A stretch of 63,349 nucleotides of DNA, the filler included, from Reticulomyxa filosa (lineage: Eukaryota > Protista > Foraminifera), in assembly GCA_000512085.1 (NCBI GenBank). It is 21 parts of 21 records of this genome, joined end to end, with 100 filler letters (N's around TTAATTAATTAA, not from the genome) between each part and the next. Parts side by side here need not be neighbours in the genome. Positions count along the whole stretch, not along the records: positions 17,460 to 26,746 come from ASPP01022531.1; 20 more parts are not named here. One strand, 5' to 3'. A model generated the notes under the pieces. That model did no database searches, was not told the DNA's origin, and worked only from the letters and a program-made list of their open reading frames with translations. Of this stretch, positions 1 through 63,349 are shown piece by piece (the first letter of the stretch is position 1; every line of letters starts with the position of its first letter). Position numbers and translations under genes: made by a program.

Positions 1-229
1 ACTTTTTATTCTTCTCATCTCATTCATATCTTCACATTAAATACCTTTTTAAGAATAAATGGATATTGAAGCAAAAAAAAGGCTTATTAAATGAGTTGCC
101 ACAAACAAGTGTACGTTGGTATTCATCCCTGTTTCTTTATCCTCCCTTTTTTTCCTGTCTTGTCTTGTTCTGGCTTTTTTTTCCATTAAAAAAAAGCCTT
201 CTCTAGTAGCAACAGGAACAAGTAAAGAA

Positions 230-1671
230 AAAGTTTGCTATTGAAAAGTGAGTAGCAAATGCTCATAGACCAAAACAAAGCATTTTGATTTTGAGACGAC
301 AGTTTCCACAATTGATCGCAATCTTTGAGTTCTTCTTTCAATGATCGAATGGTGGATCAAATCCTTAAATGATATGAGTTCAATCCTTTTTTTTTGTTCG
401 GTGTCATACTTTATTGAACCATATCAGTTTGAAATTAATATACCGTCGTATTCTTTAAATAAAGGCACAGCATCTGTTCAATATATACACATATATGTAC
501 ATATATGTTGATTGATCATCCTGATAGCAAAATACAACGGAATACGTACCAAAGTTAGGATTACGATCCCACTCAAAAGCTAAACAATAAAAAATAAAAA
601 ATAAAAAATGAGATTGCTTCTTCTTTTCTCACATCTTTGAGACACAACTTTAATTTTTCTTGTTTGAAGCCCGTGATGATGTTGGTATGATTAGGTGAGA
701 TATTTCCATCATGGTTTGAAGCAGGACCGCCTTTGTGATCTCGTCCTTCCTTTGTGCACTCCGTCTCAGTTTATTTGAATATTCCTTGTCCTTTGTTTCT
801 TTTTCCCTGTCCTTGTCCTTGTCCTTATCTTTATCTTTTCGAATGGGACAAATGGGGCACGGTAGTTTGGAGTTGGGAGAAGGACTGCACAATCGTCTTT
901 GGCCGTGTCTTTTGCGGTAATACGAGCGTGATCGACGTTTACTCGTGCTTCTGTCGCTCTTGTTTTTACTTTTGCTTTTCGTGCTTCGGCTGTGCGGTGC
1001 GAACGAGACGAAAAAGAGCGTCTTGTCGCGTTTCGACACATTTTCATTATTCACTGCAATGATATATCCATACACATTATATAATATATATATATATGTG
1101 TACACACAACAAACACATAATATTTTCATTTTTGACAATATTAAATGGGAAGGGGAAGAGGAACGGGCCTTAAAAAAAATTCATTAGGATTCAAAAAACA
1201 AGGTCACTTAAAACGCTCACTTTTTGTCACCAACTTTGATTGTCTAAAAAAAACATTGTTTAAAAAAATGCAAAAATACGTCAATTTTTTTAGTTTTGTT
1301 TTTTTTGCAAAAGACAAAAAGGGGGAGTGGGTGGTCACACAAAATACTATCTGTTTGTTTTTCTGAAGGCAACAATTGGACGTACTTAATTCCATTATCT
1401 GCTTCCATTCCTTTGATTTCATAAAATGAGGGCTCAATTGATTGACCTTGCTCAAGTGATCATTCATGTCTCTTATTCTCCCTTTGAAATCACATATAAC
1501 CAGCTTGGGGGTTAGCTCTTCTTCATGTTTCCCACAACTTTGCGAATCTTGTTGGAAATTTTGTGAACAGACCACTTTCAATCCGTTAACTAGACGTTGT
1601 AATAATTGATTTTTAGAGTCACTTTTGTCCCGCTTTCTTCTTTGCTCTTTTCATTCTTGGCTTGACTCATG
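230..1671 (-). pseudogene. Multi-exon hypothetical protein with Arg/Ser- and Lys/Asp-rich low-complexity segment, probably disrupted
   Basis: ORFs 1204-1581 and 650-1138 (RSRS, KDKDKD) are separated by AT-rich intron-like sequence. Stops and frameshifts occur in the flanking exon-like pieces. No domain recognised. Confidence 0.3.
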
Positions 1672-2356
1672 TTGCTATTTTTCTGCTTTATACTATTTCT
1701 TTTTGTTTATTGATTGCAATTAAAGTTTTCATTTGAATTTTCCCTTTGATTGTGTTCCACCTGTTTTTTTTTACAAGTAAGCTGAACAATTGAATCATAA
1801 GTCCTTAATTTATTGATTGGAAAAATTTTTAACAATATTTATGAAATATATTTGCATACAAAAACTTGTTTTTTGAAACAATTTTTGAAAATAAAAGCAG
1901 ATTAAATTTACAAGTATTGATCAACTGCATGCCACTCTAAAATAATTATTGTAATGCTTTTCTTAAGAAAAAAAATTGTTTAATGATCAATCCAACAAAG
2001 AATTACGTTTGAACTGAACAACATAGAGCAAAAAGAATTTCAAAATTGATAAAAAAAAAAAGGTTTTATGAGATCAATGTGTTATCCGTAAATGGCAATC
2101 CATTGATAACAGTATGTGCAATTGCAAGTTTGAAAATATCTTGTGATAGCTTCTCTTTCGCAATTATAAATACAAAAACATGTTAATTTGACGGTTGCAG
2201 CAATGTTGTTTCATAAATTCGTTTATCTTTTGTGTACATAGTTCTTCACGTTATTTTCCTTTCCTTTTTCCATTTTTCGGACTGTGACAAACTAAAGTCG
2301 TTTCATCAATACTCCCTCGAGTTCTTGATACCACACTAATAAGATTAAAATCAAGA

Positions 2357-2456
2357 NNNNNNNNNNNNNNNNNNNNNNNNNNNNNNNNNNNNNNNNNNNN
2401 TTAATTAATTAANNNNNNNNNNNNNNNNNNNNNNNNNNNNNNNNNNNNNNNNNNNN
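2357..2456. other. Artificial contig spacer (N44-TTAATTAATTAA-N44), first of 20
   Basis: Identical spacers at 2357, 5105, 6865, 10196, 12191, 17360, 26747, 30644, 31778, 33908, 39551, 44403, 45510, 47306, 49915, 51080, 52294, 54687, 60432 and 61794 (100 bp each). The core has stop codons in all six frames. Confidence 0.99.
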
Positions 2457-2890
2457 TTTCAAAAGATACACCAAAAAAACACTTTTGTAGAACTCGGAAA
2501 GCTAAAAAAAAGCAAAGGAAGACAAAAGCAAAAAGAAAGGGTTAGTTCGGGCGGCGCCTGAAGGCGCCGCCTGATTTAATCCTTTTTTTTTCGCTTTTTC
2601 CTTCCTTTGCTTTTTTTTAAAATTTGTTTGCCCTTTTGTTTTGCTTTTGACAAAATTTTTTTTTTTGAACATGTCGTTAACTTATTTTTAGTTTTTGTTT
2701 TAATTAATTTGATGCCTTGTTTTTAAAGATTTGCTTTTTTCATTAAGTTGTGTTTTTTTTATGAACTTTTCCATTTTTAAACTTTATTCATTAGCACATA
2801 TTTAGTCTGTTATTTTATATTTTTTTATTAAATTAATTATACGATTAAAATAATCACTTAATCCATTTACTTTCCCTTTGTTGCTTTCAT
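2457..2890 (-). repeat. Dispersed repeat with ~117-bp palindrome (2503-2619), copy 1
   Basis: Arms TAAAAAAAAGCAAAGGAAGACAAAAGC... / ...CTTCCTTTGCTTTTTTTTA surround GGCGGCGCC-TGAA-GGCGCCGCC. Homologous in inverted orientation to 40350-40859. Confidence 0.85.
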
Positions 2891-4622
2891 TCAAATCATT
2901 ACACCATTTTTGTAAATGCACTTTTTCACTAACATATTTTAGATGCAAGCTATATGGTATCTTTTGAAGAACAAAGAGGTTCAATAGATAAACTTCTGTC
3001 TCTTTTTTAAAAAATTAGAAAATATAATGTGCTATCACATTTTGCTTTATTTTATTTAACATAGCTGTGAAAAGAATATACGCTTATTATGATATCTTCT
3101 TTAAACGAAAAAATACTGTCTTTGATTCAACTTTTACTAAAACTAAACTTACAAATAAAAGTGAAATTAATCTTTATAGCACTTACAATTTTAATCAAAA
3201 TTTAAGTAATAGTCCATCACTGAAGTTTACCAAAAAAAGAAAGTAAAGTAAATTGTGTCAATTTCAATAACTGAAGCGATCTTCATTTTTTTCAAGAAAT
3301 TATATTTTTTTAATACATTTCAAACATTACTAATCAATATGAAAAAGTTGGTATTTCAAGTGCAATTTTCTTCATTAAAATTATATAGATGGTAAATAAA
3401 ATAAATATGATAATACATTACAATAAAGAAATTTGTGTCGTCATTGCATTCCATGCAGATAATGTTATAATCGGTGTGTAAGAAAGTATTTAAAAAAATG
3501 AATGCTCCGTGTTGAATGAAGAGAATTCGTTTTCTGTAAATAATAAAATAATCCTTTTTCTGGTGCTTTGATGATGAATGGAAAAAGAACAAAGTGTTAT
3601 CATATTTATCACTCTGTTTGAAGAAAATTTTTACAAAAACATGTACATTAACATTGTAAACATGTTTCCAACGTTTTATTTCTTCAAGACAATAAAAATT
3701 GAAGCCATTCCACTGTTGAATGAAAGGACATGCCAGAATGGCCCGAAATGTTTATATCTTTGTAATAAAACTATACGATTTCTTTTTACAAATTGAACAC
3801 TCATTATTCACAGTCATCTATACAAGTGAAGAAATACAGTAGATTGCAAAAAAATGAATCAAACGGAATAAATAAGAAAATATTCGACAAACCGTTTGAA
3901 GTTTAAAAAAATAACAGTGGAACAACGCCAAGGAACTTCTTTTTTGGCAAATAAATATGTTCATGAAATATCAAATGCAAAATTTATCAACTCTGTTATG
4001 ATCAAAATGCATTCTTCATTATGTAATTATAGAATTTTCGCTTCTTTAAATGCTTTAGATTAAGTTGAATATTATTAAATAACCCAATCATTATAATAAA
4101 TTCGTCATCTTTTAATAATATTCTCATTGCTGATGTTCCATCTGCTATGATTCACTATTGTTTGGGTAAAATTTTCATAAAGGATCAATATAATTCATTT
4201 CAAATTACATGTATTAATTAAAAAACTGTGCTTACTTTGCTGTCTGCCTTTCAAATTTAGGATACCTTTTCCCTTTCTTCATTTATTGTTCTTTAAAAAG
4301 ATTCAATAATAATAGAAAAGATATATATCATGAATTAATACAAAGACAATTGTGATCAATACTATACAAAAAACACAATACTTGAAATATCTTGCAATTT
4401 ATTTTTCTATTTGGATACAATTTTTATTTATTATGCTTTTGAATTCTTTAAAAAACATTGAAAGCAACTTTTTGAATATTTTTAAACAACAAAGCAAAAA
4501 TAGTACACATCTTTCAATACTCGAATTCAATCAAAGCAAATAAGTTTAATATCAACTTACTTTTCTTTTAATCAAACTTTTCAATAAAAATACTTTCATT
4601 TCTTGTTCAACAAAAAAGTAGA

Positions 4623-5104
4623 TTATCCCCAAATACGAATGGGACCTTTGCGTGAGCCATAACTCAAATTCAAATCATATGTAACATTTTTTGTCTTATC
4701 TATCTTTTTCAATGCAATAAATTTAAGACAATATATTCCATTATCTTCTTTATCTCCTTTGATCATATACAATTCATTCTTATTTGATCGAATATCCCAA
4801 AATTGAATTGTATTATCATATGATCCAGAACATATCACATTCGAATTACAAATACTATTCTTTATTACAAATGGTGAATATTCAACAGCATTCACATAAC
4901 TTGCATGTCCATTGAACACTTGAATTTGTTAACAAGATCGAATATCCCACAAACGAACACGTTTATCATCTGATCCAGATAATATTGTATTCACTAGTTC
5001 ATTTAATCCATATTTTACACTATTACATAATTTGTATGTCCTTTGAATACATTGAATTGTTTTGTTGTTTCAATATCCCATATTCGAATGGTATTATCCA
5101 ATGA
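4623..5104 (-). CDS. WD40-repeat protein, C-terminal part (in-frame stop and frameshift; likely pseudogene)
   Basis: FNGHASYVNAVEYSP...ICSGSYDNTIQFWDIRSNK...GPIRIWG. The upstream repeat contains a TAA (~4929) and a frameshift. Truncated by the contig edge. Confidence 0.85.
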
Positions 5105-6131
5105 NNNNNNNNNNNNNNNNNNNNNNNNNNNNNNNNNNNNNNNNNNNNTTAATTAATTAANNNNNNNNNNNNNNNNNNNNNNNNNNNNNNNNNNNNNNNN
5201 NNNNTTTTTTTTTTTTTTTTTTTGTTTTTTTTTTTTTTTTTTTGGAAACACAAAATTCAGCGATAGAGCATCAGCAAAAAAGCAAGGCTGTCTGGATGTT
5301 GTTCAGAGACTGCTGTAAAATAATTTGGATTTTTTTTTGGGGTTTTTTTTGTATTAAAAAAGAAAATGTGGTATTTGTTGTCTTTTGTTGCATCGTTTTG
5401 TTTTTGATTTTTGTTCCCTTTGTTTTTGTTTTTTTTTGCTTCGTTCTGTTTCTTTTGTTTTTTTTTGAAGGTAAAAAAAAAAAAAAAAAAGAAAAATAAT
5501 AAAAAAACAAAGTGCTTTTAATACACCTTGTTCAACAGTTTTTTCTTGGATCTTGTGGAAAAGGGGAAAAAAAAACAAACTCATTTTTGAGTGGGACCAT
5601 TTTGAAAATAAACATACAATTTTCGGAGTTGAAGATTGCAAAGCATCTCTCTTTTCTTAATTCAAAAAAAATGTGAGTTGAAAATGAAATCGTAAAACTT
5701 GACACGGTCACCAATCAATAGTTTTCCAATAAACATTCGTTTGTAAATTAAACAACTAATCAAAGCACAGCAATAAATTTTTTGGGGGTTTTGTTGTGTT
5801 GTTCGTCGTTTTTGCTGTTTTCCTGACCCTCTGTCCATTTGAATGATACTTTTTGTTAACCATTTCGCCCACTAGAGATTTTTATTCAATTTGTCTGGGA
5901 AACATGATCAAATTGTATGTATCGTAATTTTTTAAGCAAGCGTTCTGATTCGATTCTTTAATTTTCGTTTACCAGCCCTAAAAAAAAGGAAGGGGAGGGG
6001 GGGGGGAAAAAAAAATGTCAAAAATGGAATATCAACAAGCGCTATATTATTGAAATTTGAATGATCGAAAAACTAAATAAGTATTGAATCGAGTATTGAA
6101 AGATAAAGAAAAGTTACATAAAAATATAAAA

Positions 6132-6864
6132 ATGGAGATGTTAGACAAGAAAGGACGTGTAGGCCGAAAGAAGGACGACGAATTTGCCAAGGGCGTCGAA
6201 AGTGAAGATGAGGACGACGAAATGATGCCACTGAAGACACCACAAAAAGTGGCAATGTATACAACACCACCAAAGACAGTGGATCGATTAGGAGCAGAGA
6301 GCCAAGAGACGTCAGCGAATGGAGAATCGAGATCGACCTTAGGAATCGTGATTGGGATTGTATGTGTGACATTCAGTTCTTATTTTGCGGCGAGTGTAAT
6401 TTTCCCATTCGCGCCATTCATGGTTCACTCTTTCTATCCAAACAAAACCAACGAGGAATTGGGCTACTTTGTCGGTTATTAATACCTCAATGCAATTTCT
6501 TTATATGCATACATGTATGTTTTTCAAGCATTTTTCAAAATAATAATAATAATAATAACAATAAAAAAAAAAAAAAAAAAAATAACAAAATTTTTTTTAA
6601 ATGTGTTTTCTAGGTTATCTGGACAGTGCGTTTTTTATTGGAGGCTGTGTGATATCAATCACATGGGGCAAACTTTCGGATTACTTTGGTCGGAAGCCAG
6701 TTTTGCTGGCAGGGTTGTTCGCAAGTTGCATCACCAGCATCGCCTTTGGCTTCAGCGTATCGTTCCAATGGCCGTCATTATACGTTTTTTGGTATGTGTA
6801 TATTCACATTGTACGTATACTTTTTTTTTTTTTTTTTTTTTTTTTACAAAAAAAAAAAAAAAAA
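6132..6864 (+). CDS. MFS transporter (DHA1/ZIFL-like), 5' exons, partial
   Basis: TM1 IFPFAPFMV; after an intron GYLDSAFFIG...WGKLSDYFGRKPVLL matches MFS motif A (GxLSDxxGR[RK]). Confidence 0.85.
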
Positions 6865-7799
6865 NNNNNNNNNNNNNNNNNNNNNNNNNNNNNNNNNNNN
6901 NNNNNNNNTTAATTAATTAANNNNNNNNNNNNNNNNNNNNNNNNNNNNNNNNNNNNNNNNNNNNTTGTTTGATTGAATTTAATTGTTCGTTTTCACTTTG
7001 TACTTTGCTGTTGTCGTTTTTTTCTTCGTTACTGCTTGTGCAAGAAGGTCCTCTTTTGCTCCTAGTTGGCCATCCATGGCGACTTTTTCTTCTAAAATGT
7101 TGAAAACTTTTGCTGAAGGGGCTTGTTTAAAGTTTTTTAGAGTTTTTTGTCAGCTGGATTTTTTGTACAATTTCAGTATATATCAAGTTTTTCAACAATA
7201 AACGGTTAGATAAAAATATTGACAAGTATCACAGTTTTTTTTTGAATTATGAATAAAATACTCGGATTTGTCATTCCTTTGAAAGAAAGAAAGTAGAATG
7301 AAGAAAGTGCTGTTATTATAAATAATTTCCTGTGTCTTTGAGAAAAAAAAAGATATGACATACTGCCATTTTGACGTCCAGTAAGATGGACTTTAGTTTG
7401 AAAGCCTCCTCTTTTTCTTGTCTTTCCAGTACTGTCGTTCATCAATAAATTATTTTGAAATACATTTGATCAAAAAAATGGATACTCACAGTAATGCTAT
7501 TATTTATCAAATCTCCATCACTTACTTGTTTTTGCTCATGCTCTTTTGAATTGTTTGTTTTGTTACGCTGTGAATGTGTCTTGCAAATTCAAATTTCTAA
7601 ATAAAAAGTATCAAATATATTTTATGAAATGTTAAACATTGCATATTATCAAATACTTTTTAATCTTTTGAAAACTTCAATTGGATATTATTTGCAATAG
7701 GTTTTTTTGCAATCAATAATATTTTTTACAGATTTCACTGTTCGTCTTTTTTTTTGTATGATATATGGAAATCTTTGTATCGTGTTTATTTCTTCAGCA

Positions 7800-8050
7800 T
7801 AGTTTCAATTGATGAAATTTGTAAAGTATTTGGAGACAATTGAAGAATATAATAAATGTGTACTGAGAACGGATTGTCAGTTTTGTGACAATTGGATGGA
7901 TACAATTTTATATGGATGTATCTGTCGTGCAGACGTTTCGTCAAGTCGTTGTAAAATATGTCATCCGTCCAGTCTGCTCACCACATTTCCTTAAGTCTTT
8001 GCGCACTTTTGAGGACACTAGATCGAGAGCAGTTGTTGCCTTATTTTCTT
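7800..8050 (+). pseudogene. Degenerate N-terminal fragment of the WD40 family
   Basis: IGWIQ...QVVVKYV resembles FGWVHDLNKFVFNYV at 27610-27655. Frameshifted. Confidence 0.35.
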
Positions 8051-11000
8051 ATCCACATTCATCATGGTCAAGAGAGGACCTTTTTTTTTGAAATACCAAA
8101 GTTTATCGAATTTAATTGTACTGTATATCTTTTGTGTTTTCTCCACAAGAGAAAAAAAAAATTCAAGTTTACCTGACAATACCAAATGCTTTTGCATACA
8201 AACAGGAAACAGAAAACAAGATAAAGCCAAAGTAATGAAGTACAGAAAATATTTTTTTGATTGAGATACTTATCATCGACAAACGCATGTCTGTCTGGAT
8301 TTGAAGATAATACAAATAAAAGAAACAAAAAAAAAATTTTATTTGATAAAGAGCTTTATTTTTCTTCACTGATTTGTTAAGAAAATTTTTAAAAAACATA
8401 TATTTTTTAAATTTTAAGTTTCAAACTCTTCAAACATATCTTCGTGGAAATATCAAATAAAATTTGGATCGCTTGCAAGACGCTTTGTGAAAATGTATTC
8501 TTCGTTAATTTTTCTCAAAAATAAATTTACCTTAAAAGACGTTGATGTTTAAGTAATATCAAAAGTAATATTTGAAAAAATGAAATGACAATAAATTCGA
8601 CTTCATACATGTGATAACAAAATTACTCAAATATTAAAATAATCAACTTCTATTTGAAAGAATCATGTAATGAACAATAATTGTATATATTTTCAAAAGA
8701 GTTTGAAAGAAATACTGATTTTTCTCAATTTTGTTACGCAATATTTTTGTCATAAGTGTATATATTGATATCAAGAAATTTTGAAAATAAATTAAAGATT
8801 TATAATTATTATATAATAAAAATTTAAATAAAAATATATATATAAAATGCTAACATTTTTTTATAAGACTAAATAAAAATTTTTTTAAGTTAAAAAATGA
8901 ATTTTTTAATTGATTTTCCCTCATTTTTTAAACTGATGAATATGGGAATTATACTTGTCCAAAGTATAAGCGTCGCTGCGCTATTGTATGCTGGTAATTT
9001 TGATAAAGATCAAACGCATCCTATTATTTGTATTATGCTGTTAGCGATCTTTTTTGGTTTAATCGTGTTAGTGGCTACACTAACGAGTTAATTATATTTT
9101 TCTTATTTAAATATTTAATTGTTTTTTTTTTAGGAAGGACTATTTTGGTCTGTGAAAATCGTAGTATCAACTCAAATTCATGCTCTTCCAACGTTTCCGG
9201 TTTTTCCAACCCTTCTGACTGTTCCAACTATTCAAACAATACTGATAATCACTTTTAGAATTCACAAGATTTCAAGATATGAACTAGATGAAAAAAAAGT
9301 GAACTGTTTTTTTTTTGCAACTGATCTGATGTTCTTTCTTCAAATCAGCATTTTTTGAAGAAAAAAATAAGCTTTGTATTTAATTTTTATTGAACAAGCT
9401 TTGAATATAAAAGAATTTGCTTTTGCGTAGATTTTTTGAATCTATTTGTTTACACAAAAAAAAAAACAGCAACAAGCAAAACAATAATGCAATTACATTT
9501 CTTTTTTGATTATCTTTTAAAAAATATGAAAAAAAAAGGGAACGCTTTTTGTGATATCTTGTTAAGTTGTTATAACAATAATGTTTTTCTACATCCCACA
9601 AAATTGTGAAATCTATACCCCAAGAAATTTAAAATGGCAATATTTCCACGAAAAAAGATAGGAGGAAAAAAAAAACTGTTAGTCATAAGCGTCGCTACAA
9701 TAACATTAAAAAGATAGCGGTTTGTGTAATGTTTTAAACTCAAAGTTTATGTGGTCTGCGATTGTGTTATATAAGTTTGAAGTTTCTAATAAAAACATTT
9801 TGATATTTTAAAAACCCTATATGTTTAGAACTAAAGTATGTTACTCTTTTTTTTTTGTTTTGTTTGAAAAAAAAGAACTCTTTGGTTGTGTATTTGATTG
9901 GGGGATGGGTAAAAGAAATTGGACCTCAGGCAAATGCTTCCAATTTTACATTACCAATGTTGCCTAAAGTTACACCTGGACCTAATGATAAGGCTACATC
10001 TGAAGCAATGAATGCATTGGAACCACTATCAGCCACCAGACCGCCTCCAGGCACAGATTTGAAAGGAGTTTTGAAACGAAGATTATACAAATAGAACAAT
10101 TGACATTTTTCCCTTTTTGTTTTTTCTTTGCTTCACATTGACATTTAATTAGGGAGATCTAATCGTAAGGAATAATATATTTTGATGTGGTCGAANNNNN
10201 NNNNNNNNNNNNNNNNNNNNNNNNNNNNNNNNNNNNNNNTTAATTAATTAANNNNNNNNNNNNNNNNNNNNNNNNNNNNNNNNNNNNNNNNNNNNCCCCG
10301 CATGGAAAAAAAAAAATAAGGGTTTGTACATTTGTGTACGTTTTGTTATTATAAAAATATAATTTTGTTTGTTTGTCTTTATCAATAGGCATGCCCCCGT
10401 CAATGACAAAATGTATTTGTTTGCACCTCCCCCCCTTTTCATACACAAATTTTTTTTTTGATGCATTGCATCATATTACAAGAAAAATAGGGATTGGATT
10501 GGAAATTGGAACAATGTTCCGTTCGCAAAAGTATTGTTTTTGTTCGTTTTTTTGTTTAAAAAATAAAAAAGTTGTGTTGTTTTACAGACGTTCAAGAATC
10601 AAGACAAATGAGAAAGATTGGAAAAAATGAATATATAATGGGGGATAATAAATTTGGGGAAAATAATGGGAAAAAATATTTAAAAAAGGTGGGAAAATTG
10701 ATAGAAAAAGAAATTTAAAAAAATAAAATGAATAAAGAAAAATAAAAAAGGGAAAAATAATGAAAAAAAAGATAAAAATGGAAAAAAAGAAAAATATAAG
10801 AAAAAAAAGAAAAATATAAGAAAAAAAGAAAAAAAATGTTGCGGTCCTGACAGTTAATTATATTTTTTTCATTTTTCTTTATTTAAAATCTAAAAAATGT
10901 TTGAATAATGTATAGAAACGATTTGAACACATGACTGTTCCCGCAGACGCTCAAAACTTAAATGGACCTTTCGTGCCTTTTTGGAACAAGCTTGTATTCA

Positions 11001-12290
11001 ATTGGACTTGGAAATATTTTGGAACAAACTTCAATTTTGGACAGCATTGGTTGGATCAAATGGTCAAGTTAGTAATTGCTTTTTTTTGTTGATCAAATAA
11101 AAAATCTCTATTGTCATTGAATGGCGTGCACAACAGATTTGTCTCTATCTGTCACAATATAGGAAACAAGACTGGAAGAATTGATTGAATGGTATATATG
11201 TTCTCACGTTGTCAATGTTAAAGGCATACTTTATTTGTTTGCATTATAAAAAAAATTTCTTTTTTTTCTCTTTTCAAACACAGGTACAAAGAATATGAGC
11301 GTGGAAGTTCGCGTCTTTGAAACTTGGAAATTTGGTGGCAAGATCCCGAGTCTTGGCCCAACACTTTGAGAAACTGCAATCATGAAGGAAGACTTCGCCT
11401 TGGTCGATCTAGCCAAAAGAAAAAACTTTAGTTCACATTGGCTATCAATTGGGCAAAGGAAGTGATTTGTAAATGTTTTGTGTATGCATTGAATTTGATT
11501 AACCGGATTATCATTAATTTTTTTGTGGTATTGTATATGAGAAAAAGACAGAAATATTTGTTCTGTTTGTTTCAAATAATAACAATAACAACAATCATAC
11601 TGATGCAAATGTGTCAACTATTTAATGTAAATGAATAACAGATGATATGAGCTCAATCTACCGAAATGACAGAAATGCCAGAAAGAAACTGTCATCCTGG
11701 ATCTATCAAATGTCGTGCAGGTGGACAAATTCTCGGAATCCTTTACAGCAGATGAAGTGGACGACTAGTTAAAATAACATTTTTTTTGAAGTACATGAAC
11801 AAATATTTCACTAAACGTATACAAAAAAAAAGGCTTCAACCAATGACACATGACATGAGCCAATTGAACTGCACCCGAACGAATCTATCGCCTTTGATTG
11901 GATCTACCAGTAAACGTGAGAAATTGTAACTTCGTATTGTGCTGGGTTCTAAGATCGTGGAGTAACCAAAAAGGAGCCAACGATGGAGCAAAAATGCCAA
12001 CATATTGGAATCAATCAATTCTCAAGTATAACGTGAATGACAATACTGCCAATATCAGCGACTCGTAAAAAAACTGTACCACTCAAACCACGAATGCATT
12101 TACTCACTGTACGTCAATGTGAACAAAGACGACAAGGAATTCCTGGCTTTGTATATATTTAGGAAAGTTCAACAGTTGCATTTGCATGGANNNNNNNNNN
12201 NNNNNNNNNNNNNNNNNNNNNNNNNNNNNNNNNNTTAATTAATTAANNNNNNNNNNNNNNNNNNNNNNNNNNNNNNNNNNNNNNNNNNNN

Positions 12291-13010
12291 TTATTTGATC
12301 GAATATCCCAAAAACGAATTTTATTATCAAATGATCCAGAACAAATTATCACCAATCTCACCAATATTATTGTTTCTATTTCTTTATAATGATGAAATAT
12401 TAATACAACGGACCCACATGTTATGTCAGTGAAATCATATAATGATTTTGATGTTTCAACATCACATAAACGAATAATATTGTCATCACTACTAAATGAT
12501 AAAAGTTCAATACAATAAACATATTTAGTATAACAATCTAATATTTGTGATTTATTATTGTTGAAATACCAAAAACAAATTATTTTATCTTCTGATGAAA
12601 AACAAATGACATTTTGATTATGATAATGATAATGATATTGTGAAAATTTCACACAATAAATTGTGTCAATATGTTTATATTCTTTGGTTTGTTTAGCAGT
12701 CTCTATATCCCATATATACGAACTGTATTATCAAATAATCTCTAACAAATGAATTTTTCATCAAATATCGAATCGACATTAGTAATCTTAGAATTATGTC
12801 CGGATAATATTTTAAGTTGTCTTGAAGACAACTTAAAATTGTCGACCATTAATCTTATATTTATCTGTGTTAAAAAAAAAAAATTGAAAAAAAAAGAAAA
12901 AAAAAAGGACATAACATAATCGACAACAATATTGCCAAATTCATGAATCTTATTTGCAATGTTCGAGTCCAATGTTGTAAAATTACTTGAATCTTTTTTT
13001 TCTTCGGTCT
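12291..13010 (-). pseudogene. WD40-repeat pseudogene
   Basis: HEFGNIVVDYV, intron, LSGHNSKIT..., ICSGSFDNKIRFWDIRSN, with stops, deletions and frameshifts. Confidence 0.85.
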
Positions 13011-13550
13011 GTTTGTAAACAAATTAAATCTAATAAATAAACAAACAAAAAAAAAGAAAAAATACCAATTCTATAGCATCCATTATTAATCAAATAAATT
13101 AGTTTTTTTTTATCAAGAACATCAGAAGGAGTTGCCAAAAATACATTCAAAATTTTCTTGTTATTAAATAAAAAATAAAATGAATAATATTTCTTTGACT
13201 CTTTTATTTTATTTATGTTATACAAAAGAAATTGATGAAATCACTTGCTTTTATAAATTTTGTTTTTTAAAAAAAAAAAATAGTAGAAAAAGAAATATGT
13301 TATAATATCAAAAAAGTTAAAATTTTTATTAATCTTTATTTATCAAACACAAAATTAAAATGAAACTGAAAAGGCAAAATGATTGGATATCGAATATTAT
13401 AATTTGATGCAATTTTCATTTGAAAATTCTTCATTGTAAACTCTTTTTTAAAATATGTTTTCCTCTTTCGTTCTAAGATTATTTCCATGTTATCAAACTT
13501 TGTCAAATAAACATTAATAAAATATTTTTATTTTTTTTCGTCTTCGATAT

Positions 13551-13774
13551 TGTAGGTCAAGACCTTATCACACATGGTTGAACTCATATGGAACTGATGA
13601 GCTTCCTTTGGGTTAAACTTCTTCAGTTAACTACTTCTTACTTCCTTGTTTTTCTTACTTTCCTTTTTGTCATTATTCTCTTTAATTTACTTTACTTTTA
13701 CTGAAATTGTTCTTTTGGAACTAAGTTCCTTTCGTATTACATTTAGTGCAGTTCTCCACAGTAGACTCCCCACA
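13551..13774 (+). repeat. 5' LTR (224 bp)
   Basis: TG...CA ends, followed by the PBS; last 113 bp duplicated at 15662-15774. Confidence 0.92.
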
Positions 13775-13776
13775 TT

Positions 13777-13788
13777 TGGCACCCACTG
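13777..13788 (+). promoter_or_regulatory. Primer-binding site (tRNA 3'-CCA complement)
   Basis: TGGCACCCACTG lies 2 nt after the LTR end; the cognate tRNA is not identified. Confidence 0.7.
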
Positions 13789-13808
13789 TTTAGCGAACGA
13801 AAAAAAAA

Positions 13809-15181
13809 ATGTCATCAGCACCACAGAGTAATGATGCAACGTTACCCACCAATGAACAAATAATGATTATGAGCCAGGAAACCTTGAGACAACAGTTAGC
13901 TGAATTATGCGAAGTTGTGAAGGATAACGAATCGGTGGTATCTTCAAGATTGAGATTATCTGCACATTGCAAAATATTGAAAGCAAATGGCAACAAGATG
14001 GAAAACGATAATACGAAGTTGTTAACGGAGAGCCAGTATGTGCATAATTTGGAGAATGATGCTAAAGATAATTTGAATCTTGCATCAGTATTGAATGCTG
14101 ACAGTGATGATGAAATATCGTTGAGAAGGCAATTGTCGACTTTGCAAAAACAGATCACGAAATTAGATTATTCGTTGAAAGAAAAAGTTTCACTGATGAG
14201 ACATCAACATGTGGATATCGGTGTAAGTTCAAGTATGGAACTGGACGCGCCTTATGGAATACCAATATTAAGTGAAAGACCTTATATTGGCAGATCAATG
14301 AATGGTAATGAAGACCAGGAAATTGCATGTGGTGACGACAATACATTAAGGTTGGCAATGTAGGCAAATAATTGCTTTCGACAACTCTTTAATGGAAACA
14401 GAAATGATTTTCCTCGTTGGCGACGACAATTTTTAGCTTGGAAATCTACATATCAAGTACCTGATAAATTTTGTCAGATGTATGTGTTGTCACAGTGTTT
14501 GTCTCAAAATCGAAATGTTTCCGTTGACAAAGGGACAAGAAATGAAACAAATTTAACAAATAAAACAAGCAACAAGAGACAATGTAATGACGAATGTTGG
14601 CGATGCGGTGGTCATGGACATAAGAAACGTGAGTGTATTCGAGAGAAACAAGAAATACGAATACTCGAGAAACAAACAACTAACGATCCAAATATTGAAC
14701 ACATCCTCCCAATGCTTGTTATTGACAACGTAATGGAAAGACAGGATGCAATCGAAATCTGGTTACAAACTATAGAAATATGATATATCAAAGCTATAAC
14801 AGATACATGTGCTTCTATATGTGCAACCAACGAACGGATTGCAAACCAATTTCGTCGATTGCTAACTAAAGACTCTAGAGCCTTTGATATAGCGCATGCA
14901 TGTGGTCAACATTACAAGAAAAGTTGGAGTTAACATTAAGCAATCCAGAAAATAAAGATATGAAGGCTTTCAAGGAACATTTTTATGTTGTTCCAAATCT
15001 ACCTCATAATTTTATTTTATCCAGAAGTTCATTGAGTCAGCTGGGTTATGCGTTGAGGCTGGAGCATGAAAAATTTGAACATATACAATCGGATGAAATG
15101 TTGGAAGATCAAGATTTGGAATCGGTTGTTAGTGTCAAAGCAGAAGATACAGACGCAAAAATTATCAATAACAAAGAGTAA
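13809..15181 (+). pseudogene. gag: gag-protease remnant
   Basis: One frame with TAG (14361) and TGA (14781): coiled coil, FNGNRNDFPRWRRQF capsid-like motif, CWRCGGHGHKKREC zinc knuckle, AITDTCAS (degenerate DTGA protease site). Frameshifted FYVVPNLPHNFILSR protease C-terminus follows. Confidence 0.85.
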
Positions 15182-15316
15182 GCGAATATGGAGCATGCAT
15201 CACCAACTTCAGACTAGTATATTGATACTGCGGAGATACAAAAAAAAATCGAATGCCATAATATTGACATTGAAACAATCACACAAAATAAACTGGTAGA
15301 GTCATCGTATGAGCCA

Positions 15317-15661
15317 TTGCAAGAGTACAAATGTACTACACAAAAACAATTTCAATTTGTTAGTGATGAAGCATTATTGGCACAAAGAAAATACAACACC
15401 GATCGTATAAGATACAGTTTTGAAATCGGAGATTCTGTTCTATTGTTTGTAGGGGACCAGATAGTATGTATCAAATCAAAATTGTTGCCAAAATTCGTTT
15501 GCCCGTATACAATTAGTCAACGCATGGGCCCATTAACTCTTAAGATCACGAGTGAACACAGCTTTGAAAAGGTTGTGCATGTGTCAAAGTTGCGAAAATT
15601 GTACATTGAAAATGGAAACAACGAGTCTGAAGCATTGGCCGAAGAACTTCCTCCATTTGAA
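15317..15661 (+). pseudogene. Integrase C-terminal GPY/F module remnant
   Basis: FEIGDSVLL...KLLPKFVCPYTI...VVHVSKLRK, typical of Ty3/gypsy. Confidence 0.85.
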
Positions 15662-15774
15662 CCTTTTTGTCATTATTCTCTTTAATTTACTTTACTTTTA
15701 CTGAAATTGTTCTTTTGGAACTAAGTTCCTTTCGTATTACATTTAGTGCAGTTCTCCACAGTAGACTCCCCACA
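15662..15774 (+). repeat. 3' LTR, 5'-truncated (113 bp)
   Basis: Identical to 13662-13774; followed by the ATAT TSD. Confidence 0.92.
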
Positions 15775-15961
15775 ATATTTTTATCAATTCATTATCTATA
15801 TTCAATTTATTTGTGGCTGTAATGCTGATGGAATTGAATGTAAATATTAAAAAAAAGTAATATTGTTAATGCTCTGACTGATTTGTTCAGTCCATCCACC
15901 ACCATATTTAAAGTTGTAAGCTTGTTTGTTAATCAGATAACATGCTTTCTTCGAATGCATA

Positions 15962-16402
15962 ATATTAGAATATTTTGCATTTGTTTCAATAATTTTGACT
16001 AAATAAAATGAGTTCTTTTTCCCAACAAAAGCACTAACAAAGTTATTTAACATTAACACTTTGCAAAATCGAAAATATATCAAGATATGTTCGGACATTC
16101 TTTCAAATAATTTTTTTTTTTTTAGTAAAGATATTTACTTTAGAGAAAGTACTCAATCATTTTTCTTTTGTTTGTGTATGTGTGAATAAAAAAAAATTGT
16201 ATTAGTCTGGGTGAGACTTGCACTCACATCTATGCGAACAGCTGGTAAATTTTTGAACATATCTTAGATATATTTTTGGTTTTGCAAAGTGTTAATGTTG
16301 AATAACTTTGTTAGTACTTTTGTTGAAAAAAAACTCAATGCAAATTTCACAACTCACTTTATTTAGTCAAAATTATTGAAACAAAGGCAAAATATCGAAT
16401 AT
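15962..16402. mobile_element. Foldback/MITE-like element with ~130-bp imperfect inverted arms
   Basis: 15962-16092 is the reverse complement of 16256-16402 (e.g. TTTGTTTCAATAATTTTGACTAAATAAA and CATTAACACTTTGCAAAA), with one ~16-bp indel and a ~160-bp spacer. Confidence 0.75.
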
Positions 16403-16605
16403 CGGTTAGCATTATATAATCTTTTCTTCTTCAGTCTATTTTAAACAAATTATACGTAATAACAAAAAGATATTAACAATGTTGGAGTTTCTATTGCCGA
16501 TGAAAATAATTGATTTTTTTTATCAAGAGCAACAGAAGTTGTCAAAAATATTTTTGCAATATGAAAAATATAGTTGAACAATACGTGCTATTTTTTTAAA
16601 AAATT

Positions 16606-16817
16606 TGTAGGGAAAGTCCCTGTAATGCAATTTAAGTATTAAAGGAACGGGGGTTAAAACCTTCTTCAAACACAACTTGCTTTCGTCTCGTTGTTTTTTA
16701 CTCGTTTTCCTTATTGTGTTGTAATTATTTGTTGTTAATCTAATCCTTTTTACTAAAATTGATTTTTGGAACTAAATTCCTTCCATATTACACTTAGTCC
16801 GCCTCACTATCCCTACA
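16606..16817 (+). mobile_element. Solo LTR, same family as 13551
   Basis: TGTAGGGA...TCCCTACA inverted ends; flanks AATT/AGTT; shares the TTTTACTRAAATTG..TTTTGGAACTAARTTCCTT..TATTACAYTTAGT block with the full LTR. Confidence 0.85.
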
Positions 16818-17208
16818 AGTTTGTATTTATAATAAATTTTTTCACATAAATTTAATTTTTTTTAAGACTGCTTTCGTAACTTGCTGACTAGAATATCTCT
16901 ATTTCTTCTATTTCATAATTTTAATATGCACAAGGCACTGGAGTTGTATTGAAAACGGTTTCTTTATTTTAAACAATAATTTTCACAAACTCTTGATAGC
17001 CCTAGTTTTTCAAAATGTGATTGTCTTTGGTCACAGAAGACTAAACAAATATCGAAATTACTAAATATCTCTTTAGAAAGAGTACTAACTTTTTCTTATA
17101 TAGCTGTTTTCTAAACAATTTTTTCTTTGAACTTCAATTTTTAACCCAAATAAAAATTTGGGGTTAACTTTTTTTGTTATTACTGTTGTTATCTGTTTTA
17201 CTTTCGAT

Positions 17209-17305
17209 ATGGCACAAGCTCCTGAAACCAAAACACCAACATTCACTGGAACATGGGACGTAGAGTCTAGTGAAAATATGGACGAGTACTTAGACAAATC
17301 TGAAG
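17209..17305 (+). CDS. First exon of a fatty-acid-binding-protein (calycin/iLBP)-like gene, partial
   Basis: MAQAPETKTPTFTGTWDVESSENMDEYLDKSEG matches FxGxWxxxxSENFDEY[LM]; a phase-1 GT donor follows within the Gly codon. Contig ends at 17359. Confidence 0.65.
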
Positions 17306-17459
17306 GTTTTAGATTTTTTTTTGTTTTTTGTATGTGGTCAGCGTGATGAGATGCAGACANNNNNNNNNNNNNNNNNNNNNNNNNNNNNNNNNNNNNNNNN
17401 NNNTTAATTAATTAANNNNNNNNNNNNNNNNNNNNNNNNNNNNNNNNNNNNNNNNNNNN

Positions 17460-20400
17460 TTCTGGATTATTGTAAAATTTATATAACAAATTTTCTGACG
17501 ATACAATACGTGTCACCAAAAACAATTGAGGGATAGAACTATTGGTCGGACTATGTTCCTCTTTAATTTCGCGATCGATTTCTTCTGTTGGAGCAGGAGA
17601 TAATAGCGCTTTTTGCACTGAATTAGACTTTTTAAATTTGTTCAAAAATTGAAGGTAATGAGTTTCAATATCTTTTTCAAATTTCTCAATGCTTTGTGAA
17701 TTAACTTCGTCCATTTCATGAGGATACGTCTTGTTGAGCCACTGTGGAAGTCCACAAAACCAATCATGTAATGCCACACAAAGGAGCTCCTCCTTTATGA
17801 TCGTCATTTTCGATAACAACAAAAATCTGCCTTTTGTTTCTTTCCACAAACTAGACTCTTGCCCTTTCGAATTACTTATGTTTCTCAGCAACATTGTCAA
17901 AGAGTTCAATAATAATAATAATGTACAAGTTATTGGGGATATTTCTTCAATCTGCTTTTCATCTTTTTCGTTGCTATTTTATGACAAATATTTTTTTTTT
18001 GCAATCCATAATTTCAGTAAAATAAATCACAGATACATAAATGTGCATTATAACTCCTAACACACCTGTTGGCAATTTGTATATCTGCTTTTTCTTCTAT
18101 CATGGGCTCAGTATTGTCAATCATTGTGTCGCACCATGGGTCTGGACATTTTAGCACTTTTCGATTGGGTTGGTATTCTTTCACAAAGAAGGGATGCCGA
18201 TTTCGACAATAACAAGTTATAAATGTAGTTTTTGTTGCTTCAGTCTTTAATCGCTCACCTGGCTTGCGTTGTTTTTCAAATTCTTTGGGCTCATTCAACA
18301 AAAATTTAAACGGGTTTTCTGTGGAGAAAAAGAATAAACATTTAATACATTCAGATTTGAATTATCCCTTTTTGCAACAGACAAAGACAAAAAATTGGAC
18401 TATCTCTCCTAACTTTTCATGATCTGAAGGACTCCAAACCAATGAAAAGAGAGACGAGCAATGGCCTCATCGGTTGTATCGCTAAAATTTGACGACAGAA
18501 ACTTTGATTTTGGAGATAGCGACAACAATTTTCCAATGCAAGTTTCTTCCACTTGTGAAGTCATGAAATTCAAGTTTTGCAGGTACTCGAATATTTCTAT
18601 TTTTGTGTAAAAGATATTGAAAAAAATAATGTACTATCTCTTGGATGACATAATACATATAAATTTCTATATATGCATATATGTGTATATACGAAATACA
18701 TCAAGACACAAACTGGATAAACCCTTAGAATCCTCAGAATTGTTAGATAAAGCGCTCGATATTGATAGTGCTGCAGTTAACAAAGGAGGAATATCTTGTT
18801 TGTCGCCAGTGTAACAATTGTAGTTATTTGAAATTAGCTTTTGTTTGAAATACTTGAATTTTTTTCCAAAGGTATCATTGAATGGCTGCGAAAAATATTC
18901 GCGACGAGGTTGCTTCAATTGAGAAAAAACGTCGGCATTAGCGAATAGTAGAAAGTCCGTTTGAATCCATTTTTGGGAGAAGAATGCATGAGTCCAATCC
19001 ATATTTTTTAACATGCAACATTGTTTAATGAACCATATGTGTAAGTAATACTCATACTCATTCCATTTTTCGTCAAAATTTTTATTTTCCTGGAAATAAG
19101 TCAAATCCTTGCGAATCTTTTCTAGATGTGATCGGAATGTTGTATCTTCAGATGGATGCTCCAACACTACCATTTTTTTGGTCAAGGATAAAATATGTTT
19201 GGCCAGTTGTACTTTCAATTGTGAGACGACAGAGATCTTTTGATCTCGAGTACGAACTAATCGGTCTAGTGGAGATTCCTTAGTCTCTGCATTGGCATAT
19301 AATTTTTCGTTTACTCGATTCAGCATAAGATGTAACTCGGGGGAATCGTCAAAAATATGTGTCCATTTGTTCTCTACAAGTACTCTCAAAGCTTGTAACT
19401 TGAGCAAAGACTGGCATGAAGAGACGCGGATAAAGTCTTGAGGTTTAGAAAATATTATTTTAAGGACATATTGAAATACTTGTCCATTGTTTTTATCATA
19501 TACATCTTCTACTGTTTGGATAACATGTAACAAATCACGAATGAAATACAGACACGTCTGCGTCTCTGAGCCAGGGGTGATGATATGTTTGGTAGCAGAC
19601 TTAATAATCTCGGGGATAACATTGCTATCCTTTAAAAATCCATGTTTTACCAAATCCAGCATAGTAGCCAGGTCTTGGTTTTGATTAATTGTTGTTGTGG
19701 TAGAATTGTCCTTTCTCATGTGTTTGATTCCAAGAGTTTTCATATGAAGTTGTCGACATATGACCAAAAATTCTGTATGCATTTCTTCTTTTGGAGATGG
19801 CTGTTGTCGTAAGAACTTGAGGATGGCCTTTGTTGCATCACACGCAATATCCATTTTGGCAATGAATTCTGATTCTCCCTTTTGTGGGACATCTGTCAAG
19901 ATATACTTCGATAATATACATGACACATTGACTAATTTATTTAATGGCAATACCTCATCCGCTGATAATCCCTTCTTGAGATTTAACAATACAGTCTCAT
20001 CGTCGCAAAGAGATAAGAAGTGGACATACTTGGTGATAATAGATTTGAAATAATAGAAGATTGTCTCGATCAGTGGAATGCTTATTTCTTCATTTTGCAC
20101 GGTCAACTTGACCAAACAAAATACAATGCCTTTGATAATATCAGTTAATTGATCGTCCTCTTTCACTGACAAATACATATGAAAATTGCCACGAATCACA
20201 TCTTTTGCATAAAATTCACAATTTTCAGGACTGCATTCGGTTAACAGTTGAAGAGATTTTCCGTCTTCTTTCAAACTTTTGTTTAAATAATTAGAACCCT
20301 GCAATATCATGCCATTAGTTGCAACTTCGTTGTCATAGTCACTTCTTTTCGATTTGGATTTAACAAACGCTCCAAGTGCCTTATGACACCAAATGTGAAA

Positions 20401-23400
20401 ATTCCAACTAAATGGAAAGTCTGCTCGATAACTCACTTTCACTTTGCAAAGATGCAATTCTTCGTCAGATAATTCACCTTTATCGAATAATGGAACCAAC
20501 CGGTCATTTTCTGCACTTGCTACAAAAATATTTATCAATTGCTTGTTTTTATTTTTCATTGCCCAAAATATCGTCTTTGTGTATTTGATTATTGTTATTC
20601 CACATTTTTATATTTGTGGGAACAGCACAAACAAACAAAACATGTCAATCATACAATTTATCCTGAGTAAAACAAACAAACTTGAAAGTAGCAATTTTCA
20701 TAAAGCGATAATAGCACTCTGGTCCATCCCAAAGTAATAATATTATTTACCATTGTCTGATAAAGTTGAATAAAGCTATGATGAGATTCGCTTGGCTTTT
20801 TTGCCAGAATTTGTTCCACTTTTTTTTTTGTCATCTCGACAATACGTTGAAAAGGGATATTTTTCTTTAACACCCATCTCAGTCGTGTAACCATCATTGC
20901 TTGGATTTCCTTGGGCAGCAAGTTCTCCTTCAACTCAAATGGGACATTGAGAGATGACGGGAATTTCAAATAAAAGAAAGCGCGTTGTACCATTTTTTGC
21001 ATCTTATTATTGCGCAGAGTGCAAAATTACAAATGTGTCAGTAATAAAACAAACAAGCAAATTACATATATGCATATACATACATGTGCGTGTAATAAAT
21101 TACAATATAAACAAAAAACAACTTGATTGAATGAAGTATCTTTATCAAGCATGGCCGTTGGATCACATGTAACCACGTTTTTCAAGTGCAAAGGTGATCC
21201 GTGAGTTAAAGAATCGACGAAAGCAATTTTCCATTTTCTATTCAAAATTTTTTCACAAATGAAGGGATTATACATTTTCCCTCTCTTCTTTTGTTTATCC
21301 GAAGGACATTGCTCCAAAACTGTGAAAAAAAGATCGGAAATGGATTTTTTTGTCCCAAAGTATTGTGAACAATGAGAACAATTGATTTATCATGTTTAGT
21401 TTCCTCCTCGTCAGCGTCATAATACAAAGAATAAGCGGTTTCGAGGATGCACTTAGTTTGGAAAAATTGTGTTAAATCTTCGCCTTTGTGCTGATATTGC
21501 AAAATAAATTGGTCTTTACTGGTACTTTCAAAAAATTCTTTCACATCTTTTTCCAAATGATTCACTTTCATGTATTCACTGACACGCTTACTACGCCATT
21601 TTCGCTGAAAGGCATTGCATTCCAAGTCGCAGGTCAGAATTAACAACATTTCTTTATTGGAATTTTTCTTTGAAGCCTTCAAAACTTGTTCCTGGATATA
21701 TGCATTTGTTGTTGAATAAAACATACAACTACTTCTTTTACATACATGCATCTATACACACATATAAAAATGAGTCTTAACAAATGTCATAAACGGTTGG
21801 CCAACGTTATCCAAATTGAGCGACGACTTTATTACCAACTCCACAATTTTGGCTGGATGTCGCAGTGAAGAGAACAATTCTAACAATTGCGTCGTATCGT
21901 CTTGTTTTGAATCTTCAGCTTGATCATCACTTGTCAAGTCTAGTTGCTGTTGTGGGTGTATATAAATGATGGCCGAAGGAATGGTGTCCGAATTGTATCC
22001 GCAAAACAACTCAGATAATTCGCTTTCTTTGGAAAGGTGATATAATTTAATCAGACACTTTTTAAAGTCTTCTGCCTTTTTAGCATTAGTTGATGACAAT
22101 GACCCGACATGAGAAAGGCATTGTCTTTCGAAGCGTCCAAAGAATGCTTTTTGCATCTTATCATAGATGACAATCAATCAAAATTTTTTTGAAAGAAAAA
22201 TTTTTTTTAATGATTAACTGAATTCTGCATATCTTGTTCGGAAACAATGACAACACATTTAAACTGCTTTACAACCATACATTCTTTGCTCCGGCTCTCC
22301 ATTGCCATCCGACAAAATTGCTCTATATAAGTGTAAATATAATAAATGTGTGCACGGATATAATTGTAAAACAAAACAAAAACATGCACACTTTGAGCAT
22401 TTTTACGATATCTTTGATTAAGCATGTCGTAAAGACATTCGTGGATCGACTTCAAATTGTATAAAACAACTTTTTTTCCAGCTTCCATGCAATTGATCAC
22501 TTTGTGCAAATGGTCATAGCTTGTCATTGTAGCCGTGTCTGATGCAAATTTACTCTCAAATAGAAATACGGTATCCTCGTATGGTAATAGATTTTGATCC
22601 AACAACAATTGCCACGAGTATGGTTTATTACATATCACCAGACAGTGCCTGCAATCCTCATCTTTGAGATTCATTTCGATACATTTCAACGATCCCCAAC
22701 GGTTCATTAATTCCAATACTCCCTCTCCTATTTCTGATTTTAATATCACAGTTAAGTATTTTTGAAAATTTTCATTTTTGCAGCCACCCAAATTTCTCAT
22801 AATACCTTCCAATGCTTCCTTAGGTAATGGGTGATGCATATGATAGCGAATTAAGGCATAGAAATCTCGTCTCCCCAACCAATTCTCTTTGCAAAGCGAC
22901 GTTTGGTCTTTTTTTGGCGACGTTTGGTCTTTTTTTGGCGACGTTTGATCTTTTTTTGGCAACGTTTGCTCGTTTTTTGACATGCTTTTGTCCAATTTGT
23001 CGAATATACGAACAAGCAATTTTATTTCATTTACTGAAAATTTTGTATGTTTAGTGTTTTCTTTCAAAATTGCATTCGCAATATTTTCAATATCAGATTT
23101 GAGATTGTTTGGGATTTGATGCACAATGACACGATTCATTTTAGCAGCGTCCAAAGGCCGGTTGGATAATGCGACAAGTGAAATTCCGGGATTTTCCAAG
23201 AGATGATGCAATACTTTCAAGGGTGAATGTTTAGAACGCTCTGCCAAACCAATTTCATCCAACAATAGCATAGGCTTAATGGCCTTATCTTCAGAATGAC
23301 GTTGTGCCTGCTCCCATCTTTCTTTGATTCCAAAGGGTTTGCTCTCTTGAGTACATTGAAAATATACAACGTGAAGAGGCTTGATCTTCAAATTGATGCC

Positions 23401-26400
23401 TTGCTCTTGAAGGTTTTTTTGCAACTCTTTAATATTTGGTTCACTCAATCTATCTTTGAGAAGTTGGAATGCTAAAGTTTTTGACGTCCCAGGGTCTCCA
23501 ACTAAAACAACTGTAAATTTATAAGAATTACATACACCCAACAACGTGAATATACATTATGTTTATATTCACATATGTATAAATACTCAAAACTGGGAGT
23601 AGTGGTCACAATACATATAAATAACATAAACAATATCTCCTCCAATGCTTCAGTTTTTGCAATGATTTCTTTATTAAGAGAATAAAATGCCTCAGAAAAT
23701 TTTTTCATTTCTTTTTTCAAAATATCCAAAAAATTTTCGGTTTTCGTCGACATTTCTTTTATATAATTCTTTCTTTCGCTTTTTTTCAATCGAAAGTAAT
23801 AGCATATTCCTAATGAAACCACCAAACATTGTTTCATACAATCGGAATTACAGTCGCCAGTAACATAGTGATTCACAAGCCAAACAAAAATTTTTAAACA
23901 TCTCTCCACTCTCTCAAGGATACCATAGCCACATCCTGTAATTGGTGCGCACAAAATGTTGAGATCGGAAAATTTGTTCGGCTATGAAGTGTGCCTCCGA
24001 GTCAAATATCGTCTGTGCATGTGTTAACTCTTTTTTCCGATCTTTGGTCATTTCTGAAATATATTGACGTTCATCTAACTCGGACAATGACCCAAACTGC
24101 CAAAGATGTGCCTTTACAGTTTGACACAAAGGAAATACTCGATACACATATTTGATCAATGGATCTTTATGATACCAGGATTTTTCCTGAAGATTATGTT
24201 TACGTTCACGATAAGGATTACAAGCTGCAATAATTTTGATCTCCTTTGGTATTGCCACTCCATCGAGGGTATGGTTGCAAATCAATTCATTGAACCACCC
24301 AATATCCGGTGAAGTATTGAATTCATCTAAGAAAAGCCAAATCTCCTTTGCGTCATGTTCATTTTCTCTTTCTTTGGATTCATTAGAATCAGTGTCGTTT
24401 GATTGTTGTTCTAACATTGTCTTGCATTTCTCCACAAGTTCACGAATATGAGTCCTTTCAATTCCTCCATGGATATCCACGGCCTCCAATTTAATATCTG
24501 CTGCGCACGCAAGATACTTAATCAGCGCTGTTTTCCCACAGCCCCTGCAATACAAAAGCAAATGAAAATAACAATCTCAAAGATATTATACACATGTATG
24601 TTATATTACAATTGCCCTCCTCTCTCTATCCCTTTCAGCTTACTCTTCACTTACGTTTCGCCCATCAACACAGTCTATAATAAAAACGTAGAATATTTCC
24701 AAACAAAAAGAGATATTTGTATTAGAAATAAAGAATTGAATGCATTTGTTTTCAATATAATGCAATACTGGGAGATCGGATCTAATATTGAGAAGGATGG
24801 CCACCATTTTCAGAACGTTATCGTAAGTCAATACATAATGTTCAAATTCTCCTTCACACAATTTCTTCTTAATTTCGCCTCTCTTTTCCATTGGGGTACC
24901 CACTGCACGGCATAATACCTCAATACGTTCTTGCTTTGTTTCAAGAATGTTTTCGGTATTTGAAATACCCATGTTTGATTTCTATTTCATCACAATTCAT
25001 TTTTCATTCCATCTATGTTTGATTACATTTTTTTTTAACAAAAAGAAATGCATGCTCATTACCCCGAAAAATAAGTCTAGCATTTTATTTGTTTCTTTCC
25101 AAGAGATAAAGACAATGTTTGCTTGTTTTAAATCTTCACGCATTTTCTTATCCACCCCATCTTCATTTGGGACCAATAATGAAAGGGATCCTTTTTGCAC
25201 ATCACAAAACTTGTATTACAAAAAAATGTTGACACAATAAAAACACTTGTTTAAATTTCAATACCGTCACGATTGATCAGATAGAATGACTCAGAGCGTT
25301 TCAGCTTTTTGCACAAGCAGAATTGAGTGTCATCTTCTTTGATGTTTATATTCGCAATAAGTTCTTGAGCAATTGCAGTTGCACATTTAGTGGCTTCCTG
25401 CTTGTATTGGAATTGATGGCTGTACACCTTCTTGTTGGTAAGATATGTAGAATTGGCTAGAATTTTGAATTGAGTGAATAGAAACTTGAAGAGAATCGTG
25501 TAATTCAAAGGATATGACCGTATAGATTGTCCAAAAGAAGACTCCATAAAACTAATCATATCTTCACGGCTTAAATGGGCGATCTTATCCGGATCAATGT
25601 CAGGTGTCTCAGGAGAAATTCTTGAAGAGGAAGAGAACAAACCCCAAAAACCTGAGTTCTCAGATCTATCGAGGAAAAAAAGGATAATAAATGAGCAAAT
25701 ATAGAGAAATAAATGTAAGAGACAAAAACAACAAAAAAATCACAACTTTGATATTTCATTTAGTTCTTTTATCCATTTAACGCAATATTGTGCCTCCTCT
25801 CCAAAGTAGAATGGATTGTTGGATTCGCTTACAGCGATTGTGGGAAAATTAGATTGGGAAATAAAGTATACAAAATGTCTTTTGCATTGCCTTTCAACGA
25901 ATCAAATTGTGATGGAATTTCAATGAAAAAGGCCATATTTGGATTCACGTGAAAACTGGAGCAATCTGTATCAATGTGTTGCAAATATAATAATTGAAAC
26001 AGGAAATCATTTATATCTCGGTTGACACAAGACGATATGTCCAAATGATAAATCACCAAAGTGTCTTCAGATGATGCTGTTTGATGCTTCTTTTTTCGAA
26101 TGTTGTCCACATTTTCTTCCAAATTCTGATCAAATTTACAGGGATGATATTGCCAAAATGTATTTACTGTCCATTTCCAATCAATAGCGCTACTGTTGAG
26201 TCTCACACAAATGTTTTCTATTTTGCATTCCTTTTGATATTTTTCAATATCTTCTTGGATTTTCCACGTTTTTCCCATTCCAATATTGTTCGACGCATAC
26301 AATTGAATAAAAGGCTTTCGATTACTTTTGTCATGCAAAAATGAACTTAGTTGTTTGGTATATAGCTCCTCTTCCACATCGAATGAGTATATGCTTTCAT

Positions 26401-26746
26401 CAAAAGTGCATTCGAGCTGAAATAGCCTCAGCACCCCAGTTACATCATTGCCCATATTGGAAGAGACCACTGCAAATAAATATTGTTTCATGCGTTGCAA
26501 TTCAGAGTGCTGCAATAACATACGCTGCAAAAGTTTGACAACTTTTGCCTGAGTTTTCTTTGCCAATTTTTCTGGCCAAACCAAACAATACAATGATGCT
26601 TGTGCACTGTCTTTTTCAAATTGCCGTGTGCATAACAATGCCCGCAATAACAAACATTCAATTTCTTCTTCTGTTGTTGTTTTTTTGCAGATTAATACAT
26701 GTTCTGCTCGTGGAATCATTCCAATTGATTTATACAAATTCAAAAT
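17460..26746 (-). CDS. RNF213/mysterin-like giant AAA+ ATPase with C-terminal RZ-like zinc finger (multi-exon, both ends truncated, several frameshifts)
   Basis: Ordered motifs: RAEHVLIC; GMGKT; spliced LPTVLMGETGCGKT; FLDEFNTS; IIAACNPYR; YRVFPL; VSLR.VERC; LVGDPGTSKT; FQCTQES; LLDEIGLAERSKHSPLKVLHHLLE; SNRPLDAAKMNR; LYDMLNQRY; FFGRFERQ; then CRNRH..KCPDPWC. Confidence 0.9.
22896..22968 (-). repeat. 21-bp in-frame coding tandem repeat (~3.5 units, PKKDQTS)
   Basis: GCGACGTTTGGTCTTTTTTTG repeated on the + strand. Confidence 0.95.
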
Positions 26747-26846
26747 NNNNNNNNNNNNNNNNNNNNNNNNNNNNNNNNNNNNNNNNNNNNTTAATTAATT
26801 AANNNNNNNNNNNNNNNNNNNNNNNNNNNNNNNNNNNNNNNNNNNN

Positions 26847-26884
26847 ATATGTTTTAGGCGTTCAGTTTTCTTTGCAACCTACTG
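26847..26884 (-). mobile_element. Tc1/mariner-type terminus (TIR)
   Basis: Reverse complement reads TA|CAGTAGGTTGCAAAGAAAACTGAACGCCTAAAAC; same sequence at 39882-39920 and 63313-63349. Confidence 0.75.
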
Positions 26885-27423
26885 TACAATGATTGCATTT
26901 TCTTCTACTAAAAGATGATATTGTCAGTATTTATTTCCAAGACCATAGAAAGAGAACTTTCAATTGTTATAGTTATTCAAAAAATAATTTGTTCAACTTT
27001 TCCTTGCATATTCAGTTTCTAAATCATAATTTAAAAAGAAAAGCAAGTATGATTTTTTTATTGAATTAAATGATATAAATATGAAGTCTTTCAGATCTTT
27101 TTCAAATTTCTACGAATTATGTTGTTTTATTTCATTTTTATCCTAATATTGATGTGAAAGTAATTTAAAGAATAATTTTAATTTGTAAATCATTTATGTA
27201 ATGATCTTGTTGTGATGTTTATCTTTGGGATAAACACAAATTAACGCCACATCAAGACTATTGTTGCTATTGCCTTCTTTCCTTTCATTTTTTAAAAGTG
27301 AAAATCTAAACATATTATCCCTTGCGTACTTCATAATCGAACGGTTTTATCCATAATTTTGAGTACAAGTTTTCCTTTTTTAATCTTAATTATTTCATTG
27401 ATCACATTATCGAAGAAAAGAGA

Positions 27424-28783
27424 ATGACAACTTTTAGCAATGAAAAGGAAACTTTGACACAGCCAGCATTTGTAATTTTCATTCACTTTTTTAGCTAGTT
27501 ATTTTTATGTAGCTACATCCTTAGTTTCTGTTGTGTGATTTGGATAGACTCGATCAGAGGAAGAAATTAACTTAATTATCCAACATTGGATTCGAATATT
27601 ACACATTCGATTTGGATGGGTTCATGATCTTAACAAATTTGTTTTCAATTATGTTAGCCTTTTTATTTATTTATTTTTCATTCAAATGTCAAATATATAT
27701 TTAATTTTATATAACACAGACGATCACAATCTTCACGCTTGATTCGTTTTTTTCAAAGCCTAAATTTGTTAAAACATTCTATGAACACAGAAATTGCGTA
27801 AATAGTATTGATTATTCAATATTTAAATATTTAATAATTTTCATTTCCTTTGTTCTGGATCAATTGATAAGACAGTTCGTGTATGGGATTTAGATAACAA
27901 TGAACATATTCAATTATTTACTGGACATTTACGTACTGTACATTGTGTAAAATTTTCATTATATCATTATTATAACCATCATCGTAATGTTGTTTGTTCT
28001 TCATCAAATACCATTCGTTTTTGGGATTTCAAAAATAATCGACAATTGCAAATATTCGATAAGCATACTGGCAGTATTCGTGGTATTGCATTCTCAAGAT
28101 TTAATAGTTGTCGATATTTATGTTCTGGATCATTTGACAATACTGTTCGTTTATGGGATGTTGAAACATCCGAATCATTGCATGTTTTTAATGGACATGA
28201 AGATTATGTTCGATGTATTGATATTTCACCACTACAAAGTAATAATAATATCAATATGATTGGTGGTAATGGATATACAATTTGTTCTGGATCAGATGAT
28301 AAAACTATTCGAATATGGGATATTGAAACATTTAAACCATTAACCGTGTTCAAAGGACATACGTATTGGGTTAGGAGTGTAAAATATGGATCAAATAAAT
28401 TAGGAAGTATTTGTAGTGCAAACATAATATTATCCTGCTCAGAAGATAAATTTGTTTGTTTGTGGGATATCCGATCTGGTAAACAGATTCAAAAATTCCA
28501 TGGACATACACATGGTGTAACATGTGTCGAATATTCACCATTTGTAATAGATATCAAATTTAGTGGTAGTAGTTCAAATGTGATATGTTCTGGATCAATT
28601 GATAATACAATTCGTTTTTGGGATATTCGATCAAATAAGGGTGAATTGTATGTGATTAAAGGATATGACAGTGATCATGGAATATCATGTTTTAAATTTA
28701 TTTCATTAGGAGAGAATAAAAAAACAAATAATATTCATTTATGCTATGGTTCACACAATGGCCCAGTTCATGTTTGGGGATGA
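27424..28783 (+). pseudogene. Near full-length WD40-repeat gene with an 8-bp duplication frameshift
   Basis: MTTFSNEKET exon, EEEINLIIQHWIRILHIRFGWVHDLNK exon, then ~6-7 WD repeats ending GPVHVWG. AATATTTA duplicated at 27818-27833 breaks the frame. Confidence 0.85.
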
Positions 28784-29115
28784 ATATACCTGAATAAGGT
28801 TTTTTACGAATTTATTTCGCAAAGCATTCCATTGGTATGTAATATGACAAATCATTTCATTAACATTTCGAGACTACATTCATCCCTTTTGAGAAAGCAA
28901 ATATTTCTATCACTTGAAAGTTGTTTTAAAATATTAAAACATTATGAATGTTTGTTATATGAACAACTTAAAATATAATCCTGGTTGAATCAATACTATC
29001 AATTCAAATAGAATAAATGTAGTTGTAGCAGGATTAAATTAAATTTAAAATTTTTTTTTTTTTTTTTTTTTTAAAAAAAATTGAATCTCTGCTGCTTTTT
29101 TGTGACCAATTATAA

Positions 29116-30643
29116 TTAAAAAAGTTTATCACAATAATCAGAAAATACTGGTAACTCTTCTTTCAACCCTTTTTTTTTTCTTGTTTGCATTAAAAAATGA
29201 TAAGCATGTGTCCCTTCTTCCATTGGATTTCCAGGAATGATTCCCCAGTGACTGAATTTCATTTGAGGAACTGCTTTTCCGTTTGCGTTTTGTTTCAACA
29301 AAGCAGTAAATTCAAATGATTCCATGACACGTAACTGTGCTCTTACAACAACTAAATTTGTTTTTTGATATTTTTGAATCCGTTCGATTCCTGCACATTT
29401 GCTGTTCAAGGTATTGATGACTCTTTCTTGCACATCTGGAGGAGTGACAATATCCACCAAATATACTGGCTCCATAAGTCTCGGTCCACTGGCCAATTGG
29501 CAAGCATAACATACACGTCTGGCGCAAGGTATAATTTGTCCTGCACCACGATGGATCGCATCGGCATAAAGCATGACATCCTCTAAATTGAAGCGAACAC
29601 CACGAAGAGGATTCTCACACAAAACTCCAGAGTTGGTGACATGCATGAAAGCACCAACGACATAGTCTTTAATTTCGTTAAGATATTGTACCCCTTTGGT
29701 AACATCAACAAGTACATTAGCCACTCCATCTGGAGGGCATCCAAATGTCCAAATTTTCCGAGCCTCTCCAATATCCCACAAATACTTGTTTGCCAAGTCA
29801 CGAGCAAATACTTTAATATCTGGGACTTTCCCAGTTGGAATATCTCCTGTTTCAATGCCTTTCACAAATGCCTCCTGCAAAGGAGTCGCCCACATGTACA
29901 ATCGGTTATGCTTGTTCGGGGACTTTGATAAGCAGGTCTTGGGATGAATGAGATCACTTCCAGTACGCATCGTAACTGTTTCTGTAAGGAGCACAAAAGG
30001 ATCAGTTATATTTATATCTGCCCCTCTCATCGTGTAATCCTCACGCAATGTCTTCAAGCAACAATTCAAATGAAACTCTCCTGCACTAGAAAGTATATGC
30101 TGTCCGGATTTATCAATAGATACCCGTGCTGAGGGCTCCAACTGACTCAATCGTTTCAATCCTTGCACAAGACGGGGCAAATCCGCTGGAGATTTGGAGT
30201 CAATGGCCACTTGCACAACAGCAGCCTTTGCGGCGGCGGAATAGAAGGTGTTTCGGAATGGATAGAATTCATTACTATCAGTCAACGTCCCTGAATTCAA
30301 TAAAAATTGATCCACATTCAATATTGTGCATACATTCCCAGCTGGGCAGTCGTTAATTGGCTCGGGTTCGTACGTATATCCTCTCGCTCCGATCCAACCG
30401 ATGCTCCCAACTTTCTTCACATATAAATCTCGTTTTGTATTGTATTCGTAATCTGGTCCCAAAATTCGAACTTTTTCACTTTTTGTGATTGTCCCACTAA
30501 ACACTCGACCAAATGCATAACACCTTTGTCCATAATCTCCAAAAGGTACCATTTTGGCAACGTATACTGACATGGGTCCACTCGCATCGCACTTTGCCAC
30601 GGCAGCTGCTTCGAGAGTGTCCAAAGGGCCACTGTACAAGTTG
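29116..30643 (-). CDS. EEF2: Elongation factor 2-like protein (domains II-V), divergent paralogue, 5' truncated
   Basis: YAFGRVFSGT, DLPRLVQGLKRL, SKSPNKHNRLYM, EARKIWTFG, KGVQYLNEIKD, ADAIHRGAGQIIP (diphthamide His), RLMEPVYLV, C-terminal YCDKLF. Confidence 0.93.
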
Positions 30644-30743
30644 NNNNNNNNNNNNNNNNNNNNNNNNNNNNNNNNNNNNNNNNNNNNTTAATTAATTAAN
30701 NNNNNNNNNNNNNNNNNNNNNNNNNNNNNNNNNNNNNNNNNNN

Positions 30744-31380
30744 CGTTGGTTGTTCCGTTGGATGTTCCGTCGGCTGTTTTGTTGGTCTTTCAGTTGGTCG
30801 TTTGGTTGGAGCGAACGTCGGAAAGTCAAAATGTCCACTTACAACAGGAGAGCCTTTTCATTTTCAAAAACAGAAATAGCATTTTTTTAAAAAAAAGAAA
30901 TGATTTTGCAAAAAAAAAAAAATCATATTGCCATATACGTGTATGTATGTATAATGTATATTTTAGTGCCTGTTGGTGCAAGTGTGGTCAATTTGGTGGG
31001 TTGCATCGAAGGCGAGTGGGTCGTTGGTTGCGTTGCTATATTTATCATTACAAGCAAACAAACACAAAAAATGTATGCACCCAATAGAGCCTCGTTAATT
31101 ATAGAAACGATCTTCAAGCAAAGGGGGGGAAGAGCAAATGAAAAAAAAAAACAGTACGTTGGATTGCACATTTGAAAGTTGTCCCTCCCTCTCTATTTTT
31201 CCAACACACTATTAGAAATATAACTTGGTGATGCCGTGGTATTTTCCATGCAAGGCTCGCAGTCTATAGATGAGCCAACAAAAACGAATTAAGTTTGTAG
31301 TTTCCGAGGGGGGGGGGTAAAAAAAAGTATTATTATTGCAACGAGCTCAAAAACGCTATAATAAGAGATGAGCAAGAAGC
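30744..31380 (-). CDS. Pro/Thr (PT)-repeat mucin-like protein, multi-exon, partial
   Basis: Exons encode ATQPTTHSPSMQPTKLTTLAPT and PTFAPTKRPTERPTKQPTEHPTEQPT; hydrophobic start MLLAHLIIAFLSS. Confidence 0.55.
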
Positions 31381-34007
31381 ATTAAAAAGATACTTAACTA
31401 GGATCATAACACATCCACAGTAATTCTATGCTGTTTTGTTTTTTAATGTTTTTTGTTGTTATTATTGTTGTTGAGAGGGAAAAAAAAGTTTGAAGCAACA
31501 CGGAAACGAAAAATTAGGGTTTTTTTTTTTTTTTTTTGAGTGCAATGGGTTCATTTCCTTACCAGTTCTTGCCTTGACTACACATTCTCTGAGTTGCGGT
31601 GGTTGCCAAATAGCTTCCAAAATTTTGTAAACGCACCCAATCGTTATAAAACAAACAATCAATCACATTAGACATATTGTGTGGCAATGCCCATCCACGA
31701 CTCGTATCTTGTGCTAAACATCCAGTTGGTATCTAAACATTACAAAAAAAAAAAAAAAAAAGGTTTGTAATTGTACCNNNNNNNNNNNNNNNNNNNNNNN
31801 NNNNNNNNNNNNNNNNNNNNNTTAATTAATTAANNNNNNNNNNNNNNNNNNNNNNNNNNNNNNNNNNNNNNNNNNNNATAGTAAGGATTGAAATTGGGAC
31901 AGGCGATCATTCCTTGTGAATTACAACAAAGAATATTGAATACAATCAGCACAACTATCCACGTAAAGATATTTCAGTGATATCTCAATTGTCTCGAATA
32001 AATACATTTGGATTTTTACAAGGACATGAATCGATGAATTCATCACATCCAATTGTGTCTGTATATTTCACTCATTTGACATTTCAAGAATAACTTGCTG
32101 CTTATTATTTGGTCAATTGTTTGTATCAAATCAAATCAATCAAAACAACATGAACCAAGTATGATATCCACTTGTGTAAAATCTATCAAATTAAGATAAT
32201 TCAAACACAATCGGGCGTACGTACTAATAGCAGATTAACAAGACATAGAGCAATTGGATCTATTACAGTATTTATGTATTTCAGCAGAAGCTTCAAATAT
32301 TGTTATTTGATGCTACAAACAATGTATTCTGATGTGTGCAGATTTATTTTGTAGAATATCAGTGAAATTGAATGAATAACAATTGGACGATATTATTGAA
32401 TCGCTCATGGGTGAACTTCATGCTAAGAGAAATTCACGAAAGATCTGCAGAATCAAAGTCTTGTAATATCGAATGAGTGGTTTAACGCATCTTTTCGGTT
32501 GCTAATTCATTCCACCAGTTTCCGCAGAAATTAGTTCTTATGCATTTTGGATTCATTCGATATTGGATTTGCTAATCAGGAAAGGTAATACTTGCTTCAA
32601 CATTTTTAATGTGTCTTCTTCTTCATTTGAGGTTCCACCATTTGGATTTAGCGTGTTCAGTCCTTGTAAAAATAACACATGTTAAGTGTTTCAAGATGTT
32701 CAGAGCCACCAGACATGCAAAGATATCTCCACTTACAATTTCTCAATCTTTTATCTAATTAATTTCATAACGTATATCGTGTGGTGTGGGCTGCATTGCT
32801 TGATTATATACAGCAATGTCACGATATCTTTGCATTCTTTCGACATAGTCATATCATTGAAATATCAAGAGTGTCTATAGTACACAACATACAATTTTTT
32901 TGCTTTTATTTTTGTTTGCAAATGTAGAGAAATCGCAATACCTTTGTCGCCATTCCAATGTACTGACTATGTGTTTGTGTATTATGTACATTGCAATCGT
33001 TTTACACTTTATTTTTTTTGATTGGGTGAAAAAAGATACAATCTCAAAAAAAAAAAATTGATTGGTTGCCTTTTGATTTATAGAAAAGTGAACAAGGTGT
33101 GAAACCCCTACAAAAAAGATACCTGTACAAATTCAATCTCGTATGAATACGCTTGTCGTCATCCCACACGCTCCACAGCACTACTTAAAGGAAGATTGCT
33201 CTTTGAACCAAGTAATAATTGGCCGGAGCTTTGGTTAGATGGGCACCACGGCCGCGTCATACGAGAGAAAGGCAACGACGTCGACACAGGGTAAGCATGC
33301 AATTGAAACAAAACGTTAGCACATTGCACCAATATCTCGTCATTGTTAATGTGCATGATATAAAGAAAGATTATCAGCGACAAGCATGAAGAGGGAGAGG
33401 ACAGAGAAAAAAGTTCGTCGAAACATAAATTAGTAATATTTGAAGTTAAAACAATTAAAAAGATAAACAACTAAAAAGTTGAGTAATTTTGAGAAATAAA
33501 AATTGAAAAGCCAATTTTTTTTGGATTTGATAGCGAATTAAATAAACGCAGTGGAACGGGTCATGAGAATATATATAAAAAAATTTTTTTAATTGTTGTA
33601 AATGATCTTTAAAGTACGGACAGCTATTGAACAGCAAACAAAAAAAAAAAAAAGATGAAAAAGAACGTATCATTTTTGGTGTAGCACTTTGGCTGTGTTG
33701 CTGGTATTGGTAATGACCGTCGACAAGAATACATGTCCGTCGAACGACTCTCGCATTAGATGCAATCAAGTGCAAAACTGTTCGACAGAAGGCTGGGCGT
33801 GTGTGAGTGCCAGCAAATCGACACGACGAGGAGTTGTTAGTGGAAAACTGCTGACGAATGCGGCCACACTCACATACCGCGTAGTGTTCCACAACAACAC
33901 ATTAACTNNNNNNNNNNNNNNNNNNNNNNNNNNNNNNNNNNNNNNNNNNNNTTAATTAATTAANNNNNNNNNNNNNNNNNNNNNNNNNNNNNNNNNNNNN
34001 NNNNNNN

Positions 34008-35564
34008 ATTGACTGGGAGTATGCTTTTGGTTATGCCCAAAGATTGGGATTAGACGCTAGCGAAGTTGATTTGTTGAAGATAGTGGCCGTCGAAAAATTA
34101 GGAAGACAAGCAGCTTGGCGCGTGTACGACAAAGTGTGGGAAGTCACACCTGGAGTTTCGCGTGTTTTTTTTTTTTTTTTTGGAATACGTAAGAATTTTT
34201 AAAATATGCACGCATTCTCACAGTTCATTCCTTATTCAGTGAAATCGAAGATGGCTTACAGCGCTGAAAACAAATTGTACGGAATGATCGGAACCACCGT
34301 AGAAACCGCCTGGAAGGGAGTGGAACAAGGTTTCAACAAAGTGGCTGACGGTTTGAGCGAGATCATGGACAAGGCCATTGATCCCTTGAAAGAGATGTTT
34401 GAAAAGGTGTTGACCCCTTGCAAGGAGTTTGTTGAAAGCAAATTGAGTGGAAAAAAAGAGGAGGAATCTTCCGAGAACAAGGACGACATTGACGAATTGT
34501 TAAAACAAGTTAGGGCTGATCGATTCCCTCCTTTGAAGGATGCTATTGCAGCTTTGGCCGACGGAGCAAGCGTAACGGAGACGTGCAGAAAGACACAAGA
34601 CAGAATTAGTGACTTGGATTGCACTTGGAAATATGTTCCTTATATTCAATATCCTTCTGGAGATCCAATTTTGGAGTGGTTCCCACCAATTGAAAACATC
34701 GTTGAAAAGCATCACCGATTAACCGTTGCCATGCTTGATGTTGTGTATGTTTTGGGAAGAGGCCTTTGCCGTGCTCTTGAACCTTTATGTGAATACGTTG
34801 ACAAAGCTGCGTCGAGCTTTGATGAAAAAACCCACGAAGAGGAATTGAGAAAAGCAGTTTGGACCGGAGGTAAAAAATTGGCGGTTGATTACTTCTCGCT
34901 GCCTTATACAACTTGGAGAGCTTGCTGGTGGTGCGGAAGTGATATCACTCAACAGGTCCTTACTTTTTGCAAGGAAACCGTCAATTTGGAAGCTGATCTG
35001 TTGGGCAGTGCAGCTGCTAATTGGAAACCAACCAGTTCAAAAGATGCCAAGGAAAAATTTGCCGCAGCACTCAAGGACGCTTTGGATGCATTTATTGGTG
35101 ATCGTACTTACATTTTAGTGACTTTAATTCGTGACGCATCCATCCAATTGGTTGTTGACTTATTTAACGAAATGTTTGGTGAAACAATCAACAAAATCGC
35201 TGAAGTCTTAAATGATTTGGTGTCGAAATTGCCTCCTCCTTTGAGCGATCTGAAACCAGGTGACATTGTTGCCGGCATTTTCCAAACTTTGGTTGCTCAA
35301 GCTTCAACCACGGCCGTGAAATACTGGGCAAGAAAAGCTGAACGATTTATTGCAGATCCTGGTGCTGGAGAACCAACGCCATGGAAAGAAGAACTTGCCA
35401 AGAAATTCCGAGTTGCACCAAGAATACGTCGTGATGATGACGACAATTCCAAACCGGAAGTGAATGAAGAAGACAAAAAGCGAAACGAAAAACCAAACAA
35501 AGGAGGAGAAGGAGCCACTGAAACAGCAACTGCTCCTGGTACTGCTGAAACAACCCAATCTTAA
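34008..35564 (+). CDS. Hypothetical alpha-helical protein, 3' part
   Basis: 452-aa ORF with clear coding composition plus an upstream exon (34008-~34162) and poly-T intron; family not recognised. Confidence 0.8.
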
Positions 35565-36236
35565 AAGACGCAAACCTGTTAGATACGGTCAAAAATTTCT
35601 TGGGGGTTAGGAATAGTTTTTGTTTAAAGTTTGTCATGTTAATTCAAATTAAGACATTTTGGCCTCCAAAATGAAGACATTTGTTAAAACGATTCTTTTT
35701 AACCTTGTTCATAATTCAAACTAATTCGGGTAAAATATTATTTCTCGGCATTTGCAACTCAAATTTTTAAAAAGCTGCTTAGAGGTAACATAGAAATGTT
35801 GCATGCACAAGGTATTCGTATATCAATTGTTCAAAACAGAGTTTTACATTGGTTTTTTCCTTTATCGTATCTTTTTTCTTTTTTGGCTTCATTAGCTTCT
35901 AACAAAATGAAATAAGTGTCAGAAAAATACATTTCTTATATAAAGATATTGTTGGTATAAATTTGCAAAGAGACAATTTACAAAAAACCCTTCAGCAAAT
36001 TTGGAAAAGTTGCATAGTGAGACAGCATTGAGAAAAGCTACAAAAATTGTTCAAAGGGTATGGACATTTAATTTCGGTATAAGCACGAAGCCGAAAATTC
36101 TTTGCAAAAAATGGAAAAGAGTTTCAATGAAAATTTGATAGTTGAAAGATACCAAAAAGTAATATCTTTTTTGTTTTCTCACAGAATAAAAGCATGAACG
36201 ACGCTACATAAATAAGAAAAGAATAGCACAATAACG

Positions 36237-36415
36237 TGTAGGAACAGTTGTAGCGGCTAAGTGTAGTCAAGGAACGTAGTTCCGAAAGTAAATCTCAGTA
36301 AAAAGAAAGAAATTAATAAGAATAATTACAACGAAATAAAGGAAAGAGCAAAAGACAAGAGAGAGTTGTGTTTGTGAAGAAAGTTTAGCCCAGGGTTCTA
36401 GGGATTTACCCTACA
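36237..36415 (-). mobile_element. Solo LTR (same family), no intact TSD
   Basis: TGTAGG...CCTACA ends; reverse complement aligns to 16606-16817 (AAACTTTCTTCACAAACACAACT; GGAACTA..TTCCTT..TACACTTAG). Confidence 0.8.
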
Positions 36416-36435
36416 CTGTAAGAAGAACATAAATT

Positions 36436-36666
36436 TGTGGGACGTCTGCTTCTAACAGTCCACACTAACTGTAATACAGGTTTGCTACTTAAAGAAAGTG
36501 TAAATTCAGTGAAACAAAATCAAATTAAATAAGTAAAACGTAAATTGAGAAGAAATGAAAGGAAAGAGACAAGGAGAAAGAATTAAGTTGTGAAGAAAGT
36601 TTAGCCTACTGGGGATTCCTCAGTTCCATTTACGTTAAAGTGTTTACAGTAGGGACTTGTCCTACA
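36436..36666 (-). mobile_element. Solo LTR (same family) with perfect AATT TSD
   Basis: AATT|TGTGGGAC...GTCCTACA|AATT; shares TGTGAAGAAAGTTTAGCC with the adjacent LTR. Confidence 0.88.
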
Positions 36667-37289
36667 AATTGTACGACATTAAGCTTGAGATATAGCTATA
36701 GTTTTCATTTAATTAACCAATAACTAGTGTCAACTACCATTTAAACTATGTGTACGATACTTCTACTGCTGTTGGAAACTTTTCCAAATGACTTGCGATT
36801 CATTTTTGTTGCATCGTTTTCTGGCTAATTCTTTTTTTAGATCAAAAAATATTGTAAAAAAAAATTGCGTTTGAATGTCATTTTTTTATTCTTGTTCTTT
36901 TGCATAGTTAGATATTTTTTTAAAGTTTGACTAAATACCAAAAAATTCAACCACAGAATGTCCACTTTTTGTAAAACAGTATTCATGAATAGTAGTTTGA
37001 AAAACCTAAAATGCTACCTCATACATATTTTCAACGTTTCTTATAAAAAGATCAAAGCTTTAATTTTTGTTTAAAGCGTTTTAACTAACCTTTTTCGCAG
37101 AAAATCAAAGGGATAAGTTATCGGATAAAGTTTATAGTAACGCAAAAATTATTACGTGTTGAAACAATTTCAAATTTAGTTGAACAGAAGGCTTACGTCG
37201 TGCTTATCGTGAAGAAAGTTGAGGAGCGGCTTACAAGAAAAAGGGTTAACATAAAAAAATTGTTGAGAATCAAGAGCTTGACTTACTCT

Positions 37290-38548
37290 ATGTCCATGGA
37301 ACAAAAGATAGAAGAAAAAGAAGTGCAAAATGAAATAAATAAGCTGAAACAGTGCGTGATTTTATTTGTGAATGATAAAATTTTGACCTAACGTGCTCTT
37401 TTCTTGTGAAACGTGGAGTGTAGTAGTGTGCTTGGACGGGAAAAAAAACCAACTCAACACAAAAAAAACAACAACAAAAATACTTTCCAACAGAGCGAGT
37501 GATGAGAAATCGGCAAAAAAATTTGAAACGGGTCAATTAGTTGTATATTATGACGAAAAACTGAATTTGTGGAAAAAAGGTACAATTAAATTTTCAATTT
37601 TTTTTGGGAGACTCAAAAAAAAAAAAATATATATATATGTATATGTGTGCAATGCATTTATGTTCATTGCCAAGGTGTTGTAAGTAATTTTGTCGATCCG
37701 GAGTACAAAGTTGCATGGGGAGGAGGATGGTCATGGGTGGATAAGAATAACTTACAATTAGATGATGGAACAATTCCCAAAAAGCAAACGTCCAGCCGGA
37801 GCCTTTCGGTTTCGAACATTGAAGACTTGCAAGTAATAGGATTGTACATTATTACAACTCTGTGATAGTTGTAGTATACGTATTTTCTTCCTATTTACAT
37901 ATTACGTATATATTTATTATATCTTACATACATATATAATTGTTGGGACTATTCACAGGCTGCAATGATCGAAGCAGTGGATTGGTCTCGCTTTTCTGAT
38001 TTTTTGTCAGACGTTGTAATCACCAAAATATGGGAAAGAGTCGATTTAAATTTCGATGGATTCTTGGTACAAAAAATGCATATATAACTTACTTTCCTTT
38101 TGTGCAAAGATTGAAAAGAAAGAGATTGAGAAATGACTTTTTTTTTTTTTTTTTTTTTTGTAACTGTCGAAATGTGCAACACGTGTGATATGTATGTGAC
38201 TATGAGGACAGGACATTAAAGAATTGGAAAGCTTGTTGCACCAATTAATCCAAATATTTTTAGGCAAATCGGGTATTGTCAGTGACTTTATTGGACCAGA
38301 AGTAACAAAACCATTTGTTGGTACGTACTTGTGCGACCTTTTTTTTTTTTTGATTTGACTGTTATATACACCTTATGTTCGTTTGAGAGCACAGCAATGC
38401 TGCGTGAAAGCATACTATCAAATTTGGACTACGACAAAGACCAAAGGATCTCCTTTCAAGAATTCAAACATTTTTCATTGTGGGTGCCCCGCGCAATGGT
38501 CCATTTTAAACTTTTTTCATTGCTTTCATAGTGAGGATGCACTCTCTA

Positions 38549-38579
<31 letters not shown>

Positions 38580-52468: not shown

Positions 52469-53240
52469 ATGAACTAATCCAATTAGGGAGTAATTTATTA
52501 AATAAATCAAAATTGGATGAAGCAATTGAGTTATTTCGTTTTGTGCTTTGTGTTAGATTGCAAACATTACCTGATTCTCATGTCGATGTCGCTCAAGCCT
52601 ATTTCTGGTTAGGCAGAACGTATGATTGCAAAGGACAATATAACAAATCAATTGAATATTATCAAAAATCATTGAATATCAGCTTGATCAAATTTAAGCC
52701 TAATCACACTAATATTGCTACTTTATACAACCATTTGGGAAGTGTTTATGACAGGAAAGCAGAATATGACAAAGCGATTGCGTATTGTCATAAACTATTA
52801 ACAATTCGCTCAGCTACTGATCATCCTGATATTGCTGCTTCACACAACAATTTAGGATCTGTTTATTTCAAGAAAGGAGATTATGATAAAGCATATAAAC
52901 ACTATTTCACAGTGTTACAAATTAGAAAAAAAAATTGGAACCTGATTGTCTTGATGTTGCTAGTTCATACATTGACTTGGCAAAGGTTTGCTACCACAAA
53001 CAAGAATATAACCAAGCGATACAATTTGGAGAGAAATCATTAAAGTTGAGAGAGAAGAAACTGGGTTTTAATCATCGAGATGTTGGTTATTCGTACAATA
53101 TTTTGGGATATATCAATTATAGAAAAGGGGACAAAAAGAATGCAAAGTTGAACTTTGAAAACGCACTGTCAATTTATACTCGATTGGGTATAGATCACCA
53201 AGATACAAAAAATATCTTATTAAAATTGAAAAATGTATAG
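52469..53240 (+). CDS. TPR-repeat protein (kinesin-light-chain-like 42-aa TPRs), 3' part; frameshift in poly-A at ~52926-52934
   Basis: HPDIAASHNNLGSVYFKKGDYDKA-type repeats in two overlapping ORFs. Confidence 0.9.
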
Positions 53241-53608
53241 GCATGCTTGATTTGTGATATACATATGAAAAAAAAAAGAAATCAAAGCGAACTTAAATTT
53301 GAAATATATTGTACAATTTGTTTTGGTATTCATATTGTTTTTGCTGTTGGATGATTAAGTACGAAAGAAAATATGAACATTTTCAGCAAATATTACTCCT
53401 TTAAACTTTGGAATAGATAGTCCGTTGATAAGATGCAAATCAACTACAGTAGAAAAAAAAAGTTGAGATCAGATGGTACAGTATTTAATGAATTTTTTTT
53501 TTTGGATTTAAAAATTACATAATTTATAAATATTTTCAAAAATTATATTTGGTGTAATCCTTTTTTATTTTAAGATAATTATTTGTTTTGTTAATTTTTT
53601 TAATGTGC

Positions 53609-53803
53609 TGTGACAGGCTATTGTTGTGAAAAGGTTGCACTAAGCGTAATACGCAGAAATAGGTATATTAAATCAAAGAAGAATAAACAGTTAATCAAAA
53701 CAACCAAAACAAGAAAAACAGGAGAAAGTAAGAATCGGTTGTGGGAGAAAAAAGGGGAAATCAGGGTTCACTTAATCTTGCCAACAACGAGCAGCACCCT
53801 ACA
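53609..53803 (-). mobile_element. Solo LTR (diverged member of the same family) with perfect GTGC TSD
   Basis: GTGC|TGTG...CCCTACA|GTGC; GCACTAAGCGTAATACG matches the reverse complement of CGTATTACATTTAGTGC in the 13551 LTR. Confidence 0.8.
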
Positions 53804-54801
53804 GTGCTCTTATTATGTTTAGCTGCTTTTTACGCTTTTTATATCGTTTCTTGCTTTTAAAGGAGAGACAGTCTTTGCTGTAATAAGCAGAAACCAAACA
53901 ACATCTTTTCTTCGTCGCCAACTACAAATATTAGCAATTTCAAAATTTTATTTTGAGTACATAAGTCGTGGGAAATCAAAGTATATGTGAATAAGCTTTT
54001 TGAAAGGTGTAACAAAAATTTCAGTGAGAAAAAAAAGGTCAATTTTAGTTATTAAAAATTTACACGTTCCACTGCCCATTTTTTTTTCTCGGAGATGTTT
54101 AGAAAACTTTCTTTTAGTCTCGAAAAACATATATTTTTTCTTTCAATCAAAGTTAGTGACTTTTGAAAATTAGGTTATTTTTAAATGACATAAGATCATC
54201 ACAAACATTGTTTGGTACTATTTTTGTGTTTGGATTACATTTCATCTTAAATCATATTTGATGAAAAGAAAGGAAAAAACGTTTGTTTTTTTTCCGCAAA
54301 CAGACGAAATTTTGTCTATCGCTTAATCTCAATTACAGTCCATTAGGAACCGAAAAGAATGAACCTTTCAAAAAAAAAGTTGTTGAAGAAGAAAAAGAGA
54401 GAGAAGAGAAGGAAGGAGTGGGGAGGGAAAAAATTATACAAACAACAATTGTAAACCATTGTAAGCCGAGACTGTTAAGAAGGTGATAAGACTCAGGCAA
54501 GCAAAGTCCACAGGCGATGCACACACCACATCGACCTTACACACAACGCATCAATCGCCTTCCCTTGTTTTTTTCTCTCCCCTTTCATAAAAACACAGCA
54601 TTTTTTATCTTCCAAAAAAAAAAACCCCTTTGTAAAACCCGGATACCTTTTCTTAAAAATCCGTTTTAAATTAAAACCACTGTCCCNNNNNNNNNNNNNN
54701 NNNNNNNNNNNNNNNNNNNNNNNNNNNNNNTTAATTAATTAANNNNNNNNNNNNNNNNNNNNNNNNNNNNNNNNNNNNNNNNNNNNTTTTTTAAAAAAAA
54801 A

Positions 54802-54829
<28 letters not shown>

Positions 54830-54832
<3 letters not shown>

Positions 54833-55449
54833 TGAAACTATACAAAACGTCTTTTAAACCATTCCATGCTCCAATAGTAAATGTATCTGTAAATTGCGAA
54901 CAAACGCCGAAAAAGTATCCTCCATTCATGTATTCGTGGAAACTTATATCCCATACGCTTATCTCGTTTTGTGGCACCGCGTCATGCGCACGGACACTTG
55001 TGTGCTTCTCGCAACAGGCTATATCTAGTCCATTATTTGATAACTTTGCAGAGCCTTTGAAGCGGTCTGACCAACGCGTTTCGTAAACTGTTTATTACCA
55101 ACTCACAACACAATCGTTTGTAACACCCTGTCGATTAAAAAATTACTCTCTTTTTATTTGCAATATTTTTTGTTTGCTTGTTTATTTGTTATATACACAA
55201 GTGCTTGTTTTGTCATGCATTTTAGGTGCCTCTCTCCTCTTTTCTTCTTTCATTGTGTTGATAGTGCTGGAAACAACATATTGCTTTTTTTATCACACAA
55301 CTGACGACAAACGAAGCCAGTAATTTTATCAAATCATTTGGGAAACTATGATAAGTATCGGCTCTTGTCCAGTTTAAGATTACCAAAGACACTCTCTCTC
55401 TCAACGAAGAATCTTTTTTTTTATTATCCAAGTCAAACTCTTCGGGCAT
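54830..55449 (-). CDS. SPRY/B30.2-like protein with N-terminal F-box-like motif, partial
   Basis: Exon VSLVILNWTR..FPNDLIKLLASFV; next exon (~55088-54835) WSDRFKGSAKLSNNG..SVRAHDAVP..VWDISF..FFGVC. Confidence 0.5.
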
Positions 55450-55848
55450 ATATTACTCACGTTCGTTGCTATAATACTCCAAAAATATATTTAATGAAAT
55501 CCAAATCTTTGATATGTCGATTTCCCCTTGTGCTTGTTCCCCTCTGAAATCAACCAAAAAAATTGAGCCGGTTCCAAAACATCTCCGTTTCACTGTGTTT
55601 GTGTTATATGAGGTAAGAATAACCCTCAATATATTTGACTTTTTTATAAACCATTTAATATTTAGAAAATAATGCAAAATTCATCTTTGCAAAAAAAAAA
55701 AAAACCAATTTCAGCGTAATATAATAAAGTTTGTAAAGCAGGTATGATGAAAATGCAATTTTTTTCGTGAACTTGGACACTAGCAGCAACAAAAGCAATT
55801 TGAGTGATATACTAAAAAAAAAAGATTTTTTGCAGCGCAGTTTGTTGA

Positions 55849-56715
55849 TCACTTTTTAAGTGTAATTTGGGATTGCACTGGAACGAAAGAATTCCAAAAC
55901 TTTTCATCCGTCGGTAACATCATCAACTGTAATCCTTGGCCAGCAATTCCAATCAATACCCCATGATTGGGAATATATTGTGCCGACAAAGAAGTTATCA
56001 GCCCAATTTCGACACAAGATTGTTCAAGGAGTTCTATTCCATCATTCCTTAATGATTATATGTAATATGTGATTGTGATTAGTTTTATTAAACAAACAGA
56101 TAAAACAAAATAAAATAAAGAACATCGAAGCAACAAAAGAGTAGTCTTTTTTTTTATTGTTTTAACTCATTTGTTGGAGCAGTTTCTGTTACGTGGTAGC
56201 TCCAAATTCGCACTCGCTGGTCTTCTCCGGTGGTAATAACGAGCACTTTCTCCATCAATGGACTGATCAAAGAAAGAGAAGTTTTACTATCGAATTGGTT
56301 TTCTCCAGTAGTAGACTCTGAACTTTTGGCATCATTGTCCCTCGTGAATACTCGATGAGATGTTGGACGATATAACAGCGCAATAGGCAAGACACAAACG
56401 GCACGGACACTACTTAAATGAGCGGAAGCAATCGTCAATCTTTTGACAACACTGATCCTCCAACAGAGATGATTAGTGATCAGTCCCACAGTACTATTAA
56501 ATTCGTCATTGGCACTAGATTTTATCGAGTTCCGGTTGGATTCGGATTTAATTTTTGGAGCCACTTCCAACTCCAAGTCTGCAATTAGCAGTCCGACAGA
56601 TTGATCATCACCGCCCGATGTTACAACAAAGCGGCGTTTTAATGGCAATTTTCCTTTTACATTATTTATTTATTTTTAGTCACTCTCAAAAAAAATTATA
56701 TATACGCACATATAA

Positions 56716-56751
<36 letters not shown>

Positions 56752-59700
56752 ACCTTACCGGAAACATTGGAAGTGGTTTGTGATGGACAAGACAACAAAG
56801 GGATAAATGTCGGATTTAACCATGCAAATGAAATAGAATTGACCCCAGATTGATGCAATTTGAACTTGTTTACGAGTTGGGTTGACCGTGATCGCATGTT
56901 CCAAATCCAAGCGTAAATGCAGCCATTAGTAGTTCCACTGAACATCAGATCAGGAGGAACATCCTCATTGTTTTCGTGACATGAATGACTTGGGCTGTTT
57001 TATCAAATCATCATTAATAATTTAAGACACTATAAAAAAAAAAAAAAAAAAGAATGAATAAACAAACTTTGAAGTGTGGAGATTGTCATTTGTTTCATCA
57101 CATCTGATTTCGGTTTTATCGTCAAAGTGATGATATTCATCCTTTGTCTGTTTCATTTGCGTGGCATTTTGTTGAGAGGGATGGCATTGGTGATAGCTAG
57201 AAAACGTCGAAGTCAATGATAACACTGGCACAAAATGATTTGACTCTTTGTGCAAGGAAGGGTCTTCTCCTTCCAATTCCAATTGTTTTGCATTTTTTTC
57301 ATCCAATGAATGCACACGAATTGTCCCAATCGAGTTACCGGTTATAATCAGCCATTTGCCTTTCGTCCCTGTAATTTTTTTTTTTTTTTTTTTTGGATCG
57401 ATTTTGGATCTGATCGTCTCTAAAACAACTCAACTTGGATAAGGAATGACTGTAATGCTTTTAGTCCTCAAATCCATGGTATCTGCCTCTTTATTCGTGA
57501 GTGACTCCTCTTTTTCACAATTGGACAACGGCTTTTTCTTAATCACTTTGTCCCCTCCGATGAAACATAGAGCCCTCCAACTTATGCTCTCACCACCCTT
57601 TTCATCTGATGGAGTCATTTCAAAGACCTGCAAGTATTCCTTTGCGCCGGCTGCAAATAGTAAATATCCTTTGCCTTTAGTCCATACACACATATACGTG
57701 TATGTAAGATAGTAAATATAGACAGAGAGTAGTTATAAAAGAACAAAGACTCAAACCATAATGTTTTTGAACAATGTCAAAGCATTTGAAAGGATAGCGG
57801 CTTCCATTGTCTTGCCGAAGAGTCTCCCCATAGACCAAACGGGCATTGGTGGCATCCACAGATACATCTTGTTGGTGCTGAATTGATAGGTAACGAATGG
57901 TTCCATCTTCACCACAACTGATCATTTTCATTTGTTCCAAAATGCTTGTACTTTTGTTGGGTTCACAATCCAAGTTGCCACTCGAATGCAGACAATGTGG
58001 AGTCAGCATCCAGCGCACTTGATGGATGTCCGTGGTGTGAAAAGACCGAATCAGAGTTCCAATCTTGTTTTTTGTTTATTTATTTGAAATGCAGCAATAT
58101 GAAAAACAAAGTAAATAGAAGAACAAAACTGCAAGATTCGGTGGCAACGTGAATTGATAAATCCCAATTGCATTGTCAACATTTACTTTCGTGTACGCAA
58201 ACAACCAGCCACGACAACCCAGCAATCCTTGCGTGAACTCCTTCTCTTCCACAGCAGAGTCCTGAGCAAATTGGAACGCATACGACTGTTTTCCCCCTCC
58301 ACAATTCCAACGGAATATTACATAGTCTTGGCACATGTTCCACACCACAAAATAGTTTGAGTGAAATCCGGTTACGATTACCTTTGAATAGATGTATTAC
58401 ATTGGATACTGCATATACATATACATATATATAAATATATATATACATATACATATATACATATATGTATATAAGCCAACCTGCTGATCATGACTAATGA
58501 TAACACTGACAATTTGGGTAATGGTGGTGATAACAGTACTTCGAATTGATTGAAGGAGGACGTTTGATGTGGGTGATGTTGACACTTGTGTGCAGTCATA
58601 ATCGTGACCTTGGAGATGAAACGTGTTATCCAAAGCAATCGCGTTCTTCTTGTTGTCAATATCATCGTGAGACCACATCTCCAGATTTGCGCAACTCACT
58701 CGATATTCCACAATTTTACCGTCTTTGCCAGCAGACAATATCTTATGTCCCCTTTCATCATTTTTCGCAAACTTTGGAGTCGCACTTTGTGTATGCAGCC
58801 ATGGCTGTTTCATTATGTGGATGCAACTCACTGGTTCATGGCCGTGAATGCCTTTTAACACCTGTCATTGTCACCAAACCAAACAAACAAACAAACAAAC
58901 AAACAAAAAATAACAATCAATATATCGCAAAAAAAAAAAAAAAAAAAAAAAGCGACACTCAACCCAACCAACAAATCACACTTGAATGGGTTTGTTTATG
59001 GTCTGACTTGCGAATGTGTTAATGGAATAAACGCAAATGGAGCCTCGAGCGTCTCCTAGCAGCAACAAATGCATCGGCTCTGTGATGTAACAGTGACTGG
59101 TGATTTGTTTCTTTTGTGGGTTTACAAACACTTGACATGGCGACGGTGTGTCGGTTGCATCTCGTAGTTCGTGTCCCGAGCCTTCTTTTTTCGACACTTG
59201 GTGTGTTCGCGATGAATCACATTCCTCCTCCTTTTTTCCCGTTGTTGCAGGTGAAGCTTGACAAGACAAGTTGTTTTGATCAAAACACCATAAGTGAGTG
59301 TTGCCATTTGCATCCGAAGAAAATACCAACAAAGTGTCATCTGTGTGTCCATCCACCCCACACGCATATTTTATAGATAACATATTATATATATATATAT
59401 GTATATATATATATAATATGTTATCTATAAAATATGCGTGTGGGGTGTTTCATTACCAACCCTGTGCAAAACAAGTGAACAAGGAGACAACAGCGACATG
59501 GTGTGCTCGAAAGTAAGAAACAAGTAGACAGTGGTGGAGATCAACGATGGCAACATAGCCCAGTTTAGAGGCAATGATCAGCCATCGTTGAAGAGCGGGA
59601 TGTGCACAAGACGTCATACAAGTGACGGTCTGCAAAGGGACGGGGAATGCCAACAGTTTGTGCCAATGTGGACTTTGCTGCTTATTCAAATTGGACACTC

Positions 59701-60373
59701 GAAAGAGGCCATTATTCATGGCCAAGTACAACTGTTGTTTGGAGTCGATCCACATGGATCGAATCGCAACCAATACCTGCGAGTTGGGACGACTGCTGTG
59801 TCTGGACGCTGCTTTTGACGGACGTCTTTGCTTGGCAAAGGCGAGCAGCTGTTCTGGCAGAACGAGATGATGGAATGCGCTATGGAAATCAACGTCGATG
59901 TTCTCATCGGATATTTTCATTGGCTCTTTCTTTTCGCAAAGAAGAGAAGAGTCATCTTTTGTTTCACGCGTATCTATGCAAGCATCGGAAAACAGATGCA
60001 GACGTATCGACGAATCGGCTCCTCCAAATGCACAATGATACAGTCCTTTCGTATTATCATTAGTGCTGTCATCAGCATTCCCATTGCCATGCGCTACAGT
60101 GGAGTGAAATGCGATGTCAATCGACCAAACCGATCCGACACCGAGATCAAAGCGATCCAGCAAACGTCCGTCTCCACTCCAAATACGACAGGTCGAATCC
60201 TCACTCGTCGACGCCACAAAGGCGCCGTTTTCAGATACCCATGTACGTAACACTCGGCCTTGATGTCCATACGATGTAAATACATTACGTATTGCTGTAC
60301 GTATACATTTGCAATGTGCGATATGTGATATGTGATATGTGATACGTGGAGTATTGGAAGGAATGGAATCCAA
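55849..60373 (-). CDS. WDR6: WDR6/Trm734 (Rtt10)-like WD40 protein, multi-exon, 5' truncated
   Basis: YGHQGRV..STSEDSTCRIW, GGADSSIRL, WNCGGG, SCGEDGTIR, HQSGVNS, SGGDDQSV, SAHLSSV, TGEDQRVRIW, GIAGQGLQ in the expected order. Confidence 0.8.
59354..59447. repeat. 94-bp near-perfect palindrome inside a 120-nt intron (59341-59460)
   Basis: CACCCCACACGCATATTTTATAGATAACATATT-(AT)n-AATATGTTATCTATAAAATATGCGTGTGGGGTG. Confidence 0.95.
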
Positions 60374-61464
60374 AAAAAAAAAAAAATATATATATATATA
60401 ACAAATGAATATATATATATATATATATATANNNNNNNNNNNNNNNNNNNNNNNNNNNNNNNNNNNNNNNNNNNNTTAATTAATTAANNNNNNNNNNNNN
60501 NNNNNNNNNNNNNNNNNNNNNNNNNNNNNNNTTTTTAATACTAGCAAGAATCTTTAACTGTCCTAAGAATTTTCATAAAATGAAAAAAAATATTAACGAT
60601 TTTTGTATGATTTACTACATTTTTATTAAAAATCAAAGATACTTTTAGATTCTCCACGACGTCGAGATATCATTTTTTAAAAAAATTTTAAAAAAACGTT
60701 AATTTTTCATCAAAAAAATTGTAAATATTTATAATGGTGTATTTTAGGGGGGTTTTTTTTTGCGGTCGATTGTAGCTATAAACAATTTCGATCTGATAAG
60801 CAATTGTTGATTCCTGATACAAAAAGAGGAAATTTCAGATAGGAGTTATATTATCTTTATTTAATGACTGACGTTCATGATTTTGAGCCGAATTTAATTA
60901 TTTGTAATTCTGTTATCTGTATGTGAAAAGGCACCTGATATCCAAAGTGCTGAATTGATGTTACACAGTCTTAATCAATTCAATCTTAAACTTTTCTGTT
61001 TGTTGTAGATAATTTAATATTTCCAGTTAAAATATTATTTATGCCAATTAGGTCAGGATTTTAAAAGCAAACAAAGTGTATGGATAAGGTTGATTTGTAC
61101 GACAACCAAATTTCAAAATAAACTTGAAAGAGAAAATAAAGATATTTAAAAAATATTATTCCAAGAATTTGTTTACATCCACTTCTTACGGTTGAACTTA
61201 ATATCTTTTCAACACACACAACGCATTTTATGTTATGCTGTTTGAAGGAAAAAATTGAAAAGAGATCAAAAAAAGAAACGTATTAAAGATGAATTATTAT
61301 TCTTGTTAACTCGGTTCAAATTACGCTCCAATGAGCTTGTTTTGAAGAAAAATATTTTACAAATCTTAGATTGAATGAGTTGAAATGGAAATTAAAACAA
61401 ACTTTTTTCAACGTCTTTTTACTTCAAAAAAAGTGATAAATCAAAGAATTTCATTCATATATGT

Positions 61465-61793
61465 TCATCCCCAAACATTAATTGAGCCATCGCCTAGACC
61501 ATAACATAAGTTAATACAAATATTACCATTTGATTTTTGTTTATTGTTATTCATCTTTTTTAATTCTATAAATTTAAGACATAAAACTCCATCATTTACT
61601 TTCATTACATGCAATTCGCTCTTATTTGATCGAATATCCCAAAAACGAATTGTATTATCCCTTGATCCAGAGCATATTACATTTGAATTACCAATATTAC
61701 CCTTTATTACAAATGGTGAATATTCAACAGCATACACAACATCTGTATGTCCATTGAACACTTGAATTTGTTGACCAGATCGAATATCCCACA
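61465..61793 (-). CDS. WD40-repeat protein, C-terminal fragment
   Basis: WDIRSGQQIQVFNGH..EYSPF..ICSGSRDNTIRFWDIRSNK..INVWG. Confidence 0.9.
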
Positions 61794-63312
61794 NNNNNNN
61801 NNNNNNNNNNNNNNNNNNNNNNNNNNNNNNNNNNNNNTTAATTAATTAANNNNNNNNNNNNNNNNNNNNNNNNNNNNNNNNNNNNNNNNNNNNCCTTTCC
61901 TGGAAGGTCTTGTTCAAGTATTTGTCTTTCTTTTTTTCGTTTCTCCAATGTTTTTATTCTAAATTGTGATTCTTTGTCAAGCATTTTTTTTCTCAACGAT
62001 GATTGATCTTTATTTTTTTTTTTTTTTTTTGCATAACAAAGAGTGTTGCTTGACAGATTTTGTATGTGTAAAAGTGTTTGTTTCGATCTTGTTTGTACTC
62101 AGTTGGGGGGGTTGTACATCCTTTTATCTATTTATCTCTTAAGTTTGGTTTCTAGTATTTAAATGAATACTGTAGCCTGCAAATTCCACAATTATTTTTT
62201 TCTATTTACTAGCTCTTCAACAATTCTTAATACTGACAATATTCCAAATTCTTCAATAAGTCACTTCAATTGTTAAACTCTTTCGTCAAATTCTCAGATT
62301 TATTTAATATGGCAACTCATTACTTATACAAGTTCTTGCACTAACTTTGGAAACACATGTCGATGATCATATAAATATGTTTTTCAAATAATTAATTCAA
62401 ATACCAATTCTAGTACTATCATATTAACATTCTTTTTACAAATTTTCCACTATTATCATATGATAACATTTTAGCAAGAAGCGTTCCACATATTCTGTTT
62501 CGTGTTTGTATTAGTTGCAAAAAGGAGACGTTCTTTTATTTAGCGTAAGCATTCGTTTAGTCATGCCTTGATTTAATTGATTTGCTAATTATCATATATT
62601 CGTGTATCTGAAGTCGCTGTAACAATAGAATTATTTTTCTCAATTCTCAATTAAAAAGATGATGTAAAGTTTTAAAATAATTTAACTTTAAAAAAATCTT
62701 TAAATATTTTTAACATAATCATTGCAACTACAACAAAAAAATATAATTTTTTAAAGATTGATAAATACATTGCACAACTACAAAACATAAATAAATTTAT
62801 AAAAAGTTGTCAAAACGAACAAAATCATAACATCAAATTTGACACTTACTTTTTTCTTTAAATCTAATATAGATTAATTCATTACATTATTTTGCAAAAA
62901 AAATCTTACATCCCAAAAAAAGGGCTTTTTTAGTATTTGATTTGTATATCTTTATTGAAAAGAGCTAAAGTAAAAATAATTTTGTAGATACATAGAACAA
63001 ATCACATCTTGTCTTTACTCTATGTTGCAATATCTTACATCTTGCATTTATTTGAAAGGTTATACATTCAATTTTTTTATCTTGCCTTTACAATAGCTTG
63101 TTTTTTTTTAACAAAATTTTTTTTATTATATATCTATCAAATTGTAAAGAAAAAAAATTAATTTAACAAACGTTTACACTTGTGTTTAAAAGAAGCTTTT
63201 ATGTGCTGGAACCACCATTGACCTTTATTAAAGCATGAATGCGCTTATTAATTGAAGCAATAAGCATATCACACAAATAACCTTCAATCGAGTACAATTG
63301 CTTGATAAACTA

Positions 63313-63349
63313 CAGTATGTTGCAAAGAAAACTGAACGCCTAAAACGAT
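63313..63349 (+). mobile_element. Tc1/mariner-type terminus (TIR)
   Basis: TA|CAGTATGTTGCAAAGAAAACTGAACGCCTAAAACGAT at the window end. Confidence 0.75.

What the first reader, a model, noticed from the sequence alone, without database searches (positions are those of the whole stretch)
17460..26746. RNF213/mysterin-like AAA+ / RZ-finger machine in a protist: candidate cell-autonomous defence system
Seen: >9 kb of exons carrying the RNF213 AAA motifs in the same order (GETGCGKT/FLDEFN/AACNPYR and GDPGTSKT/LLDEIGLAE/PLKVLH/LDAAKMNR/LYDMLNQ), then a helical region and an RZ-like finger. No RING is recognisable between them. Established: animal RNF213 senses pathogens and ubiquitylates LPS through its RZ finger, independently of the RING. 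Inference: a RING-less, RZ-bearing homologue in a presumably phagotrophic protist would point to an ancient AAA-RZ antimicrobial module, possibly an expanded family.
Basis: partly seen in the sequence, partly recalled or inferred. Interest (0 to 1): 0.8.

Follow-up and report, generated by a model that had tools for sequence, protein, structure and literature searches.

The report
RING-less RNF213 relative in a foraminiferan
This piece holds about 2,500 codons from the middle of one giant gene of the amoeboid protist Reticulomyxa filosa that is a true relative of the animal immune ligase RNF213, has no RING finger, has lost the two catalytic residues of its RZ zinc finger, and belongs to a family of at least 34 copies.

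Summary
The piece is a whole 9,287-bp contig of Reticulomyxa filosa (Foraminifera). Its minus strand carries one long gene that runs off both ends and that GenBank splits into five models.

- **AAA part.** AAA2, AAA3, AAA4 and the start of AAA5 match only RNF213 among solved structures (E 2e-4 to 1e-40).
- **C-terminal part.** The 1,037-residue model folds well (pLDDT 80) and matches only RNF213, on its E3 module (Foldseek E 4e-8; VIA Z 16.1 against 6.7 for the next hit).
- **The finger.** A profile comparison places it residue for residue on the mouse RZ finger (95.5%, E 1.6e-8). The four zinc ligands are kept. The catalytic cysteine is tyrosine and the catalytic histidine is proline.
- **Paralogues.** Four of 18 paralogue fingers keep both catalytic residues, and those tested pass Pfam's RZ threshold.
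- **RING.** None is found here or in two collinear paralogous loci.
- **Family.** At least 33 further copies overlap one point of the AAA4 exon, and all 17 R. filosa copies in the tree form one clade.

A defence role is inference only, and no expression data could be obtained. I rate it a new variant of a known kind, of moderate interest.

The parts
17460..26746 (-). Internal part (about 2,500 codons) of one RNF213-family gene. It is open at both contig ends. GenBank splits it into five models of 305, 337, 515 (RFI_25989), 295 and 1037 aa (RFI_25987).
   Evidence: Searches give the contig identity and the five models. In one search paralogue proteins bridge models 2-3, 3-4 and 4-5. In one search loci L002 and L003 are collinear with the whole length.
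25832..26746 (-). Exon bearing AAA2. The P-loop NIGMGKTW is at 26287-26264 and the Walker-B-like VIYHLDIS at 26056-26033. The frame runs off the contig end.
   Evidence: only RNF213 is hit, E 2e-4. BLASTP to mouse RNF213 chain positions 1493-1766, with AGVGKS and VIFHIDIS aligned.
25254..25601 (-). Coding segment between AAA2 and AAA3. Its boundaries are approximate.
   Evidence: 31% identity, E 4e-14, to L002 5705-6082, in collinear position.
24769..24981 (-). Exon before the AAA3 Walker A. It ends ...IRSDLP, followed by donor GT at 24768.
24655..24674 (-). 20-nt micro-exon (TVLMGE + 2 nt) that completes the AAA3 Walker A.
   Evidence: acceptor ttatag and donor GTAAGT; the uninterrupted paralogue L003 reads PVLLMGETGCGKT.
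23935..24544 (-). AAA3 exon, with Walker A GCGKT at 24543-24529, Walker B FLDEFN at 24333-24316 and AACNPYR at 24228-24208. The 3' end is approximate.
   Evidence: (RNF213 only, E 4e-12).
23594..23918 (-). Exon between AAA3 and AAA4.
   Evidence: (exon of RFI_25989).
22210..23510 (-). AAA4 exon, carrying GDPGTSKT, LLDEIGLAE, PLKVLH, LDAAKMNR and LYDMLNQ.
   Evidence: (RNF213 only, E 5e-25).
22896..22979 (-). 21-nt tandem repeat, 4 copies (SPKKDQT-type heptads), inside the AAA4 exon.
   Evidence: In one search the near-copy L004 lacks about 60 nt here.
21245..22177 (-). AAA4 lid and the start of AAA5. These are two frames separated by a short in-frame intron around 21752.
   Evidence: the paralogue profile hits RNF213 only, E 1e-40, over mouse chain 2294-2710..
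20682..21386 (-). Exons of the AAA5/AAA6-hinge region. Boundaries are approximate. 21002-20682 is the first exon of RFI_25987.
18700..20574 (-). Large helical exon, the scaffold of the RNF213-type E3 module.
   Evidence: model pLDDT 80.4; Foldseek: RNF213 only at E <= 1e-3; Z 16.1 to the human E3 module, residues 3701-4744.
18414..18633 (-). Short helical exon before the finger. The true acceptor is probably a little downstream of 18633.
18066..18318 (-). Finger exon. The RZ-derived finger is at 18208-18104, with spacing C-x3-H-x6-Y-x8-C-x4-C-x8-P.
   Evidence: hhalign onto the mouse RZ finger, 95.5%, E 1.6e-8; alignment of 18 paralogue fingers; no Pfam hit for this copy.
17460..17973 (-). Post-finger helical exon, the start of the C-terminal domain. 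The frame is open at the contig end.
   Evidence: In one search the paralogue P0049 continues beyond this point.

Best explanation
The piece is the middle of one giant gene of Reticulomyxa filosa. Judged by a collinear paralogous locus, the full protein is about 4,600 residues. It belongs to the RNF213 family.

Shown:
- It encodes AAA2, AAA3 and AAA4 of a dynein-like ring. [quoted passage not shown]
- The rest of the ring region follows, then an RNF213-type helical E3-module scaffold, then a zinc finger that descends from the RZ finger.
- No RING is present.
- The finger keeps the four zinc ligands. Tyr replaces the ubiquitin-accepting Cys and Pro replaces the His.

Inferred:
- The protein is an ATP-driven machine that still folds and binds zinc like RNF213.
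- It cannot pass ubiquitin through the RZ cysteine. It most likely works as a non-catalytic or differently catalytic member of a large paralogue set, for example as a sensor, a scaffold or a coat partner of the paralogues that keep the full RZ motif.
- The size and fast divergence of the family fit a cell-autonomous defence role, but nothing here tests that.
For: Identity: the contig is R. filosa ASPP01022531.1.

AAA homology:
- RNF213 is the only PDB family hit by exon 1 (2e-4), AAA3 (4e-12), AAA4 (5e-25) and the AAA4-AAA5 profile (1e-40).
- The R. filosa AAA core P0077 hits named animal RNF213 proteins at E about 1e-80 to 1e-108.

One gene:
- Paralogue models bridge three of the four annotation breaks.
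- L002 and L003 are collinear over the whole length.
- A Nonionella stella protein of 4,410 aa in the EukProt set carries the same AAA core.

E3 module:
- The AF2 model has pLDDT 80.4.
- All nine Foldseek hits at E <= 1e-3 are RNF213.
- VIA Z is 16.1 over 749 residues on human 3701-4744, and the next hit scores 6.7.

Finger:
- hhalign gives 95.5%, E 1.6e-8, and places it on the mouse RZ finger.
- Paralogues P0062, P0066, P0102, P0094 and the L002 ORF pass Pfam ZnF_RZ-type at 35-44 bits against a cut-off of 27.
- All 18 paralogue fingers keep the four ligands, and 4 of 18 keep both Cys and His.
- The RZ residue roles come from PMC11549300.

No RING. Pfam finds a RING in mouse RNF213 but in none of the foram proteins scanned.

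Not a dead gene: the frames are open, dN/dS is 0.41-0.47 in the large exons and 0.12 in the finger exon, and the paralogues have no stops.

Expansion: 33 further models, all under 92% identical to each other, overlap one point. The R. filosa copies form one clade.
Against: - No RNA evidence for this gene. No sequencing run was listed.
- The link between annotated models 1 and 2 rests on collinearity only.
- The E3-shell part has no sequence-level match to RNF213. A 261-residue sub-fragment folded alone gave only generic helical matches. The fold match therefore depends on the whole model and on the finger-proximal part.
- dN/dS near 0.45 is relaxed and also fits young duplicates drifting apart.
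- Any statement about defence, coat formation or partnership between paralogues is inference from animal RNF213.
Confidence: 0.8

Rival explanations
1. This copy is a decaying or functionless duplicate. After duplication it lost the catalytic RZ residues and is drifting.
For: Cys became Tyr and His became Pro in the finger. dN/dS is 0.4-0.5, which is relaxed. There are many near-copies, one of them 94-95% identical including introns. No expression data exist.
Against: About 2,500 codons are open in a 34% G+C genome, one exon alone being 646 codons. The Walker A and B motifs are intact. The same degenerate pattern, with all four zinc ligands kept, recurs in at least eight diverged paralogues. 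The finger exon has dN/dS 0.12.
Confidence: 0.1
2. It is a working RNF213-family machine whose role is ordinary cell biology, such as lipid droplets or membrane and cytoskeletal traffic in the reticulopodial network, not defence.
For: Nothing in the sequence points to microbes. Animal RNF213 is also tied to lipid droplets (reviews found).
Against: More than 30 fast-diverging paralogues is unusual for a housekeeping function. RNF213 expansion in bivalves has been read as immune remodelling (PMC9993606).
Confidence: 0.3
3. The AAA part is a midasin- or dynein-type ATPase, or the C-terminal exons belong to another gene. These are the reader's own refutation cases.
For: Pfam gives only weak generic AAA and AAA_5 hits. 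GenBank annotates five separate genes.
Against: No midasin or dynein chain appears in any PDB sequence search or in the Foldseek search at E <= 1e-3. Only RNF213 does. Paralogue models and two loci tie the parts together.
Confidence: 0.02

Closest known systems
Vertebrate RNF213 (mysterin), human and mouse (PDB 6TAX, 7OIM, 8S24, 9JWG)
   Same: Order of AAA2-AAA3-AAA4 with the same signature motifs. Walker A and B in AAA3 and AAA4. Helical E3-module fold. A finger at the RZ position with the same four zinc ligands. The post-finger helical domain.
   Different: No RING. The finger has CxxxxC instead of CxxC and lacks the nucleophile Cys and the base His. About 28-35% identity in the AAA core and none detectable in the E3 shell. 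Dozens of paralogues. The N-terminal third is not in the piece, and the paralogue L002 N-terminus has no detectable similarity.
Canonical-RZ paralogues of R. filosa (ETO35633.1 + ETO35632.1 'ring finger protein' on ASPP01001449.1; the locus on ASPP01000760.1; UniProt 'RZ-type domain-containing protein' X6LXB7 and X6P5R4)
   Same: Collinear over the whole length, also without a RING, same intron-poor AT-rich gene type.
   Different: They keep C-x3-H-x6-C-x8-C-x4-C-x8-H and pass Pfam ZnF_RZ-type. The window copy lies in another subclade and fails the Pfam model.
Invertebrate RNF213-like expansions (bivalves, gastropods, flatworms, rotifers)
   Same: Multi-copy RNF213-type AAA cores. Language-model leads point to RZ-bearing clusters without a RING.
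   Different: They lie on the animal side of a 100%-supported branch. At least some mollusc clusters carry a RING.
ZNFX1
   Same: It shares the RZ-type finger.
   Different: ZNFX1 is an SF1 helicase with NFX1-type fingers. Nothing of that kind is in the piece.

Membership tests
RNF213 family | Dynein-like AAA ring in which AAA3 and AAA4 carry Walker A and B, with RNF213-specific signature motifs in the same order | tested here: met
   only RNF213 is hit, and AAA2 through the start of AAA5 is collinear. AAA1 lies outside the contig. AAA5 and AAA6 are supported by collinearity and length only.
RNF213 family | Helical E3 module following the ring | tested here: met
   Foldseek E 4e-8, RNF213 only; VIA Z 16.1 on human 3701-4744. 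There is no sequence-level match for the shell, and a sub-fragment folded alone was uninformative.
RNF213 family | C3HC4 RING domain inside the E3 module | tested here: not met
   No RING pattern in any frame of the piece or of L002 and L003. No RING Pfam hit in the foram proteins, while mouse RNF213 gives one. A RING on a missing exon outside the contig cannot be fully excluded, but the paralogue loci cover that interval.
RNF213 family / RZ-type zinc finger (Pfam PF20173) | Four zinc ligands with spacing C-x3-H...C-x2-C | tested here: met
   C, H, C and C are aligned on the mouse ligands. The spacing of the last pair is x4 instead of x2 in all R. filosa copies.
RNF213 family / RZ-type zinc finger (Pfam PF20173) | Catalytic Cys (human C4516) and His (human H4537) | tested here: not met
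   Tyr and Pro stand at these columns in the window copy, and it gets no Pfam hit. The feature is met in paralogues P0062, P0066, P0102 and the L002 ORF.
RNF213 family | N-terminal stalk with a CBM20 domain | not testable with these tools
   This part is outside the contig. The 1,719-aa N-terminal ORF of paralogue L002 has no Pfam or PDB sequence hit.
RNF213 family | Ubiquitylation of LPS or pathogen surfaces, and coat formation | not testable with these tools
   This is a biochemical and cell-biological property.
ZNFX1 family | SF1 helicase core plus NFX1-type zinc fingers | tested here: not met
   No such Pfam hits. The ATPase modules match RNF213 only.
Midasin / dynein | Best sequence or fold match of the AAA modules and the tail | tested here: not met
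   Neither appears at E <= 1e-3.

The most novel reading that the evidence does not exclude
Foraminifera carry a diversified, RING-less RNF213 arsenal. Members with a catalytic RZ finger and members with a zinc-binding but non-catalytic finger, such as this one, co-assemble on intracellular microbes. On this reading AAA-RZ machines are a cell-autonomous defence that predates animals, and the RING is a later animal addition.
Probability: 0.2. Interest if true: 0.8.

Novelty: new variant of a known kind. Interest (0 to 1): 0.55.

Why it matters
RNF213 is studied almost only in vertebrates, as the Moyamoya disease gene and as the ligase that ubiquitylates bacterial LPS through its RZ finger. I found no paper in the searchable library that links RNF213 to protists or to Reticulomyxa.

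A clear RNF213 family in a rhizarian fits the biochemical finding that the RZ finger, not the RING, does the work. It also suggests that the AAA-plus-RZ core is older than the RING. The family lacks a RING throughout, as far as sampled, and has a canonical RZ finger in some members.

The split into catalytic-type and ligand-only fingers within one genome is a natural experiment on what the finger does besides catalysis. The expansion to more than 30 copies resembles immune gene families.

Public databases already label some paralogues 'ring finger protein' or 'RZ-type domain-containing protein', and the defence role is untested. The value today is that of a well-founded lead.

Tried and rejected
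- The first word search timed out. A repeat worked.
- One Pfam call exceeded the size limit and was resent with fewer proteins.
- No sequencing run was listed. Read laying was therefore not used, and splicing and expression are untested.
- Pfam on the window's exons gave only weak generic AAA hits and no RZ hit.
- phmmer of the 646-aa exon, phmmer of the finger exon, and a 7-sequence profile of the C-terminal family found nothing meaningful in the PDB.
- hhalign of the family profile against the mouse E3 shell and RING region found nothing.
- I tried to bracket the place where the RING would sit by folding residues 280-540 of RFI_25987 alone. It gave only generic helical matches, Z at most 7.3, with no RNF213 among them. 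The RING site is therefore not localised.
- The ESM Atlas shape search with the 1,037-residue model gave TM at most 0.22.
- My first dN/dS run used the wrong frame and was discarded. One search is the valid run.
- I built no joined full-length spliced model of the window gene and sent none to any tool. The work was done exon by exon, by reference, and with the spliced GenBank models that the search tools returned.
- Rejected: midasin or dynein, ZNFX1, and separate genes for the AAA and finger parts.


Full report
**What the piece is.** Only 17460-26746 is genome. A word search with the largest AAA exon returned a 97%-identical protein, RFI_25989 of Reticulomyxa filosa, on a contig of exactly 9,287 bp. 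A look-up identified the contig as ASPP01022531.1 of assembly GCA_000512085.1. G+C is 31-37% throughout. All long open frames lie on the minus strand. GenBank annotates five same-strand models of 305, 337, 515, 295 and 1,037 residues.

**The observation.**
- GETGCGKT is formed by splicing. A 20-nt micro-exon (24674-24655) with a good acceptor and a GTAAGT donor joins the exon that starts at 24544. An intron-free paralogue reads PVLLMGETGCGKT at the same place.
- No RING-like cysteine/histidine pattern occurs in any frame.
- The Cys/His finger lies at 18208-18104.

**One gene, not five.**
- Paralogue protein models from other contigs align across the breaks between models 2-3, 3-4 and 4-5.
- Two paralogous loci are collinear with the window gene from its first exon to its last: L002 on a 19-kb contig and L003 on a 10.5-kb contig. 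This includes the poorly conserved segment at 25601-25254.
- In L002 six consecutive same-strand models add up to about 4,600 residues. By that measure the window lacks about 1,500 codons upstream and about 500 downstream.
- The EukProt set for the foraminiferan Nonionella stella holds a 4,410-residue protein with the same AAA core. From my own knowledge that set is a transcriptome. If so, relatives are expressed as single giant messages.
- The link between models 1 and 2 rests on collinearity with L002 and with RNF213 only.

**Homology of the AAA part.**
- phmmer of single exons against all PDB chains returns RNF213 entries and no other family: AAA4 exon E 5e-25, AAA3 exon 4e-12, exon 1 2e-4.
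- Exon 1 aligns with mouse AAA2, including its P-loop (AGVGKS against IGMGKT) and VIFHIDIS against VIYHLDIS.
- A profile of paralogues covering models 3-4 hits RNF213 at E 1e-40 over 410 positions, running past LYDALNQ into the start of AAA5.
- The AAA core of a paralogue (P0077) finds named animal RNF213 and rnf213-alpha-like proteins at E about 1e-80 to 1e-108 and 28-35% identity.
- Midasin and dynein never appear.
- The Walker A and B motifs of AAA3 and AAA4 are intact.

**The C-terminal part.**
- At sequence level the 646-residue exon and a small family profile hit nothing solved.
- An exhaustive search of 1.84 billion representatives with RFI_25987 found only 55 relatives. All ten that I looked up are R. 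filosa.
- With these as the alignment, AlphaFold2 gave a confident, almost all-helical model: pLDDT 80.4, pTM 0.64.
- All nine Foldseek hits at E <= 1e-3 are RNF213 (best 3.8e-8). The next hit has E 0.05.
- VIA-align against the focused map of the human E3 module gives Z 16.1, with 749 residues aligned at rmsd 12.2, model 103-1037 on chain 3701-4744. The next-best Z is 6.7.
- The lengths between anchor points agree with RNF213 to within about 70-110 residues. That is roughly the size of the missing RING, but I could not place the gap. The sub-fragment 280-540 folded alone matched only generic helical proteins, and profile comparison with the mouse shell and RING region found nothing.

**The finger.**
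- The RZ finger is defined by C4505, H4509, C4525 and C4528 as metal ligands, C4516 as nucleophile and H4537 as general base (PMC11549300).
- hhalign of an 18-sequence family profile against mouse RNF213 gives 95.5% probability, E 1.6e-8 over 267 columns. It starts exactly at the finger and continues through the following helices.
- In that alignment, and in a direct alignment of 18 R. filosa fingers with the mouse finger, all four ligand columns are kept in every copy. The last pair is spaced x4 instead of x2.
- The nucleophile column is Cys in 6 of 18 copies, the base column is His in 4 of 18, and both are kept in 4.
- The window copy has Tyr and Pro. It gets no Pfam hit.
- The canonical paralogues score 35-44 bits against the ZnF_RZ-type cut-off of 27.
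- UniProt already calls two of them 'RZ-type domain-containing protein', and GenBank calls one 'ring finger protein'.
- So the finger is a true RZ descendant, but in this copy it is a ligand-only version.

**Is the copy alive?**
- Against a near-copy (L004, 94-95% nucleotide identity including introns), dN/dS is 0.47 in the AAA4 exon.
- Against L005 (81% identity), dN/dS is 0.41 over 622 codons of the E3-module exon, 0.12 in the finger exon and 0.40 in the last exon. The paralogues have no stops.
- This is purifying but relaxed selection. The 34% G+C content makes random open frames of this length very unlikely.

**The family.**
- 33 further R. filosa protein models overlap one point of the AAA4 exon. 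Each is on its own contig, and all are under 92% identical to one another. This is a lower bound, because the search saw only proteins of 247-785 residues.
- I built a maximum-likelihood tree of the AAA4 region with 40 rows. I left out the many unnamed Logan fragments and most vertebrate hits. Foraminifera, plus one environmental sequence, sit on one side of a 100%-supported branch, and animals plus nine environmental sequences sit on the other.
- The 17 R. filosa copies form one clade (98%). Nonionella and Bolivina form another (99%). The expansion is therefore lineage-specific.
- The window copy lies in a six-member subclade (100%), apart from the canonical-RZ paralogue P0077.
- The tree is unrooted. 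It gives no sign that forams are nested within animals, but it does not date the family.
- Language-model look-alikes of a canonical paralogue's E3 module are RZ-bearing, RING-free clusters labelled Haptophyta, Rotifera and Mollusca. This is a lead only.

**How it most likely works.** Shown: an RNF213-type ring with two hydrolysis-competent sites, an RNF213-type E3 scaffold, a zinc-ligand-complete finger, and no RING. Inferred: the machine binds and hydrolyses ATP. Without a RING and without the finger's Cys/His pair, it cannot use either known RNF213 ligase route. I take it to be a non-catalytic or differently catalytic member that acts alongside catalytic paralogues. A defence role is suggested only by analogy with animal RNF213, by copy number and by divergence. 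RNF213 expansion in symbiotic bivalves has been read in the same way (PMC9993606).

**Novelty and verdict.** I found no paper linking RNF213 to protists, but automatic database names already flag some paralogues. I rate it a new variant of a known kind: RING-less, with catalytic and ligand-only finger subfamilies, greatly expanded, in Rhizaria. Interest is 0.55.

**Limits.** There are no expression data. The gene is cut at both ends. I built and searched no joined spliced model of my own. The RING site is not localised. The E3-shell homology rests on a predicted fold.

Noticed in passing
window 22896-22979: A 21-nt tandem repeat (4 copies, SPKKDQT-type heptads) sits inside the AAA4 exon between the Walker B region and the lid. 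The 94%-identical near-copy L004 lacks about 60 nt here, so the array varies in length between copies.
   Followed up: partly
window 24655-24674: A 20-nt micro-exon supplies half of the AAA3 Walker A. An intron-free paralogue (L003) has the same residues in one frame.
   Followed up: yes
window 19893-19919: The 27-nt 'intron' in GenBank model RFI_25987 is probably not real. The frame stays open through it, and paralogue P0047 keeps the corresponding residues. The acceptor chosen at 18633 also looks too far upstream compared with P0049.
   Followed up: partly
L002:17125-17829: About 2 kb downstream of the full-length paralogue on ASPP01000760.1 lies a gene with a TRAF-type zinc finger (PF02176, 31.7 bits against a cut-off of 27). 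In animals this domain is tied to immune signalling.
   Followed up: no
P0129 (Macrostomum lignano, UniProt A0A1I8HL83): A flatworm protein with an RNF213-type AAA core is named 'CARD domain-containing protein'. That would mean a death-fold domain fused to this ATPase.
   Followed up: no
L004 (ASPP01004912.1) against window 24067-22478: This locus is 94-95% identical in nucleotides across exons and introns. It is either a very recent duplicate or a divergent haplotype, and the fragmented assembly cannot tell which.
   Followed up: partly
P0234 (Nonionella stella, 4,410 aa): This giant foram relative has the AAA core and the start of the E3 module, but Pfam and pattern search find neither an RZ finger nor a RING. 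It may end before the finger.
   Followed up: partly
tree; P0121, P0124, P0127, P0128 against P0206, P0244: Animal sequences fall into two well-supported groups. One holds vertebrate RNF213 plus Dreissena. The other holds mollusc and flatworm sequences plus many environmental ones. This hints at an old duplication within animals.
   Followed up: no
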